From positions 1 through 64,000 of the forward strand of contig JAEOTS010000045.1 of assembly GCA_016839745.1 (NCBI GenBank): a stretch of 64,000 bases of DNA. Direction: 5' to 3'. Below, in pieces: positions 1 through 64,000 of the stretch (position 1 is its first letter; each line of letters begins with the position of its first letter). The notes below the pieces were generated by a model. It worked only from the letters and a program-made list of their open reading frames with translations, was not told the DNA's origin and made no database searches. This stretch comes from Promethearchaeota archaeon (GTDB taxonomy: Archaea; Asgardarchaeota; Lokiarchaeia; Sigyniarchaeales; SOKP01). The position numbers and the translations under genes are program-made.

Positions 1-2789
1 AACCTAATCGACACCGTTCCGCTTCCTTTTTTGTTCCATTCTGTTTGATCAATATCCCCAGTAAAGCTAAATATAGGGATATTAGTTAACCCATTATCCA
101 ATGTATACCACATTGAATCTAAATTAGGTTCAGTTATAGAAATATCATAACTAGGAGCATTATATCCAAATATAGCATCATCAATCGGCGTATTGACTTG
201 AATAGTGGGATCAGTTATATCCTTTTCTACTGCTATTTCAGCATATCCGTTATTTCCCAATGTGTCATTTGCATAAAATCTAATAATTATCATACCACTC
301 CCTTTTTTGTTCCATTCTGTCTGGCTAATACCTCCTGTAAATCCGGAAGCTGTAACATTGTTTATGCCATCATCGAGAGTGTACCACATTGAATCAAAAT
401 CGGGCTCAATAACAGATACGTTGAAGAAAGGGGCTGTAAATCCGAAAACCTCGTTCTCTAACGGAGCATTTATTATAACAATTGGATCGCTAATTTCTTT
501 CCTTACGGTTATATCCGCATAAGCAGCGTTCCCTGCTCTATCTAATACGTAGAATCTGATATCAGCTGTTCCATTTCCTATTTTATTCCACTCTGATTGG
601 TTTATAGTCCCATTGAAAAGCATATGAGTAATGTTTGTTACACCATAATCCAAAGTGTACCACATCAAATCAATATTAGATTCTACAATCGTGAGATTAT
701 ATTTAGGAGCAGTTTTGCCAAACAATTCATTTTCGAGAGGTGAATGTATAGTTATGAGGGGTGTTAATGTATCTTTTTTGAGTGTGACGTCAGAATAACT
801 TGAATTTCCCAGCGTGTCATTAACGTAAAATCGAAGATTTATATCGCCTTCTCCTTTTTTATCCCATTCCGTTTGATCTATAGTTCCAGTCTGCCCTGAA
901 AACGTAATATTGGTAAACCCATTATCAATAGTGTACCACGTAGTATTTATTGAAGCGCCAGATATAGATATTTGAAAATCTGGCGCAACACTATTAAAAC
1001 ATTCGTTCGCTGTAGGAGAAATTATAGTAATTCCCGGAATTGATATTGTCCCATAAGTAAAATATCTTAAATTAGATTCATACATCGTTCCTATTGAATC
1101 GTTTCCAAATACTTGGATTGTATGTGTTCCATTAACAGGTACAGGAATCGTGTAATTCCCCGATATAGTTACGTTATTTTGTCCGTCTAATGAATAACCA
1201 ATCCAATTTAAGATCTCTTCGGTTTCATAGCCTATTAGTAAACCTTCATCGAGGTTATCGCCTATATTATAATTTGGATCCCAACTAAAACCAAACGCGT
1301 CCCATTTAGTTGTCCCCCTGTAATCGCTTACGTGAGTCCCTAAATAGATTTCATCAATTGTGTTTAAATCGTTTTCAAACTCGTGGTTGTCTACTCGCCC
1401 TATTTCAGTTCCTTGTTCATCGCTTACGATCCATGTGAACTGCCCTTTTACCCCTGCTTCACAATCAAAAGAAATCGAATGATGATACCACACATCTGGG
1501 GTTGTGTAAGCAAGATCTTGCCAAGAAGATCCGTCATAATATTGTAATTTTTCATTGCTTAGGATAACCATCATACGAAATGCATTTGTGTTATCCGTAG
1601 CTCTAAAATTCATGTAATGTCTTTTGGTTGGCGAACCCACGGTAGTGGGGTTATTTGCCCAAAGGTAAAATTCAATTGTTCCCGAGGATTGAGGATTATC
1701 AATATGATGAACTCCCCAAGTATTCGTTCCGCCTTGAGAATCTCTCATATTCAAATGTTTTGCGTGACCTGCCTCTGGACCATCATATACCTGCATATCG
1801 GTATATGAGCCGGGTGAATGTCCGTAATATTCATCTAAAAATGTTAAGCTTGTACCCTTGGTTCCATGTGGTTCGTTCTCAAATCCGTAGGTCGCAGGAT
1901 AATATCCGCTCATCGGTTCTATATAAGTTTTGTTTTCGGGTGTGATGATGTTAATATCAGAATCTCCAATTGAAGCTACACCTTCGCTACATATAAGGTC
2001 ATCAATATACCCGGTGATTCCTTGATGCGCACTTGTAATTCTAACATGTGTAATTTCTGTTGGATCGTTAGTAATTGAGGATTCCCCTCGATAAATATCA
2101 TCCAAGTATACTTTCACGGACCAACCTGTTATATTCACCACCATTTTTAAGTCATACCATGTAAAAGGTGTATAGTTTCCTAAAAATACGTAAGGAGATA
2201 CGCTTGCTAAATAAATTCCTCCATCATTACTCAACACTAAAGATGCGTAATTTCTCCCCCATGTAGCAGCAGTCGGATTCGCAAATGATAGTTTCATATT
2301 TGAATTATCCTTACCTCCCTCCACTATTCCCGTAGGTGTTTCACTCATCAATTTTGCTTCTAATGTTAAAATATCCGAAGTGTATTGTATTTGTTTATCA
2401 GCTACTGCTGACCATGAAGGGGTTCCTGTTAATGTGAATGATTGCGTTCCACTTGAAGCTTGCGTATCTGTAATTTTTTGATAGCTATCTCCAGCCCCAT
2501 TATAAGTAAGAGTATACCCCGTAGGAAATGTATTAACGGGATATGATTCGAAATCATCTTGAAATATAATATTTATACTACTTTCCCTAGGTGTGATGAT
2601 CTTCGAGGATTTATTTTTCGTATTAGCCCCATCAAAGTTCAATACTAATAACATATTTTGAACCAATAGTAAAGATACTACAATAAAAATAATTCCTAGA
2701 CTACTAATTTTTTTAAAATTCCAAGATTTTTTTTTCGTGAGAGTTGATTTCTCTCGAATTTCAAGTTTTAAAATGTTTCTTATTTTCAT
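1..2789 (-). CDS. Large secreted/surface protein (partial, runs off window start): N-terminal hydrophobic segment, two lectin/LamG-like beta-sandwich regions, at least 5 Ig-like repeats
   Basis: Missing from the ORF track because no stop lies in the window. Manual translation from ATG at 2789 (MKIRNILKLE...SSLGIIFIVVSLLLVQNMLLVL...FQDDFESY...YGFENE...) stays open to position 1. Repeated ~90-aa units P-x-I-x-I-x-[SAT]P...AP...WYTLDxG...TGxIxQxEW...RFYxND match those in neighbouring genes. Confidence 0.85.
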   Translation of the reverse strand, partial: MKIRNILKLEIREKSTLTKKKSWNFKKISSLGIIFIVVSLLLVQNMLLVLNFDGANTKNKSSKIITPRESSINIIFQDDFESYPVNTFPTGYTLTYNGAGDSYQKITDTQASSGTQSFTLTGTPSWSAVADKQIQYTSDILTLEAKLMSETPTGIVEGGKDNSNMKLSFANPTAATWGRNYASLVLSNDGGIYLASVSPYVFLGNYTPFTWYDLKMVVNITGWSVKVYLDDIYRGESSITNDPTEITHVRITSAHQGITGYIDDLICSEGVASIGDSDINIITPENKTYIEPMSGYYPATYGFENEPHGTKGTSLTFLDEYYGHSPGSYTDMQVYDGPEAGHAKHLNMRDSQGGTNTWGVHHIDNPQSSGTIEFYLWANNPTTVGSPTKRHYMNFRATDNTNAFRMMVILSNEKLQYYDGSSWQDLAYTTPDVWYHHSISFDCEAGVKGQFTWIVSDEQGTEIGRVDNHEFENDLNTIDEIYLGTHVSDYRGTTKWDAFGFSWDPNYNIGDNLDEGLLIGYETEEILNWIGYSLDGQNNVTISGNYTIPVPVNGTHTIQVFGNDSIGTMYESNLRYFTYGTISIPGITIISPTANECFNSVAPDFQISISGASINTTWYTIDNGFTNITFSGQTGTIDQTEWDKKGEGDINLRFYVNDTLGNSSYSDVTLKKDTLTPLITIHSPLENELFGKTAPKYNLTIVESNIDLMWYTLDYGVTNITHMLFNGTINQSEWNKIGNGTADIRFYVLDRAGNAAYADITVRKEISDPIVIINAPLENEVFGFTAPFFNVSVIEPDFDSMWYTLDDGINNVTASGFTGGISQTEWNKKGSGMIIIRFYANDTLGNNGYAEIAVEKDITDPTIQVNTPIDDAIFGYNAPSYDISITEPNLDSMWYTLDNGLTNIPIFSFTGDIDQTEWNKKGSGTVSIR

Positions 2790-2810
2790 TTTAATTCACA
2801 TTTGCGAATT

Positions 2811-2818
2811 TTTGTCTT
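2811..2818 (-). promoter_or_regulatory. Conserved leader motif AGACA(A/G)A upstream of Ig-domain surface-protein genes (other copies 5612-5619, 7713-7719, 16787-16794, 32555-32562)
   Basis: GACA core lies 23, 17, 23, 20 and 23 nt upstream of the five start codons. Confidence 0.5.
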
Positions 2819-2908
2819 AAATGAATTATAGTATAATTAGATAAAGTCGTATTTATAATTGACTCTCTTAATAAGCTATAATATGAAAAAAAGAAAAATG
2901 ATTTATAG

Positions 2909-5596
2909 TTAGGATTTCACTCGTTTTCTGATTATAAGAGCGGATATTACACTGAGAGCTCCTATAAGGATATAAAGATCGTAACCGGGAATACCTGGTG
3001 GTGTGGGAGGTGGCTCTTCCGAATTTTCTTTGATCACCATAACCTGTGCGCTTCCTTCCATCCCTGCAAAATTGTTCACAAAAAAAGTAATAGTTATTAA
3101 TCCGTCCGCTAACGCAGTCCAAGCTCCCTGGTTAATCGTTCCTGTTAATCCACTCACAGTATAATTTATACCGCCATCTAGAGTATACCATATAGAATCG
3201 TAGAATCCTGTGATGGAGATATCGTAACTCGGAGCCGTACTTCCTATTATTTGATTGGGAATAGGTGAATTTATTGTAATTTCAGGAGCCGGAATCGTCA
3301 TTAAAGGATATCTATCTTGATTTGGAAATGAACCTGAAACATCATATGGACTATCCCCTATTCCATCACCATTTAAATCAACTCCGGTATAATCATCCCA
3401 AAAATTACCTAATACTCCATTATCCCAGAAATTCGCATCAGTTTCATCAAATGCGTGTTCAGTATTATTTACAAAAATGTTTTTATGAATAAGATTTCCT
3501 TCGGACCAAGACATAAGATATATTCCATAATCTTGATTATCTTTGAATAAATTATTGTTAAATGTATTGTTAGTGTCCATTCCTAGTTTTACACCTGCAT
3601 GTGAGTTATTGATAAATTTATTCCCATTAAAATTATTGTTGTCACAATAACTAAGAAGCCAAATTCCTATTCCACACTCTTCAATCTCATTATTTTTTAT
3701 TGTATTATTGTCGCAGGCAGCTATACCAATTCCATATACCTCATCATTTATAGAAATATTAGATATCTCATTATTATCAGAATAGACCATCATTATAGGT
3801 AATCCAGTTTGTGAGAAGGTTAGATCTGAAATAATGGAATCATTACAATTTGCCAGAAGAATTTGACCTGCATCTACAAAATTTGTTGACGATAAATTTG
3901 TCTTGTTTGCATAATAATAAATAGGTCTATCATTAAGAGTATTAGATGTGTCAATTTTATACGAAATTGTTTCCTCCCGGACCCATCCAACAATAATTCC
4001 GCAATTTTGGAAAGTGTTATTATATAATTCATGAGCTTTTCCAAATAAATATACTCCTGCATTATTGTTTAAAAATTGATTATTATAATGAATAAAGTTA
4101 TAGGAAGTATTTCCATCTAGATAGACTCCAAAACCACATTCAGAGAGGATATTAAAGCAAATAGTATTAATTGAACCGTTATAAGCATGTATACCATAAT
4201 TAGATTCTGAGATTTTATTATTAGATAAGAGAAGATTATTACAATGATCTAATACGATCCCATCTGAATGGTGCCAGAGGATGTTATTGTATATTTTCCC
4301 ATTTGAGCAATTCTCTAGAAAGAGACCAACAGAATTACTAGAATTAAGCCTGCAACTTATTACTTCAAAATAAAAATGTGTATTAGTAATTCTAATACAG
4401 CGCTCTCCCCAACCCCCATCAATATCAATATATAAATTAGCTAGGACGTACGGATCTCCCTCAACACCAGTGCCACTACAAAATGCTCTTGTCGATATCC
4501 ATTGCCAACTATTATAACCGGTATTTAACTCACCATCTATGTATATCTTACTTCCATTATGAAAGGGATCTCCATATATCGGTAAAAAATCTTCTGTTCC
4601 AGCACTCCCTCCAATAAAACTGTATGTAATATCTCCAACTCCATCTAAATTAAGATCAGAACCAGTGTAATTTTCCCAATAATTGCCAATATTCGTACCG
4701 TTCCAATGATTCTGAACTCCGTTATCTGAAGCGTGCTGCGTATTGTTCATAAAATAATTTTTGTAAAATACATTTCGCTTACTATTAACATTTTCAATGC
4801 TGGCGCCGTAATAATTCATCATGAGAATATTCTGTGAAACTGAGTTGTTAAAAGAATGGTCTTGAACATTTATTCCAACCCCGAGACTATGGTTGCTAGC
4901 AATGTTGTTAGTAATTGTATTATGCGAGCTTTCTCCTATATTAATACCATAAACGCTGCAATATTGAACAGTATTATTTTTTACAGAGCTGTAATTTGAG
5001 TGAATTAAATTGATACCACCATAAGCACTGAGATTTATAAAATTCTCGGTAATTTGGATAAAATTGCTATACAAAACATTGATTCCATAAGCGTTTAAAT
5101 CCAAAAAATTGTTATCCTCGATGATAATATAAGTGCAATCATCTAATATTATTCCATTAGGGCTATTAGTATTATTATTACCTAATATTTTTCCATTTGA
5201 GGCGTTAATTAAACGGATTCCACTATTTGGCCCTCCAATACTTGAGTTTTTAAAATTACAGTTTTGTATCTTGAAATGAACATTAGAATTTTGAATTGTT
5301 AAACAAGTTGATAATTTTTGTCCATCAATAGTCACATTTTCTATAATATAGGGATTGTTTAAAGTACCAGATCCAGAACACCAATCTTCCAAGACAGCTT
5401 GAGCCCATGTATAATCGCCACTACCAGTATCATCAATAACAATGGGAGAAAGATTCCAATCTCCTGCTTGTTTAACCATACCTTCTTCATTTGTCATATC
5501 GATTATGTTATTATGACCTGGGAAAAGTAATATGCTCGTTAGTATTAGTGTTATAAGAATAAATTTTGTCACAAATTTTTGTCTCATAGATTTCAT
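2909..5596 (-). CDS. Right-handed beta-helix (NosD/CASH-like) surface protein with Ig-like domain and IPGY-TM-basic anchor
   Basis: Signal-like N-terminus; WCSGSGTLNNPYIIEN cap; GIxLxxxxNNxIxxN repeats; GNYWxxYTGxDxNxDGxGD motifs; C-terminal PPGIPGYDLYILIGALSVISALIIRKRVKS. Confidence 0.85.
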   Translation of the reverse strand: MKSMRQKFVTKFILITLILTSILLFPGHNNIIDMTNEEGMVKQAGDWNLSPIVIDDTGSGDYTWAQAVLEDWCSGSGTLNNPYIIENVTIDGQKLSTCLTIQNSNVHFKIQNCNFKNSSIGGPNSGIRLINASNGKILGNNNTNSPNGIILDDCTYIIIEDNNFLDLNAYGINVLYSNFIQITENFINLSAYGGINLIHSNYSSVKNNTVQYCSVYGINIGESSHNTITNNIASNHSLGVGINVQDHSFNNSVSQNILMMNYYGASIENVNSKRNVFYKNYFMNNTQHASDNGVQNHWNGTNIGNYWENYTGSDLNLDGVGDITYSFIGGSAGTEDFLPIYGDPFHNGSKIYIDGELNTGYNSWQWISTRAFCSGTGVEGDPYVLANLYIDIDGGWGERCIRITNTHFYFEVISCRLNSSNSVGLFLENCSNGKIYNNILWHHSDGIVLDHCNNLLLSNNKISESNYGIHAYNGSINTICFNILSECGFGVYLDGNTSYNFIHYNNQFLNNNAGVYLFGKAHELYNNTFQNCGIIVGWVREETISYKIDTSNTLNDRPIYYYANKTNLSSTNFVDAGQILLANCNDSIISDLTFSQTGLPIMMVYSDNNEISNISINDEVYGIGIAACDNNTIKNNEIEECGIGIWLLSYCDNNNFNGNKFINNSHAGVKLGMDTNNTFNNNLFKDNQDYGIYLMSWSEGNLIHKNIFVNNTEHAFDETDANFWDNGVLGNFWDDYTGVDLNGDGIGDSPYDVSGSFPNQDRYPLMTIPAPEITINSPIPNQIIGSTAPSYDISITGFYDSIWYTLDGGINYTVSGLTGTINQGAWTALADGLITITFFVNNFAGMEGSAQVMVIKENSEEPPPTPPGIPGYDLYILIGALSVISALIIRKRVKS

Positions 5597-5747
5597 AATT
5601 TCTTTCCTTTATTTGTCTTTTATAAAAATTATCTTTGTTCTTTTTTAATGTTTTTTTTTTTTAGGATAAAAGAAAACTAAGAATATGCGACCAAGTAGGT
5701 TAAGATTCTATTTATAGTTAATTTATAAAAAAAGAAATGAATATTTG

Positions 5748-7691
5748 TTAGGATTTCAAGCGTTTTCTGATAATTAAAATAGATACTACACTGAGAGCTC
5801 CCAATAAAAGATAAAGATCGTAACCGGGTATACCGGGAGGAAATGGTTCTGAGGTTGTTCTTTTTGTAATCGTTACTGAGCTCTGTCCCACATTTCCAGC
5901 CTCGTCTTTCGCATAGAATCGCAAAGTCACATGTCCATCTGAAAGACTATTCCAAGCACTTTGGCTTATCGCTCCGGTTAGTTCCGAAATAGAGTGATTG
6001 GTTTGACCGTCATCTAACGAATACCAGTAGGAATCTAAGGAAGTTTCGTCTATTGTAATGCTATAAAGTGGAGATATATCGACAAATACTTCTCCGAATT
6101 CGGGTTCAATGATGGTGACTATTGGGACAATTAAATCTAAAATATCTTTTCGAACCGTAACCTCAGCTTGTCCTACATTTCCCAAGGAATTATTCGCATA
6201 GAATGTTATAGTCACTGTCCCATTTCCTTGTTTGTCCCATTCACTTTGGTCTATTGTTCCTATTGTTTCATTGGAATAAATATTGGTAGATCCTCCATCG
6301 AGGGAGTACCATGTAAAATTATAATCAGGTTTATCGATATTTATGTTAAAATCAGGAGCTATAGTACTATAGAGACCATAAGGATTGGGAGAAATAATAC
6401 TAATTTCTGGAACTTGTGTATTCTTATATTTTATTATTAAAGCATCATATCCTCCAACGCTGTCTGTGTCTGTATATCCAACGATATAAATATTCGATTG
6501 GGAATCCATACAAATTCCTGGAGTTGCATCAAAACCACTACCCATCCAAATTTTATTCCAGTTTTGATTACCTGAGGTATCGTAGTTTAGTAATAATGCA
6601 TCATAGTTATTAGGAATGCCGTATGTTTTTGTACACCCAGAAATATAGAGATCATCATTATCATCTATGATTATTCTATAAAAATAATTACCATATTGTC
6701 CATTGACACCCCATATTCTTTCCCATTGATAATTGCCATTTGAATCATATTTAAGAAGATAACCTTTACCACTTGATGCGGGATGTCCAAAAGTGTGTCC
6801 AGTAATGTAAATATTATCATTTGAATCAATTGCTAAGCTACTTCCTCTTTGACTATATGATATTCCCCAATTTCGCTCCCATTCAAAATCTCCTGAGCTA
6901 TTATACTTTAAAAGAAAAACATCAGATTCTCCAGGGGAGGGATCTAAACTTTCAGAATGACCAACCACATAAATATAATTATTCGAATCAATATCTACTT
7001 TATTTGCAATATCTTGTTCACTTCCGCCCCATGTAACATTCCATTGCTCCTCAAAAATATTATTAAATTTTATCAACAATGCATCCCCATCTACATCTCC
7101 AAAACTACCGGTCATACCTGCGATATAAAAGTTACCAAATGAATCTTCATTGATATATCTCCCCATGTCAGATTGAGAGCCACCCCATGTTTTATTCCAA
7201 ATTTCATTCCCCATAGTATCAAATTTTATAATTACTACATCGCCATTAGTATCACCTTGACTTTTGGTATGTCCAACAACATAGATATTATCTGAGTCAT
7301 CAATATATATATCCTCACCTTTATCATCATTGCCTCCCCCCCAAGTTTTAACCCATTCTTCTTGTCCATTAATATCATATTTTGAAATTATTATGTCACA
7401 ATTATCTGAGCCAGTAATATCTGTGTATCCGACTAAATAGACATTATTTTGTGAATCTGCTGCTACTTCCCTACCAGTATCGTCATAAATCCCTCCCCAT
7501 GTTGAATTCCAACTATACTCAAAATCATCTACAGAACTACTGCTTTCAAGAAAATTATATTTGACATCGTCAGCATAATAATTGGATTTTTCAAGATTCA
7601 GCAGGAATAACGATAAATTTGCAAAGACCATAAGTAATGCAATAATTACAATTTCGATTTTCATCTTAAAAATAACGCTCTGTTTTTTCAT
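5748..7691 (-). CDS. Beta-propeller (SBBP-like) surface protein with two Ig-like domains and IPGY anchor
   Basis: About seven W-x2-[TN]WGG-x3-D...DxxxNIYxxG repeats; two Ig-like units; tail PPGIPGYDLYLLLGALSVVSILIIRKRLKS. Confidence 0.85.
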   Translation of the reverse strand: MKKQSVIFKMKIEIVIIALLMVFANLSLFLLNLEKSNYYADDVKYNFLESSSSVDDFEYSWNSTWGGIYDDTGREVAADSQNNVYLVGYTDITGSDNCDIIISKYDINGQEEWVKTWGGGNDDKGEDIYIDDSDNIYVVGHTKSQGDTNGDVVIIKFDTMGNEIWNKTWGGSQSDMGRYINEDSFGNFYIAGMTGSFGDVDGDALLIKFNNIFEEQWNVTWGGSEQDIANKVDIDSNNYIYVVGHSESLDPSPGESDVFLLKYNSSGDFEWERNWGISYSQRGSSLAIDSNDNIYITGHTFGHPASSGKGYLLKYDSNGNYQWERIWGVNGQYGNYFYRIIIDDNDDLYISGCTKTYGIPNNYDALLLNYDTSGNQNWNKIWMGSGFDATPGICMDSQSNIYIVGYTDTDSVGGYDALIIKYKNTQVPEISIISPNPYGLYSTIAPDFNINIDKPDYNFTWYSLDGGSTNIYSNETIGTIDQSEWDKQGNGTVTITFYANNSLGNVGQAEVTVRKDILDLIVPIVTIIEPEFGEVFVDISPLYSITIDETSLDSYWYSLDDGQTNHSISELTGAISQSAWNSLSDGHVTLRFYAKDEAGNVGQSSVTITKRTTSEPFPPGIPGYDLYLLLGALSVVSILIIRKRLKS

Positions 7692-7834
7692 TATCTTTCA
7701 CTTCTCAAAATTTCTGTCTAAAATGAATTAAGTTATATTTAGATAACCTAATATTTAACTTTATTTCTCGGAGTGTAATTGGTGAAGAAGTTGTATTCAA
7801 AAAAGAGGAAAAGGATTGAGATTTGTATACAAAT

Positions 7835-9145
7835 CTATTTTAATTTATAGAAAGACTCTTCAAATTCAGATTTACCTTTGTATTTTTGTAAAAAGATGAC
7901 TCCCCCCATATCTGTACCCCCTCCTTGAAACATAAGAGGATTAACCTTTATTCCACATATTTCAAATGCATCTTTTATATCCTCCATTGAAGGTGGGCAA
8001 CCTCTAATCGGTACTAATTCCTTTATATTAGGATGATCTTTATTTTTGTTATATTGACATTGACCAACGAGGATTGTTTTATTCATGCCGGACGAGGGTT
8101 CCATTATTTTACCCGTTAGAAATTCGATACCACCAAATGTTTCCCCATTCCATGCATTTTTCAGTAATACTAATAATAAACCATTAATCGCACTGCAGTA
8201 GGTACACATTGTAGTATCATATCGTTTGTATTTTAATCCTTTAAATTGTCGTCTATAAAATGGGAGTGGTAAATCACCAGCTTCATTATAAATGAACTCC
8301 CAATCGTGATGGGAAGCTACAGCTTCAATTTTTTCGCCAACAATCTCAATATCGGATAAACTAGTCGATCTATCTCTATCTTTAGCGGCTTGTACTAAGT
8401 GTGGTACATCTGAAGGTTCTATCCCTAACGCCTTCGCACCTACTATATCAGCCGATAAAATATCTTTGGATGCGATTAATAGATTTGTTCTGTGAGCTTT
8501 TCCATCCATTGAGGGGCCACGTTCCAGCGTATAAATTCCATCAATAAGTGTTAAAACCGGGGGAATATTATTTGGAAGCTTAGCAACATTGAAATGGAGG
8601 GTTTTTATTGGATCAGCACTATGAAATTTCTTTCGAGATGCTATATTGATAAATCCTTTAAGGTTTTTCATCCCCAAACTTACTACTGCTTGACTATGAG
8701 TTTTTAAAACGGGCAGACTAATAATATAATCGGCTTTTAGGGCATCAGAGGCAAAATTAACAAGAAATTCGCACCCCATATCTATTTTCTCATGCGGTCT
8801 ATCACCGGTATTAATTAGTTTTACACCAAATCGTTCCTTAAGATCGTTATACCCTAATTTTTTGAAAGCATCCTGAGCAGCTTCATTACTTCCAAACCCC
8901 TCACCAATTGTTATGTCATCAATTCCTTTTTCTTTTAAAAGGGTCACAACATCTTCCATAACCCGGGATGTAGTAATGACGCCCCATTTAGGATGAGGGC
9001 CACTGCTCCAGTAAACAATATTCGGTTTAATGAATATTTTTACTTCTTTAGGTAAATCATCAAATAATTTGGTTAACTCAACAACCTTACGGACGGATTC
9101 CAGAGGTTTTTCATATTTTACGACGGATACGATTGATTTACTCAT
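7835..9145 (-). CDS. DUF362 domain protein with C-terminal Fe-S motif (paralogue 1)
   Basis: IKPN, IGEG, PVLKTH, SLGMKNLKG, IDGIY motifs; C-terminal CTYCS...GQCQ...GCPP. Confidence 0.8.
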   Translation of the reverse strand: MSKSIVSVVKYEKPLESVRKVVELTKLFDDLPKEVKIFIKPNIVYWSSGPHPKWGVITTSRVMEDVVTLLKEKGIDDITIGEGFGSNEAAQDAFKKLGYNDLKERFGVKLINTGDRPHEKIDMGCEFLVNFASDALKADYIISLPVLKTHSQAVVSLGMKNLKGFINIASRKKFHSADPIKTLHFNVAKLPNNIPPVLTLIDGIYTLERGPSMDGKAHRTNLLIASKDILSADIVGAKALGIEPSDVPHLVQAAKDRDRSTSLSDIEIVGEKIEAVASHHDWEFIYNEAGDLPLPFYRRQFKGLKYKRYDTTMCTYCSAINGLLLVLLKNAWNGETFGGIEFLTGKIMEPSSGMNKTILVGQCQYNKNKDHPNIKELVPIRGCPPSMEDIKDAFEICGIKVNPLMFQGGGTDMGGVIFLQKYKGKSEFEESFYKLK

Positions 9146-9204
9146 TATTAGTATCTACTCCTTTTTTTTATTTAAGAATTATTAATTTTGTATACAATAC
9201 TATT

Positions 9205-10527
9205 TTAATTTATTTGATAAAATTGTTCTTCAAATTCAGGCTTACCCTGATACTTTTGCATGAAGATTAACGGAGCCTTTTGGAGGTTTTTGAAGATATA
9301 AGATGGTACTTTAATTCCTGCTAGCTTTAAAGCGTTTTGCACGCTTTCAGCTTCAGGTGGGCACCCATCAATTGCGATAAGTTCGTTGATATTTGGATGG
9401 TCCTTATGCTTATTGTATTGGCACTGTCCAAGCAATATTGTTTTATTTTTTCCCTCAGACGGTTCCATGATTTTTCCGGTAAGTATTTCTACATTATCAA
9501 AATCCTCACCCTTCCACGCAGCTCTAATTGCTGTTAGTAATACTCCATTATAAAAACTGCAATAAGTACACATCGTTTCATCGTATTTAGGATAAGAAAT
9601 TCCCCCAATACCTGCTCTAGCGTAAGAGAGAGGTAGTGTATTATTATTTTTGTAGATAAAATCCCATCCATGGGGAACAGCAAGATCATCTATACTTTCT
9701 CCTTTAACTTCAATATCTGATAAGTCAATTGGGCGATTTCTATCTTTCGCCACTTGAACTAAATGAGGGACAGCAACAGGATCAATACCCAGCAAACTTG
9801 AGCCAACCAAATCTGCTGATAACATATTAGTCGATGCTAGTACTATATCGCTTCTATGGGCTTTACCGTCAAAAGTTGGACCTCTCTCAAGCGTGTAGAT
9901 TCCATCGATGATTGTTAGGCCAGGAGGTGCTTTGTTTGCTAATTGCGATATGTTATAATTAAGGTTATATTTAGGATCTTCTCCATGAAACTTTTTCCGT
10001 GAGGGTATGTTAATTAAGCCTTTTAGATTTTTTAATCCTAAGCTAACAACACATTGTGCATGAGTTTTTAAGACGGGGACATCAATTAAGAAATCTGCTT
10101 GAAGCATATCTGCATTCATTTTTGCCGACACTCCTTCAGCTAACTCAACTTTTTCGAATGGTCTTTGGAATATGTCGTATACTTTAACTCCGTATCTTTC
10201 TTTTAATATATTATAACCAAGCTTTTCGAAAGCGTCTTCGGCTGTTTCTCTATCTTTTGGATTTTCTGTGACTATCCCTTCTCCGATAATAATGTCTTTG
10301 ACGCCATGCTCTTTGAGTAATTTTAAAATTTCTTCCATAAGACTCGAAGTTGTTAACATACCCCATTTAGGAAAGTCACAATGCCTATTCCAATAAACTA
10401 AATTTGGTTTTATGAAAACTTGTGCGTTAGGGTTAAGTTTTTCAAAACCATTCGCCATTTCGACAGCTTTTCGAACAGAATCATTTTCTTTTTCGTATTT
10501 TACAATTGATACAATCGATTTACTCAT
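9205..10527 (-). CDS. DUF362 domain protein with C-terminal Fe-S motif (paralogue 2)
   Basis: Same motifs and MSKSIVS start as 7835..9145; tandem paralogue. Confidence 0.8.
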   Translation of the reverse strand: MSKSIVSIVKYEKENDSVRKAVEMANGFEKLNPNAQVFIKPNLVYWNRHCDFPKWGMLTTSSLMEEILKLLKEHGVKDIIIGEGIVTENPKDRETAEDAFEKLGYNILKERYGVKVYDIFQRPFEKVELAEGVSAKMNADMLQADFLIDVPVLKTHAQCVVSLGLKNLKGLINIPSRKKFHGEDPKYNLNYNISQLANKAPPGLTIIDGIYTLERGPTFDGKAHRSDIVLASTNMLSADLVGSSLLGIDPVAVPHLVQVAKDRNRPIDLSDIEVKGESIDDLAVPHGWDFIYKNNNTLPLSYARAGIGGISYPKYDETMCTYCSFYNGVLLTAIRAAWKGEDFDNVEILTGKIMEPSEGKNKTILLGQCQYNKHKDHPNINELIAIDGCPPEAESVQNALKLAGIKVPSYIFKNLQKAPLIFMQKYQGKPEFEEQFYQIN

Positions 10528-10628
10528 TTATTTTGCACTTTTTCTTTTATTAAAAATTACGAGTGAATTGAATATTAACTATTTTAAAAATTAAATTGTT
10601 TTTGAAATAAGTCTTAAATCTACTTGGT

Positions 10629-11174
10629 TTACTCATTTGTTTTCTTTTCCCAGTCTTCTCTTAGGATAGCCATTATTACTTCGTCGTAATACTTGCCATT
10701 ATGATACCTTGCTTGTCTTTTTCTTCCTTCTTCGACAAATCCAACTTTTTGATATGAGTTGTAAGCGCGAGTATTAAAATCCCAAACACTCAATTCGATC
10801 CTATTCATATTTAACGTGTTGAAACCGTACTCTACTAACATCTCCATTGCCTCTGTTCCGTATCCTTGATTTTGGTAATTTTTCTCTCCGATGGTAATAC
10901 CGCAAGTACACGCTCGATTTTTAGAGTCTATATTATGAATAGCACAATTTCCTATGATTTTCTCAGGGTCTTCTTGATCTAATAGAAATATTGAAAAATG
11001 AACCATATCTTCCTTGTGTTTGAGCACATCGAACCATTCTTCTTCCCAATCACGGGTTAATGGTTTATACATCAATAAATATTGCGTTATTTCGGGGTCG
11101 TTAAACCATTTTAAGAATATATCAATGTGTTTCCTATCAAGAGGAGCAAATTTAATTCGCTTTCCTTTTATCAT
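10629..11174 (-). CDS. GNAT N-acetyltransferase, RimJ/RimL family
   Basis: GITIGEKNYQNQGYGTEA, NxRAxxSYQKVGFVEEGRKR. Confidence 0.9.
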   Translation of the reverse strand: MIKGKRIKFAPLDRKHIDIFLKWFNDPEITQYLLMYKPLTRDWEEEWFDVLKHKEDMVHFSIFLLDQEDPEKIIGNCAIHNIDSKNRACTCGITIGEKNYQNQGYGTEAMEMLVEYGFNTLNMNRIELSVWDFNTRAYNSYQKVGFVEEGRKRQARYHNGKYYDEVIMAILREDWEKKTNE

Positions 11175-11245
11175 ACATATAAGAATTTCAACAAATATTA
11201 AAAAATTAACGATTAAAAACGGTAAGATACAAAATAAAAAGTAGG

Positions 11246-14107
11246 TTAGAAAAATATTCCTGATCTACGAGCGAAGTATTTAACGAGTTCAAAAGATACG
11301 ATACAGATAAGCGAAATTAAAAAGCAGACTAACCAATCCCAGCCCGTGAGAAACATAAATCTAAAATTTAAACCCCAATCAGCAAGCGTTACTTGAACTC
11401 CAGGAATATAGATCAGCGCAAGAAACACAGCAAATAAGAATCCTATTAGTAAATACATGAATCGAGTGCTATCTTCTTTAATACTTTTGATTAAAGATTT
11501 ATTTGGCCTCCTAATTTGCAGAATTAAAAAGGATTCGCAGAAGAATAATGTTACCATTAGCATCGTAAGTGTTTTAGCTTCGTTAAGAGTAATCCCACTT
11601 CCATCTGGGAAGGTTAAAGGTGAAAACAGGTAGCCTTCGTTTAAATCTCCAAAATTGATAACAGAAACTTCAGGACCCAAAAGCGTCGTAAAATACACGA
11701 CTATCATGCTTACAGCTAATAGAGCTCCAAAAATGAATAAAAGGGTTACGGTGTTTTTTGAAAGAATTTCCTCTTCGTCGTGAGGTTTTTGTTTCATAAC
11801 ATCCTTAGATGTCCTATCAAACGTGAGAATAAGACCCGGGAAAATGTGAAGAGTAATCGAAAGGAAAATCCACTGATAATAAAATGCTTCGTCCAAGAAG
11901 TAAGGGAGGTTCAAAATTACTGATAAGATGAATTGGACGATTCCCTCAAAGACATTAATACAGATATAGAAAAACACCACTGCTCTGATACGAGAAAATA
12001 TTCCGCGTCCTTGTTCTATCCCAGTAACGATTGAAGTAAAGGAATCGTCGCTTATAACCATATCAGAAGCTTCCTTGGATACATCAGTACCTTGAATGCC
12101 CATTGCTATGCCTGCATCCGCCATATTCAGAGCTAATGCATCGTTCACGCCATCACCTGTCATAGCGACTACCTGATTAGCGTCTTGATATTTTTCTATA
12201 ATATCTTGTTTATGTTCGGGTGATACTCTTGCAAAAACCTTAATTTTGCTAAAATCGAAGAAAGATTTAACATTCTTTATATCTTTTCCCTCTAAAACGA
12301 TTTCATCTTCACTTTTAATTATTGAGATTTGCTTAGCAATTGCACGAGCCGTTTTGACCGAATCTCCCGTAATCATTACAACATCTACTCCTGCATCGTG
12401 ACATTGTTCCACGCTTTGTTTTACACCTTCTCTGGGAGGATCTAATATCGTAACGAAACCAATATATATCATGTCAGATTCACATAAGTCTCTACTTTTA
12501 TCGTCTTCAGGAGGAATAATATCTAATTTTTTATAACACAAACTGAGAATTCTGAATCCTTGCTCAGCATAGATATCTTCAATTTTAATTATTTTATCTT
12601 TAATCTCATCATTTAGATCTAACTCTTGGTCTTTAAATATAACTTTTTTACACAAAGGCATCAGAATCTCGCTTGCACCTTTAGTAAAGGAGTAAAATTT
12701 CCCATCTCGTTTGTAGATTTTAGTCATTCTTTTTACTTTGGAATCGAATGGGTACTCCTTTACATATTCAAAATCTTCAAGGAGATAATCACCCATTCCT
12801 TTTTGAAAGAGGACCATTAAAGCTCCTTCTGTAGGAGAACCGATTACGTTCCAGTTTGGAATTACTTTTCCGGAAATTACAACTTCATTTTTTACTAATG
12901 CAGAATTATTGTTTAAAAATCCAGAGGTTAGTAACAACTTTAGTTGAGGAAAATCATCGATGTGTTTAACCATTACCGAATTCTTTGGATCATCGACTAA
13001 TATGATATCCCCTTCAGGGCTATACCCGCTTCCTGTTACTTTATAATTAGAACCATTTGTCCAAACATGTTGAATAGACATCTGGTTCTTAGTCAAAGTA
13101 CCTGTTTTATCCGAACACACTACGCTTACACGGCCTAAACTATCTACTGAGGCGATATTTCTAATAATTACACCATGATGAGCCATAGCTAAAACTCCGG
13201 TTAATAAAATAATTGTTACGAGGAGCGGGATATTAATAGGTAATAAATCTAGAGCTGATGTCAGACTTTTTACAACATCTATAACTCCGGTTGCCAACCA
13301 TACGATTAATATTATAAAGAACCAAAAACCTATAACGATTAATCCTAACCATTTGCCAAAATTGTTCATTTTTTTTCTAATGGGAATATCTGAAGTTCCA
13401 GCGTCTTCTAAACCTTGCGATATCTTACCTATTTCAGTATCCTTCCCCGTTTTTACAGCGATAGCTGTAGCATTACCAGTAGTGATGAAAGTCCCATAAA
13501 AGATCATATTATGTCGTTCAGCAATCGAGACATCTTTTTTTGTTAAACCAGCTCCTTCTAGGTTTTTTCTAACAGGTTCTGATTCACCAGTGAGACTAGA
13601 TTCATTAACTTCTAGGTTTGAACCTTGAACTATTCTCCCATCAGCGGGTACTCGATCACCCTGCTTTAACACTAATAAATCTCCAACTACAACACTTTTA
13701 GTTAAAATATCTGCTTTTTGTCCATTTCTAATAAGGGTAGTTGTAGGCGCAGTCATTTCACGCAGTGCGTTTAACTTTTTTGTTGCGCGATATTGTTGAA
13801 TAATAGCTACAAAACAATTAAGAGCCACTACACCTAGTGTTACAAGAATAAAGATGATATCTCCATTGCCGTTAAAAATAGCTGCGAGAAATAATATTAA
13901 AACCCCAGCTAAATATATAACGATAAGCCAATTAAATAAAGGAGCAAGGTATATTTTAATAAAACCTTTAGAAGCTTTAGGGATTTCGTTTAACCCGTAA
14001 AGTTCAAGCCGTTTTTGGGCTTCTTCATTCGTTAAACCACTAGACGAATTAGTTTCAAACTTTTTATAAATCTGATCTAATTCCATATTGTAATAAATCT
14101 CTTCCAT
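11246..14107 (-). CDS. P-type ATPase, P2-like backbone with non-canonical transport site (paralogue 1)
   Basis: TGES, CSDKTGTLT, KGASE, DPPR, MITGD, ARVSPEHK, MTGDGVNDA; ~10 TM; M4 reads LLPINIPLL instead of PEGL. Confidence 0.92.
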   Translation of the reverse strand: MEEIYYNMELDQIYKKFETNSSSGLTNEEAQKRLELYGLNEIPKASKGFIKIYLAPLFNWLIVIYLAGVLILFLAAIFNGNGDIIFILVTLGVVALNCFVAIIQQYRATKKLNALREMTAPTTTLIRNGQKADILTKSVVVGDLLVLKQGDRVPADGRIVQGSNLEVNESSLTGESEPVRKNLEGAGLTKKDVSIAERHNMIFYGTFITTGNATAIAVKTGKDTEIGKISQGLEDAGTSDIPIRKKMNNFGKWLGLIVIGFWFFIILIVWLATGVIDVVKSLTSALDLLPINIPLLVTIILLTGVLAMAHHGVIIRNIASVDSLGRVSVVCSDKTGTLTKNQMSIQHVWTNGSNYKVTGSGYSPEGDIILVDDPKNSVMVKHIDDFPQLKLLLTSGFLNNNSALVKNEVVISGKVIPNWNVIGSPTEGALMVLFQKGMGDYLLEDFEYVKEYPFDSKVKRMTKIYKRDGKFYSFTKGASEILMPLCKKVIFKDQELDLNDEIKDKIIKIEDIYAEQGFRILSLCYKKLDIIPPEDDKSRDLCESDMIYIGFVTILDPPREGVKQSVEQCHDAGVDVVMITGDSVKTARAIAKQISIIKSEDEIVLEGKDIKNVKSFFDFSKIKVFARVSPEHKQDIIEKYQDANQVVAMTGDGVNDALALNMADAGIAMGIQGTDVSKEASDMVISDDSFTSIVTGIEQGRGIFSRIRAVVFFYICINVFEGIVQFILSVILNLPYFLDEAFYYQWIFLSITLHIFPGLILTFDRTSKDVMKQKPHDEEEILSKNTVTLLFIFGALLAVSMIVVYFTTLLGPEVSVINFGDLNEGYLFSPLTFPDGSGITLNEAKTLTMLMVTLFFCESFLILQIRRPNKSLIKSIKEDSTRFMYLLIGFLFAVFLALIYIPGVQVTLADWGLNFRFMFLTGWDWLVCFLISLICIVSFELVKYFARRSGIFF

Positions 14108-14188
14108 GAGAAATTCTCCCGCGACTTTTGATGAATTAAGTGTTGTTATTAAAAAATATTTATAATAAATAGACTATAGAAATTCTTC

Positions 14189-14208
14189 TTTTTATTTTAT
14201 AGTATTTT
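14189..14208. repeat. 20-bp direct repeat, copy 1 (TTTTTATTTTATAGTATTTT)
   Basis: Exact second copy at 15105-15124, with weaker similarity extending on both sides. AT-rich, so significance is moderate. Confidence 0.65.
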
Positions 14209-14263
14209 GATTTAATAAAATTAGTAATTAAGAGTAAAACTAAAATTTAAAATATTATAAGAA

Positions 14264-14803
14264 TTAAATCCACTTTTCCTGTAATTCTTTACCCGTTATC
14301 TTACCGACTTGTTCAATAGCAAAAAGAACAAAATTTACACATTTATTTTCCCAAGCCCTATTTCTCACGTACTCTTTTAATTCTGTACCAGTATTGTACC
14401 CACATATTTCCTCACAGCTTAATGAGCCAAATTTTCTTTCAAATTTATTCGCAAACATTATCACTTTTGAATATAATTTAGAAACTTCAAATTTGACTAA
14501 TTTTTCTTTGCCTCCTGTGATAATTCCAATCGCAGTTATTGCTCCATACAGAGCACCACATGTACCTTTACTTCCATTTTTGCTAGTATAAGCAGCCATA
14601 GCACTGAATGGAATTGCGAGATTACAAAAGTATTGGTTCGTTAATTCTTCTCTATCGAGGACATCTAAAATGTTCATAAAAGTTAATGAAGCACAACTAT
14701 TTCCAGGATCTTTTCCTAATGGAGCAAGGTTCTCTTTTAAATACTCAATTTTATCTTTAAACTTTTGTTTAAAATCAATATGAACTAAGTTATTCGAACT
14801 CAT
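14264..14803 (-). CDS. C-GCAxxG-C-C family putative redox-active protein
   Basis: NSCA...GTCGALYGA...FERKFGSLSCEEI...KCVNFV spacing typical of the family. Confidence 0.8.
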   Translation of the reverse strand: MSSNNLVHIDFKQKFKDKIEYLKENLAPLGKDPGNSCASLTFMNILDVLDREELTNQYFCNLAIPFSAMAAYTSKNGSKGTCGALYGAITAIGIITGGKEKLVKFEVSKLYSKVIMFANKFERKFGSLSCEEICGYNTGTELKEYVRNRAWENKCVNFVLFAIEQVGKITGKELQEKWI

Positions 14804-14857
14804 GATTAATTTGTATTGGATTTTCTTCTATAAATATTTAACTTAATTGGTAGTATA

Positions 14858-15098
14858 TTAGAAAATAATTTGCTTAGATCTAGATAAACACTTGAAACTT
14901 TCGATTCCAATAAGCCCTAATAACGCAAATATAATACATATTAACCAATCTATTCCACCCAGGAACATAAAATTAATTTGAAGGTTTAAACCGAACACAT
15001 CGTTCACATAATAGTTTAAAGTTTGAGAGAACACAATATAGATAAAATGCAATGCCAATGTGAATAGGTTAATCAGGAATAGGGATGAACTGAATTCC
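14858..15098 (-). pseudogene. Remnant of the 3' end (M9-M10) of a P-type ATPase similar to 16903..19770
   Basis: LALHFIYIVFSQTLNYYVNDVFGLNLQINFMFLGGIDWLICI...KQIIF aligns with LALHVLYIMFSQTVNYYVNDEFGLDFQINFLFLSGSDWIICI...KNIIF; similarity stops near ctgaattcc at ~15090-15098. Confidence 0.85.
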
Positions 15099-15104
15099 TC
15101 TTTA

Positions 15105-15124
15105 TTTTTATTTTATAGTATTTT
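15105..15124. repeat. 20-bp direct repeat, copy 2
   Basis: Identical to 14189-14208. Confidence 0.65.
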
Positions 15125-15256
15125 AATTCGATAAATTTAGATATGAAAAATAAAATCAGTAATGGAATTATATCTATTTTTCCTCTACATGTCTTTTCTA
15201 GTTAATTGTTCTTATTATTCAGGCAACTAAAAAAAGCACTGATTAGTGGAAGAAAA

Positions 15257-16768
15257 TTATTTGTTTTTATTGATACAAACAATCCTTAATTTAACCGTTA
15301 TTAAACTAATCCCAATCAGTGCAATTAACATATAACCAGGAATAATAGGTGATTCTTCTACAGCCACTAGTTTGACAACCTGAACATCCTTACTTCCGAT
15401 TAATCCTGCGCTATTATTCGCATAGAATTTAATTGTTACTTCTTCATTCTCTTTTTTGTCCCATTCAATTTGGTCGATGGTTCCATTTAATCCACTTGCA
15501 GGAATATTTGTTATTCCATTATCTATAGTATACCAAATATCATTGTATGCCCCAGTTATGGATAAGTTATAATCTGGACTAGTTATTCCAAAAATCTGGT
15601 TCTCGGTAGGTGTGTTTATTGTAATTACAGGGGTACTGGTATTAATCACGATTACTTTGATATCATATGAGAATTGTGGAAAATCACCACTAAAAGCAAA
15701 CATAGGATTAAGAAATTCACTTACTGTCAAAGAAGGTGGAACAAAGAAATGAGCTCCTACATTCCAATGAAATCTCAAGATATCAATTTTATTAAAATAA
15801 TTTGAGCTAATATGCCATGTCGGATCACAAGCAATCCAACCTATATTTGGTACGTAATATTCCATCCATGCCTGCAACATCATTGTTGAACTGGAATCAT
15901 TAAAGGTAAATTGGTATATATCATTAATTTTTGGCTCGAATAAAGAATTATTTGAAATTAAAAATCCAGTAACTTTACGAGCAGGAATATTCTGAATTCT
16001 TAAGAGTGTAATCATCAAACTTGAATATTCACTACAATCCCCCTCTCTATTATTATATGCCCATAAGGCACCCTTTTCTTGAAACGGAAGATTTCCATTG
16101 TAAGTAAGATTATTTGAAACCCACTCAATAATTTTTCGAGCTTTCTCAATGGGATTATCATCATAACTAACGATGCTATTAGAAAGGTCTATTAAGGTCG
16201 GATCGTCTCTTTCATAATAGGGCTCTGAATTATTACAATATAAATCAAAAATTTCATCACTTGTATCGTAATCTCCTATATCCTCGTCATTAATATCTTG
16301 AAATTCTATTTTATTTAACTTAACTGTATATTTTTGATTAAAAGTAATTTCTTCGCCTGGTGAGAGGCTGGCATTAAATGAATCGTATGTATTATTAAAC
16401 TTATCATGATGTCCTGTATTAATCTCAGAAGGGTTATATCCACCGATATAATTATACAAAAGCTCACTTTCTTGATAAGGGGGGCAAAATTTTGTTAAAG
16501 GAGAGTCAGGAATACGATTATTTAATCTTGCAAATTTAAAATAATACTCACCAGGAGTATATGTGGGAGTTAACGAAAAATTAGTTTCAATCTGATAAGT
16601 AACAGTTTGAGAGATATTATATTTTGATACACCCATATTTGATTGGGATGAAAATTGAAAAGAGTATCTATCTTGAGCGTCAAAGTTGAATGGGAAAAAG
16701 ATACTTAATGGGATAAGAAAAGTTATAATGAAAAAGCCTATAAAAACGAAAATATTCTTATTTTTCAT
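15257..16768 (-). CDS. Secreted transglutaminase-like protein with Ig-like domain and IPGY tail; catalytic His appears replaced by Gln
   Basis: GDCSEYS (Cys), LQAWMEYY (HAW expected), GWIACDPT (Asp); WYTIDNG Ig unit; IIPGYMLIALIG tail. Confidence 0.82.
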   Translation of the reverse strand: MKNKNIFVFIGFFIITFLIPLSIFFPFNFDAQDRYSFQFSSQSNMGVSKYNISQTVTYQIETNFSLTPTYTPGEYYFKFARLNNRIPDSPLTKFCPPYQESELLYNYIGGYNPSEINTGHHDKFNNTYDSFNASLSPGEEITFNQKYTVKLNKIEFQDINDEDIGDYDTSDEIFDLYCNNSEPYYERDDPTLIDLSNSIVSYDDNPIEKARKIIEWVSNNLTYNGNLPFQEKGALWAYNNREGDCSEYSSLMITLLRIQNIPARKVTGFLISNNSLFEPKINDIYQFTFNDSSSTMMLQAWMEYYVPNIGWIACDPTWHISSNYFNKIDILRFHWNVGAHFFVPPSLTVSEFLNPMFAFSGDFPQFSYDIKVIVINTSTPVITINTPTENQIFGITSPDYNLSITGAYNDIWYTIDNGITNIPASGLNGTIDQIEWDKKENEEVTIKFYANNSAGLIGSKDVQVVKLVAVEESPIIPGYMLIALIGISLITVKLRIVCINKNK

Positions 16769-16902
16769 CTTAAATTTAATAAAATCTTTGTCTTTTTATT
16801 GGTATAAAATTATTATAAAAATATTATAAGAAAATATTTAAACTATTTTACTTTTTTTCGAGAGCTCAAGTGAAATGAGTTGATTTATTCATTCATTACG
16901 AT

Positions 16903-19770
16903 TTAAAAGATAATATTTTTTCTTCTCGCAATATATTTAAAAATCTCTATTCCAATTATTCCTGGTAATGCAAGCAAAATACATATAATCCAATCGGAAC
17001 CGCTCAAAAAGAGAAAATTAATTTGAAAGTCTAATCCAAACTCATCGTTTACATAATAATTTACTGTTTGGGAAAACATAATATAGAGTACATGCAAAGC
17101 AAGTGTAAAAAGACTAACCACGAATAAAGAGAGACTGAATTCCCTTCTAAAGCTTTTAAATAGACTTTTATTCGGTCGTCTAATACTCCAAATAAATGTA
17201 GTTTCCACGATATACAATGTTGTAATAAACATAGTTCTTGCCTTTTGGGAGAGTAATTCGTCAGGAGTCGAACCAATTGGCAAATAACTAATGTCTGGAT
17301 TAAGATTCCATTCGTTTAGTGGGAAAGCGCCTCCTAAGGTCAATTGAAGCACTAAAAATAAGCCAATTCCCATTAAAAATGCTTGTGTTAATAATAGAAT
17401 CCACATATTCCTATTTAATAACTGTGCCTTGTCTCTCGGAGGTTCCCTCATCACATCTTTAGGATGCTTATCAATTACTAAGGCTAAAGCTGGTAAAGAA
17501 TGAACAATTCCATAAATATAGATATGCTGCCATTCTGAACTAAATAACTGAAAAAAAGGAATAAATTCATAAGAGAAAAATATCACAGATTCCATTAAAT
17601 TTAAACAAATAAAAAAATATATGATTGTACGTATTCTTGCAAATAAACCGCGACCAATCTTTACACCTCTAACTATAGATGTGAAGTTATCATCACTCAC
17701 AACCATGTCCGCAGTTTCTTTGGCTACATCAGTACCTGTTATTCCCATGGCTATCCCAGCATTTGCTAATTTTAAAGCTAATGCATCATTAATACCGTCA
17801 CCGGTCATAGCACAGATGTGATCATCTGACTGATACCTTTTTACAATTACCTCCTTATCAGAAGGATTAACTCGTGCGAACACAGACACTCTCTCGAAAT
17901 CTTTATCGCTTAAATTATTAATTTCTGAGCCTTCTACCACTAGATCACCTTCCTTATAAATTCTCATTTGAGCTGCTATAGTTTTGGCTGTTGCAGGATG
18001 GTCCCCTGTAATCATTGATATTTTAATACCAGCGGATTCACTCTCCTCTACTGAAGCCCTCACTCCAGGTCTTGGAGGGTCTAGTATTGAAACATATCCT
18101 AAGAAAACAAGATTATTTTCGACTTCTTGTCTTTTAAAGTCTTGTTCTCCCTCGATTTTCTTATATCCAATAGCCAAAGTTCGATATCCTTGTTTCGCTC
18201 GGATTTGTATGCTGTCTGTTAAGAGCACCTTTAGTTTTTCAGTTAATTGTTCTTGTACACCATTTATTTCAATTTGAGTTGTTATATCTAAAAGCCTTTC
18301 TGGAGCTCCTTTCGAGAATGCTATAATTGTAGTATCATCGTCATTAAGTTTACAAACAGTTGTCATTCTTTTAAATTCAGAACTAAACGAAAATTCTTTT
18401 AAAGGTAAATATTTTTTTTTAATATCATACGGGATGTACCCTGCTTTTTCAGCTAACACTAATAATGAAGCTTCTGTTGGCGAGCCTAAAGCCTTTCTTA
18501 CGGGAATTTCCTTTGATTCTTTTAATCGAACCTTTACATCCTCATATACTAAATTTGCGTTATTATTTAATACGCTTGAATCAATGAACTTTATAAATGT
18601 AGAATTTTCCTTTAAGCTCACATTGTTTCCATTTTCGAGAATAATCCCATCAGGATCATAACCTGAACCCGTAACTTGGTATTCTTTATTATTTATCCAA
18701 AGATTTTCAACCGTCATTTCGTTCTTAGTAATTGTACCAGTCTTATCTGAACAAATTACGGATACGCGACCGAGAGATTCAATTGCAGATAAATTTTTTA
18801 TTATAACTCCACTTTGAGCCATGTTAAGAACACCTGTAACCAAAACGAGCGTTGTTAATAGAGGTAAATTAATAGGCATGATCCCCATTGATCTTAGAAT
18901 GGAAGATATTATCGCATCACGTATATTCACACCAAAAAATAAACCTTCTAATCCTAAAACAGAAAATTTATACACAATTAAGACGATTAAGTAAAGGATA
19001 ACAATAGTTCCAAGAATATAGCCTAACCTATTTAATTTTCTCGTTAGAGGAATATCCTCGATACTTCCCATCTCGTTCAGTTGATTTGAAATTTTTCCAA
19101 TCTCAGTATTAAGACCTGTTCCAGTGACTACTGCTTTCAATCTACCGGTATTTATGTAAGTCCCCATGAACACCATATTACTTTGGTTCTGAATAGATAA
19201 ACCTTTGTCTTTAATCTCTTTATCATTCTTTTCTACTGGTTCGCTCTCACCAGTAAGTGGAGCCTCGTCAATGGTTAGATTGACCAATTCAAGAATTCTA
19301 GCATCTGCACCGATTTTGTCGCCTTGTTCTAATAGAATAATATCTCCTGGAACCAGTTCTTTTGTAGGAATTTCAAATTGGATCCCATCTCGTAAGACGA
19401 CCGTTTTTAAAGCAGCAATTTGTCTTAAAGCTTCTAAAGCTTTTTGAGCTCTATACTGTTGAGTTATTACGGTAATTGAATTAATAATTACTACCGTAAA
19501 TGTTATGATTGTTGATGTTCTATCTCCGAGTAATATAACGATTCCTCCCGAAATTATTAAAATTATAATTAAAAAATTAAAAATAGGCGCGAGATATACT
19601 TTCCATAATGATTTTCTAATCTTTGGTAGTTCGTTGCATCCATATTTATGCTTTCTTTTTTCAATCTCGGAAGTACTCAAACCATTATTAATATCTGTTT
19701 GAAATGTAGTAATTAAACTTTCTATAGGTTGAAAATAAGCTATATCAGAAGGAGGCTGGGTTTGAATCAT
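16903..19770 (-). CDS. P-type ATPase, P2-like backbone with non-canonical transport site (paralogue 2)
   Basis: TGES, CSDKTGTIT, KGAPE, DPPR, MITGD, MTGDGINDA; M4 reads IMPINLPLL. Confidence 0.92.
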   Translation of the reverse strand: MIQTQPPSDIAYFQPIESLITTFQTDINNGLSTSEIEKRKHKYGCNELPKIRKSLWKVYLAPIFNFLIIILIISGGIVILLGDRTSTIITFTVVIINSITVITQQYRAQKALEALRQIAALKTVVLRDGIQFEIPTKELVPGDIILLEQGDKIGADARILELVNLTIDEAPLTGESEPVEKNDKEIKDKGLSIQNQSNMVFMGTYINTGRLKAVVTGTGLNTEIGKISNQLNEMGSIEDIPLTRKLNRLGYILGTIVILYLIVLIVYKFSVLGLEGLFFGVNIRDAIISSILRSMGIMPINLPLLTTLVLVTGVLNMAQSGVIIKNLSAIESLGRVSVICSDKTGTITKNEMTVENLWINNKEYQVTGSGYDPDGIILENGNNVSLKENSTFIKFIDSSVLNNNANLVYEDVKVRLKESKEIPVRKALGSPTEASLLVLAEKAGYIPYDIKKKYLPLKEFSFSSEFKRMTTVCKLNDDDTTIIAFSKGAPERLLDITTQIEINGVQEQLTEKLKVLLTDSIQIRAKQGYRTLAIGYKKIEGEQDFKRQEVENNLVFLGYVSILDPPRPGVRASVEESESAGIKISMITGDHPATAKTIAAQMRIYKEGDLVVEGSEINNLSDKDFERVSVFARVNPSDKEVIVKRYQSDDHICAMTGDGINDALALKLANAGIAMGITGTDVAKETADMVVSDDNFTSIVRGVKIGRGLFARIRTIIYFFICLNLMESVIFFSYEFIPFFQLFSSEWQHIYIYGIVHSLPALALVIDKHPKDVMREPPRDKAQLLNRNMWILLLTQAFLMGIGLFLVLQLTLGGAFPLNEWNLNPDISYLPIGSTPDELLSQKARTMFITTLYIVETTFIWSIRRPNKSLFKSFRREFSLSLFVVSLFTLALHVLYIMFSQTVNYYVNDEFGLDFQINFLFLSGSDWIICILLALPGIIGIEIFKYIARRKNIIF

Positions 19771-19875
19771 TTCAATATCTATTTCTAATTTAGATTACAT
19801 CAATTATGAAAGAATATTGATTTAAACATTTGTAATTATATATTCTTTTCTCTAATCCTTTGATAACTTATATAA

Positions 19876-20838
19876 TTAGGCATGAGATTCTTGTGGATCT
19901 CCCAAAATATCAACTAATACATGATATTTCTTTCTGATTGTTGTACTTGAAAATCTGCTAGTTTGTTCAACAATACTTTGAGTAAAAATTTTGCGATTAT
20001 CTAGCGTTTGTCCTATATAATAAATCAATCCGGCAGTGAATGCTTTGTAATTTAAGTTTAGAATTTTATCGTATGGAATTATGCTTAAAAGTTCATCTGC
20101 TAACAATTGCATTTCCATTTTTAATTTCGTGTATTCCTGTTCGTTCTGAAAATGTTGTTTTACTCTTTCATATTGGATAATGTTTAAATCTTTTTGAAAA
20201 AGAATTTTAACTTTGCTCTTTATTTCTTGCTCTAAGTTGATTGTGTTTTTATAACCCTTTATTCTTTTATCTGTTCGCTTAACTTTTAGCATGGCATTAT
20301 TAAGCATTTTCTTGTTTATTTTATGTCCCAGTTCTTTAGAAGTTTTTATGAAATCTTCAACTCTTACATTAGTTGTTTCCTTGATCTCCATCCAAATAAT
20401 CGCTAGGAAAATAATAACCATATTTTCGTAGGTTTGACGATGATACTTGTTATATCGTAGATATTTATCCTTAATTTCATTATATTTAGCGTTATCAATA
20501 CTTAATCCAATACCATTACCCTTCAACATGCTAATAGTTTTCTTCTGTTCAGTAAAGCTACTTTCAGAATCCCGAAACCATTTATTTAGAGTTTTTATCT
20601 GTTCATAACGTTTTCTTGTTTCTGGATCCTGAATTGCTTTAGAGTCGCTCATTCTTATTTTTCTCTCGTATTCTAATTGAGAATCAGAATAAAAATCTGG
20701 AGCAGGAGTTCTTTCAAAAGCAATTTGATCTGTCTCAATTAAGCCACAATCTTGACATACAAAGAAACCTCCTTCTTGTTTTACATTCTTATGCATACAT
20801 TCGGTATCTTCCGCGTAATCTTTCTTATTATCGTTCAA
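19876..20838 (-). CDS. Divergent TFIIB/TFB-like protein (Zn ribbon plus cyclin-fold repeats)
   Basis: N-terminal CMH...VCQDCGLI ribbon; C-terminal KAFTAGLIYY...TQSIVEQTSRFSSTTIRKKY resembles the TFB second repeat/HTH; TTG start. Confidence 0.7.
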   Translation of the reverse strand: MNDNKKDYAEDTECMHKNVKQEGGFFVCQDCGLIETDQIAFERTPAPDFYSDSQLEYERKIRMSDSKAIQDPETRKRYEQIKTLNKWFRDSESSFTEQKKTISMLKGNGIGLSIDNAKYNEIKDKYLRYNKYHRQTYENMVIIFLAIIWMEIKETTNVRVEDFIKTSKELGHKINKKMLNNAMLKVKRTDKRIKGYKNTINLEQEIKSKVKILFQKDLNIIQYERVKQHFQNEQEYTKLKMEMQLLADELLSIIPYDKILNLNYKAFTAGLIYYIGQTLDNRKIFTQSIVEQTSRFSSTTIRKKYHVLVDILGDPQESHA

Positions 20839-21013
20839 GAATTTATCAATTAATTGAGTATATTTACTTATTTTCGCTAATAGTTCAAAAAAAATATTAG
20901 TTTCTTATTTATAAATTTTTTATATAAAACCATCACATTAAATATAATATAAAAGATTCTAAAAAAAATATAGAATAATAATTTATTTTCTGAAAATAAC
21001 GAGTTGGTTAAGC

Positions 21014-21580
21014 ATGGAACGTAAAGCTGTTTTAAAGTGGTTAAAAATTTTTAGTGTTAGTTTCTTAATTCTTTCTATAGTTGAACTCCTTGATTTAATA
21101 TTTATTAGTTCTTTAATTAATTTAAATTTAGATAGCACGCAGTATAGTATTATTAGCATAATTTTTCAATCCAATTTTATGACAATTCACGCTATGCTTT
21201 TATGGATCATTTTATTATGCATAATTTGTAGTTTTATCATTTTATCGTTCTCGATTTTTAGAGTTGCTACAAGGAATAAGATCAAAGACTACATACTCGC
21301 TAAGTTTTTACTGCTCATTGGTTTGTTTCTAATAATAGGGGATTTTATTAAAACAAATTTCATTTTATTATTAGGTAACAGCACTATAAAAACGGGTATA
21401 ACCACTATTACATTACAAGACGCGCTTTATACGCCATCTATTACTCCTATATTCGGGGCTATAATGTGGATTTATTTTACTGTTGTTGTAAGTTGTTTTT
21501 TAATCTCTGGATTAATATTTGGTGGAATAGGTCTTAAGTGGATGCTTCTTATCCAAGATGAAGAAACTTCCAAACAATAA
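21014..21580 (+). CDS. Hypothetical membrane protein (4 TM)
   Basis: Four long hydrophobic segments; fills the gap between the two TFB genes. Confidence 0.7.
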   Translation: MERKAVLKWLKIFSVSFLILSIVELLDLIFISSLINLNLDSTQYSIISIIFQSNFMTIHAMLLWIILLCIICSFIILSFSIFRVATRNKIKDYILAKFLLLIGLFLIIGDFIKTNFILLLGNSTIKTGITTITLQDALYTPSITPIFGAIMWIYFTVVVSCFLISGLIFGGIGLKWMLLIQDEETSKQ

Positions 21581-21678
21581 AATTAAATTAACAAAATTTG
21601 TTTCTTTTGTTCGAAAATAAAAAAAAAGAAAAGATAACTTTTTAATCGATCAAGTCGATTAATTTAGCTTTAGTTCAC

Positions 21679-22611
21679 CTAAAGCCTTGATTTTATTTGT
21701 TTTGCCCTGCTACGTAGTGTCACTTCGGTTATTTTAGCTATATCAGCCACAAGAGATTGAGTTCTTCTAATAGCTCCATCCTTTGCTGCGATATAGATAC
21801 AAGCGGCAGCTAATCCTTTAGGGTCTTTCCCTGTGCGCGCTAAACCGTTCTGAGATGCCGTTCTTAACATGTCAATTGCATCCTTTTGAACCTTCATAGG
21901 CAATTCTAATTCGTTTCCAAATCTAAAAACTAAAATTTCAGCTGTTATAGGCTGATATCTCAACCCTAATTGAGGTAATACTTCCCTTATAATCATAGCT
22001 AAACTTCTGTGAACAGTTCTTCTAGGCGTTAAAGAAGCCTCACATACTTCGTCTAATAATCGTGGAAAGTCATGAACTCGAATCGCAGCGTATAAAGAAC
22101 CTGCGATGAAACCATTAATTGATCTTCCCATTGTTAATTTTTTCTTGGCAACAATACTGTAAATCTTCCAAGCTGTTTCTGAAATGTATTCTGGAATGTT
22201 TAATTTTGAAGTTAACATTTTTAATTTGGGTTTAGCTTCCCAGAAATTTCTTTCTATGCTTGAAATTAACGAATTTTGAATTTTAGATAAACGTGAAAAT
22301 AAAGCTTGTTCTTTAGGTCCTATTGATTTGCCTTTTGAATCGGTCTTTGTGGTCGGAAGCATCGTTCTCGGGCCAAAATCTCGCCAACGAGGTTCAGTTC
22401 GTCTTCTATTTTGGATTTCTTCTACAGTATAGGCTCTTCTCTCGTTACCTACATATGTTCGCTCTGCAATCATGCCACAATTTAGACATACTTTATTACC
22501 ATCGCGCTCTTCGATGGAAGGATTAGTACAACAATCAACCTTTTTACTAGAGGGCAAATTATCTTGATCAATATTTTTAGTTTTTATTAGATCACGGTAA
22601 TTGCTATTCAT
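21679..22611 (-). CDS. tfb: Transcription initiation factor IIB (TFB)
   Basis: Zn ribbon CC...VCLNCG, ERRAYT reader, SIERNF, GRSI, GKDPKGLAAACIYIA, ITEVTLRSR. Confidence 0.93.
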   Translation of the reverse strand: MNSNYRDLIKTKNIDQDNLPSSKKVDCCTNPSIEERDGNKVCLNCGMIAERTYVGNERRAYTVEEIQNRRRTEPRWRDFGPRTMLPTTKTDSKGKSIGPKEQALFSRLSKIQNSLISSIERNFWEAKPKLKMLTSKLNIPEYISETAWKIYSIVAKKKLTMGRSINGFIAGSLYAAIRVHDFPRLLDEVCEASLTPRRTVHRSLAMIIREVLPQLGLRYQPITAEILVFRFGNELELPMKVQKDAIDMLRTASQNGLARTGKDPKGLAAACIYIAAKDGAIRRTQSLVADIAKITEVTLRSRAKQIKSRL

Positions 22612-22894
22612 ATTATATCACAAAAAATGTGTCATTATAACATTCAAATGGTACCATCTAAACATAAGATTGTATAAAAAATTAGATGTTGTTACGACTT
22701 TAATAATGTAATAATATGTATGTATCCAATCTGCATTTATAAATCTTTGTCTTGAAAATTATAGTGCATCATTAGAGGGGGAATAAAATGGGACACAAAC
22801 AATAATAATTTACCCCTCTCTGTCAATATTTAATCAAAAACAATAAAATTTTAGATTTATGCCCTTCTTAATGTAACTAAGAAAATAACTAAAT

Positions 22895-23422
22895 ATGGTT
22901 TATAGAATGGAATTTTACGATGTTGTGAGAAAAAGAAGGAGTTATAGAGTGTATAAACCCGATATACCCGAAGAAGATAAGATTAATCGAATTTTAGAGG
23001 CTGCTAGATTAGCTCCAACCTGGGCTAATAAGCAAGGAATGGAATATATTGTCGTTAAAGACCCTGAAACGGTAAAAAGAGTTTGGAATGCGGTTGGTCA
23101 ATCGCAGAAATTTGTTGAAGCTCCCATGTTTATCGTAGGTATTATTTCTGAATCGGGATCTGGAAGTAATTCCAATGGGATAAAATATTTTCCTTTAGAT
23201 TGTGGAATCTGTTTTGAACATCTAATTTTAGCGGCAACCGCTGAAGGGTTAGCTACTTGTTGGATTGGTTGGTTCAATGAAACCAAGATACAAGAAATTC
23301 TCGACATACCAAAAAAATTCAGAGTTTTGGCATTAACACCTTTGGGATATCCTGTTAAAGAAAAAGGAGAAGTCAAAGATCGAAAACCTCTTGAAGAAAT
23401 CGTACATTTTGATAAATTCTAA
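22895..23422 (+). CDS. Nitroreductase family protein
   Basis: RRSYRVY, ARLAPTWANKQ, LAATAEGLATCWIG, LGYP, RKPLEEIVH. Confidence 0.93.
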   Translation: MVYRMEFYDVVRKRRSYRVYKPDIPEEDKINRILEAARLAPTWANKQGMEYIVVKDPETVKRVWNAVGQSQKFVEAPMFIVGIISESGSGSNSNGIKYFPLDCGICFEHLILAATAEGLATCWIGWFNETKIQEILDIPKKFRVLALTPLGYPVKEKGEVKDRKPLEEIVHFDKF

Positions 23423-23485
23423 TTTTTTTGAAATCCTACTTCATTAAGGAGTAAAGGTAAAATAATTTCTAATTTTATTTTATTT

Positions 23486-25204
23486 ATGCATATTGTTAGA
23501 ATCAATGTAAAAACACATAAAATCAATTACGAAGAGATACTTAACGATTCAAAACATTTTTTATTAGGAGCTCGAGGGCTAACTTCGCAAATCGTTCACG
23601 ATGAGGTTCCGCCCCGATGCGATCCGTTAGGACCAGAAAATAAACTAATTTTGGCAAACGGTATACTAACGGGAAGTCCATTTCCAAATTCGGCTCGCAC
23701 TTCAGTGGGTAGTAAAAGTCCTTTAACAAAGGGTATAAAAGAAGCAAATGTGGGGGGCAGACCTTCACTAATGCTCGCTAAACATGGTATACGAGCCTTA
23801 GTCTTTGAAGATATATCCTCTGATTTAAAAATGCTTTTAATAAATGAGAAGGGAATCGAGTTATTACCCGGTACTGAATATAAGGGATTAGGAAACTACG
23901 AACTACATCAAATATTAAGAGGCAAATATGGAGAAAATATTGGAATTTACTCTATAGGACCGGCAGGTGAACATAAGATGATATCAGCGAGCGTCGCTGC
24001 CAACGATTTAGAAGGATATCCAAGCAGACACGCGGCTCGAGGTGGTTTAGGGGCAGTTATGGGTTCAAAAGGGATCAAGGCCATTGTTATTCTACCTCCG
24101 AAAGAATCAAAAGTAAAAATGCACGATTTAAAAAAATTCAGGGAGGTTTCAACTCCTTTTGCCAAAGAACTAGCTAACACTAAAAAAGTCTTTTCTACAT
24201 TTGGGACAGCTTTGATGATGAGGATAATGAGCGAACATCAAGGAATCCCTACGAAAAACTTTAGAATGGGATCCTTCGATAAAATTTCGAACATTAGTGG
24301 CGAAAAACTCCATGATCTCGTAATTGCGAGGGGGGGAAAGAAAAATTTAGCTTGCTCTCCTTATTGCGTTATAAAATGCTCTAATTTTGTTGTAGACGCG
24401 AACGGTAACCATATAACTTCCAGCCTTGAATATGAAACGATGTGCTTAAATGGAACTAATTTACTTATTGACGACTTAGATAGCTTAGCTAAAATTGATC
24501 ATTTCTGCGACGATGTAGGAGTCGATACTATAGAGTTTGGAGGTACTATTGGTGTTGCTATGGATTGTGGTAAGATTCCTTGGGGAGATGCAAATTCAGT
24601 TTTTAATATCTTAGATAAAGAAATCCGGGAGAACACCGATGTTGGCAGATTGTATGGTAATGGCGTTAAAAATATTGGAGAGAAATTAAACGCTCAGAGG
24701 ATACCAGAAGTAAAAGGACAAGGTATTTCTGCGTATGATCCAAGAGTTTTTAAAGGAATGGGTGTTACATACGCAACAAGTCCAATGGGTGCCGATCATA
24801 CAAGTGGAGCAGCAATAGCCGGCAGAGTAGCAAGTCAAACCAAAGATTATGGCGAACTCACTAAAAACGAAGGAAAGTTTGAATTATCATTTGAATTACA
24901 AGTTTATACTACAATCTTGGATTCAATGGGCTGTTGTTATTTTATTGGACCAAGTTACGAGAACATGGAGATTGTAACTGCTGCTATTAACGCGATGTAT
25001 AATCTAGATTTATCAAGAGAGGATGTAATTAATATTGGAAAACAAATTCTTAAAACCGAGCTCACATTCAACGAGAAAGCAGGTATTTCCAAAAATACAA
25101 ATGATGTTCCTGACTTTTTTAAGCTTGAGCCTTCTGAGCCTAGTGGTTTAAAATTTACATTTTCTAGAGAAGAATTACAAGATTTTTGGGAGAATTTAGA
25201 TTAA
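23486..25204 (+). CDS. Aldehyde ferredoxin oxidoreductase (W/Mo-pterin AOR family)
   Basis: KSPLT, IGPAGE, AARGGLGAVMGSKG, CSPYCVIKC, EYET, CDDVGVDTI, GADHT. Confidence 0.93.
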   Translation: MHIVRINVKTHKINYEEILNDSKHFLLGARGLTSQIVHDEVPPRCDPLGPENKLILANGILTGSPFPNSARTSVGSKSPLTKGIKEANVGGRPSLMLAKHGIRALVFEDISSDLKMLLINEKGIELLPGTEYKGLGNYELHQILRGKYGENIGIYSIGPAGEHKMISASVAANDLEGYPSRHAARGGLGAVMGSKGIKAIVILPPKESKVKMHDLKKFREVSTPFAKELANTKKVFSTFGTALMMRIMSEHQGIPTKNFRMGSFDKISNISGEKLHDLVIARGGKKNLACSPYCVIKCSNFVVDANGNHITSSLEYETMCLNGTNLLIDDLDSLAKIDHFCDDVGVDTIEFGGTIGVAMDCGKIPWGDANSVFNILDKEIRENTDVGRLYGNGVKNIGEKLNAQRIPEVKGQGISAYDPRVFKGMGVTYATSPMGADHTSGAAIAGRVASQTKDYGELTKNEGKFELSFELQVYTTILDSMGCCYFIGPSYENMEIVTAAINAMYNLDLSREDVINIGKQILKTELTFNEKAGISKNTNDVPDFFKLEPSEPSGLKFTFSREELQDFWENLD

Positions 25205-25224
25205 ACAATAAACTCATAATTCAG

Positions 25225-25770
25225 TTAAATGTAGTTCAGTAAACCCTTTTTTCTCATTATAAATTCAGCTGTGATTATGAAAAATAACCCAGGAAGAAGA
25301 GTTGGCATTAAAAAAAGAACTATTACGATTATCTCTTCTAAACTCAACCATAAAATAATATTAAGAACAAAAGAACTAAGACCGCTTAGTGCGAAAAGTA
25401 TCTTGAGTCTTCGATATAATGAAAGTGAAAAGTGCCAACAACAGATTAACAATAGATTTGAGCTTTCGATTAATATAAACATCATGATAAGCAATGTGTT
25501 ATATGAGAAAATTGCGATAATATTTATTATAGCAGTATCAACAGCGATTAAAAATAAGAATTTCGTTGTATTTTTAATAAAAAAATCTTGTTCTAGTTTT
25601 AAGACTACACTAAGTAAAAATGATGGCAGAATTATACAAATTAGTAGTAGATATAATATTAGATCATTTAGAGCTAACATATTAAATAGAATCGATAAAA
25701 TTAGACTTAATAAAATTAGAAATGAACCTAAGATTCTAAAAAATGCTCCTTTTTTACCTTGAATGATCAT
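25225..25770 (-). CDS. Hypothetical membrane protein (about 6 TM)
   Basis: Strongly hydrophobic with basic N- and C-termini. Confidence 0.7.
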   Translation of the reverse strand: MIIQGKKGAFFRILGSFLILLSLILSILFNMLALNDLILYLLLICIILPSFLLSVVLKLEQDFFIKNTTKFLFLIAVDTAIINIIAIFSYNTLLIMMFILIESSNLLLICCWHFSLSLYRRLKILFALSGLSSFVLNIILWLSLEEIIVIVLFLMPTLLPGLFFIITAEFIMRKKGLLNYI

Positions 25771-25907
25771 TTCTAAACCGTTTTAGATAATTAATGACTA
25801 ATAAGATCTAGATAACTCTAAGAAATTATAAATTTAAATAGAAAAAAAAGTATTTTGAATTAAGTGATAATTTTTAGAAATTTATAAAGATAAGAGTAAT
25901 GTGAAAA

Positions 25908-27278
25908 ATGAATAAGGAATCCATTTTGATAAAACTGGAGGATATCGTAGGAAAGGATTTTGCAACAAATAGTTCGGAAGATTTGTATATTTATTCTCAA
26001 GATCCTGGAGCTTCGATACCTAGACATGTTGATTTCGTCGTTATGCCAGGTACATCCGTGGAAGTTCAAGAAATAGTAAAATTAGCAAACCAAGAGAAGA
26101 TACCAATAGTTCCCATGGGTGGTGGTCTCACATTAAGTGGACTAATAATTCCGGTAAAGGGCGGAATAGTTTTAGATATGAAGCGAATGAACCAAATAAT
26201 AGAAATTAATCCGTTTAGCCGGTATGCCCTTATTGAGGCAGGAGTCACCACTGGCCAGATACTTTCACATCTGAATGACAATTACCCCGATCTCCAACCA
26301 CCAATTCCTGACGCTCCACCTTCAGCTACAGTAGCCGGGAATATGTTAATTCATGGCTCAGGATATCTATCTCAGAGATACGGAGGTCATGGAGCTATGA
26401 TTAATGGTCTTGAAGTTGTCTTAGCTAACGGAGAAATTTGTAAATTAGGATCGTGTGCGGTTTCTGATTATTGGTTTGATAGAGGGCCAATTCCAGATTT
26501 TATAGGCTTATTTATTAGCGCTTTTGGGACAATGGGAGTAATTACCAAGCTTTCGATACAACTATTTCCAAAACCAAAAATGAGAGATATTATTTTTGGA
26601 TTAATGAGTGATCCTAAAGACTTACCAGACTTGTTACTGAAAATCACGGCGACGGGATATGCTGAAGACATACTTCTAGGAAAGCAAGATAAACCTGAAT
26701 GGATGAAGGGTTATGTTTTTATTATGACTTATATTACGGGTGACTCAGAGGAAGATATAGATCGCCAAACAAAAACTCTTAAGCGTATCTATCGAAAGTC
26801 TAACGCGAGATTTATGAAAGCTCCGGAAAAAATGCGAGATCTTTATTTGGATAAACCAATATTTGCTGCAGGAGCCGCTGATTTTAGAAAAGGAGGTGGA
26901 TTCGAATATGTAGGTGCGTTTATGCCTCTTGAAAAAATTCCCGAAGCATATGAAAAGGGTGCAGATATCGCAAGAAAATATGGAATTACCCCAACTTTAG
27001 GCTCTCGGTTAATAGGGGGCGTTCATACAATAGTAATGTTCTTTTCTTATTCCTTCAATAGAGCTAATCCCCAAGATATGGAAAATGCACGTAAAGCACT
27101 TTATGAAACTAATAAATTAGCTTTAGAATTAGGAGGTATTCCATGGAAAGCTGAGCTAGAAGGACAACGATTAATCCTTGAAAAAATGGATACTAGCTAT
27201 AACAAATTAATGAAAACGATACAAAGCACCTTGGATCCAAATGGTATTATGAATCCAGGAAATTGGGAGGTGAAATAA
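25908..27278 (+). CDS. FAD-binding oxidoreductase (GlcD/D-lactate dehydrogenase-like)
   Basis: PMGGGLTLSG, EAGV, ATVAGN, GLEVVLANG, GTMGVITK, LDPNGIMNPG. Confidence 0.9.
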   Translation: MNKESILIKLEDIVGKDFATNSSEDLYIYSQDPGASIPRHVDFVVMPGTSVEVQEIVKLANQEKIPIVPMGGGLTLSGLIIPVKGGIVLDMKRMNQIIEINPFSRYALIEAGVTTGQILSHLNDNYPDLQPPIPDAPPSATVAGNMLIHGSGYLSQRYGGHGAMINGLEVVLANGEICKLGSCAVSDYWFDRGPIPDFIGLFISAFGTMGVITKLSIQLFPKPKMRDIIFGLMSDPKDLPDLLLKITATGYAEDILLGKQDKPEWMKGYVFIMTYITGDSEEDIDRQTKTLKRIYRKSNARFMKAPEKMRDLYLDKPIFAAGAADFRKGGGFEYVGAFMPLEKIPEAYEKGADIARKYGITPTLGSRLIGGVHTIVMFFSYSFNRANPQDMENARKALYETNKLALELGGIPWKAELEGQRLILEKMDTSYNKLMKTIQSTLDPNGIMNPGNWEVK

Positions 27279-27280
27279 AT

Positions 27281-28465
27281 TTGGAATTAAAATTAGAACA
27301 AGATTGGAAGGATATAGTTCATAGGTGTTTTAGATGTGGTTATTGTAAATTTACGTATGAATTTTCTGATTTCAATTGCCCAAGTTATAAAAAATATCGG
27401 TTTGAGACTTATTCCACTGGTGGGAGGTTATGGCTCATTTATGGTTTAATAAGTGGAGAAATTCCGTGGAGTCAGAGCGTAGCAAATGTACTTTATGCAT
27501 GCTCTACATGCGGAAACTGTACCGAAAATTGTAGGTTTGACAAATTTAACGATTTTTTGGTAGATATTATTGAAGCTGCTCGAGCAGAAGCAGTGATAAA
27601 AGGATTTTGTCCCGAGAGGCAAAAAGCTCTAACGGAACGTATTGAGAATCACGAAATGTTTAATCCGTACGGAGAACTGAACTCAAATAACGAAGATTTA
27701 AAGAAAGAGTATAATTTACCAGACAAGGCAGAATGGGTTTATTATATAGGTTGTACATCTAATTATCGTCAAAAAAATTTAAGAGATGCTACCTTAAGGT
27801 TTCTCAAAAATGCAAAACTCGATTTTACTTTAATTGATGAGCATTGTTGCTGTAGTCCGCTAATGAGAACTGGTCAAACAATTTCTGTTAAAGACTTCAT
27901 AAATTTCAATATTACTAAAATAAACGAGGTAGGAGCATCAAAGGTCATCACTTCGTGTGCAGGTTGTTATCGTACATTAAAAAAGGATTGGTTAAAATAT
28001 GGTGCCGACTACGATTTTCAGGTATACCACACAGTAGAATTAGTTAAAGAGTTAATGGAAGAAGGAAGATTAAAATTTCATTCAGAATATAATAAAACCA
28101 TTACTTATCACGACCCTTGCCACCTTGGAAGACATATGGATATCTACCAGCCCCCAAGAGAAGTGTACAAACAAATTCCCGGAGTTCAACTTGTAGAAAT
28201 GAGAAGAAATCGGGAAAATACTTGGTGCTGTGGCGCCGGGGGTGGTGTAAAAATAGGTTATCCTGAGTGGTCTGTTGAGATTTCAAAGGAAAGACTTGAG
28301 GAAGCAAAAACTACAGGCGCATCTGTAATATCGTCAGTGTGTCCATTTTGTAGAACAAATTTAAGCGATGCTAACGATAAATTTGGCATGAACCTTGAGG
28401 TTATCGATTTAATTGAAATATTAGATAAATTAGATTACGATATTACTGATAGAAACATTGATTAA
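27281..28465 (+). CDS. Fe-S oxidoreductase with CCG domains (GlcF/HdrD-like)
   Basis: CFRCGYC, CSTCGNC, GCTS, CCCSP, SCAGC, YHDPCHLGR, CCGAGGG, CPFC. Likely start is TTG at 27281 behind GGAGGTG (track gives 27263). Confidence 0.9.
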   Translation: MELKLEQDWKDIVHRCFRCGYCKFTYEFSDFNCPSYKKYRFETYSTGGRLWLIYGLISGEIPWSQSVANVLYACSTCGNCTENCRFDKFNDFLVDIIEAARAEAVIKGFCPERQKALTERIENHEMFNPYGELNSNNEDLKKEYNLPDKAEWVYYIGCTSNYRQKNLRDATLRFLKNAKLDFTLIDEHCCCSPLMRTGQTISVKDFINFNITKINEVGASKVITSCAGCYRTLKKDWLKYGADYDFQVYHTVELVKELMEEGRLKFHSEYNKTITYHDPCHLGRHMDIYQPPREVYKQIPGVQLVEMRRNRENTWCCGAGGGVKIGYPEWSVEISKERLEEAKTTGASVISSVCPFCRTNLSDANDKFGMNLEVIDLIEILDKLDYDITDRNID

Positions 28466-28523
28466 ATAAATTCATTGCTTACTAGTATAATAAAAAATTT
28501 TTTAATTTAAAGGTGTTAATACA

Positions 28524-29393
28524 ATGAGGTTAGGAGCTCACATGAGCGTTTCAGACGGCAAATACATGGCATTTCATAGGGGTAGAGAACTTAAATGTGA
28601 ATCTATTCAAGTTTTTATCAGAAATGTTCGCTCTTGGTCGACAAAACCTTTAGATCAGAAAGATATCGATGAATTCCTTAAAACTAAAGATGATTTTAAA
28701 AACGAAATATGGCCGGTGATAAGTCATAATAGTTATTTAATCAATTTAGCAAGTATCGATAGTGAAAAATTAGAGAAATCTTATAATGCAATGTTGGATG
28801 AACTTCAAAAGGCCACCCAATTAGGTATCGAATATGAAAATATGCATCCTGGTGTTATCCCTGTTAAAGATAAGGAAAAGATTTCTAAACAAGAAGCATT
28901 TGTTCAAATCGCTACTCAGTTAAATAAATTAATGGATGATACTAAAGGATCTAAAGTTAAGATACTACTAGAAACTACTGCTGGGCAAGGGAAAGGATTA
29001 GGTAATAAATTTCACCATTTTGAAACAATAATAAATAAAATAAAAGATAAGAGTAGGATTGGAATTTGCTTTGATACAGCACATTCTTTTGCTGCAGGTT
29101 ATGATTTTACCACTAAAAAGAAGTATACCGAAATGTGGAACGATTTTAATGATACGATTGGATTGAAATATCTTTTTGCATTTCATCTAAACGATACCGA
29201 AAAAGAATTAGGATCTCGGGTCGATCGTCATACGCACATTGGTCACGGAAAGATTGGAAAAGAACCGTTTGGTTTTTTCTTGAACGACGATAGATTTACG
29301 GATACTCCAGGAATTTTAGAAACTCCTAAAGGGGAGGATTTAAAGGAAGATAAAATGAACCTTAAAACTTTGAGAGATTTAATAAAACCATAG
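28524..29393 (+). CDS. nfo: Endonuclease IV (AP endonuclease)
   Basis: GAHMS, HNSYLINLAS, HPG, LETTAGQG, CFDTAH, HLND, DRHTHIG, ILETP. Confidence 0.95.
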   Translation: MRLGAHMSVSDGKYMAFHRGRELKCESIQVFIRNVRSWSTKPLDQKDIDEFLKTKDDFKNEIWPVISHNSYLINLASIDSEKLEKSYNAMLDELQKATQLGIEYENMHPGVIPVKDKEKISKQEAFVQIATQLNKLMDDTKGSKVKILLETTAGQGKGLGNKFHHFETIINKIKDKSRIGICFDTAHSFAAGYDFTTKKKYTEMWNDFNDTIGLKYLFAFHLNDTEKELGSRVDRHTHIGHGKIGKEPFGFFLNDDRFTDTPGILETPKGEDLKEDKMNLKTLRDLIKP

Positions 29394-29503
29394 GCTATTT
29401 GTGAGCTGAAACATCAAAGAACTCTCGAGAAGAGAAGTAAATCGCGAAAATTTTTAATTTTTCTATCTTTTTTACATTAAAAAGTGAAAAAAAAGGGGTA
29501 TAG

Positions 29504-32500
29504 TTATTTCTTCTTTTGTTTTTCCAAGATAATTAATGAAAGTATCGTTATGAACGTAAATAGCATGTAGTAATACCCAAATGAAATTATAGGTCCTTCG
29601 TCCAAATCTTCGGGAATCGCAATGATAACCTCTACATCTTTGAAACCTATATTTCCATAAGTATCATTTGCGTAGAACCTAATTGTAATTCTACCTTCAC
29701 TTAAAGCTTCCCAGGCTGTTTGATTAAACGTACCGGTCAAACTCGTGATGATGTAAATCGTTTCCCCTCCATCGAGAGTGTACCAAATCGTATCTAAATC
29801 GAGTTCATCTATAGATATTATGTAATTTGGAGCATTTAAACCAAATATGCTAATAAAAAAAGGAAAGTTTATTGTAATAACAGGAGCAGTGTCATCCCTA
29901 TATATTGGAAAATTATCTTGACTACCAGCTGTACCTGAGATTATGTATGGTGTATCGCCTATGCCGTCGAAGTTGGCATCAACGCCATAGTAATAATCCC
30001 AGTAATTACCAATAGTTCCATTGTCCCATTTGTTATTAACTCCATCATCTACAGCCTCAATCATATTATTAATAAAATGATTTAAAAAGATTAAATTGTA
30101 ATTACTAGTAGAGTCTAACCATATTCCATAATAACTATTACTTAATATATTTCCCGAAAGCGTGTTGTTATTGCTATAACCTAAAAACATTCCTGCAGTA
30201 CAATCTGAAATATTTAACTCTGAAATTATCGAGTTGTTACAATTAATCAAAATAATTTGCCCCGCGTTCGTGAAATTACTCGATTCTAAACCTGTTTCAT
30301 TTACATAATAATAGACCGGTTTGTTGTTTACAAGGTTTGTATCATCAATACTGTGCGATGCCATTTCTACTAATAGTCCATAAAGAGAGATTCCGCAAAA
30401 ATTCAATAAATTCCCCGAGAGCGTGTTGTAATTACTATAATCTAAATTTATTCCTTTATAATTGCTATTTACGGTATTTCCCGAGAGCGTGTTGTAATTA
30501 CTATATTCTAAATATATTCCTCTATAATTGCTATTTACGGTATTTCCCGAAAGCGTGTTGTTATCACTACCCCATAAATATATTCCATAAAAATTGTTAT
30601 TACTAGCGGTATTTCCCGAAAGCGTGTTGTTATCACAATCCATTGATAATGATATTCCAAGATTATTGTTATAACTGACATTATTTCCCAAAATCCTGTT
30701 ATTAACACATTCAAAATCTAAATTTATTCCATAATTACCGTTATTATTGGCGATATTTCCCGAAAGCGTGTTGTTATCACAATTCCATCCTAAACATATT
30801 CCATAATCACCGTTATTACAGGCGATATTTCCCGAAAGCGTGTTGTTATCACTATCCCATAAATATATTCCATATTGATTATTATTTGCGATATTTCCCG
30901 AAAGCGTATTGTTGACACAATAATATAAATATATTCCAGAACCTTCTGAAATATTTAACTCTGAAATTATCGAGTTGGTACAATTAATCAAAATAATCTG
31001 CCCCGCGTTTGTAAAATTACTCGATTCTAAACCTATTTCATTTGCATAATCATAAACTGGTTTGTTGTTAACAAGGTTTGTTTTGTCAATACTGTGCGAT
31101 ACCATTTCTACTAACGAACCATAAAGAGAAATTCCGCAAAAATTCATTGAATTCATAGAAAGTTTATTATTACTACCTCCCGATAAAGATATTCCCGCAA
31201 AATAGTTATTACTAGCGGTATTTCCCGAAAGCGTGTTGTTATCACAATTCCATCCTAAATATATTCCATAATCTTTGTTATTTGCGGTATTTCCCGAAAG
31301 CGAGTTATTATCACAATACGATTCTAAATTTATGCCATAACCATTGTTATTTGCGATATTTCCCAAAAGCGTGTTGTTATCACAATACCAATTTAAAAAT
31401 ATGCCATAATCATTGTTATTTGCGGTATTTCCCGAAATCGTGTTGTTATCACTATTGTATAAATGTATTCCAGTATAACCGTTATTACTGGCGCTATTTC
31501 CCGAAAGCGTGTTGTTATTGCTATAACCTAAATATATTCCTGTAGTACCATCTGAAAAATTTAACCCTGAAATTATCGAGTTGGTACAATTAATTAAAAT
31601 AATCTGCCCCGCATTCGTAAAATTACTCGATTTTAAACCCATTTCATTTGCATAATAATAGACCGGTTTGTTGTTAACAAGGTTTGTTTTGTCAATACTG
31701 TGCGATACCATTTCTACTAATGAACCATAAAGAGAAATTCCGCAATAATTCATTGAATTCGCAGAAAGTCTATTATTACTACCTCCGTATAAAGATATTC
31801 CATAATCATTGTTATTTGCGGTATTTCCCGAAAGCGTGTTGTTATCACAATACGATTCTATAGATATGCCATAATTATAATTATTACTGGCGGTATTTCC
31901 CAAAAGCGTGTTGTTATCACAATACCAACTTAAATATATGCCATAATAATTATAATTTGCGATATTTCCCGAAAGCGTGTTATTAACACATTCAAAATCT
32001 AAATATATTCCATAAAAATTGTTATTACTAGCGGTATTTCCCAAAAGTGTGTTGTTATTACAACTACTTAAATATATGCCATGAAAATTATTTGAACAAT
32101 CGTTATTTATTATTTTGCCGCTATCGACATTATCTAATTTAATACCGGTATTTTCCCAAGAAGAACCGGAATTATATAATGAACAATTTCGAACAATAAA
32201 GTAGGTATCAGAGTTTTTAATCTCTATGCAATTGCCTGAATATTGTGCGTTAATGGTAACATTCTCGATAACATAAGGATCTGTCCAATTCCCCGAACCA
32301 GAACACCATGGTTGAGCTTCTGCCCAGGTCCAATTGTGAGCCCCGACCCCTGTAGCTAAGTCGTCAATATAAATAGGGTTTCCAGTTAGGTCCCAAAATC
32401 CGGATTGTTTTATTGGAATCTGAGTTTTCTCAATCAAATCGAGATTTATTTTAATATCTGTGCTTACTATACTGGAGAGTAAAGAGATTGTGAGTAATGT

Positions 32501-32533
32501 AATTAAATATAATACTTTTTTCTTTGATTTCAT
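29504..32533 (-). CDS. Beta-helix (NosD-like) repeat surface protein with Ig-like domain and ISFGY-TM-basic anchor
   Basis: Many NNTLSGNxAxNNxYGIxL coils; three near-identical CGISLYG...NAGQIILINC modules; tail GPIISFGYYYMLFTFITILSLIILEKQKKK. Confidence 0.88.
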   Translation of the reverse strand: MKSKKKVLYLITLLTISLLSSIVSTDIKINLDLIEKTQIPIKQSGFWDLTGNPIYIDDLATGVGAHNWTWAEAQPWCSGSGNWTDPYVIENVTINAQYSGNCIEIKNSDTYFIVRNCSLYNSGSSWENTGIKLDNVDSGKIINNDCSNNFHGIYLSSCNNNTLLGNTASNNNFYGIYLDFECVNNTLSGNIANYNYYGIYLSWYCDNNTLLGNTASNNYNYGISIESYCDNNTLSGNTANNNDYGISLYGGSNNRLSANSMNYCGISLYGSLVEMVSHSIDKTNLVNNKPVYYYANEMGLKSSNFTNAGQIILINCTNSIISGLNFSDGTTGIYLGYSNNNTLSGNSASNNGYTGIHLYNSDNNTISGNTANNNDYGIFLNWYCDNNTLLGNIANNNGYGINLESYCDNNSLSGNTANNKDYGIYLGWNCDNNTLSGNTASNNYFAGISLSGGSNNKLSMNSMNFCGISLYGSLVEMVSHSIDKTNLVNNKPVYDYANEIGLESSNFTNAGQIILINCTNSIISELNISEGSGIYLYYCVNNTLSGNIANNNQYGIYLWDSDNNTLSGNIACNNGDYGICLGWNCDNNTLSGNIANNNGNYGINLDFECVNNRILGNNVSYNNNLGISLSMDCDNNTLSGNTASNNNFYGIYLWGSDNNTLSGNTVNSNYRGIYLEYSNYNTLSGNTVNSNYKGINLDYSNYNTLSGNLLNFCGISLYGLLVEMASHSIDDTNLVNNKPVYYYVNETGLESSNFTNAGQIILINCNNSIISELNISDCTAGMFLGYSNNNTLSGNILSNSYYGIWLDSTSNYNLIFLNHFINNMIEAVDDGVNNKWDNGTIGNYWDYYYGVDANFDGIGDTPYIISGTAGSQDNFPIYRDDTAPVITINFPFFISIFGLNAPNYIISIDELDLDTIWYTLDGGETIYIITSLTGTFNQTAWEALSEGRITIRFYANDTYGNIGFKDVEVIIAIPEDLDEGPIISFGYYYMLFTFITILSLIILEKQKKK
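30145..32060. repeat. Intragenic coding repeat array (about 18 copies of a core like TATTTCCCGAAAGCGTGTTGTTATCAC, ~66-72 bp period, in three blocks)
   Basis: Copies visible near 30475, 30541, 30610, 30754, 30825, 30891, 31218, 31287, 31356, 31425, 31494, 31822, 31894, 31963, 32035; all in frame, encoding DNNTLSGN on the minus strand. Confidence 0.88.
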
Positions 32534-32728
32534 ATCGATTATAATTTACGAAAATTTGTCTTTATTAAATTAATTATTGCTAATTATTATATAAAGGTTT
32601 GTTCAACACATTAACATCTCTGTGCTATAACTAATTATACATTCTAATTGAAATGAGAATGGTAAGACTAAAATATTTGAATAATAATAAGAGTTTTTCT
32701 TCGCTACAAATAAAAAAGAAGTAAATGT

Positions 32729-33127
32729 TTACTCGTGAATCTTAAACCATAAAGGACTAAGATCTTTTACAAGTCCGTTATAATTAACTGTTAATTCCTC
32801 ACCTTTTATTATATCTTGAATAGCTGAATATTCAATTGCTTTGTTCTCATAATCGTATAAGTACTTTAAGTTAGGAGTGTACGAATGGTTGATGAATTGA
32901 CTAACGCTAAGAGTGATTGCATTTTTAAATGCAGGGTAATGCTTTGGATCTTCCCAAATATAGCAATAGTCGTATAATTGCGTTTTTCTAATCTTTTTAT
33001 AATCTTTATTGGGTAACAAAACTACATTTGCTACATCTATTACGGTTCCCTTCTTAATATTTTTTTTCGCAAATGCTCCTCTTCCTTTTTCTTTTGAAAT
33101 ATATTTAACCACTATAAAATCATGCAT
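32729..33127 (-). CDS. SET domain protein-lysine methyltransferase
   Basis: KGRGAFA, FINHSYTPN, DIIKGEELTVNY. Confidence 0.9.
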   Translation of the reverse strand: MHDFIVVKYISKEKGRGAFAKKNIKKGTVIDVANVVLLPNKDYKKIRKTQLYDYCYIWEDPKHYPAFKNAITLSVSQFINHSYTPNLKYLYDYENKAIEYSAIQDIIKGEELTVNYNGLVKDLSPLWFKIHE

Positions 33128-33154
33128 TCAAATCATCTTAAAATATATTTTACC

Positions 33155-33751
33155 TTACTCAATTGATGCATGTCGTTTATCAATATCTACTTCAGATATT
33201 CCTAATAAAACCATTAACGAAGCCCCAATTGAATCCAAAATGGACAGCGTAGAAATGTCGAATAACGACGTAAACGGAGCTAAAGTATCTTGTGAAATAG
33301 CTTTTTCTTTACTTTTGCCCTCAACTTTAATGATCAAATCGGATGTCGTGCCTATTGTACTTTTAGGATTTCCTGTAAATAGGGCAATTTTACCTCCGAT
33401 TTTTTTTGCTTCTTTGGTAATTGCTTTAGGCGAAGTAGTTTCGCCGCTTCCACTTATTAATATTAAAAGGTCATCTTTACTATAGCGATAAGTTACTGCG
33501 TCAGAAACAAAACAAGATTTAATACCTAAGTGCATTAATCTTTGGGCAAAACATCGCCCAATAAATCCTGATCTACCAGCACCATATATAAAAATCCTTC
33601 CATCATTAGAATCAATTTCATTAATCAAATCAATTAACTTTAAAACATTTTCCATGTCAATTGATTCGGTATTTGTTTTTACCTGTTCTGCAATTTCTAA
33701 AAGTGTATTTAAGAATCTTCCCCGTACTAGGTTTGAATTGGAATCTTTCAT
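33155..33751 (-). CDS. hxlB: 6-phospho-3-hexuloisomerase (SIS domain)
   Basis: GAGRSG, FAQRLMHLG, SGSGET, LAPFTSLF, RHASIE. Confidence 0.85.
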   Translation of the reverse strand: MKDSNSNLVRGRFLNTLLEIAEQVKTNTESIDMENVLKLIDLINEIDSNDGRIFIYGAGRSGFIGRCFAQRLMHLGIKSCFVSDAVTYRYSKDDLLILISGSGETTSPKAITKEAKKIGGKIALFTGNPKSTIGTTSDLIIKVEGKSKEKAISQDTLAPFTSLFDISTLSILDSIGASLMVLLGISEVDIDKRHASIE

Positions 33752-33753
33752 TA

Positions 33754-35040
33754 TTATCGTTCCTCCTTTGAGAATTCAGGATGGACACAACTTCTCCATT
33801 GATCTACGGTTTCTTTAGGACCTAATCCTATTAATAGGTCCCCTACTTCAAAAATAAAATCTGATTTAAAACTATAAATCCATTTATTTTCTCTTTTTAA
33901 AGCAATAATATGAAATCCTCTTTTATATTGTTGATTTTGTAACTGCTTGTATGTTTTTTCTTTGAAATATGACTCTGTTGAGATTGTTTCTCTAACAACT
34001 ATTTCGGGAGTTTCTTCAATAGCTTTTTGAAGAATGATATGAGGTTCAAAGCCTTTTAAAATATTTTCAGCTAAATGAGCTGCTGCATCTGATATTAACT
34101 CACAAGAAAATACTATACGCATAATACCTGTTAAATTCTTTGGATTATCAAGTAATTGTGTTATATTCAAAAGATCCTTTTCAAAAATTATATTAAGACC
34201 ATCCATTATAGACTCCATCTCTAATACATCCTCAGCTACTTCATAGCTATTAAAAAATAACGCTGCTAACGCTAATTCTATCATCGTTTCTGAAAGATCT
34301 GTTATTGTTATGTAATCTTTTTTGAGTTCTTGAATTTTATCGAATACATCAGGATTAGTCAGATCAAATTCAGATTCTTTCTGCATATCATCAATATGGA
34401 AAGAAAAATCTTCAGTGTCAAATGTTAATTTTTTCAATTCTTTGATTGGCTCAATTTCTCCTTTTATTATTAATATATCCCCAACTTGAATTTCGTTGTC
34501 CTTTTCGAATAACCAATTATCTTTTCTTTTGATCGCTATTAAATCCACTCCGTATTTTGATCTAAAATGTACCTCTTTACGTTTCATGCCTATAAATTCA
34601 CAAGCATCATTGATGGTGATTTTTACAATAGGTTCGGGAACATCATCCCAAAATAATTGTGTGAAATCAGAAATATCGCTATTAATATATACAACCCGAG
34701 CGATATCCGCTAGAGCATCTGAGATTTTGTCAATAGAATAACCCATAACAACAATAGGTTCCAAAGCTTTAGCTTCTTTAAAACCTCCAGTTTGAGTTTG
34801 AATAATTTGTAAATTCAATAGAAATGTTAACTCGTGGATTCTTTTTTCAATTTTAGAAGTTTCATCCGCAATTTCTTTGCTACTAAATTTAATAGCGCTG
34901 TAAGCTAGATCAATCATCAAGTCGATCTTCTGTTTCATCTCTTTTAAAATGTCTTTTAGTGATATAGGCTGATACTGGAACTTCTTTCTTTTTTCAAGTT
35001 TTTTAATTATTTTCTCACTCTCGTTTAGATAATTATACAA
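33754..35040 (-). CDS. Tandem PhoU-like + TrkA_C (RCK_C) regulatory protein
   Basis: Two copies of MI[DE]LAxxA...ISDAxA followed by a [DH][LI]IA[IL]KR...GDxLI RCK_C unit. Confidence 0.8.
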   Translation of the reverse strand: MYNYLNESEKIIKKLEKRKKFQYQPISLKDILKEMKQKIDLMIDLAYSAIKFSSKEIADETSKIEKRIHELTFLLNLQIIQTQTGGFKEAKALEPIVVMGYSIDKISDALADIARVVYINSDISDFTQLFWDDVPEPIVKITINDACEFIGMKRKEVHFRSKYGVDLIAIKRKDNWLFEKDNEIQVGDILIIKGEIEPIKELKKLTFDTEDFSFHIDDMQKESEFDLTNPDVFDKIQELKKDYITITDLSETMIELALAALFFNSYEVAEDVLEMESIMDGLNIIFEKDLLNITQLLDNPKNLTGIMRIVFSCELISDAAAHLAENILKGFEPHIILQKAIEETPEIVVRETISTESYFKEKTYKQLQNQQYKRGFHIIALKRENKWIYSFKSDFIFEVGDLLIGLGPKETVDQWRSCVHPEFSKEER

Positions 35041-35584
35041 ATATTTGGATAAAGATTATTATTAGAAGCGGTGTTAAAAAATCTGCTAAAGATGTCACCA
35101 TAGGAATTAGAAAATTATTAGGATCTTTTCCTTTTCTAAATATAAATATAGAACCCATAAATAAAAACACGAACATAAGCCCAAATAGAATCAAAATAGT
35201 ACTACTTATTATTGATATGATTAACAAGGGATTAACGATTTCTATTCCAGTTACACTTCCCAGTATGTATCCTAAGCTAATTAATGCAACAAGGCTTAAT
35301 AAAATTGTTATCAACAATCCATAAAAGTCTTGTTTTAATCGATCCGAGGGCTGAATTCTAGGAGATAAAGTTCCTATATATAGGTGAGATGTAAGACGAG
35401 AAACTAAAACGGTTGATATATCACCTATTAAGGAATTTAAAGACGGTAAAACTAATAAGATAATAGGAAAACTTGACAATACTCGCTCATTGTTAGATAA
35501 AAGAGTCCCTGAAAAGAGTCCCATAACAGAACTTATTAGGACAACAATAATTGATTCTTTGAATATTTTTTTAAAGTAGTCCAC
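35033..35584 (-). CDS. MgtE/SLC41-type membrane domain protein (half B)
   Basis: PSLNSLIGD, SRLTSHLYIG, GKDPNNFLIPMVTSLADF. Confidence 0.82.
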   Translation of the reverse strand: MDYFKKIFKESIIVVLISSVMGLFSGTLLSNNERVLSSFPIILLVLPSLNSLIGDISTVLVSRLTSHLYIGTLSPRIQPSDRLKQDFYGLLITILLSLVALISLGYILGSVTGIEIVNPLLIISIISSTILILFGLMFVFLFMGSIFIFRKGKDPNNFLIPMVTSLADFLTPLLIIIFIQIFV

Positions 35585-35586
35585 TA

Positions 35587-36141
35587 TTATGGCACCCCCA
35601 ACATAATAATTGTTAGATAGAAACTAATAACAGTAAAAAAGTCGTCAATCGCTGTCATTACTGGATTTACTACGTTATTTGGATCTAAACCACGCTTAAA
35701 TGCTAAAAAGTTTAAGATCGTGGAACAAGGAATTGAAATCAATAATGTAAACACTATCGAAATAACCGGAATTACGATTAACAAACCAATATGAAAAATG
35801 TAGAGTTTAATTAATAAAAAATTAATAAGGATACTGAAAACTCCGATTGCTAATGCTGTTAATAACGATAGGGCTAATGTAGCTACTACATTTTCAAACC
35901 ATGATTTCTTATTAAATTCGCCGATAATAAAGTCTCGTGAAGTTCGAGCAATAAAAGGACCACTTAAATTACCCCTAAGAGATAATAAAGCAGGGATAAT
36001 TAGAATTAATAAAAGAAAGCTCTTAAATGAAACAATTAAAAGAGATAGCACGATCCCAGCAAGGATATCGCCCACAATGGAAACCATTTCAGATGGAAAG
36101 GTTTCTTTAATGATTTTACCTTTAGTATCTCGAGCTTCCAT
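35587..36141 (-). CDS. MgtE/SLC41-type membrane domain protein (half A)
   Basis: PALLSLRGN, GLDPNNVVNPVMTAIDDF. Confidence 0.82.
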   Translation of the reverse strand: MEARDTKGKIIKETFPSEMVSIVGDILAGIVLSLLIVSFKSFLLLILIIPALLSLRGNLSGPFIARTSRDFIIGEFNKKSWFENVVATLALSLLTALAIGVFSILINFLLIKLYIFHIGLLIVIPVISIVFTLLISIPCSTILNFLAFKRGLDPNNVVNPVMTAIDDFFTVISFYLTIIMLGVP

Positions 36142-36367
36142 ATGTCATCATCATCATCAGATGAACTTATAATTAAGTTTTCGTTCATTTTCTTTAATAT
36201 TTATTAAGGCTCGAAATTATTTAAAAATTGCTAAATGATATAAAAAATTTAATATAAGCATTTAAAATCAAATAAATTCTTCAATTATTTTGGTTTGGAG
36301 AAAGAAAATAGGTGATTTTTTTTAAATAAAATTAGATGCACCTAAAAAGAAAAAATCTATTTCAACA

Positions 36368-37903
36368 TCATATAGATTTTAACCAGTTGGAATCGATACG
36401 ATTAAGGGCAGTCTCAACTTCTTTTCTAACATTCCAATCGTCATCCCATAATGATTTTGCTAAAGGTTCTAACGCTTCTTTGTTTCCTATTTGACCTAAT
36501 GCTTTTGCAGAAGCAATTCTAATTTTAGGATCTCTGTCTTTAAGCATCTCTATAAATGGTGAGATATCACTAATATTTTCAAATTTTCCTAATGCTAAAG
36601 CAATCCAACTTTTAATGAAAAGATCATCATCATTTATTAAAGGAAATAGAGCCTCTAAGCTATCTTCATCCCCTAATTTAATTAAGAGCTTAACTGCTGC
36701 CCGTTTAGTTTTCCAATTCGTAGAATTCAAAAGAGTTTTCACCTCATTAGTGTATGTTTGATTGCTTATTTTGGATAAAGCTTCAATAGCGATATCACGC
36801 ACTCTATTATCAGGATCATTTAAAAGAGTTAATAATATGGAAATCTGCTGTTCATTACCTAACTTTCCAATTAGTTTTGCACAAAGGCTCCTTATTTTCC
36901 ATTCTTTATCCTTAAGACCTTCAAGAACTTGAACTGGAACTTCATCCTTAGATATCTGAATAAGTGAATTATAGGCCAATTTTCTGGTTTTATTATCACT
37001 ACTCTTGAAAGAATTAATCATATAGTCTATAGAATTCTTATCTTTAAGTAAACCTAAGAGCTTGATTGCTTCCTTCCTTTCTATCATATTTTTGCTGTTT
37101 GCAACTTCATAGATTTTTTCATAAGAATCAAGTGCTATAAAGATTTGTTCTAGTGATTGGATTGATAACCTACGGATATCTTCATCCTTGTTTTTTAATA
37201 ATCTTAGAAGTGGATCAATTGCCCGCTTACTTTTAATTACACTTAAGGCTTTTATGCTCGCTTTTTTAACATCCTCATCTTTATCATCCAATAAATTGAT
37301 AATTAGTCTTGCATCCTTTACTTGAATCAATTTCTCTAATGCTTGAATAGCATTTCGTCTGACTTCAGGATCATTTTTGTGAAGCATATCTTTTAAATAA
37401 TTAATTGATTCATCACTTTGAATTCTACCTAAGATGATTGGAATTGCTCGTTTTACATGAATATTTCCATTATCAAAATAATTAATAATCCCAGTTACAT
37501 CTCCTAACTTTCCTATACTCACGATTGATTTAATTACTTCATCTTTTATTTCTAAAGAAGGATTACTTAGCATTTCTAATAAAGGATTTAAAGCAGAGAG
37601 GAACTTAGTCTTACCAAGCGCAATTACAGCAGTTTTTCTAGCTGTTATAAAATTATCTTTTAGAGCTTCAATTAATATTGGATTTGATACTTCCGGTACG
37701 TTGTTCGCAATAACTTCAATAATTTTTGCTCTTACTTTTCCGTCTGATTCATTCTTATATTGTAGAGCAAAAAAACTCAAATTAATTTTATCAATCAAAT
37801 TACCAAATGAATTTATCATATCTACTTTATTCTCTGGAACAGTTTCTTTAAGATATTTATCTTTAAGTTCTTGAAATTCCATTTTTCTAATCCTCCATAC
37901 CAT
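36368..37903 (-). CDS. HEAT-repeat (PBS lyase-like) solenoid protein
   Basis: About 14 repeats of LxxLLxDxDxxVRxxAxxALxxI; true start may be ATG at 37882. Confidence 0.88.
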   Translation of the reverse strand: MVWRIRKMEFQELKDKYLKETVPENKVDMINSFGNLIDKINLSFFALQYKNESDGKVRAKIIEVIANNVPEVSNPILIEALKDNFITARKTAVIALGKTKFLSALNPLLEMLSNPSLEIKDEVIKSIVSIGKLGDVTGIINYFDNGNIHVKRAIPIILGRIQSDESINYLKDMLHKNDPEVRRNAIQALEKLIQVKDARLIINLLDDKDEDVKKASIKALSVIKSKRAIDPLLRLLKNKDEDIRRLSIQSLEQIFIALDSYEKIYEVANSKNMIERKEAIKLLGLLKDKNSIDYMINSFKSSDNKTRKLAYNSLIQISKDEVPVQVLEGLKDKEWKIRSLCAKLIGKLGNEQQISILLTLLNDPDNRVRDIAIEALSKISNQTYTNEVKTLLNSTNWKTKRAAVKLLIKLGDEDSLEALFPLINDDDLFIKSWIALALGKFENISDISPFIEMLKDRDPKIRIASAKALGQIGNKEALEPLAKSLWDDDWNVRKEVETALNRIDSNWLKSI

Positions 37904-38025
37904 CTTTCAATGAAAAAAACCGCTAACTATAAAATCGAGTTCCTATTTTTATTTTTTAGTAAATGGAAAGATAGAAATTGTAAATATCAAAATTAAATTC
38001 TTTCACATCATATTGAACTATAATC

Positions 38026-39441
38026 ATGAAATTTATTTCTTATGAGTCTAGATTCAAAGAAACAAAAAATAAAAATATTATAATTCTTTTCTTATTTTGC
38101 CTTACATATTTATCAATTTTTCAATTATGCTTAAGAGATTCCCTTGTTAGTAATTTTAACAGCAAAGAAGATTATATTCATGAATTATATCATCCTGTAA
38201 CATCAAAAAATGGATTTATTAATTCAGAAGGAAATAAAATTTTTTGGTTCATCCAAATTACTGATACCCAATTTATTTGGCTAGACCAAAATAGAATAGA
38301 TACATTTTCAAAATTTCTTAACGAGACAAAGAAAATAATTAAACCGTTATTTATAATCCATACTGGAGATATAGTCGATGCTAATAATGGTATATATCAA
38401 AACCCTGAAGAATGGCAAAACTATAATAAAACTTTATCAGAAAATAATATTAATTCGTCAATTTATGTAGATTTAGTTGGAAATCATGATGGTTCTGAGG
38501 ATCCTAATTACAGCTACTTTATCAATTACTCAATTACAGGAAGTGAATATAAAGCTACTCAAATTTCATTTAATCATTCTTTTTCTTTTGGAAATTATGC
38601 ATTTATTGGAATTAATACCGCTAAAGATTCATATGATAATATATTTGAGTTTGGATTTAGTGGTTTTTTAAATACAGAAGAATTAGATTGGTATGAGAAT
38701 GAATTAAAAAGATATAAAGATTATGATAATATATTTGTTTTCGGACATCATCCTCCTTTCTTTCTTCCATATTATAGAATTATTTCTAATTTGAGTTCAA
38801 CAGGTAAATCATTTTATGATTTAAACAAAGAATATAATGTAAATTATTATTTTTGTGGTCACATTCACTCTAATTACATTCAGAAAATAGATGGATTAAA
38901 TACGATAATAACTGATAATTTTGATGATAATAATGGTACATATAGAATTGTAGTAATTGATAATAATCAACTTTCAACTTCAATTGAAAATATAGGAAAA
39001 TGGCCACAAGGACTTATTATAAATCCCCCAAGTCACAACTTCTATGACTCTCAATTTAATATAGATTTAGAAAAAATTCATGTTCTTGCATGGGATCCAA
39101 AAGGGATAGTTTCTATTGAATGGTCTGTTTATTTCGAAAGCGGCATACAATTCAAAGATTGGACTTCTTTACAAAGAAATCATGAAAACGGACTATTATG
39201 GGAAGGAGATTTTTGTAAAGATTTAAGTTATGAAAATAATTATATAGTGAAAGCAAAAATTGAAGGGAATTCTGGTCAAGTTATAAGAGAAATAATATTT
39301 AATGTTCCAAAGAGCATAAATTATGAATTAATCCATATAATTTTAACAGTATTTGTTATAGGAATTATTACTATACCAATAATAATAATCATACTTTATC
39401 CAAAAAAGATTTTAAAAAAGAAAAATAAACTTCAAAGATAA
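38026..39441 (+). CDS. Extracellular metallophosphoesterase, TMEM62-like, with C-terminal TM anchor
   Basis: FWFIQITD, HTGDIVDA, GNHD, GHHP, CGHIH, YRIVVID, GKWPQGLIINP; N-terminal hydrophobic segment and C-terminal TM plus Lys tail. Confidence 0.82.
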   Translation: MKFISYESRFKETKNKNIIILFLFCLTYLSIFQLCLRDSLVSNFNSKEDYIHELYHPVTSKNGFINSEGNKIFWFIQITDTQFIWLDQNRIDTFSKFLNETKKIIKPLFIIHTGDIVDANNGIYQNPEEWQNYNKTLSENNINSSIYVDLVGNHDGSEDPNYSYFINYSITGSEYKATQISFNHSFSFGNYAFIGINTAKDSYDNIFEFGFSGFLNTEELDWYENELKRYKDYDNIFVFGHHPPFFLPYYRIISNLSSTGKSFYDLNKEYNVNYYFCGHIHSNYIQKIDGLNTIITDNFDDNNGTYRIVVIDNNQLSTSIENIGKWPQGLIINPPSHNFYDSQFNIDLEKIHVLAWDPKGIVSIEWSVYFESGIQFKDWTSLQRNHENGLLWEGDFCKDLSYENNYIVKAKIEGNSGQVIREIIFNVPKSINYELIHIILTVFVIGIITIPIIIIILYPKKILKKKNKLQR

Positions 39442-39509
39442 TATTAAAAGAATATATAAAAAAAATAGGCATTAGGATAGGCATCAACACTGTTAAAGAC
39501 AAAGTTGAT

Positions 39510-41132
39510 TTGAGTATGTGGAAAACAATAGCTAAAAATGAAATTCGGTTAGCAACTTATAGATTTAGGAAAAATAGGAGACTATTTTTATTATATCTAT
39601 TTTCTATTTTAATTTTTTGGGGTTTTTATTTTGGTCCAAACTTTCTTGATATGTTGATTCCAGAATTTGTAAGTTATTATGGATATATGTATTTAAATCA
39701 GTTAGTCTTGTACTTTGAATATTTTTTTTTCCTTATTTTTCTGTTAAATATAATGCTCCCATTATATAATTTATATAATAAAAAGGGAGGTGATACAAAG
39801 GAATTTATTCTTGCTTCTCCCATTAAACCAAAAGAAATCTTCTTTGGAACATTCATTTGGAAGATGCCATTTTATTTATTATTTGTATTGTTTATTGGTC
39901 CGGTATTTACCAGCTTGTTGAATCAAATTGCTGACTTGAATATTTTTCATCATGTCGTGATTTATTTATGCATATTTGGGGTTCTAGTTTTTAGTCTATT
40001 AATCGGGAAAGTTATTTCAAACCTTATTGAATATAAAATTAATAAAAACCAAAAAGCGCAAAACACTCGTAAAATTAGAATACTGGTAATTACTCTAATA
40101 TTGATAATTGTCTACTTCTTCATACGATTTTTGAGTACCTTATTTTTAACCTCGCCAGTATTAAAGAATTGGTTAAATATTTTTCCTTCATATTGGTACT
40201 CGTCTATCATTATATATCTCATTGATCCATCGATGCTATCTTTAAACTTCTTTAACATCTGGATAATCTTATTTCTCGCAATTTTCATTCCTATTTTAAT
40301 TTTTTTTGTTTCTTATAAGAAATCTAATGTCTTTTATATTATAAAAAGTTCAGATGATTTTTCTGAATTAAAAACCGGAAAAGATAAGAAGAGTTATATT
40401 TTCTTGAGAAAAATTACTTTAAAAAAATGGAAAGTTTTGGTACAAACTCATTTTAAAGAATTTTTTAGGAATGAAGAGTATATATTAAAATTCTTCTATG
40501 CAATTGTATTAAATATTATTTTCGGTATAGTTTTAGCTTTATCTCTTGGCGAATTTGAATGGGGACCTATTAGTGAAATACAAATATATAAACTTTTAGA
40601 AGTTATGATTGTTTCCTGGATAGGTAGCATTCTATTTGGATCTATGTCTGGACTTTATATTTTTATTGAATCGAAAAACTTAGTAAATATCTATAAAAAA
40701 TCTCTAAGAGGAACAAAATCTTTAATTTATTCGATTTTATACTTTTTAGTTTATTTAATCGTTTTTATAGAATTAATTTCTGTAACTCTATTTACTTTAA
40801 TTTTCCAATTAGATCCATTATTATTTTTGATATTTATTGTTACTTACTTTATAGTGAGCTTAACTATCGTTTTAGAAATGATAGGAATTCAATGTTTAAA
40901 GCCAATATTTAAAGATCGAAAATCGATGATTATGTGGAATGTCTACATTTTAATGATCTTGCAGATTTTCTCTTTATTACTAACTTTTAGTCTTTTAATT
41001 CCATATATTTCTGATGGTACGGAACCACTCTTAGCGTTATTATATATCTTTATAATTCATTTTGGAATAACCTCAGGAATAGCAATAGTGCTATTTTTTC
41101 TAGGAATTAGAAAGATTAGTAAATTTGAATAA
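39510..41132 (+). CDS. Multi-pass membrane protein, probable ABC-2-type exporter permease
   Basis: IAKNEIRL start, EFILASPIKPKEIFFG motif, two halves of ~6 TM each. Confidence 0.65.
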   Translation: MSMWKTIAKNEIRLATYRFRKNRRLFLLYLFSILIFWGFYFGPNFLDMLIPEFVSYYGYMYLNQLVLYFEYFFFLIFLLNIMLPLYNLYNKKGGDTKEFILASPIKPKEIFFGTFIWKMPFYLLFVLFIGPVFTSLLNQIADLNIFHHVVIYLCIFGVLVFSLLIGKVISNLIEYKINKNQKAQNTRKIRILVITLILIIVYFFIRFLSTLFLTSPVLKNWLNIFPSYWYSSIIIYLIDPSMLSLNFFNIWIILFLAIFIPILIFFVSYKKSNVFYIIKSSDDFSELKTGKDKKSYIFLRKITLKKWKVLVQTHFKEFFRNEEYILKFFYAIVLNIIFGIVLALSLGEFEWGPISEIQIYKLLEVMIVSWIGSILFGSMSGLYIFIESKNLVNIYKKSLRGTKSLIYSILYFLVYLIVFIELISVTLFTLIFQLDPLLFLIFIVTYFIVSLTIVLEMIGIQCLKPIFKDRKSMIMWNVYILMILQIFSLLLTFSLLIPYISDGTEPLLALLYIFIIHFGITSGIAIVLFFLGIRKISKFE

Positions 41133-41309
41133 GGTTTTAATTTCTTTAAATTTTTAATTTTTGAGAGATAAAGATTAACTACATTAGATATTATGCCATT
41201 CGAATCAATAATAAAATTGATTATATCGTTGATCTCATTATTTTATCTAATTCACCATTTCAATTTGATTCAATAACTTTTTTTTAGGAGCTGAAATTAA
41301 TTTAAAATT

Positions 41310-41792
41310 ATGAAAACAGTAATAATTTATTTTACAATGTCAGGAAGAACAAAAAAAACCGCAGAGGCTATTGCTAGTACTTTAACTAATCATGAAGTGA
41401 GCTACTTATCAATAGAATTAACTGGCAAATTTATTGAAAAGATAAAAGAGTTAGATAAATTCGAGAATAATGATTATTCAGCTATAGAAACACAATTTAG
41501 CGGTTTCAATGCTTCAGGTTTTGATTTGATCATAATTGGTATGCCTACTTATGGAAATTTCCCACCGAAGGTGTTTGGTGAAATATTACGGCGGATGGGT
41601 AATTTGAATGGAAAAAATGTGGTTATTTTCAATACAGCTCGATTTTCAGGTGGAAAGTGTCTTGTTTATATGAAAGAAAAAATTGAAGAAGCTGGTGGTG
41701 AAGTAATAAATCAATCTAAATTTAGGAAATTATTCTGGATTGGCACAAAAAAAGCTATTCAATTTGGAAAACAAATCAATGAAATAAAATAA
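41310..41792 (+). CDS. Flavodoxin-like protein
   Basis: YFTMSGRTKKTAEAIA, IGMPTYG, FNT. Confidence 0.85.
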   Translation: MKTVIIYFTMSGRTKKTAEAIASTLTNHEVSYLSIELTGKFIEKIKELDKFENNDYSAIETQFSGFNASGFDLIIIGMPTYGNFPPKVFGEILRRMGNLNGKNVVIFNTARFSGGKCLVYMKEKIEEAGGEVINQSKFRKLFWIGTKKAIQFGKQINEIK

Positions 41793-41931
41793 ATCTGATT
41801 TATCCATTTTTAATTATTTTTTTACAGAGATTTATCCCTAAATTTAAGATTCTTTTATCGCGAATTTTTCCCTAATGGTCGCAGAAGCTACATAATAGGT
41901 AGGCTTCTACTGCAAAAAGATTTAAAAATGT

Positions 41932-42204
41932 TTATGATGTATTTGAATTTGAAGATCTTCTTTTTATTTGTTTATATATGTAATTAATTACGAGGGGAGC
42001 TACTAATATAAGAAGTCCATACGGATTTACTAAAAAAAGGTTGAGCACAGATAATAATAAATCTGAGGGATTATATTTAAATATATAAAATATTAGAAAT
42101 AGATAAACAGCAACGCTAAATAATACAAACAAATAATCAGCTTTCATTTTCCACAAAAAACCTAATAAAACTAAAAAAAAAAATATTGCGCTTAAATATT
42201 CCAT
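41932..42204 (-). CDS. Small hypothetical membrane protein
   Basis: 90 aa, three hydrophobic segments. Confidence 0.55.
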   Translation of the reverse strand: MEYLSAIFFFLVLLGFLWKMKADYLFVLFSVAVYLFLIFYIFKYNPSDLLLSVLNLFLVNPYGLLILVAPLVINYIYKQIKRRSSNSNTS

Positions 42205-42249
42205 ACTTCAAACCATTATATTTTAGGTAAAATATATTAAAAAAAAAAA

Positions 42250-44076
42250 TTAAAATTTTAGTTTCTTTTTCTTTATTGAAATTATTAATACGCCCATTGA
42301 AAATAGTGTAATACCAGTAAATATTAGAAGAGGATAACCGGGAATTATGTCAGTTTCAGTTAGTGTTGTTAATAATACAATAGATGCAACTTCTTGTCCA
42401 CCATATGTTAACCGGATATGATCTAGTACACCATTACTATCCCAATCCATATCAAAATTAATAGTTTTACCAGCGACAGGTCCAGGAAATTCATAAGCTT
42501 TGACAATACCACTCCAATCATAACCCTTTCCAACGAATAATCCTGCTGTTGACAAGAATTGTTCGATTAAAGCACTTTGATCTGCTGGAAATGTTGTTGG
42601 ATCTAAAATATACAATTGGTAATATTGAAATATATCTCCTCCTACTAAATCTGTTAAATTTACCCAATCACTCAACGGAATTCTAATCTGGATTGTAAGA
42701 TTTATGGGTACCCCTTTAGGACCTCCAGGAATTAGCTCTACTTCATCTCCTATATGATCTATTATTGCTTTCAGTCTAAATTTGTCGAATCCACCCATTA
42801 ATTCAAATTGATATAAAAGGGTTTCAAACTCAACCATCAGCTGATCAAAATATATTTGACCCTGATTTACATAATATGATCTTAAACTATCAATTGATAA
42901 AGTCGTCCAACCAGGTGGAAAAAATCCTTCGGGATATGAAGAATTTATAGCAATTACCATCATTCCCATTGATTCTCTTATTAAATCTAATGTGGGCATC
43001 GCTTGTTGTTGAGGAGACATCCCTGAAGTCATACCATAAACGGTCATATTAATTATTTCAGACATATTTAGAGCATATAAATCAAAGGGAACTGTGCTGT
43101 TGAAACTCTCAATAACGAACTCTGCAATATAGGTAATATTTTCATCTTTAATTGGTTCAAGGTATAAGATATCTATCATTAGATCTGATAAGGTGTGATC
43201 TTCCCAATCTCCAGGAATAGTTCCAATAGACATATTGAAGAGATACATATACTGATCAATGGCTGTAAAGAAACTGACCTCAGTTAATCCTGTATAAGCA
43301 TACATTTCATCCATTTGATCAATAAACCATTGTGGAATTATTGGTAACACTTGTTGGTAAAGTGTAGTTAGATTCATGTGAAACCAACCTGATGGGATCA
43401 TTCCGGGAATAATGGTGGTATTGACAAAATCAGCTATAAAACTAAGAGAATATTCCAGCAGATCATCCACTGTCATAGTTTCCCATCCTGAAGGTAGCCA
43501 TCCGTAAATATCTAAACTATTAATTAACAATTCGAAAATGTCGCTTATGGTAAACTCTTCGAATCCAGGGTAAGTCGCATTCAATCCATCTATTACATAC
43601 CCGAAAAATGTATCAATATTATCAGATCTCCAATCAGAAGGAATGAAACCAGATAGTACAGTAGTGTTAAATGTTTCTACAGTACTATCGAATAACGATT
43701 CTAGAAATGTTGAAAAATTAACTGTTTTCCAATCAGAGGGAATTAACCCTGGAAGGAAATTTGTATTAATAAAATCTATCGAATCTGCGGCCAAAAGTGA
43801 AATAGCGTCAGAAGCATTCAAATCAGTATAAGGACCAAGATCTAAAGCCAAGATTTCAGTAAATAATTCATCAACAAAGGTTTCAAAATCATTTTTTAAA
43901 GAATATACTCCATCTTTATTTAGTCCTAAGTCCCATACATATTCTTCGCCTTCAGAAATACCAACATAACTAGGAGCTTGCGCAACAGTGAAATTTCCAA
44001 CTGAAATTAAAATAAGGCTGCCTATTAATAATATACTAGCAATTTTTACTTTTCGCATTTTGATTGCCCTTAACAA
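42250..44076 (-). CDS. Secreted acidic helical-repeat surface protein with IPGY anchor
   Basis: Signal peptide (likely start ATG 44058), SYVGISEGEEYVW, six P-x-[DG]-W repeats, WDSNGVL, IIPGYPLLIFTG...KKKKLKF. Confidence 0.8.
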   Translation of the reverse strand: MLRAIKMRKVKIASILLIGSLILISVGNFTVAQAPSYVGISEGEEYVWDLGLNKDGVYSLKNDFETFVDELFTEILALDLGPYTDLNASDAISLLAADSIDFINTNFLPGLIPSDWKTVNFSTFLESLFDSTVETFNTTVLSGFIPSDWRSDNIDTFFGYVIDGLNATYPGFEEFTISDIFELLINSLDIYGWLPSGWETMTVDDLLEYSLSFIADFVNTTIIPGMIPSGWFHMNLTTLYQQVLPIIPQWFIDQMDEMYAYTGLTEVSFFTAIDQYMYLFNMSIGTIPGDWEDHTLSDLMIDILYLEPIKDENITYIAEFVIESFNSTVPFDLYALNMSEIINMTVYGMTSGMSPQQQAMPTLDLIRESMGMMVIAINSSYPEGFFPPGWTTLSIDSLRSYYVNQGQIYFDQLMVEFETLLYQFELMGGFDKFRLKAIIDHIGDEVELIPGGPKGVPINLTIQIRIPLSDWVNLTDLVGGDIFQYYQLYILDPTTFPADQSALIEQFLSTAGLFVGKGYDWSGIVKAYEFPGPVAGKTINFDMDWDSNGVLDHIRLTYGGQEVASIVLLTTLTETDIIPGYPLLIFTGITLFSMGVLIISIKKKKLKF

Positions 44077-44335
44077 ATTAAATTATTTTTTAGTAAAATT
44101 ACTTTAGTATATAATATACACATTATCTATTTAAACATATGTTATAATGGTTCAGTAAGCTTTTAAATTAAATTTTTTAAAAATTATCAAATAAATTCTT
44201 TACAAATTCTAAGAATCAATAATTCCTAAATTATTAATTATTCCTAATAATTACACATATATTACAATAATAACTTTTTATATAACTTTTAAAACTAGTT
44301 TAAAATCAATATTTGAAAAAAGCGGGATATAAAAG

Positions 44336-45100
44336 ATGGATTATAACCTTGCAATAATCACTCAAGATCTTTCTAAAAATTATGGTAAGACACTTGCTGT
44401 AAAAAATCTGAATCTAAATGTGCCTTATGGTATAATATATGGGCTTCTCGGACCAAACGGAGCGGGAAAGACCACAACTGTCAAAATGCTTAATTCGATG
44501 ATTGAACCTAGTAGTGGTAATGCGAAAGTAATGAATTATGATATTATCACTCAAAAGAAGGAAGTTAAATTAAATTGTGGATATTTATCTGAATCACCAA
44601 GTTTGTATGAAAAACTCACCGCAAGAGAGTTTTTAGAGTTTGTAGGTGAATTGTATTACATTACTCCAAGAATGAATGCTAAGCGAATAAGTGAATTATT
44701 AGTTTTATTTGATCTAACTAATAAAGAAAATGATTTAATTAAAACATTTTCAAGAGGAATGAAACAAAAATTAGGATTGTGTGCGGCATTAATACATGAT
44801 CCGGAGATTATCTTCTTAGATGAACCTACATCAAACCTAGATCCCGAAACAAGCAGAACAGTTAAAGACCTTGTGTTGGATTTAGTGAAAAAAGTAAATA
44901 AAACTATTTTTCTCTGTACTCACTTACTCGATACTGCTGAAGAATTATGCGATAAAATTGGAATTATTAATAATGGGACCTTACTAATAGAGGGAAAACC
45001 ACGAGATTTAATCAAATCTGTTGATGCAAAAGATTTAGAAGATGCCTATTTAAAAATGTTGAGAATATCTAGGAATAAAGATGTATTATCCTGGAGATAG
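44336..45100 (+). CDS. ABC transporter ATP-binding protein
   Basis: GPNGAGKTT, FSRGMKQ, FLDEPT, THLL. Confidence 0.95.
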   Translation: MDYNLAIITQDLSKNYGKTLAVKNLNLNVPYGIIYGLLGPNGAGKTTTVKMLNSMIEPSSGNAKVMNYDIITQKKEVKLNCGYLSESPSLYEKLTAREFLEFVGELYYITPRMNAKRISELLVLFDLTNKENDLIKTFSRGMKQKLGLCAALIHDPEIIFLDEPTSNLDPETSRTVKDLVLDLVKKVNKTIFLCTHLLDTAEELCDKIGIINNGTLLIEGKPRDLIKSVDAKDLEDAYLKMLRISRNKDVLSWR

Positions 45101-45266
45101 CTAGGTAATTTTCGATCTTAATACCGCACTATCTTGATCTGATTCATTACATGCTGGAGTTAATTATTCTTGTAATAAAACTAACTATTTATCCCAAATG
45201 AAAATAATAAATATGCTACCTTATGATTATTAGCAGATAAAAAAGAAAAGTAAAAAAAATAGAAAC

Positions 45267-45533
45267 TTACGAACTAAGTAATTGAAATAGTATCGTAGCA
45301 TGAGGGATATAGAATTGGTCTTTAACTTTAATTACGACAGTATGAAAGTATTCAGCTAAACCTAAAAAACCCCTTATAACAGATTCGTCCTCTTCGAACT
45401 TAAATACTACTCTAGCTATAGCTGCGCCAGTACTAAAGTTGGCTTTTTCATACACCCTTTCATCGATTAAAGGAATTTTCAATTCGTTTACAATTTCATA
45501 CACACGCTTAATGAAGAGTTCTCTCTTTGGAAT
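45267..45533 (-). CDS. Hypothetical protein, 88 aa, probable ATT start (track start GTG 45503)
   Basis: AGGTG (45545-45541), 7-nt spacer, then ATT CCA AAG AGA GAA in frame with YEIVNELKIPLIDERVYEK. Confidence 0.65.
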   Translation of the reverse strand: MPKRELFIKRVYEIVNELKIPLIDERVYEKANFSTGAAIARVVFKFEEDESVIRGFLGLAEYFHTVVIKVKDQFYIPHATILFQLLSS

Positions 45534-45807
45534 ATTAAAACACCTATTAATATTGAAAACTAATTATTATAGATACAAATGAAATATGATATATAATATA
45601 TTAGATTTGAACCTTTTAATTGTTTTTTTTTCCAAGAAATTTTTGATTAGACGGAACTTATTTAGTTAAGTTAAAATCTAAGATGCGATACAAGTATTAT
45701 AAAAAAATAAAAATAAAAATATAAATTAATATAATACAATTACTACTATAGCTATATATTATTCCATAATAAAAAAATAAAAAAAAATTAGAGGAATTGA
45801 TGGATCG

Positions 45808-46503
45808 TTGGTTTCGAAAGAATATAAGAAGATAGAGAGAGTCGTAAATTTTATGAAAAAAGGGTTAACATCCCTATCTGACGATTTAGAAGAAACTGTT
45901 AAAGGGATTAATGATTTTATAAAATCATTGGGTAAGGCATTGAAGGATTTGAAAGATGTCTCTATTGAACCAGAATTAAAAACTGTAAGCACATCCTCTA
46001 AAAAAGTCGTTGGTACCTCAACGGGACAAGCAAAAACTGCTGCTGCCAGTACGTTATTTAATTTACTGAGCGGTAGTCCCGGAGCAGTACAACAAGCGCC
46101 ACCAACTGCTACCGCGAGTACTTCACCTACGGTTGGGAGCCCTCCTAAATCACCTAGTGTTGGTCCTCCAAAAAGACCTGCAAGTGGGGTGCCTCCTAAA
46201 GCCCCAATAACTGGCGTAGCCCCTAAACGCTCTAATTTACCACCAGCACCAAAATTACCTCCCACTGCTGGAAGTGGTCCCCCCCAAGCACCAAATAAGG
46301 GAATAGTTCAAACTCCATCATTTGCCAAAAGACCTGCGGCTCCTGCAACAGGCGTTCCTGCAAGACCACCTGGCGCACCTACAGCACCTCCAGCGGTATC
46401 GGCTCCAGCAACGGCACCTCAAGCCGGCGGTGGATTAGGTTCTTTACGCGACGAGATGTTAGAAGAATTAAACCGCTTAAAGAAAATAATGAGAGGAGAT
46501 TAA
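45808..46503 (+). CDS. Coiled-coil + proline-rich protein with C-terminal amphipathic helix/LKKI (WH2-like) motif
   Basis: N-terminal heptad helix, long Pro/Ala/Thr/Ser linker, C-terminus GGGLGSLRDEMLEELNRLKKIMRGD. Confidence 0.75.
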   Translation: MVSKEYKKIERVVNFMKKGLTSLSDDLEETVKGINDFIKSLGKALKDLKDVSIEPELKTVSTSSKKVVGTSTGQAKTAAASTLFNLLSGSPGAVQQAPPTATASTSPTVGSPPKSPSVGPPKRPASGVPPKAPITGVAPKRSNLPPAPKLPPTAGSGPPQAPNKGIVQTPSFAKRPAAPATGVPARPPGAPTAPPAVSAPATAPQAGGGLGSLRDEMLEELNRLKKIMRGD

Positions 46504-46609
46504 GAAACAGACTTTACTACTTTTTGTTAGTCTTTTATATTAGGAATTTCTTAATTTTTACTTTCTCATTCAACAACTTTTTATTATAAATATCAGATAT
46601 TTAATATAG

Positions 46610-47356
46610 ATGGAGAATAACAATTCTATTATTAGCGATAACGGAATTCCTGTTGTAGTTCCTAAACGTATGTTAGTCTTTGCTGGTCACCCAGATGATG
46701 AAATTATATCATGTGGTGGAACGATACTTAAATATCAAGCTTTGGGATCTGAAGTATTCGTAGTTGTAGCAACAAGCGGATTAGGTGGATACGCAAAAAG
46801 CGAACAGAAAACCGAGATTGAAAAGCAAAGAAAGCAAGAACTTGAATTAATTCAGAAATCTTTGAAATGTAAAATCATCGAATTAGAGTATGTTGATTTA
46901 GAAGTCAATAGCGAACATATTTCAGAAATAACCAATTTAATAAGAGAGATTAGACCTCATGTTATTCTAATTCCTCATTATTCAGATTTCCACCGTGTTC
47001 ATAGGAATTTATCTTTAATTACAAAAGAAGCAATCTACCATTGTTCCACGGGTAAAGCATATGGAGGATATAAAAGAAATTGGACTCCATTAGGAGTTTA
47101 TTACTACGAATCCCCTTCTTGCAAGTTCCAATATGTAGAAGGTTCTGTTTTTATAATAGTAGATATTGAAAAATACTGGCGCGAGAAAAAAGAAATCTTC
47201 AATATTGTTTATCTTTCTCAGAAGGAGGTTTTAGAAAGAGTGCTAGAATGGGCTGAGGACACAGCAACTTTAAGAGGTAACGAAATTAATTCAACTTATG
47301 GGGAAGCTTTTATCCCCGAGACTACATATACTCCGTTGAAAATTTTATTATTATAG
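46610..47356 (+). CDS. PIG-L/LmbE family deacetylase
   Basis: GHPDDEIISCGGT, RKQE, IREIRPHVILIPH, HRVH, EAF. Confidence 0.88.
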   Translation: MENNNSIISDNGIPVVVPKRMLVFAGHPDDEIISCGGTILKYQALGSEVFVVVATSGLGGYAKSEQKTEIEKQRKQELELIQKSLKCKIIELEYVDLEVNSEHISEITNLIREIRPHVILIPHYSDFHRVHRNLSLITKEAIYHCSTGKAYGGYKRNWTPLGVYYYESPSCKFQYVEGSVFIIVDIEKYWREKKEIFNIVYLSQKEVLERVLEWAEDTATLRGNEINSTYGEAFIPETTYTPLKILLL

Positions 47357-47398
47357 ATTCGAAATAACTAATACCAAACATAAAAAAATAAGGAAATT

Positions 47399-48514
47399 AT
47401 GGGTAATCTTACTGTTGTTTTAGATATTGGGCAGTTTTCAGCAAAAGCAGGATTTGCGGGAGAAGATATGCCGTCTCAAGTTTTCTTCACGATTGTAGGA
47501 ACCCCAAAATATAGACAAATTGATTACGAGTATTCAGGTATTAGAAAAGACGATTTTTATGTAGGAGATGAAATTCAATCAATAGGGTTATATAAGGTTT
47601 TTTACCCAATAAATAAAGGAATAATCAAGGACTGGCTTTCTTTTGAAAAAATAATTGATTACATTTTTTACAATTTAAGAGTAGATCCGAGCTTAGTTAA
47701 CATATTGTTTGCGGTTCATCCTTTATTTCCTTACAGCGATTTAAAGAAATTATTTGAATTATTCTTAGAAAAATATCAATGTAATGCGTTTTATCCTGTC
47801 TTAGATTCCATGCTTACTTTGTACGCAGGAGGTTTTCAAACAGGTTTAGTTGTAGAGATCGGAGATAGTCTTACAAGAATAACTCCTATCTATCAAGGAT
47901 ACAAACTAGATCACGCAATTAAACATGTTGATATTGGTGGAAGAACTTTAACGAGGTTCATGGAAAAAATATTAGGTGAAAAAGGATATTCGTCAGATTC
48001 TTCAATTAGGAGGGAACTTGTAAGAGCCTTAAAAGAAAAAGCGTGTTTTGTATCTCTTGATTATAAAGAGGATTTGAAGAGAGTTGAGCAATACGAAAAG
48101 GAATATTCTTTACCGGACGGCTCAACAATTTTTTTAGCTAGAGAAAGGTTCGAAGTACCAGAATTATTGTTCAATCCATCATTGGAATTAGAGGAGATTT
48201 CTCTCCCAGAAGCAATAATGGATGTTATTGAGATGTGCGACTTAGATGTTCGTCCAGACTTATTAAACAACATTTTTTTATCGGGAGGTTCTTCTATGTT
48301 TCCCAATATCAAATCCCGAATTTATCAAGAATTAGAAATTGAATTAGCTCGCCGAAATAAAAAAAATCAAGTCATTAAAATAATAGCTCCCAGGGAGCGC
48401 ATTTTCTCTGTTTGGGTTGGAGGATCGATTTTGGCAATGATCCCTGAATTCGAGCAGAATTGGATAACCAGAGCGAAATATTACAATGAAGGTATCCCTG
48501 ACGATCTTCTATGA
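47399..48514 (+). CDS. Actin-related protein (divergent Asgard actin homologue)
   Basis: DIGQFSAKAGFAGED, YVGDE, YPINKGII, GGRTLT, LKEKACFV, YSLPDG, ERFEVPELLFNP, LSGGSSMF, SVWVGGSILA. Confidence 0.95.
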   Translation: MGNLTVVLDIGQFSAKAGFAGEDMPSQVFFTIVGTPKYRQIDYEYSGIRKDDFYVGDEIQSIGLYKVFYPINKGIIKDWLSFEKIIDYIFYNLRVDPSLVNILFAVHPLFPYSDLKKLFELFLEKYQCNAFYPVLDSMLTLYAGGFQTGLVVEIGDSLTRITPIYQGYKLDHAIKHVDIGGRTLTRFMEKILGEKGYSSDSSIRRELVRALKEKACFVSLDYKEDLKRVEQYEKEYSLPDGSTIFLARERFEVPELLFNPSLELEEISLPEAIMDVIEMCDLDVRPDLLNNIFLSGGSSMFPNIKSRIYQELEIELARRNKKNQVIKIIAPRERIFSVWVGGSILAMIPEFEQNWITRAKYYNEGIPDDLL

Positions 48515-48646
48515 ATCATCGCTTTAGATTCAAGCATCTGTTTTTCAAAGTATCAGAGTAATATTACAAGCGTATTACAGTTTTTTAAAAATATTATTCT
48601 GGTATTATATCTTAGTAGAACTTTATCTCAAGTAGAGTGTTAAAAA

Positions 48647-49012
48647 ATGGAAGGTCCTCAAAATACGAGTTTCGAACAAACTAAAATTCTTAAAAGGTAC
48701 TATAAGCCAGATTACTCTCAATTATTTAACAAATTAAAGAACATAAAAACTCCCGTGAAAAACGAAATTTTAATTTCCTTACTTGACGGAAATTGGCACA
48801 CAGAGTTAGACTTAATTAGAGTAGCTAAACAAAAAATGAAATATATGGGTGCTGTAACCTTAGGGACTATGATTCTTTCTTTAAATCATCACTTAAAAAA
48901 CGATTATGTTGAAAGGAAAGTGATAAACGGAAAGCTGTCTTACAGAATATCAGATAACTACGTAGGTCTTACTCGAGCTGCATATAACAAATATAGTTTT
49001 AAAATGGACTAA
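48647..49012 (+). CDS. Putative winged-helix DNA-binding protein
   Basis: EILISLLDG...helix...YVERKVINGKLSYRIS beta-wing pattern. Confidence 0.55.
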   Translation: MEGPQNTSFEQTKILKRYYKPDYSQLFNKLKNIKTPVKNEILISLLDGNWHTELDLIRVAKQKMKYMGAVTLGTMILSLNHHLKNDYVERKVINGKLSYRISDNYVGLTRAAYNKYSFKMD

Positions 49013-49034
49013 CTTCAAATTAAATAAACTTTTT

Positions 49035-51221
49035 TTAATTTCTTTTTACGCACTGATCTTTAGAAATTTGATAACCTGAGCAACTAGAACAAAAACCATT
49101 AGTTTCTTCTTTATACCTATTACTCCAACATTTTGGACAAATATAATATACAGTAGTTTTATTTTTGTTCCTTTTTAGGATCTTAAACACATTAAAACCG
49201 CATTTTAAACAAGTCGTAGATTTTAATATGGTAATCCTACCAGTTTTTGGAACTGGGAGGTAAGTCTTACAACTTCTATCAGAACACGCAAGGAATCTTT
49301 TTTTTTGTGAAGTAGTGACTAAGCTCATGGGATTAGTATTGCAAGTTGGGCATTTAGAAGTAGTTTGAGGAAAACTTTTCTGTGTAGAATTTTGTTGCAT
49401 TGCCGTTTTTAAATTATCTTTCACGCTATCAAATTGGAAAGTTATCGCTTTTTTATTATTACGGAATTTATCAAATAAATCGAGGAAGAGCTTTTTTACT
49501 GTAGTAACCACACTATCCATTGTTTTCCTATTTTCTTTGACGTCTTCAAGTAACTTTTCAACAAATCTGGTAAAATCAGGCTTTAAAAATGGTAACCACA
49601 CTTTAATTAATTCACTAATAAGAAATTTACCCCATTCAGTTATTTTAAAGCGATTTTTAGCAATTCTATAGATTAATTTACGATCTACTAGAATCTTAAT
49701 TATAGTGGGACGAGTGGATTTTGTTCCTAGGTGTTCTTTCTCCATTAGTTTTAATAAAGTTGTATCTGTGTAATGGGGAAGTGGTTGAGTTTCTTTTTCG
49801 TTCAAAAAGATTTTATTAACCGGAAGTTCCTTAACTTGAATCTCGAATAATGGTTGATAAACTTTTTTCAAAAATGGAGCGATTTCGTAAAATCCACTTT
49901 GAGTTAACGCCACGATTTGAGATGCAAATACTTCATCTTTGATGGATAACTTTAATTTGGTCCTCAATTCTTTTGCTTGTTTACCAAAAAGGGCTAAATA
50001 ATGGCGAGCTAAAATATCGTATACTTTTTTCTCGAGATCGTTCTCAAATTTAGAGCTTTTTTGCTCTAGGCTTACCAATGGAGTAATGGGTGGATGATCT
50101 CCAGCATCAACTTTTCCGGTTGTTGGATTCATTCTATTTTCCTTAAATAGATTTACTGTGTAAGATCCATAGTTAATGTGTGGTTTGAAATTTTTAAGAT
50201 ATTGAATATGATCAAAAGTGGAGTTGTATTTATCGCTATCAGTTCTTGGGTAAGAGATAATCTGATTTAAGTAGAGTGAATTCATAGTATTCATAGCCGC
50301 TCTTGCGCTAATTCTTAAAGTCTTTGTTAACAATACCAGAGCTTTAGAAGTGTTTAAAGGTGTTGGCGGATTAATTACTACGGATTCTTTTGTATTGTTT
50401 AAAATTATAGCGATTTTCTCGTCTTTAATTTTTTGGAAAATAGCTTTTGCTTCAGATTCTTTCTCTTTAACGAAAGGATTCTTAGTATGCACAGCTTTAA
50501 TATTATAATTTTTATGCTCTAAATTGGCTGTAATTGTCCAGTATGGTTCAGGAATAAATTGTTCGATCTCAAGGTCTCTTAAATATATTAAATAGAGTAG
50601 AGAAGTCTGTACTCTTCCTATCGATACAAATTTATTATTAATCTCGTTCAATATCGGTTTGAATGTATTAGTGACTTCTCTAGTGCTTGAAAAACCGATG
50701 AAAGCGTCAATAATCGCTCTTGCTTCACCTGATTCTCCCCAACTCCATTTAGGAGGAATTAGATTTCTATATTTTGAAACGATCTCCTTTTTCTCTAATG
50801 AACTTAACCATAGTTGGTTAACTTTAATACTTCTATTAGCCTTAATAATAAAGGGTAGCGCGTCAAAAAGACCTATATTACACCCTTCAATGTCTGCATC
50901 AGTAGCAATCACACATTCATCGCACAATTTAGAGAATTCGATTAAAGTTTTAATATATGGACTGGCATAACTTATAGCCACTTTATCAATTGATTTTGGA
51001 TTTGTAATGATTTCTCTCGGATCTGATTTAGCCCAGCTTTTATATTGAGCGGTATTTCTATATTCTAAAATATGTCCTCGAAGAGGAACAACATAGATAT
51101 TCTTAGAAGGTATATGATAGACATGTAGGAACTTAGTTTTGCTTATAATGGTAACAGGTCCTAACGCTTCTGCGATTCCTTTAGCAGCTTTATTTTTTTC
51201 AGAAATTATTAAAATCGGCAT
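49035..51221 (-). CDS. topA: Type IA DNA topoisomerase (archaeal TopA/Top3) with C-terminal Zn ribbons
   Basis: ISEKNKAA, RGH, ATDADIEG, SIGRVQT, ISYPRTDS, HPPITP, LGTKSTR, CxxC ribbons. Confidence 0.93.
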   Translation of the reverse strand: MPILIISEKNKAAKGIAEALGPVTIISKTKFLHVYHIPSKNIYVVPLRGHILEYRNTAQYKSWAKSDPREIITNPKSIDKVAISYASPYIKTLIEFSKLCDECVIATDADIEGCNIGLFDALPFIIKANRSIKVNQLWLSSLEKKEIVSKYRNLIPPKWSWGESGEARAIIDAFIGFSSTREVTNTFKPILNEINNKFVSIGRVQTSLLYLIYLRDLEIEQFIPEPYWTITANLEHKNYNIKAVHTKNPFVKEKESEAKAIFQKIKDEKIAIILNNTKESVVINPPTPLNTSKALVLLTKTLRISARAAMNTMNSLYLNQIISYPRTDSDKYNSTFDHIQYLKNFKPHINYGSYTVNLFKENRMNPTTGKVDAGDHPPITPLVSLEQKSSKFENDLEKKVYDILARHYLALFGKQAKELRTKLKLSIKDEVFASQIVALTQSGFYEIAPFLKKVYQPLFEIQVKELPVNKIFLNEKETQPLPHYTDTTLLKLMEKEHLGTKSTRPTIIKILVDRKLIYRIAKNRFKITEWGKFLISELIKVWLPFLKPDFTRFVEKLLEDVKENRKTMDSVVTTVKKLFLDLFDKFRNNKKAITFQFDSVKDNLKTAMQQNSTQKSFPQTTSKCPTCNTNPMSLVTTSQKKRFLACSDRSCKTYLPVPKTGRITILKSTTCLKCGFNVFKILKRNKNKTTVYYICPKCWSNRYKEETNGFCSSCSGYQISKDQCVKRN

Positions 51222-51406
51222 TAGATTTTTTGTTTTATGCCATACATTATTTAGATAATTTATAATTCAAGGATTTATAAATAACAATAGATTTACGTAT
51301 TTCTAATTGATGTTAAATAATACTCTCTAATTTGAATACAAAAATTCAGCTTATTATAATTTCTCATTGTAGATATTTAATTGTTCTGTAATCTAAAAAA
51401 ATAAGT

Positions 51407-53407
51407 TTACTGTTTTGGGAGAACAAAGCTAAATTCAGTACCCAAATCTCTTCCTTTTGACTCAGCCCAAATTTTTCCTCCATGTGCTTCTATAAAACCT
51501 TTAGCGATGTACAACCCTAATCCACTTCCTTTATCTAGAGTAGAGTATCCTTCAATACCTTGTTCTATTGTAACGAACTTACCGAATAACTTTTGCATTT
51601 CTTCAGGTGTTAAACCTTTTCCGTTATCCTTTATACTAAAAACGAAAGTCTCATCATCTTCAATATTAGAGATAATAACTTTTCCATCCTTCGGAGTAAA
51701 TTTGATAGCATTTGATAATAGATTCAAAAAAACTTGTGAAATTCTGAACTGATCTACTTTTAACTTAAGATTTTCTGAGATTTCAAGGTTAATTGTTAAA
51801 TTTTTTTGTCCAATTTGAAACTCTAAATCAGAAATACAGTTACTTATTATATCGTGAATGTTTTCTTCTCTTTTCACTAACTCTATTTTTTTTGCCTCGA
51901 TTTTCATTACATCTAACAATCGATTAATATACCCTTCTAAGCGTTTGACATTATTCAAAACTCGATTTAAATCCTCCTTAACTTCCTCTTTCAATCCCTT
52001 TTCTCTTAATAGTATCAAATCAATGTATCCTCCAACAGAGATTAATGGAGTTTTCAAATCATGAGCAGCAATACTAATAAAATCAGTTTTCAATCGATCT
52101 AATTCTTTCAATTCGATATTTTGTTCTCTTAATATTCGCTCCGATTCTTTTAATTTTTCCTCAGCGAGTTTCTTTTCTGTTATGTCCTGAATAATAACTT
52201 GAACCATTTGTTTTCCACTTATATTGATGCTTGACAGTTCAGATTCAACCCAGATCAATTCTTTTTCTTTATTATATATTTCGGTAATTTGAGGTTTCAT
52301 AATTGGATTATCTGGTTCTCCTTTAGACATTAAATCCCGAAGTATTCTTAACCCGGGTTTTGTTTCATTGGGAAAAATTCTTGTGAGAGTTAAATAATTT
52401 TTATCGAGAATATCTTCTTTTTTGTATCCAAACAGTTCTGTTGTTTTTGTATTCATATCAACGATTTTACCATTATAATCCATAAGTACGATGCTAAATG
52501 GTGAATTCTCAAATAAATGTCGATATTTTTCTTCAGATTCTTTTAATTTTTGCTCAGCAATTTTACGCTCAGTAATATCTATTACAGAACCGATTGCTTC
52601 AATAGGATTTCCTTCGTTATCCTTTAATAATTCAACTTCATCACGCATCCAGTGATAAGTCCCATTCTTTAATTTGAAGCGGTAATCATATATTGCTACA
52701 AATTCTTTTTCAATTAAGTCTGAAAGTTCTGTTAAAACATGTTCTTTATCATCAGGATGGATTTTATTGAGCCAAAATTCTGAGTTATTCATAAAATCTT
52801 CCGAGGAATAACCCCATTTCTTTAGGACATTATCACTTATAAAAGTAGCTCCATAATCTCCTACAACTTTCGATGTATAAATTATTGCCGGATTAGAAGA
52901 AACTAGAAATTTGAATCTCTCTTCGGATTCTTTTAACTTTTGCTCTGCATGTTTTCGTTCTGTGATGTCTGTGACTGAGATTAAATCAGCCGGTCTACCC
53001 ATGTAATCTACGGATCTAGAATAAATATCTATCCATCTAATTTCTCCCGACTTATTAATGATTCGAAACTGATAGTTAGTTAAATAATCCTTTAAACCTC
53101 TTTGTTTTTTCTCGAGCTGTTCTAAAACCCAAATTCTATCTTTCGGATGGATCAAATCAAAAATTTTTATTGGGCTCAAATGCATTGTTTCCTCCACAGT
53201 ATATCCTGTTAGAACTGTAGATTGCTTGTTAACATACTTTATTTTATTGTCTTGGATAATTGCGATTCCCATTAGAGAGTTATCTGCAATGGTTTTGAAT
53301 TTTTCTTCTAAATCTTTAAGTTCTTTAGTGCCTTCCTCTAACTTTTTTTCCAATTCTTTATTTAATACCATAAGTTCTTCTTTAGACACTGATATATTCA
53401 CCTTCAT
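51407..53407 (-). CDS. Cytoplasmic multi-PAS sensor histidine kinase
   Basis: Three PAS/PAC units ending DITERK; H-box AAHDLKTPL; NLLSNAIKFT, DNGKG, GSGLGL. True start may be GTG at 53389 behind AGGTGA. Confidence 0.93.
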   Translation of the reverse strand: MKVNISVSKEELMVLNKELEKKLEEGTKELKDLEEKFKTIADNSLMGIAIIQDNKIKYVNKQSTVLTGYTVEETMHLSPIKIFDLIHPKDRIWVLEQLEKKQRGLKDYLTNYQFRIINKSGEIRWIDIYSRSVDYMGRPADLISVTDITERKHAEQKLKESEERFKFLVSSNPAIIYTSKVVGDYGATFISDNVLKKWGYSSEDFMNNSEFWLNKIHPDDKEHVLTELSDLIEKEFVAIYDYRFKLKNGTYHWMRDEVELLKDNEGNPIEAIGSVIDITERKIAEQKLKESEEKYRHLFENSPFSIVLMDYNGKIVDMNTKTTELFGYKKEDILDKNYLTLTRIFPNETKPGLRILRDLMSKGEPDNPIMKPQITEIYNKEKELIWVESELSSINISGKQMVQVIIQDITEKKLAEEKLKESERILREQNIELKELDRLKTDFISIAAHDLKTPLISVGGYIDLILLREKGLKEEVKEDLNRVLNNVKRLEGYINRLLDVMKIEAKKIELVKREENIHDIISNCISDLEFQIGQKNLTINLEISENLKLKVDQFRISQVFLNLLSNAIKFTPKDGKVIISNIEDDETFVFSIKDNGKGLTPEEMQKLFGKFVTIEQGIEGYSTLDKGSGLGLYIAKGFIEAHGGKIWAESKGRDLGTEFSFVLPKQ

Positions 53408-53495
53408 AGTTTATATTAAAACCAAAATTTAAGTCATTACAATATTCTGTAAGGACTTGACCAATATTATACCCAAAATCAAAACTTGACGCCAT
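53382..53495 (-). CDS. Possible 37-aa upstream ORF coupled to the histidine kinase
   Basis: GAGG upstream, ATG at 53495, MASSFDFGYNIGQVLTEYCNDLNFGFNINYEGEYISV; stop lies just inside the kinase start region. Confidence 0.3.
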   Translation of the reverse strand: MASSFDFGYNIGQVLTEYCNDLNFGFNINYEGEYISV

Positions 53496-53653
53496 TTTTA
53501 GCCAAAACCTCTTAAACTTATAAGATATAAAGTCCCTAATTTATATTCTAGTAAAGATTTTTAATAATGTTATTCTTTCCTTAAAATTGTAGTATAAAAA
53601 AATTAAAGAGAAATTTCTGATCTTTAATATACTAATAGTTATTAAATGATATA

Positions 53654-54262
53654 ATGGTTGTTATTGAACCTTCTTTTGAGATCGACGAGAAAGGACGAGT
53701 AATTTGCCAATCTCATTCAAAATATCCTCAATTTCTTCAACCACATATGACCGATCTAGAGGATATTCAGATGGAAAAACAATTAACATGCAAATCATGT
53801 GCACATTATATAAATGATGATTGTTATTTCCCCAGATCTGAAATAGATAAAATTGAGTTAGACAGGTTAACCAGGTCTCGCTTTCAATGCAACCTTTGTG
53901 GAAATAAAATCGATAGAATGTTGACTATAATACAAAAAATCTATTTTGAAGTCAAGTTTAACATGAACATGCCTTTAATTTGTTGTAATTGCTATCTGAG
54001 CTTACAAGAAAATAAATTTATTGAAAATAATAGAAGACGAATTTTTGAATCATTATCCTTCTATACACCTAGTATATTTTTAATTATAAATCCATACCCC
54101 TTTAATGTTGCTGCTGTTTTGATATATGTCTTTTTTGTAATCGTTCTAAAAATTATCATTAAGCAAAAGTTTCATTACAGTCTTTTTTTATTGGATTTGC
54201 TCAAAGGAAAAAAGTTCTACGAAAAAAATTTTCGAGATAAAGATAAATTGGATCTACCCTAA
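53654..54262 (+). CDS. Cys-rich putative Zn-binding membrane-anchored protein
   Basis: CQSH, CKSC...C, CNLC, CCNC; C-terminal hydrophobic segment(s). Confidence 0.7.
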   Translation: MVVIEPSFEIDEKGRVICQSHSKYPQFLQPHMTDLEDIQMEKQLTCKSCAHYINDDCYFPRSEIDKIELDRLTRSRFQCNLCGNKIDRMLTIIQKIYFEVKFNMNMPLICCNCYLSLQENKFIENNRRRIFESLSFYTPSIFLIINPYPFNVAAVLIYVFFVIVLKIIIKQKFHYSLFLLDLLKGKKFYEKNFRDKDKLDLP

Positions 54263-55363
54263 ATTTCCAGCCCAACCTCGCACTTTTTTTCGCATCCTTT
54301 CTTGTTTTATAGCAATCAAATCAATTTCGCTTTTGTTTTTATTCTTTAAATTCTCTATTTCGGGAATAAATTGGTATTTGATAAAATAATTTTTGATTTC
54401 TTTTGATATTAAATTGTCTGGAATTTTTTGAGGATTATTTCTGAAACCATTATAAAGAGACTCCCAGGATTCGAGAAAAGCATCTATATTATCCTTGTAT
54501 TCAAAGACAGGAAGTGTACCTAAGTTGTTTGTAGTAGTGATTGCGATATTTGCTCTACTAACAGTAAATCGATTACCATTGAATGAAACGGCTATACCAT
54601 CTTCGTCTTTTAATCTTTGGAGCATGTTTATATCCGTAATTGAATCACCTAATGCTACAATTTCTGAAATTGGAACTTGAGTCTGATTAGAAATAGCCTC
54701 AACTGCTAATTCCTTTCTCTTTCCTCCTCGCACTCGAATTAGATCCATGGCCTTGATATAATCAGAATCTTCTCTTTTCCAGAAAAAATCGTTTAATTCG
54801 TTTATGACTTTGTCTAAATGTTTGCCACTGTCGATAAAATGCTGGAAAATACCCTTTACCAGTATGTCTACATCGCTCTTAATGTTATGAAAAGTTTCAC
54901 TCGCGTTTTTTATATTCAACTCGGTGCAAAAAACATGATCAGAAGGAATTTTTAACTCTTTAGCTATATTGTAGGCAAAGTGAGAATAGCTTGTAGATAT
55001 GATATATATATCCCAATCTCTATGGAGCCTTTCCATAAGATCTATACACCCAGGTAATAGCCCCAGACTTTGTTTGGCTATTCCTATTAGTTCCTCGTCG
55101 GAAAAAGAAGAAATATATAATGGCGCTACTAACCTTAGTGTATCTCCAGGTTGGTAATCGGGTATATTTAATTCTTCTTTAACTCCGGGGACTTCAATTA
55201 GGTAATCATCGTACTCCGATAACATCTCATAAAAGCCTCCCATGTTATATTTTTGTAAACCAAGGTTAGATTTATTACCCAGTAGCTTGCTCAAATCTGC
55301 AGCGAAGTCAAGAACACTGATAGGCCCCTCTAGATCCCAGCAACAAACATTTTTTACTGTCAA
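54254..55363 (-). CDS. HAD-superfamily hydrolase (archaeal COG4030-like)
   Basis: WDLEGP, YDD, PGDTL, ISTSY, GDSITD, SFNGN. Confidence 0.78.
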   Translation of the reverse strand: MTVKNVCCWDLEGPISVLDFAADLSKLLGNKSNLGLQKYNMGGFYEMLSEYDDYLIEVPGVKEELNIPDYQPGDTLRLVAPLYISSFSDEELIGIAKQSLGLLPGCIDLMERLHRDWDIYIISTSYSHFAYNIAKELKIPSDHVFCTELNIKNASETFHNIKSDVDILVKGIFQHFIDSGKHLDKVINELNDFFWKREDSDYIKAMDLIRVRGGKRKELAVEAISNQTQVPISEIVALGDSITDINMLQRLKDEDGIAVSFNGNRFTVSRANIAITTTNNLGTLPVFEYKDNIDAFLESWESLYNGFRNNPQKIPDNLISKEIKNYFIKYQFIPEIENLKNKNKSEIDLIAIKQERMRKKVRGWAGNLG

Positions 55364-55490
55364 GTTCTAATACCTAATATTTGTGTGTCGATTCATATGA
55401 AAGATTATTTGTAGTATATAATTTTAATTGATTTCTTATTAATTTGATATCAGTCTCAAGATGCACAAAGACAAATTTACAAAAACAGAC

Positions 55491-55982
55491 TCACAAAGAA
55501 ACCTTAAATATATCTTGAATCGATCTTTCTTTTCTTTCTTTCTCGATTATTTGACGCCAGTTTGGCTTAATTACATCGAAGGCATTCTCAGTAAGTTGTA
55601 CTAATTTTTCGTCAGAAATGTTTAGAAAATAACTTAAAGATTCTAAAGCTCTCTTGTCTTTTATTCTGGTCAAACTTTCGATAATGAATATAACTCTTAA
55701 TTTGTCTAATTCTATTTCTGGTTTCTTAATTTCTTCTTCTAATTTTTCTATAATTCTCAGTGTAGCTCTCCCATCCTCTATTCGTCCTAATGCTTCTATT
55801 ATTCTATTTATCACAATAGGATCATCCTCAGATTTTAACGCACGACATAATAAGTTAACAGCTCGACCATCTTGTAGAAAACCAAATTGTCTTGCTGCTT
55901 CAGCTCTTTTATCAGAATCTTTATCGTGAAACACTTGTTTTATTAACTGATTAAAATTTGTGTTTTTAGCTTGCCAATTCAT
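55491..55982 (-). CDS. Short HEAT-repeat protein
   Basis: RAEAARQFG...DGRAVNLL, IIEALGRIEDGRA, IIESLTRIKDKRA. Confidence 0.8.
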   Translation of the reverse strand: MNWQAKNTNFNQLIKQVFHDKDSDKRAEAARQFGFLQDGRAVNLLCRALKSEDDPIVINRIIEALGRIEDGRATLRIIEKLEEEIKKPEIELDKLRVIFIIESLTRIKDKRALESLSYFLNISDEKLVQLTENAFDVIKPNWRQIIEKERKERSIQDIFKVSL

Positions 55983-56080
55983 AATCCATGTAGAGTTAAA
56001 ATCGAAATTATTATAATTTGATCTTTATAAAATATAATTCAGTAAGTAATGAATGAGTATTTTAAATTGTGAGTTAGATT

Positions 56081-57403
56081 CTATTGTAAGAGATAATTCA
56101 TGTGATTTATTCTTTTTTGGAGTAATTTCTGCGTTCCTATATCTTTTCTATAAAATAATTTGCCACTAATGCATCCAACTCCTTGTTCAGCAACTTTCTC
56201 AGCGCCTTCTAGGTTATTAGCAATCCCAATTATCCCCATGGCTCTCGATGATGTAGTGTAAACATTTTCACCTTCTCTATATACTGAAGCGTAGTAATAC
56301 TTAGCCCCAATTTGCTCCAGTTTTTCCTTATTTATTATTACTAATTCATCCTTTTTCGGAGAAGTAGGGTATCCTTCAGGGGCTAAATATTTGCACACAG
56401 TTGCTTTTTTTTCAAATTCAATCTCTGGCTTTAAATTCCCATTAATAATTCCCATACAAATATCTATGAAATTAGTTTTCAACAGGGGTAAAATGTTCAT
56501 TGCTTCAGGATCCCCAAGCCTTGCGTTAAATTCTATTAATTTAATGCCTTTTGCGGTTTTAATATACCCGCCGTAAAGGAATCCTTTATATTCAACTCCC
56601 GTTTCTGCCTTCGTTGCTGCTACGACTTTCTTCATGTCTTCAATTGCTTCATTTACATCTTCTTGTGAGATAAAGGGCATAAGATGGTTTTCCATCGAGT
56701 AACTTCCCATACCTCCGGTGTTGGGGCCTGTATCGTCTTCGTAAGCTCTCTTATGATCTTGAACTAGTGGAGTAGCAATTACATTCTTGCCGTCAACGAA
56801 TGTTTGAAGCGTAAATTCTTCTCCTTCAACTTTTTCCTCGAGAAGAAAAGAAGCTTTTTGATCGACTAAAGCTTGACAATATTCCAAAATATCTCGTTTA
56901 GAAAAAAGATGATCCCCATATACCTTTACGCCTTTTCCACCTGTTAAACCATCTGGTTTGACAACTATATTTTCTTCTCCTAACTCATCAATATAGCTCT
57001 CTAAGTTTTCCATAGAATTGTAACTCTTACTATTGATGTTTGAAGTGATTTTATATTTTTCTAAGAGAGATCTAACAAAAATTTTTGATCCTTCTAATTG
57101 GGCAGCTTCAATTCCTGGACCTACGCATGGTATTCCATTCCTTTCTAAAGCGTCAACAATTCCTACTACTAAAGGTGCTTCTGGACCAATTACAGCAAAA
57201 TCAATATTGCTTTCTTTCGAAAATTCAATAATTTCCTTAAAATCAGTCTCAGAGTGAATTTTTATTCTCCCATGACTTAGATCTTCTAATCCCGCATTTT
57301 TAGAACTCATGAACGCGTATAATTCGGCTCCATCTCTGACCAGCGTCTCTCCTATTACATGTTCTCTCGCTCCATGTCCGATTATAAGAGTTTTGACTGT
57401 CAT
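56081..57403 (-). CDS. purD: Phosphoribosylamine-glycine ligase
   Basis: GHGAREH, GPEAPL, LEGSK, KPDGLTGGKGV, QDHKRA, GPNTGGMG, EFNARLGDPE, YRKDIG. Confidence 0.96.
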   Translation of the reverse strand: MTVKTLIIGHGAREHVIGETLVRDGAELYAFMSSKNAGLEDLSHGRIKIHSETDFKEIIEFSKESNIDFAVIGPEAPLVVGIVDALERNGIPCVGPGIEAAQLEGSKIFVRSLLEKYKITSNINSKSYNSMENLESYIDELGEENIVVKPDGLTGGKGVKVYGDHLFSKRDILEYCQALVDQKASFLLEEKVEGEEFTLQTFVDGKNVIATPLVQDHKRAYEDDTGPNTGGMGSYSMENHLMPFISQEDVNEAIEDMKKVVAATKAETGVEYKGFLYGGYIKTAKGIKLIEFNARLGDPEAMNILPLLKTNFIDICMGIINGNLKPEIEFEKKATVCKYLAPEGYPTSPKKDELVIINKEKLEQIGAKYYYASVYREGENVYTTSSRAMGIIGIANNLEGAEKVAEQGVGCISGKLFYRKDIGTQKLLQKRINHMNYLLQ

Positions 57404-57637
57404 AATTTTAGTCTTCTTTAGATGAATTTCTATTGAGTATTAAGATTATATAATTAAATTTAAATTGTTTTATATCAAATTTAAAGTAATTATTAATCAA
57501 ACATTATAAATCTGACTTTCTTAATTCTCTTGCAAAAAGTATAATTCATTCGAAATGTTAATATAGGAACTATCTTAAACAAATTTAAAACTTGAATAAT
57601 ATAAGCATTATGAAGGCTAAAGGTATATTCACTCTAA

Positions 57638-57930
57638 CCGATAAAAATTTCTTCTGCTTGGGGGATTGTAAAACAACAAATAGCTGAAAATAAATTATCT
57701 TTTAGCCTTTCTATTTCTTTTGGGAGCTACCACTTAAATCAATACAGCTAGCATCCAATGAAACAATTGAGGTTAATCAAATCCAAAGCTGTATAATTGT
57801 AAATTCGGAAGAAATTATCGTTGTTGATGCAACCTTAAATTTGAGTGACGCTATGATCAAAATAACTTTATTAAAAACAGTAACCTTTAAAGAGAATCAA
57901 TATCTTCAAGTTCAACTAAATAATTTATAA
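57638..57930 (+). pseudogene. Frameshifted gene fragment (C-terminal beta-rich domain, possibly of a glycoside hydrolase)
   Basis: SAWGIVKQQIAENKLSFSLSISFG joins by a -1 shift at the G-run ~57722 to ELPLKSIQLASNE...YLQVQLNNL*; no start codon. Confidence 0.4.
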
Positions 57931-57980
57931 TTAAAAAAAGATTCAAGGAAAAAGCATTAACAGATTTATCCTTGATTATA

Positions 57981-58568
57981 TTATTCTACTTTTTCACCAC
58001 ATTTTGCGCAAAATTTGGCTTCTATAGGGAGATCTCTTCCGCAATTATGACATTGCTTACTAGTTTTTTCTTCCTGATTTTCAACTGCTTCCTTTTTAAC
58101 TTCAGTTAAATCAGATCCACAATGAGGGCAAAATTTAGCATCTTCGTCAATTTTATCCCCACAAAAGGGACAATTTACTTTAACAGTTGATTTTTCTTCA
58201 ACAGGTTTAGAAACCAAGGATATAGGTTTAGTCGCCTCTTGAATCCCTCCAACTTGAAGAGTAATTGGTAATTCGATCATATGTCCTTTCTTCGTAGTGA
58301 GAGTCGCTGTAAGAGTAAAAATACCATCTGCTTTAGGTAAAACCGTAAATAAACGATTCTTGCTATTTCGCTTTGCTATTCCTCCGTAAAATTCTATTTT
58401 AACCAGTAATTTAACTTCGGGGGGACCTGACAATTTTACCTTAACTTGAGGAATATAGTTATCTGTAAGATTTTGTACTGTTATATAAAATTCTTTACGT
58501 TTATTGAGAGTAGTATATAATGAGTCTACATTACCCTTTAAACTAAAATGAAAATCTGTTGCTGACAT
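57981..58568 (-). CDS. Beta-sandwich domain + double zinc-ribbon protein
   Basis: CPFCG...FCPHCG and CHNCG...FCAKCG. Confidence 0.82.
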   Translation of the reverse strand: MSATDFHFSLKGNVDSLYTTLNKRKEFYITVQNLTDNYIPQVKVKLSGPPEVKLLVKIEFYGGIAKRNSKNRLFTVLPKADGIFTLTATLTTKKGHMIELPITLQVGGIQEATKPISLVSKPVEEKSTVKVNCPFCGDKIDEDAKFCPHCGSDLTEVKKEAVENQEEKTSKQCHNCGRDLPIEAKFCAKCGEKVE

Positions 58569-58712
58569 TTTCTTTTTTTGATTAACTTTTTTAATTTTTT
58601 AAGGATGCAAAAATCTATCTTATATAATCTAAATAAATTTCATAATATATATAATGAGGAGCCCAATTTTTTTTTTCAAAATATTAAAAAAATAATAAAA
58701 AAAATTATAGAT

Positions 58713-59879
58713 TTATTTACGATAAGATCCGTAAGTTTTGCACGCATCGCACATAGCTTTAATATTTTCTAATTTTGCGTCGTCTGGAATTTCTGAGCCA
58801 ACGATTAAACCTCCACCATCAGCACACTTATCAATAATTTCCTTTACTTGCTTTTCAACCATGTTAGGGGTACCAACTGTAAATAATGACGGTTTTAGAT
58901 TACCTTCGATACATAAATGTCCTCCAAGTATTTCCTTTGCTTTGAAAATATCTGTTCTCTCGTCCATATGCAGATATATCTTACCTTTAGGTAAATCAAG
59001 GAAATAATGCAACCGATCAGTCCAATTAGTATCCATGTGCATTTGAACAATATATCCTTTCTTGACGTAAGTACTAACTGTTTTTTTGAAATATGGCCAA
59101 AATAATTCTTCAAAATGTTTAATAGATATAAAATCAGAACTTGCTCTTGCGCCTCCAACTAAAAGCGTCTTCCCTTGGCTCTGAGTAATCCCATATTCCC
59201 CCATACGTATAAAATCGTCAGTATATTTATCGCAAATTTCTATAATTTTGTCACTATGTCGATAAATATCTTTCATAAAATTGGTAGAACCTCGAAATGT
59301 TGAAAGAAGATCAAATATTGTCCCACCTGCTCCATCGTTGAAAGTAGGTACTTTAAAGTGCTCCCACCATTTAATTGTATTCTCTACAACTTTAGGAGCA
59401 ATCTTACTTAATTTCATCATATCACCCATTTTCGCATTGTTAAAATTTGCAAGCCAGAAAAAACCATCTTTAAGAATTTTGTCGTATTCTTCAGCCTTGA
59501 GAAATGGATCTGTTAAACTTCGTTCAGCAAGTTGTGGTGGGGCATTAGGGGATAGTTGTCTCCCAGGTAATTTCCAGTCTAAATAATATACAGAGAACAT
59601 ATCAGGAAAAGGATTTACATATTGCATATACATGCCTCCTCCGGCCATAGCAATATCAAAACCTCCCATTTTATGATATATCCACTCCATTGCTTCTTGA
59701 GCTTTATCGGGATTTTCAAGCATATCTTGGGCTGATATGTGATCAAGATACTTAGTCTGAACGAAATCGATCAAGGGCCATATTGGGACTCTATCAGGTT
59801 CTTTTAATTCCATTGCCGTTAGCATTCTTTCTACGCTCGTCATTGCCTCTTCTTTTATTGGCTCCAATTTAAGCAGCAC
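58713..59879 (-). CDS. Uroporphyrinogen decarboxylase-family methyltransferase (MT2/MtaA-like)
   Basis: EPDRVP, FEELFWPY, HMD, TDIFKAKEILG, GNL, GGGLIV; follows the corrinoid protein gene. Confidence 0.85.
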   Translation of the reverse strand: MLLKLEPIKEEAMTSVERMLTAMELKEPDRVPIWPLIDFVQTKYLDHISAQDMLENPDKAQEAMEWIYHKMGGFDIAMAGGGMYMQYVNPFPDMFSVYYLDWKLPGRQLSPNAPPQLAERSLTDPFLKAEEYDKILKDGFFWLANFNNAKMGDMMKLSKIAPKVVENTIKWWEHFKVPTFNDGAGGTIFDLLSTFRGSTNFMKDIYRHSDKIIEICDKYTDDFIRMGEYGITQSQGKTLLVGGARASSDFISIKHFEELFWPYFKKTVSTYVKKGYIVQMHMDTNWTDRLHYFLDLPKGKIYLHMDERTDIFKAKEILGGHLCIEGNLKPSLFTVGTPNMVEKQVKEIIDKCADGGGLIVGSEIPDDAKLENIKAMCDACKTYGSYRK

Positions 59880-60513
59880 CTCCTAACCATTTTTTTACAA
59901 TCTTTACCCCTTCAAAGGCATTATCGGTGAAAGCGTCAGCACCTGCTTTCTTCATCCAGAGTTCATCCACAGGAAGACCACCTATAATTATCTTTAGATT
60001 TTCTCTAAGTCCGGCAGCTTTTAAAGCCTCTGTCGTAGCATGCATTGACTCTAATGCTACTGTTAAAAGTCCTGAATAAGCAACAACTTTGGCATTAGTT
60101 TCTTTTACTTTTTCTACAAATTCTTGCGAGGGAATATCTACCCCTAGATCAACGACATTATAACCAGCCGATTTCAATAAAGTTACAAAAATATTTTTTC
60201 CAATGTCATGAACATCCCCCTCAACAGTTCCAATTACGACTGTTTCTAATTTGGCTCCTTTATTTACATCTTCTTTCATATAAGGTTTAAGTAAAAGAGC
60301 AGATTGTGAGAAAATCTCGCCAGCCATCACTAATTCAGTTAAAAAATATTCTTTTTTATTAAACCTTTCCCCTACAACTTCTACTCCTTCTCTTAGAATC
60401 TCTATAACTTCATTTGTCCTTACTCCTTCTTTCAATAACAGATTAACTAATTTATATGCCTTATCCTCATCAAGATCGATTACAGCTTTAAGTAAATCTT
60501 CTCTATTTGTCAA
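59869..60513 (-). CDS. Cobalamin-binding corrinoid protein (MtaC/MttC-like)
   Basis: VGERF...YFLTEL, GTVEGDVHDIGKN, DLGVD, SGLLT, IIGG, GAD. Confidence 0.93.
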   Translation of the reverse strand: MTNREDLLKAVIDLDEDKAYKLVNLLLKEGVRTNEVIEILREGVEVVGERFNKKEYFLTELVMAGEIFSQSALLLKPYMKEDVNKGAKLETVVIGTVEGDVHDIGKNIFVTLLKSAGYNVVDLGVDIPSQEFVEKVKETNAKVVAYSGLLTVALESMHATTEALKAAGLRENLKIIIGGLPVDELWMKKAGADAFTDNAFEGVKIVKKWLGGAA

Positions 60514-60514
60514 T

Positions 60515-60664
60515 TTATTTTCCTCCTACTTTTTTCTTCATAAATCCCATTATTAAGCGACGCATCGAAAATGTTTTCTTCTTATCGCCCCATAATATGT
60601 GACCAATAGCTTTATTAATCTCTTCTTTTGAGGAGTATTTAGGTTTTTTTGAGAATTCTTCTAT
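60515..60664 (-). CDS. Small 49-aa basic protein, probable ATA start, first gene of the corrinoid operon
   Basis: GAGGTG (60677-60672), 7-nt spacer, ATA GAA GAA...; reads (M)EEFSKKPKYSSKEEINKAIGHILWGDKKKTFSMRRLIMGFMKKKVGGK*; stop is 1 nt before the TTG start of the corrinoid gene. Confidence 0.55.
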   Translation of the reverse strand: MEEFSKKPKYSSKEEINKAIGHILWGDKKKTFSMRRLIMGFMKKKVGGK

Positions 60665-60829
60665 AATATAACACCTCTTATTCATAATGGTATTATTTAA
60701 TTCTTGCTCTTAGAGTATTTAAGGTTTTAATATAATTTAAAAATAAAATTTAGTATTCAACTCTACGAAGATTGGAGGATTTCGTTTTTAAGTCGAGAAT
60801 TAAGGTAATTATCCAACTAGAAATATAAT

Positions 60830-61354
60830 CTACTCGAGCATTCTTTGCTTAAAAACCTCTATAGTCTCAGAGATTTCGTTTAAACGCACTGAAAACTCTT
60901 TAGGCTTTAATTTCTTTAATTTTTCAAAATTGTTTACAATTTCCTTAAACTCACTAATCCAGATCTTCATTAAAATCTCACTCTCTTTTCCCTCTATTCG
61001 CTTATTAATGACTTCTGCAATGGATGAGTTTATTTTGTCCATAAGTTTTTTTTCATTAATCGTATAGGAAATTCTTAGGACATCTTGTTGGGTTTTAATT
61101 TTCTCCATATCTTCTTTCATGGAAGTTTTATGTTTTAAAAGTTCTTCGTTGAACCTATTAATCATATCCATAATAATTTCTTCTTGAGTCCTAATTGTTT
61201 GCTCGATCCGTTCTTGGCTAGATAAAATATCACTTTTGATTGATCTTATCTCTTCTTTTATAAAATGGATATCGTCTTCCGTGTTTTTTACTTGATAAAT
61301 TAAATTTTGAAATTCCTTAATTGTTATCTCTTCAATTTTTTCTTTTTTGGGAAT
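60830..61354 (-). CDS. Coiled-coil protein, 174 aa, probable ATT start (track start 61171)
   Basis: AGGTGG (61366-61361), 6-nt spacer, ATT CCC AAA AAA GAA; 61 extra open codons of heptad-like sequence in frame with 61171; in-frame TAA two codons upstream. Confidence 0.72.
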   Translation of the reverse strand: MPKKEKIEEITIKEFQNLIYQVKNTEDDIHFIKEEIRSIKSDILSSQERIEQTIRTQEEIIMDMINRFNEELLKHKTSMKEDMEKIKTQQDVLRISYTINEKKLMDKINSSIAEVINKRIEGKESEILMKIWISEFKEIVNNFEKLKKLKPKEFSVRLNEISETIEVFKQRMLE

Positions 61355-61389
61355 TGTTTACCACCTTTTATAAATAAATCAAAAATGGA

Positions 61390-62361
61390 TCACGATTGAT
61401 GTTTGTTCGATTCTAATTCTAATATCGAATCTAATTTTAACTCGAAATCCTTTTTTAAATTTGCTAGGTCTTCTAAGGATTTATCAATATTGCTCATTAG
61501 AGAATCGATTGGAGCTTTTTTTAAATTTGATATAAGATCAGAAATAATTGACAAATTATTTTTAAACGCAATTATAATATTTTCTTTAATTAGACTCTTG
61601 TCGACATCGAATTCTTGAGCTTTTGTAAGATCTTTAATTTCTCTAAGAGGGAAATCTTCGAATTCAGCTAATTTTACATTTTTTTTAATAAAAGTAGGGG
61701 TTATTTTATTATGGAGCGTATTTGGATCAATTTCTTCTAAATTTATGATTAATTTTTCTATATCTTCCTCAGTTTTATTAATAGATTCTAAAAATTTCTT
61801 GGAAATTCCTATGAATTGCTTTTCTTTACTCTCTTTCTCAATTTTTTTCATAAAATTTAAAATTACTAATGAGAATGCCTCAGAAATATTATCTTGGGTT
61901 TTAGCTGAGACGAATATAATAGGAAAACCTGTTATTTGGTACTGACGAATATTGTTTAAAAGAATTTCTGAATCTTCTGGTTTTATTAAATCAGATTTGT
62001 TTCCTATTAAATAGGTAATACATTCTGGAGAATGTTGTGATAAATTTTTCATATAAGTTTGTAAAAGCTCTTGTAATGTTTCTTTAGGATTATTTAAGTC
62101 GAATATTAACAAAGCCGAATCCAAATTACTAAAGAATACCGGGTTCAAAGGATTAAAACTTCTTTGCCCTCCAATATCCCAAATATTTAGCCTAATATGA
62201 TAAGATGTTAATTTATACTCCTTTCTGGCGATATTACTACCAATAGTGGGAATATACATAGCAGGGAAATCCTTTCCTACAAATGTATTTACAATCGATG
62301 TTTTACCAACCCCCCATTGTCCTAATATAGCCAGTTTAATATTTATCTCTGAGACAATCAT
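61390..62361 (-). CDS. Rab/Ras-like small GTPase with C-terminal helical/coiled-coil extension
   Basis: G1 GQWGVGKTS, G2 PTIG, G3 WDIGGQ, G4 NKSD, G5 SAKT, then ~150 aa helical tail. Confidence 0.92.
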   Translation of the reverse strand: MIVSEINIKLAILGQWGVGKTSIVNTFVGKDFPAMYIPTIGSNIARKEYKLTSYHIRLNIWDIGGQRSFNPLNPVFFSNLDSALLIFDLNNPKETLQELLQTYMKNLSQHSPECITYLIGNKSDLIKPEDSEILLNNIRQYQITGFPIIFVSAKTQDNISEAFSLVILNFMKKIEKESKEKQFIGISKKFLESINKTEEDIEKLIINLEEIDPNTLHNKITPTFIKKNVKLAEFEDFPLREIKDLTKAQEFDVDKSLIKENIIIAFKNNLSIISDLISNLKKAPIDSLMSNIDKSLEDLANLKKDFELKLDSILELESNKHQS

Positions 62362-62484
62362 ACTTTTTAATTCGAGAAAAAATGAATTAATTTAACTACA
62401 TATTAATTGTTAATTAATACGCAATCTTTATAAATATGCTTTATCAATAATCAGAATCATTAAAAAACCAATTTTAGAAACTCA

Positions 62485-63081
62485 TTAACTTAAAGAATTA
62501 TCCTCTTTTTTTTCTGATAAATTTTTAAAAGCGAACACAATTCTTTGGATTACAGTAATATTTGTTCCAATTGCTAAGAAAATCATTGTCCACCATATAG
62601 CCATAGGAAACCATATTTGTAATATCGATCCGATTAAAATAATTGGGACCCTATCTGTTCTTTCCAGTAATCCAACGCCATATAAATTAGGAATTCCTAA
62701 ACTCTCGATTTTTGCTCTAGTATATGAAGTTAGGAACGCGCCAGCAAGTGTTATCAAGCCTATATATATTTCAGTATATCCCCCAAGGATAATCCCAAAA
62801 AAAATGAGATAATCTCCAATTCGATCTAAGGTAGAATCTAAAAACGATCCTAGTTTCGTTGGTCCTTGAAGACGAGCTACTACACCATCTAGTTGGTCGA
62901 AAAACTCTACTAAAGCTAGACTAATTATGATTAAAGGTAAAACTTGTAAAATAAAGAATAAAAACGCTAATGCTGCGAAAAATAAACCTAAACCTGTTAT
63001 AATATTTGCAGGTATTTTTTTTAACTTCTTAGCTAAGGGAAGAAGTAGTTTTTCTGAGTATTTTTTGACTCCTAATAACAT
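62485..63081 (-). CDS. CDP-alcohol phosphatidyltransferase (archaetidylinositol phosphate synthase-like)
   Basis: PANIIT, DQLDGVVAR...GSFLDSTLDR, SYTRAKIE, GLLERTDR. Confidence 0.9.
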   Translation of the reverse strand: MLLGVKKYSEKLLLPLAKKLKKIPANIITGLGLFFAALAFLFFILQVLPLIIISLALVEFFDQLDGVVARLQGPTKLGSFLDSTLDRIGDYLIFFGIILGGYTEIYIGLITLAGAFLTSYTRAKIESLGIPNLYGVGLLERTDRVPIILIGSILQIWFPMAIWWTMIFLAIGTNITVIQRIVFAFKNLSEKKEDNSLS

Positions 63082-63191
63082 CTTATTAATCCCGTGTTTG
63101 AATTGTTCAGTGGCTTTTCTTTCTAAATATAAGACTTATAGTAATTAATAATTAATTAATCCAAATAATCCAACGAAAAAAAAAAGAAAAA

Positions 63192-64000
63192 TTAAATTCT
63201 ATAGATTGGATAAAATTTCTTTTCTAAATATTCGATAAAATAGTCTGGGTTTAAATCTTCTCCAGTTACTCTTTTAATCAAATCTTTTGCTTGATAAATC
63301 CTACCATATTGATGAATATTTTCCCTTAAAAACGCTAACAGGTTAGAGAAATTACCTTTTTCATATTCTTCCGGCAAAGTGGGATGTTGTTTAAGGGCGG
63401 TCTTATAAAATTGGGCTCCATATAGATTTCCTAAGAAATATGTTGGAAAGTACCCAAAGTTTCCCCAAGACCAGTGAATATCTTGCAAAACACCATCAGA
63501 ATTAGTTGGAGGTGTTATTCCTAGTAAATTTTCCATTTTTTCGTTCCACAATTCTGGTAGTTCGCTAACTTGAACATTACCTTCTATAATGTCTCTTTCC
63601 AGTTCAAACCTAAGAATGATATGCATACCATAAGTAACTTCATCAGCTTCTACACGAATCAATGATGGTTGCACTGTGTTAATACTACGGTAGAAGTCTT
63701 TGACACTTTTATCCTTTAAATTGTTTGGAAAATTTTTTTTAAGTTTAGGATACCAAAACTTCCAAAATTCCATACTCCGGCCAACCATATTTTCCCACAT
63801 ACGGGATTGGGATTCGTGAACTCCCATCGAACATCCACTGGCTAATACTGAGTCATGAATCTCCTCCATTAATCCCATCTCGTATAGAGCATGTCCACAT
63901 TCGTGAATCGAGCCAAAAATGCATGTTGGAAAGAAATTATCGTCGATCCTAGTTGTAAATCTCGTATCTGATGAGGATAACGATGTAGTAAATGGATGGA
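63192..64000 (-). CDS. Carboxypeptidase M32 (partial, 5' end outside window)
   Basis: HPFT at the window end, IHECGHALYE upstream of the track start, HESQSRMWEN, IRVEADE, LQDIHW, GYFPTY. Confidence 0.95.
   Translation of the reverse strand, partial: HPFTTSLSSSDTRFTTRIDDNFFPTCIFGSIHECGHALYEMGLMEEIHDSVLASGCSMGVHESQSRMWENMVGRSMEFWKFWYPKLKKNFPNNLKDKSVKDFYRSINTVQPSLIRVEADEVTYGMHIILRFELERDIIEGNVQVSELPELWNEKMENLLGITPPTNSDGVLQDIHWSWGNFGYFPTYFLGNLYGAQFYKTALKQHPTLPEEYEKGNFSNLLAFLRENIHQYGRIYQAKDLIKRVTGEDLNPDYFIEYLEKKFYPIYRI

Follow-up and report, generated by a model that had tools for sequence, protein, structure and literature searches.

A tandem pair of Asgard archaeal P-type ATPases with a remodelled ion site that probably carries a small ion other than Ca2+

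What do two neighbouring P-type ATPases of an Asgard archaeon transport when the site at which their relatives bind Ca2+ has been rebuilt? The question is raised by two genes in the window, the 64,000-nucleotide stretch of DNA analysed here, whose products are annotated as 'Ca2+-transporting ATPase' and placed under TC 3.A.3.2.21 in PMC7997004. An earlier note on this DNA proposed instead that the pumps have a flippase-like site and may move lipid or another organic substrate. On balance, and with moderate confidence, we read them as an ancient Asgard branch, sister to the prokaryotic P2A (PEGL) Ca2+ pumps, that runs the E1/E2 cycle and occludes a single small inorganic cation that is not Ca2+ within a predicted site-I-like pocket.

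P0001, a P-type ATPase of 953 aa from the PINIP subclade (11246..14107, minus strand, as are all features given below), was defined by its ORF and translation, Pfam domains and an AF2 model, and P0002, of 955 aa and the PINLP subclade (16903..19770), by its ORF and translation and Pfam. Both ORFs are open and full length, and the Pfam domains of P0001 comprise E1-E2_ATPase, Cation_ATPase, Hydrolase, Cation_ATPase_N and Cation_ATPase_C. The catalytic motifs that the earlier note had listed as kept (TGES, DKTGT, KGA, DPPR and TGDG(V/I)ND) were all located in both pumps. Membership of the P-type superfamily is indicated by scores of 294.6 and 264.2 bits against TIGR01494 (HAD-IC), for which the cut-off is 62.3, and by the presence of DKTGT, TGES and TGDGxND. 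Both genes are predicted to encode intact, catalytically competent P-type ATPases with complete catalytic motifs. The two proteins share 41% identity and fall into separate subclades in the tree, by which P0002 would be a deep paralogue of P0001.

The remodelling begins in M4, where PINIP of P0001 (residues 290-294; 13226..13240) places Ile at the position of SERCA E309 and Asn at G310, and where motif location and alignment place PINLP of P0002 (residues 299-303; 18862..18876), both at exactly the coordinates reported earlier. The replacements of E309 by Ile and of D800 by His are borne out by an HMMER alignment with Listeria LMCA1 (6zhf) that contains no gaps and pairs the PEGL Glu with Ile and the M6 Asp with His. 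Loss of N796 and T799 was likewise recovered in a multiple alignment with 34 PEGL pumps, which gives N796 to S/Y, T799 to L/V and D800 to H. Within M6 of P0001 (residues 745-757; 11837..11875), S750 stands at N796 and H754 at D800; in P0002 (residues 748-760; 17491..17529) these positions hold Tyr and His757. The same alignment confirms that the M5 Asn and Glu and the M8 Glu are kept in both pumps. In P0001 they are the nearly invariant Asn718 and Glu721 (11945..11959), equivalent to SERCA N768 and E771, and Glu858 (segment 11528..11545), equivalent to E908; in P0002, alignment and motif location put the M5 pair at 17590..17604 and Glu856 of M8 at 17197..17214.

Two further changes lie in M1 and M2. 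P0001 has the M1 clade signature Pro56, Phe58 and Asn59 (13931..13945) where PEGL pumps have Gln-Phe-Lys, and at the cytoplasmic end of M2 it has Gln105 (13784..13801), at a position held by Glu in all other P2/P3 pumps of the comparison. Across the branch, Pro-Leu-Phe replaces Gln-Phe-Lys of M1, and Gln takes the place of an M2 Glu that is otherwise universal. The positions so neutralised are residues that SERCA uses at its cytoplasmic entry, and the neutralisation is a new observation on these pumps. Throughout the branch Ca2+ site II is erased: E309 is replaced by Ile, Val, Leu, Phe or Trp, N796 mostly by Tyr or Phe, and D800 by His, with Tyr or Phe at both the N796 and W794 positions of M6. 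The polar residues fixed in the branch are the M4 Asn at the G310 position, the M5 Asn and Glu, the M6 His and the M8 Glu, and we infer that these five line one pocket.

This pattern is widely shared. P[IL]N[IL]P together with the M6 His occurs in all 121 homologues with at least 70% identity, P[ILV]N[IL]P at 80 of 80 loci of other species in a scan covering 185,579 species, and the M6 His in 38 of 39 diverse clade members, a recurrence that is far beyond chance. These counts (121/121, 80/80 and 38-39/39 sequences) show a signature that is fixed and not decaying, and the earlier argument for selection rather than decay stands. The survey of PIN[LI]P plus the M6 His that had been suggested found the signature fixed across homologues, with every named member Asgard; as far as names go, the clade appears restricted to Asgard archaea. 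Homologue names and genome kinship likewise confirm that the window itself is of Asgard origin. It was found in about two-thirds of the Asgard genomes sampled and comprises several deep paralogue lines, with four copies in one closed genome. An apparent actinobacterial member (L055, a 'Nanopelagicaceae' MAG) was dismissed as a misbinned Lokiarchaeal contig: it carries this tandem pair, 87% and 78% identical, and has a GC content of 34%.

Phylogeny places these proteins beside the Ca2+ pumps and outside them. In a quick LG+G4 search with SH-aLRT support and no eukaryotic references, the 39 diverse members form a monophyletic clade (SH-aLRT 99-100) that is sister to the prokaryotic PEGL Ca2+ pumps, with P3A and P3B outside; P0001 and P0002 lie outside the PEGL clade in this separate sister clade (SH-aLRT 100). 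The phylogeny that had been called for thus yields a separate clade on this reference set without eukaryotic sequences, and the P2 affinity runs against the flippase reading. MgtA as sister group proved to be a long-branch effect and was gone once Asgard P3A and P3B references joined the tree. A full-length TIGR01523 alignment hinted at a special affinity to fungal P2D pumps; this was discarded, since M7-M10 taken by itself gave no family match at E <= 0.01.

Among the family models, the generic P-type model is the sole one exceeded above its cut-off, and the P2A models score highest. P0001 and P0002 reach 471.7 and 452.4 bits against TIGR01522 (equivalog cut-off 798.3) and 422.8 and 434.5 bits against TIGR01116 (703.4), and at the P2A site II they have Ile in place of the PEGL Glu of M4, and Ser/Tyr and His in place of the Asn and Asp of M6. 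The P3A model TIGR01647 gives 332.5 and 333.5 bits (cut-off 615.5), with the M6 Asp proton acceptor replaced by His. Scores are 244.8 and 243.2 bits for the P5 model TIGR01657 (cut-off 618.25), whose M4 motif PP(E/A)LP is absent in that there is a single leading Pro, 102 and 107.8 bits for the P4 model TIGR01652 (cut-off 431.25), and 147-234 bits for the P1B models. The P6 (CtpE) family, as defined by description in PMC10654040, has PEGL in M4 and Ile in M6, where these pumps have PINIP/PINLP and His. Matches in the ESM Atlas belong to generic cation-ATPase clusters only. A literature search on the motif, on Asgard P-type ATPases and on uncharacterised P-type families found no description of the clade, which is apparently undescribed; with its monophyly and fixed signature, this agrees with the earlier proposal of an uncharacterised P-type subfamily.

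The predicted structure is also that of a P2 pump. An AF2 model of P0001 built from a 136-row alignment has a pLDDT of 88.9, compared with 37 for single-sequence AlphaFold. In the model, M4 is unwound at PINIP (H278-286, then H293-310) and the M6 helix is broken at 753-755. Of more than 500 Foldseek matches in the PDB, the 50 ranked best consist entirely of P2 pumps, with no P4 or P5 structure, and the highest TM-scores are 0.75-0.81. The canonical M4 and M6 breaks, together with the retained M5 N..E and M8 Glu, speak for a cation as substrate; against it, a His is unusual in P2 sites.

Against this background, the annotation as conventional Ca2+ efflux pumps is very unlikely to be right. It draws on source annotations that name Ca2+ transport, on best HMM and PDB matches that are Ca2+ pumps and on the retention of the site I residues N768, E771 and E908, but every side-chain ligand of site II is lost, and in single-Ca2+ pumps (SPCA, PMCA, LMCA1) site II is the one site kept. 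The equivalog cut-offs are all missed, by about 300 bits, and a canonical PEGL/D800 pump is separately encoded in the source genome, on contig C93; a canonical PEGL pump is likewise found in each of the four closed genomes that have a clade member. With all three site II side-chain ligands gone, and therefore no conventional Ca2+ binding, the earlier claim that these pumps do not move Ca2+, Na+ or K+ conventionally holds for Ca2+ (0/3 ligands left, and the separate pump on C93); a monovalent ion stays among the candidates. The source genome also encodes two CPC heavy-metal pumps, which, with the canonical pump, belong to the evidence for the cation reading.

A large or organic substrate is rather unlikely. 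On this view the hydrophobic M4 gate and aromatic M6 residues would, as in P4 or P5B pumps, create a groove or pocket able to take up a polyamine or other organic cation, or the head group of a lipid. The Ile, Val, Phe or Trp at E309 would suit this. So would the Tyr/Phe at both N796 and W794 and the loss of charge at the M1/M2 entry, two features that fit an organic cation and count against the preferred reading. The hydrophobic M4 residue, though, is common to P3A proton pumps: Asgard P3A proteins too carry PVALP or PIALP, so a hydrophobic E309 position is no mark of P4. Fold and tree are both P2, and the P4 (102-108 bits) and P5 (about 244) scores are far under those for P2A (452-472), with P3A at about 333. 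Two buried Glu and two Asn are kept, including the M5 Asn/Glu and M8 Glu, which P4 flippases are not known to have. A search of the 89%-complete genome, run without a positive control, found no homologue of CDC50 (PF03381). A polyamine might seem favoured by a GNAT gene, with weak similarity to spermidine acetyltransferase (51 bits vs a cut-off of 218), downstream in 7 of 12 related loci, but this link is limited to one archaeal family and nonspecific. The earlier suggestion of a bearing on the origin of P4 and P5 pumps is not sustained, given a clade sister to prokaryotic P2A in a tree without eukaryotic references and the far lower P4/P5 scores; on present evidence the clade has no bearing on flippase origin. 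Less likely still is a seventh, Asgard-specific P-type family on the stem of eukaryotic P4, P5 or P2D, whose type of substrate would be new to the P2 scaffold: a lipid head group or organic cation, or else a metal that is coordinated by His and handled in a novel manner. The least probable view is that the pumps are not independent transporters and that the tandem paralogues act as a heteromer, or serve in sensing or regulation as an ATPase that no longer moves cargo through its membrane site. Their tandem order in 12 of 12 loci of the archaeal family and an M7-M10 region that alone matches no known family model are compatible with it, but in other Asgard families the clade member is single (9 of 9 loci and three closed genomes), the polar pocket residues are strongly constrained, as for a working site, and the catalytic motifs are all intact.

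The preferred reading thus remains a pump for a small cation. With the Ca2+ site replaced by a conserved Glu-His-Glu-Asn pocket, the pumps probably move a small ion other than Ca2+ and are therefore probably not flippase ancestors. Both would run an ordinary E1/E2 phosphoenzyme cycle, and one small inorganic cation, not Ca2+, would be occluded in the predicted site-I-like Glu-His-Glu-Asn pocket. Candidates would be a divalent metal with a preference for His (Mn, Fe, Co, Ni or Zn), H+ or a monovalent ion. A pump can lack the M6 Asp and still transport a cation: the P6 pump CtpE has Ile there and imports Ca2+, and in a P1B-4 pump a His serves as an internal counter-ion (PMC10654040).

Comparison with known systems sets the clade closest to the P2A Ca2+-ATPases (LMCA1 6zhf, human SPCA1 8iwt, SERCA, prokaryotic PEGL pumps and the C93 pump). 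They share the ten-helix architecture, catalytic motifs, N- and C-terminal Pfam domains, unwound M4 and M6 and M5 N..E, and they supply the best sequence, HMM and fold matches as well as the sister group. The clade differs in having P-(I/V/L/F/W)-N-x-(P/V) for PEGL, (Y/F/S) and His for M6 N796 and D800, Gln for the M2 Glu, ...ALAL for TGDGVNDAPAL, a longer L7/8 loop, and scores 325-350 bits below the P2A equivalog cut-offs. P3A H+-ATPases, represented by Asgard L131 and L140 above the TIGR01647 cut-off, share the hydrophobic E309 position in P-x-x-x-P (PVALP, PIALP) but keep the M6 Asp, lack M5 N..E, lie on a separate branch and score 706-786 bits, compared with about 333 for P0001/P0002. P4 flippases (PISL), known from eukaryotes only (PMC10654040), are alike in the Ile after the M4 Pro with a small polar neighbour and in the lost M6 Asp; P0001/P0002 differ from them in a second M4 Pro, buried M5 and M8 Glu and P2 fold and length. 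The mycobacterial P6 pump CtpE represents a prokaryotic branch without the M6 Asp that is a working cation pump (PMC10654040), but by description it keeps PEGL, has Ile rather than His in M6, and is bacterial rather than Asgard. P1B-4 pumps of the sCoaT type also use a membrane His in the transport cycle (PMC10654040) but have P1B architecture and an SPC motif.

P-type ATPases are sorted into P1 to P6, and a 2023 review expects more prokaryotic families (PMC10654040). The clade is a concrete candidate for one, confined, by names, to the archaea closest to eukaryotes; databases and an Asgard transportome survey (PMC7997004) currently list it, wrongly, as a Ca2+ pump. The usual pattern is turned round at its site, with site II erased, the site-I-like pocket kept and His for an otherwise invariant Asp, which makes the clade a natural experiment in ion selection by P2 pumps. 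Knowing what the pumps carry would close a gap in the ion or metal physiology of Asgard archaea. As for H+, P3A proton pumps and the clade occur together in 15 of 68 genomes of the source's archaeal family; a complementary distribution is thereby ruled out, and the co-occurrence neither supports nor excludes H+ as substrate.

Turning to the gene neighbourhood, a search of the neighbours found no metal or ion clue, and upstream of the pumps there was no Rfam riboswitch match at E <= 1; both count against the cation reading. Gene context was rejected as a substrate clue, the neighbours being wholly different outside the source's archaeal family. Within that family, the conserved upstream neighbour is a divergent TFB-like protein of 320 aa (19876..20838), 63% identical to its counterpart in L014; it matches the TFIIB Zn-ribbon weakly and also weakly resembles the canonical TFB next to it. 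Its gene adjoins the pump pair in all 12 loci, always in the order TFB-like, P0002-type pump, P0001-type pump, and this conserved order is a new observation. That such deep paralogues are kept in tandem suggests a difference in specificity, direction or regulation. The GNAT (Acetyltransf_3) acetyltransferase gene (10629..11174) is a frequent downstream neighbour of the P0001-type gene. Between the pumps lie two genes outside the conserved block (14264..16768), for a C_GCAxxG_C_C protein and a transglutaminase-like protein, whose homologues stand between the pumps in 0 of 12 related loci. The inter-pump gap is roughly 60-200 bp in ten of these loci; in L022 and L026, other content fills gaps of about 2.9 kb and about 1 kb.

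Two neighbouring genes on the reverse strand encode the P-type ATPases P0001 (953 aa; 11246-14107) and P0002 (955 aa; 16903-19770), long open reading frames that both show the five-domain Pfam make-up of P2-type pumps and share 41% identity from end to end. In both, the catalytic motifs TGES, DKTGT, KGA, DPPR and TGDG(V/I)ND are complete. M4 reads PINIP in P0001 (13226-13240, reverse strand) and PINLP in P0002 (18862-18876, reverse strand). Since the HMMER alignment of P0001 with the solved Listeria Ca2+ pump LMCA1 is gap-free through M4 and M6, Ile occupies the position of the PEGL Glu and His754 that of the M6 Asp. Alignment with 34 PEGL-type pumps gave the same register and, in SERCA numbering, replaces N796 by Ser/Tyr, T799 by Leu/Val and D800 by His in the window pumps, with the M5 Asn/Glu and the M8 Glu kept. 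The catalytic motifs, the M4 coordinates and the E309 to Ile and D800 to His exchanges had been read from the sequence in an earlier note, correctly in every detail according to the reading frames and alignments; its claims that N796 and T799 were lost and the M5 and M8 residues retained are borne out by the 34-pump alignment.

The Ile/His signature to which that note drew attention is fixed in close homologues, P[IL]N[IL]P and the M6 His being present in 121/121 sequences (the 120 closest database homologues of P0001, at 70-96% identity, plus the window proteins). When P0002 was run with HMMER against 1.84 billion representative proteins, the search returned about 38 clusters (at 50% identity) with M4 P-x-N-x-(P/V), M6 His, M5 N..E and M8 Glu, beneath which the match list switches sharply to ordinary pumps with PEGL and ...TD... 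motifs. Of 39 diverse clade members, all have the M5 Glu, 38 have the His and 35 have the M4 Asn. A column-by-column contrast with PEGL pumps shows further clade-specific changes: the M1 stretch Gln-Phe-Lys is replaced by Pro-(Leu/Ile)-(Phe/Leu), with a conserved Asn after it; the P-domain motif is ...NDALAL rather than ...NDAPAL; and M2 has Gln at its cytoplasmic end, where all the P2, P3A and P3B pumps in the comparison have Glu. In SERCA structures, these M1 and M2 residues touch E309 and border the path by which Ca2+ enters from the cytoplasm. That they are lost jointly with E309 looks like a coordinated change.

All named clade members are Asgard (Promethearchaeota/Lokiarchaeota, Hel-, Odin-, Thor-, Hod- and Hermodarchaeota). 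A clade-specific peptide that precedes DKTGT, present in about half of the clade's representatives and absent from every PEGL pump, was used to scan 185,579 prokaryotic species, with one genome per species. It matched 278 stretches, and the M4 signature, for which a prokaryote-wide survey had been proposed, appears as P[ILV]N[IL]P in 80/80 of the best loci, all but one from Asgard archaea or an 'uncultured archaeon'. The exception, a 34-kb contig (L055, DATKTW010000083.1) in an actinobacterial 'Candidatus Nanopelagicaceae bacterium' MAG, has the same two pumps in tandem, 87% and 78% identical, with a GC content of 34%, and is therefore almost certainly a misbinned Asgard, specifically Lokiarchaeal, contig. 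P0001 matches 278 of 301 sampled Asgard genomes at E <= 1e-100, a level that also admits PEGL pumps; by reading of the match table, about 200 of the 301 reach E <= 1e-170, which a genome with verified PEGL-type pumps only (G038) does not. Five closed genomes have 4, 1, 1, 1 and 0 clade members, and each of the four with members also has at least one canonical PEGL pump. The four paralogues belong to a 4.36-Mb genome of the same order (G213; L120, L121, L122 and L125, with PLNFP, PINIP, PVNIP and PINLP), which besides them has a single PEGL pump and a single CPC pump; neither P3A nor P3B pumps were seen among its matches. The window's genome has five P-type ATPases, namely P0001, P0002, a canonical PEGL/D800 pump on another contig (C93) and two CPC pumps. 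Plasma-membrane-type P3A H+-ATPases (above the TIGR01647 cut-off; e.g. L131, L140) are patchy, occurring in 45/301 Asgard genomes, some with two or three copies that are sometimes in tandem.

A literature search on the motif, on Asgard P-type ATPases and on uncharacterised prokaryotic families found no description of the clade; a 2023 review lists families P1 to P6 and expects further prokaryotic ones (PMC10654040). Among NCBIfam models, the generic P-type model alone scores P0001 and P0002 above cut-off. The best specific scores are for P2A (472 and 452 bits versus a cut-off of 798), followed by P2D, P2C, P2B, P3A (~333), P3B, P5 (~244), P1B and P4 (102-108 bits). A quick LG+G4 IQ-TREE phylogeny, without eukaryotic references, used P-type ATPases from the five closed Asgard genomes, including two above the P3A proton-pump cut-off (786 and 706 bits) and two above the P3B Mg2+ model, and was rooted on the two CPC heavy-metal pumps of the window's genome. 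P3A branches first, P3B next and then a small 'PEELP' group; the remainder divides into PEGL pumps and the P-x-N-x-P clade (39 rows, SH-aLRT 100). P0001 and P0002 fall in different subclades; they are ancient paralogues and did not arise by a recent duplication. The PEELP group, a further, unassigned set of Asgard P-type ATPases (L132 in G038, L141 in G012) named for its M4 motif, carries Lys and Leu in place of the M5 N/E pair, and N796 is replaced by Glu. It lies between P3B and P2 pumps and reaches none of the NCBIfam equivalog cut-offs (best score 624 versus 798).

Run on these prokaryotic references, the phylogeny that had been suggested sets the clade apart from PEGL, P3A and P3B pumps. 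An AlphaFold2 model from a 136-row alignment (pLDDT 88.9, pTM 0.86) keeps the hallmark helix breaks in M4 (287-292) and M6 (753-755). The 50 best-ranked of its 500+ PDB matches are all P2 pumps (SPCA1, SERCA, H/K, Na/K; best TM-scores 0.75-0.81), with no P4 or P5 structure among those 50. The proposed flippase-like transport site is not supported: sequence, tree and fold all side with P2 pumps, and the analogy is based on one residue. Since Asgard proteins above the P3A cut-off have PVALP and PIALP in M4, Ile after the M4 Pro is a proton-pump state too. No CDC50 homologue was found in a search run without a positive control. None of these results connects the clade with how P4 or P5 pumps originated, a question on which the earlier note saw a possible bearing.

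The order TFB-like gene, P0002-type pump, P0001-type pump is kept in 12/12 loci of the same archaeal family. In the window, the 320-aa TFB-like protein (19876-20838, reverse strand) has a weak TFIIB zinc-ribbon match and faintly resembles, in its sequence, the canonical TFB encoded two genes away (21679-22611, reverse strand), namely that protein's second cyclin repeat; it is apparently a TFB paralogue that has diverged very far. A GNAT acetyltransferase follows the pump pair in 7/12 of these loci. Downstream of the cluster lie two tandem DUF362 paralogues, ~55% identical (7835-10527, reverse strand), one or both of which are near the cluster in 8/12 related loci. Genes for a C_GCAxxG_C_C redox protein and a transglutaminase-like protein are inserted between the pump genes (14264-16768, reverse strand); no homologues of them were found in this place in any of the 12 related loci, and the pump-to-pump gaps of L022 and L026 (~2.9 kb and ~1 kb) have other content. 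In other Asgard families, clade members occur singly at the nine loci examined, with unrelated neighbours, and no riboswitch was found in the pump region, so the context is uninformative on substrate.

The catalytic machinery is intact, and in the predicted model M4 and M6 are unwound and still form the canonical binding region. Ca2+ site II has lost its three side-chain ligands, and five polar residues are fixed (M4 Asn, M5 Asn and Glu, M6 His, M8 Glu). These residues would line one site-I-like pocket, which may occlude one small cation. As both buried carboxylates require counter-charge, a cation or proton is favoured over a lipid head group. An organic or large substrate is unlikely. Ordinary Ca2+ transport, in line with an Asgard transportome survey that files clade proteins under putative Ca2+ ATPases (PMC7997004), is quite improbable with the site II side-chain ligands gone, and a non-transport or heteromeric role is more improbable still. 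From the residues kept, a small inorganic cation other than Ca2+ is the probable substrate. P3A proton pumps occur alongside the clade in 15/68 genomes of the same family, a coexistence that decides neither for nor against H+. Mn, Fe(II), Co, Ni or Zn would fit a site made up of one His with two Glu and two Asn; equally, the His could be a proton carrier or an internal counter-ion, the latter being reported for a P1B-4 pump (PMC10654040). Cation transport can go together with loss of the M6 Asp, as it does in the P6 pump CtpE (PMC10654040).

Follow-up and report, generated by a model that had tools for sequence, protein, structure and literature searches.

The locus considered here lies in a window of 64,000 nucleotides (positions 1 to 64,000 of contig JAEOTS010000045.1 from a Promethearchaeota archaeon). 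It comprises a gene for a 231-aa protein, referred to below as the tether, two further genes downstream on the same strand, and a divergently oriented gene for a small protein of 88 aa upstream (Table 1).

Table 1. Genes of the locus and predicted features of the tether, with positions in the window
Feature	Position	Strand	Basis and remarks
Gene for 88-aa alpha/beta protein	45267..45533	-	Apparent ATT start after AGGTG; divergent, 275 bp upstream of the tether gene
Tether gene, 231 aa	45808..46503	+	ORF list; TTG start; SD-like GAGG ~10 nt upstream
N-terminal long helix, residues 4-50	45817..45957	+	AlphaFold2, pLDDT >90; conserved in soluble-type homologues; putative anchor or module for oligomerisation
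Second short helix, residues 72-87 (AKTAAASTLFNLLSG)	46021..46068	+	AlphaFold2 helix
Disordered Pro-rich arm, residues 88-208	46069..46431	+	pLDDT <50 across most of the arm
LPPAPKLPP motif, residues 144-152	46237..46263	+	P145, P148, P151 invariant
TPSFAKRP motif, residues 169-176	46312..46335	+	P170 invariant, P176 nearly invariant
C-terminal docking helix (putative), residues 209-229	46432..46494	+	AlphaFold2, pLDDT ~89; core L213-M228 at 46444-46491
PIG-L/LmbE-family deacetylase gene	46610..47356	+	Pfam PF02585, 5.9e-24
Divergent actin paralogue gene, 371 aa	47399..48514	+	Pfam Actin, 2.9e-90

The features that the first-pass annotation of this DNA had pointed out in the 231-aa protein are real: the PPK and LPPAPKLPP motifs and the terminal GGGLGSLRDEMLEELNRLKKIMRGD are all present, and the Pro runs, as it had cautioned, do not exceed two residues. 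Homologues share this start in the alignment, and L020 has ATG there, which supports TTG as the initiation codon. The AlphaFold2 model, which was built from an alignment of 16 sequences, places the helices and the disordered region as listed in Table 1; together with the alignment it bears out the proposed architecture of a helix, a Pro-rich disordered arm and a conserved terminal helix. No TM-like segment was revealed in the tether (maximum Kyte-Doolittle value 0.65). In the second helix A79, A80, L83 and L87 are invariant in the 16-sequence alignment. The arm consists of 29% Pro, contains no Asp or Glu and 11 Lys plus Arg residues, and differs in length and repeats among the relatives. Within it, the motif LP[PAS][AP]PK[LM]PP is kept in families f1–f3 and TPSFAKRP in f1 and part of f2. 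The tether could not be assigned to any known family in Pfam (no match at E ≤ 0.1), the PDB or the ESM Atlas, where its sole matches were its own cluster of hypothetical Promethearchaeota proteins.

The actin homologue was correctly placed two genes downstream of the tether on the same strand, with the PIG-L gene between them, and the suspected T-rich gap after position 46503 also exists. It is a 106-bp spacer that contains runs of T5 and T4 and, some 20–30 nt before the PIG-L ATG, a TATA-like TTTATTATAAATA. The spacing between the PIG-L and actin genes is 42 bp, with AGGA ahead of the ATG. The PIG-L gene is a variable insert: genera g12 and g16 lack it at this place, and in family f3 it follows the tether gene without an actin gene. 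The genome encodes five actin-family proteins. The actin homologue of this locus scores 300 bits vs 442 and 432 bits for the two Lokiactin-grade genes of the genome and is 42% identical to one of the proteins that they encode; judging by its sequence, it is a divergent actin paralogue and not a canonical Lokiactin.

In one sediment metatranscriptome, short RNA-library contigs (95–99% alike) that come from close relatives rather than the exact strain, and in which contaminating DNA is possible, give a hint of expression: they fall on the genes of the tether and of the 88-aa protein, and the PIG-L gene is also covered. The actin gene is not touched by any of these contigs, nor does any contig span two genes; the RNA data are therefore silent on the operon structure.

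Distribution and variants of the tether family

The first-pass annotation had suggested conservation of the C-terminus as a check, and the terminal helix proved to be strongly kept. In 16 sequences from four Lokiarchaeial families, 12 positions are invariant (L213, R214, E216, M217, L218, E220, L221, R223, L224, K225, I227 and M228), and the helix is conserved far above chance. Its consensus, L-[RK]-x-E-M-[LM]-x-E-[LIM]-x-[RK]-[LI]-[KR]-x-phi-phi, is kept in at least 14 families. Homologues of the tether were found in 37 of the 41 genomes of the order as well as across the phylum. A tail-only profile revealed the end helix in 202 of 221 Asgard genomes, all of them at least 85% complete, and gave the gene at 45808..46503 a score of 50.4 bits (E 9.7e-13). 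The tether, with the consensus helix downstream of a Pro-rich disordered arm, is thus a member of a family that is both undescribed and nearly universal in Asgard archaea. In the PDB the matches of the tail profile were limited to coiled-coil fragments of a generic kind (GCN4, M protein, IL-4) with E of at least 0.34, and Pfam gave nothing above threshold for the TM-type relatives and the tails. It should be mentioned that the CCDC53/WASH match of an Odin homologue (E 0.013) was below the cut-off and probably driven by composition.

Two forms of the protein can be distinguished. As classified from one or two inspected loci per family, among genomes that are related and not independent, the tethers of f1, f2, f3, f4, f6, f7, f12, f16 and f25 are of the soluble type (without a TM-like segment), and those of f9, f11, f17, f19, f26 and f31 contain at least one TM segment. 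In the neighbourhoods of TM-type tethers, rpiA and genes for PIN/KH-like ATPases and tRNA-splicing endonuclease-like proteins recur (assigned by eye), which gave no functional clue.

The 88-aa gene is a deeply conserved neighbour: it adjoins soluble-type tether genes in f1, f2 (g5), f3, f5, f6, f7, f16, f23, f25 and f33. It is present in 60 of 65 genomes of f1, 6 of 6 of f2, 4 of 4 of f7, 7 of 7 of f16 and 6 of 6 of f23, and also in f12, f25, f5 and f33; it was not found in the genomes of f9 (0 of 21), f26 (0 of 15), f31 (0 of 5), f18 (0 of 5) and f17 (0 of 3). Its distribution is complementary to that of the TM-anchored tethers, and it co-occurs, mostly side by side, with the soluble forms. 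We infer that the 88-aa protein may stand in for the membrane anchor of the TM forms. Its AlphaFold2 model has a pLDDT of 90. Nothing above threshold was found for it in Pfam, and searches with the model revealed no convincing fold (best E 0.18 with Foldseek, best Z 4.5 with VIA-align, where the best matches were clamp-loader delta, RFC and histidine-kinase CA domains).

Candidate partners of the C-terminal helix

The first-pass annotation regarded the tether as a candidate NPF/VASP-like factor acting on the neighbouring actin or on Lokiactin. The end helix would then bind the barbed-end groove of G-actin or of the actin paralogue in a WH2-, arcadin-2- or ParR-like manner, and the Pro-rich arm would feed profilin-actin. 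The layout is indeed similar to that of WH2 proteins and class I NPFs (WASP, WAVE, WIP) and of Ena/VASP in combining a helix for oligomerisation with a Pro-rich stretch and a short, L-K-K-containing amphipathic helix, and the tether gene adjoins the actin paralogue on the same strand in five genera of f1, even where the intervening PIG-L gene is lacking. The synteny proposed as a check, however, is kept in f1 only: orthologues in the sister family f2 lie 44–100 kb apart, and in f3, f4 and other classes the surroundings of the tether gene, to about 6 kb, lack an actin gene. The tether family is phylum-wide but is not constantly accompanied by this actin paralogue, and in our window the T-runs and the TATA-like box lie between the tether gene and the PIG-L and actin genes.

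A WH2 motif consists of an N-terminal amphipathic helix, a short linker and an extended LKK[TV] (PMC8102491). In the tether, two residues (NR) lie between the last Leu of the helix and LKK, and the helix and LKK, earlier described as separate, form in the AlphaFold2 model one unbroken helix (209–229) that runs through LKKIM, with no linker leading to an extended LKKV. Nor does LKK behave as LKK[TV]. Across the phylum it varies as LKK, LKE, LKA, LKR, LKT, LKS or LRE, the second K thus being K, E, A, R, T or S, and a bulky residue (always I, L, F or Y) occupies the V/T place. Neither the tether nor 21 isolated tails matched Pfam WH2 (PF02205), with nothing at E ≤ 10 for the tails, although very weak matches to a model of this length may be lost in the HMMER filters; the tail profile found no WH2 peptide in the PDB. 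The assumed profilin link fared no better, as the Loki and Odin profilins were reported not to bind VASP poly-Pro (PMC8410842). Ena/VASP proteins and class I NPFs are recognised by profilin-binding poly-Pro tracts (runs of at least five Pro or GPPPPP), an EVH1/WH1 or VCA module and a conserved genomic or functional coupling to actin; the tether has Pro runs of at most two residues and an actin linkage confined to f1, and no EVH1, WH1 or other Pfam domain was found in it. The text of the L. ossiferum Lokiactin co-immunoprecipitation study names a profilin, gelsolins, an ARF GTPase and BAR proteins, and no protein of this kind (PMC13716822).

An archaeal precedent is arcadin-2 of Pyrobaculum calidifontis (PDB 5LY3), a crenactin regulator encoded with crenactin in the arcade cluster, which binds crenactin at 31 nM and consists of a core, an unstructured non-conserved linker and a conserved C-terminal helix that plugs the actin groove and carries the entire interaction (PMC5173319). 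The tether likewise joins a helical core through an unstructured linker to a small C-terminal helix that is conserved; it differs in showing no sequence similarity to arcadin-2, in its much longer, Pro-rich arm, in an actin linkage limited to one family and in the presence of its helix in unrelated proteins. Thus, of the original proposal the architecture stands, and a partner-binding role of the terminal helix is reasonable, but the linkage, the WH2 features and the profilin connection do not hold. The NPF/VASP interpretation is weakly supported, and nothing that we tested points specifically to actin binding by the tether. We consider this interpretation very unlikely, and the groove of an actin, bound in an arcadin-2- or WH2-like way, an equally improbable partner. 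The practical lesson is one of caution: gene adjacency in one family and an 'LKK' are insufficient to recognise an archaeal NPF.

A different similarity connects the end helix with the MIM1 tails of ESCRT-III proteins of the Vps2/24/46 class, which also form a C-terminal amphipathic helix with hydrophobic residues at i, i+4 and i+7 followed by K/R. Binding of the helix to the MIT domain of Vps4 or of another MIT protein would make the tether a recruiter or regulator of the ESCRT ATPase at the position that its anchor determines. MIM1-like tails have been described in Asgard ESCRT-III (PMC7240154, PMC8970359). In 11 lineages these proteins end in E-[LI]-x-x-E-[IL]-x-[KR]-L-[KR], which the tether core E-M-x-x-E-[LIM]-x-[RK]-[LI]-[KR] matches position by position, including the Asgard-specific Glu that stands against Arg of the eukaryotic MIM1. 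A profile made of 17 ESCRT-III tails from other lineages ranked the two ESCRT-III proteins of this genome first and second and the tether 19th among 3098 C-termini.

This rank (6.6 bits) corresponds, however, to only the top 0.6% in a proteome rich in K, E and L, the reverse search placed ESCRT-III 45th (E = 58), and the similarity is statistically modest. The tether helix is longer, and its conserved hydrophobic residues L213, I227 and M228 are missing from the ESCRT-III tails; the tether also lacks the Snf7 core domain (no Pfam match to PF03357). The second type of MIT-binding core, MIM2, has the form phi-P-x-phi-P (PMC8970359); LPPAP within LPPAPKLPP fits it in this genome only, the LPPPP, LPSPP and LPAPP of the relatives do not, and the tether family therefore has no conserved MIM2 core. 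No ESCRT gene adjoins any inspected homologue, and the two Snf7 genes of the genome lie elsewhere (C35 and C105). Snf7 genes also persist where the helix is not detectable: such genomes of f24, f13 and f30 carry both Snf7 and actin genes, and co-absence therefore cannot separate an ESCRT role from an actin role. Altogether, we regard recruitment of the ESCRT ATPase as doubtful, and a receptor of the three-helix-bundle kind, for instance the MIT domain of Vps4, as a tentative candidate for the partner.

The helix is not restricted to tethers. It was revealed in Sec23/24 homologues of three genera (G080, G267 and G332), in which Pfam Sec23_BS and Sec23_trunk are over the cut-off (27.5, 21.3 and 18.3 bits for the helix), in ~155-aa Zn-ribbon proteins of many f1 genomes (21.5–33.8 bits) and near the C-terminus of DUF4140-like proteins of about 255 aa. 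In this genome this Zn-ribbon occurs in a fusion with a Ras-family GTPase (C144), and GTPase genes adjoin tether homologues at two loci (L021 and L076). It can be imagined, therefore, that the helix is an element through which an Asgard proto-coat network of Sec23/24-like and GTPase-related Zn-ribbon proteins assembles, and that the tether has a part in it similar to that of TANGO1/cTAGE5 or Sec31; with TANGO1 and Sec31 it presumably shares a coiled coil or TM anchor combined with a Pro-rich arm. But Sec23/24-like carriers were seen in f1 only, this genome (89% complete) keeps the tether while no Sec23/24-like gene is detectable in it, and the list of carriers does not reveal what the helix binds. 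Moreover, the motif in the Sec23/24-like proteins may be a structural helix of their helical domain and not an exposed module; a PDB search with the Sec23/24-like protein (phmmer) gave one 'conserved protein' (8s05), aligned over the vWA part and not over the motif region. A coat function of the tether thus seems unlikely. As a partner, a coat or trafficking hub, or homotypic assembly with other carriers of the helix, is a possibility that we hold as tentatively as the MIT domain, and something else altogether takes the remaining share.

The tether as a probable flexible adaptor

The reading that we favour, and consider probable, is that the 231-aa protein represents, in Lokiarchaeia, a family of flexible tethers or adaptors that is nearly universal in Asgard archaea and whose members end in a modular docking or co-assembly helix. 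It builds on the observed architecture, conservation, distribution, modular reuse and conserved neighbour. The N-terminal module, that is, the 47-residue helix and the short second helix, would serve as an anchor, probably together with the adjacent 88-aa protein, and a transmembrane helix with a coiled coil would do so in other Asgard classes. The disordered Pro-rich arm of about 120 residues would be a spacer with a few conserved PxxP-type motifs, and the 20-residue amphipathic C-terminal helix would dock on, or co-assemble with, a conserved partner and hold it at the place defined by the anchor. As the same helix is built into Sec23/24-like, Zn-ribbon and DUF4140-like proteins, it is to be viewed as a portable interaction module and not as an adjunct to the actin paralogue nearby.

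Docking of a partner is suggested by the conservation of the helix and by analogy with arcadin-2, CdvA and the C-terminal peptide of FtsZ. The CdvA (Sulfolobales), ZipA and FtsZ systems, to which the tether has no homology, are built in what we take to be the same way, with an anchor, a flexible linker and a short terminal recruiting peptide. In these systems the terminal peptide brings a cytoskeletal or remodelling protein to a surface. The tether family, found in about nine tenths of Asgard genomes and built like a eukaryotic disordered adaptor, may thus offer a concrete handle on how Asgard actin, ESCRT and coat-like proteins reach membranes.

That Sec23/24-like and GTPase-related proteins also carry the helix is a hint of a common interaction network rather than of a one-off actin accessory. 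In a more speculative extension, which we find rather doubtful, the helix would be a portable Asgard interaction code by which soluble and membrane-anchored tethers, Sec23/24-like, GTPase-related Zn-ribbon and DUF4140-like proteins all plug into one conserved hub or co-assemble; in a narrower variant, the hub would be an actin or Vps4. If true, this code would represent a eukaryote-style network of short linear motifs organising membrane or cytoskeletal remodelling before eukaryogenesis. The end helix could also be an element of self-association, since its acidic N-terminal half and basic C-terminal half would suit an antiparallel pair.

A Proposed Flexible Tether With an Invariant End Helix

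The best-supported reading of the 231-aa protein is that it is a flexible tether belonging to an undescribed, nearly Asgard-universal family, whose invariant C-terminal helix is a putative portable docking or co-assembly module. Three results are added here: a conserved small neighbor gene is complementary in its phyletic distribution to membrane-anchored forms of the family, the helix recurs in proteins of Sec23/24-like, Zn-ribbon and DUF4140-like type, and its resemblance to ESCRT-III tails is quantified.

The start codon of the tether gene (see the table) is supported by the starts of its relatives, which align there, one of them with ATG. From a 16-sequence alignment AlphaFold2 predicted helices at residues 4-50 (pLDDT >90), 72-87 and, at the C-terminus, 209-229 (pLDDT ~89), with disorder at residues 88-208. 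The arm is 29% Pro and contains 11 Lys/Arg and no acidic residues.

The protein has no Pfam family, its relatives are labeled "hypothetical protein" of Lokiarchaeota or Promethearchaeota in public databases, and an ESM Atlas search returned only its own unnamed cluster. With the full-length profile, 137 of 301 Asgard genomes yielded relatives, and the profile of the end helix alone (26 positions; genome set at least 85% complete) matched in 202 of 221 genomes and 22 of 26 sampled families. Fourteen or more families share the consensus phi-x-x-L-[RK]-x-E-M-[LM]-x-E-[LIM]-x-[RK]-[LI]-[KR]-x-phi-phi. Two forms were revealed. The soluble form (200-270 aa: N-terminal helices, Pro arm, end helix) is present in families f1, f2, f3, f4, f6, f7, f12, f16 and f25, including the 1.3-1.4 Mb genomes of f7. 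The membrane-anchored form (250-570 aa: one or several TM segments ahead of a coiled coil, Pro arm and end helix) is present in f9, f11, f17, f19, f20, f26 and f31.

Genes in the window, and related genes on other contigs of this genome (C), in related genomes (G) and at fetched loci (L)
Feature	Location	Strand	Remarks
ABC ATPase	44336..45100	+	
88-aa protein	45267..45533	-	apparent ATT start
Tether, 231 aa	45808..46503	+	TTG start
PIG-L/LmbE deacetylase	46610..47356	+	Pfam 5.9e-24
Actin-family gene	47399..48514	+	Pfam Actin 2.9e-90
121-aa gene	48647..49012	+	
Topoisomerase-like ORF, 728 aa	49035..51221	-	identity by eye
Histidine-kinase-like ORF, 666 aa	51407..53407	-	identity by eye
PIG-L, f3	L038:6534-7217		3' of tether gene
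Sec23/24 homologue	L114:866-2542	-	G080; Lokiarchaeial, same family
Sec23/24 homologue	L115:1554-3302	+	G267; Lokiarchaeial, same family
Sec23/24 homologue	L125:259-1929	+	G332; Lokiarchaeial, same family
Ras-family GTPase with Zn-ribbon	C144:60547-61326 (L129:3548-4327)	+	Pfam Ras 4e-16
DUF4140-like, 245 aa	C93:36089-36823 (L128:4090-4824)	-	motif degenerate (GIMNELNVLRS)
Divergent actin-family gene, 510 aa	C93:46103-47632		
MscL-type-looking channel, 124 aa	C43:11014-11385 (L130)	-	identity by eye
GTPase-like gene	L021:5763-6311	-	f2 or f31
GTPase-like gene	L076:5675-6595	-	f2 or f31

Possible Partners and Other Carriers of the Helix

The first-pass annotation had proposed that the tail is WH2-like. 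WH2 is defined as an amphipathic helix followed by an extended LKKV (PMC8102491), whereas the tether has one continuous helix through LKKIM in the AlphaFold2 model. The LKK is not conserved across homologues, in that the second K varies while the following residue is always bulky, and neither the tether protein nor 21 tails matched Pfam WH2; the tail thus falls outside the WH2 definition. A PDB search with the tail profile returned only generic coiled coils. Action as a groove-binding helix is possible, because arcadin-2 works in this way on crenactin (PMC5173319). As for profilin, Loki and Odin profilins were reported not to bind VASP poly-Pro, and those of Heimdall and Thor bind it weakly (PMC8410842). 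The main text of the Lokiactin co-IP study in L. ossiferum (PMC13716822) mentions a profilin, gelsolins, an ARF GTPase and BAR proteins but names no tether-type protein.

The pattern E-[LI]-x-x-E-[IL]-x-[KR]-L-[KR] is common to the tether helix and to the tails of ESCRT-III proteins from this genome and ten other lineages. A profile built from 17 ESCRT-III tails of other lineages ranked the tether 19th among 3098 C-termini, this genome's own ESCRT-III proteins being first and second; the reverse search, from the tether-helix profile to ESCRT-III, was not significant. This likeness is suggestive, not decisive, of a MIM1-like helix. Genomes of f24, f13 and f30 in which the helix went undetected nevertheless encode both Snf7 and actin, a pattern that favors neither an ESCRT nor an actin partner.

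Within f1 the tail-only profile also matched three kinds of non-tether proteins. The first are short Sec23/24 homologues of 557-583 aa (Zn-finger, trunk, beta-sandwich, helical tail; Pfam Sec23_BS 9e-9 and 4e-9, Sec23_trunk 4e-8 and 1e-8, all over cut-off), which carry LSGLKSEMLNELNRLKSI, LRSLRDEMLGEMNRLKSV or LRNEMLSELNHLKKI ~40 residues past the beta-sandwich. No gelsolin-like domain was detected in them, and no Sec23/24-like gene was detectable in this genome (89% complete). The second are proteins of ~155-165 aa from many f1 genomes, including the same genus, in which LLRDEMLEELNHLKEII precedes a Zn-ribbon; in this genome the Zn-ribbon (Cys4) is fused C-terminally to a Ras-family GTPase, and in related genomes it is standalone and preceded by the docking-helix copy. 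The third are DUF4140-like proteins of ~255 aa with the motif close to the C-terminus. The helix therefore behaves as a module reused across protein contexts.

It should be mentioned that the DUF4140-like gene of this genome lies ~10 kb from a divergent actin-family gene. The MscL-type-looking channel has an N-terminal extension, EDEMLEELKKIRELL then TPVPPVPPEKP, which the tether-helix profile ranks second in this genome (9.7 bits, E 0.38) and which may be a further carrier of a related helix or a chance match.

The Conserved 88-aa Neighbor

The ATT of the 88-aa gene stands 7 nt after AGGTG, and residues from it (IPKRELFIKRVYEIV...) line up with MPK... of relatives; the gene has no ATG, GTG or TTG at the homologues' start position. 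The product is modeled by AlphaFold2 as an alpha/beta protein (pLDDT 90), for which neither a Pfam family nor a convincing structural match was found.

The gene adjoins the soluble-type tether gene, or lies at most 3 kb away, in f1, f2 (genus g5), f3, f5, f6, f7, f16, f23, f25 and f33. In the survey of 221 genomes it was present in f1 (60/65), f2 (6/6), f7 (4/4), f16 (7/7), f23 (6/6) and f12 (3/3), as well as in f25, f5 and f33; it was rare in f11 (2/58) and not found in f9 (0/21), f26 (0/15), f31 (0/5), f18 (0/5), f17 (0/3), f20 (0/2) and f19 (0/2). The inspected families lacking it (f9, f11, f17, f19, f20, f26, f31) are those with membrane-anchored carriers. The gene and the membrane-anchored form are complementary at the level of families, which are non-independent as kin and were each typed for form from one or two loci. 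The 88-aa protein would accordingly act together with the soluble form's N-terminal helices, replacing the membrane anchor.

In one sediment RNA library, short contigs 95-99% alike fell on the 88-aa and tether genes and a 90%-alike contig on PIG-L, with none on the actin gene and none bridging genes. This is a weak hint, with DNA carry-over possible, that close relatives express the 88-aa and tether genes.

The Actin Paralogue and Gene Order

This genome has five actin-family genes, two of them Lokiactin-grade (442 and 432 bits). The actin gene of the window scores 300 bits, is 42% identical to one of these two and has eukaryotic actins as its best PDB matches (~3e-90); thus, it is a divergent paralogue and not the canonical actin.

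In the same genus the tether / PIG-L / actin / 121-aa gene / topoisomerase-like / kinase-like block is collinear in 10 genomes, all those fetched with flanks that reach far enough. The order tether to actin is retained in four further f1 genera; in two of them, g12 and g16, the tether and actin genes directly adjoin, with no PIG-L in between. In f3 the tether gene is followed by PIG-L only. No actin gene was found within ~6 kb of the tether gene in f2 or f4, nor near tether homologues in other Asgard classes; in three f2 genomes actin orthologues, 51-58% identical to the paralogue (Lokiactin: 42-43%), are 44, 70 and 100 kb away. Linkage to actin thus goes no deeper than a single family (f1), within ordinary synteny, and the coupling of tether and actin proposed by the first-pass annotation did not hold beyond it. 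That annotation had described the protein itself correctly in all particulars (ORF, helices, Pro arm). From its reading as an NPF/VASP-like regulator of the neighboring actin, the architecture and a partner-binding helix survive; WH2, profilin and the link to actin were wrong or unproven.

The window is low in G+C (~31%). The 106 bp spacer 3' of the tether gene contains a T5 run, a T4 run and a TATA-like box, and the gap between PIG-L and actin genes is 42 bp with AGGA; judging from these sequences, the tether gene probably has a transcript of its own. PIG-L, found 3' of the tether gene in f1 and f3 but not between tether and actin in two genera of f1, is a loosely associated neighbor.

The 121-aa gene, whose product has no Pfam family, accompanies the actin paralogue in all f1 genera examined and is duplicated at locus L089. 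GTPase-like genes, recognized by eye from Walker A motifs, directly adjoin tether homologues at one f2 and one f31 locus.
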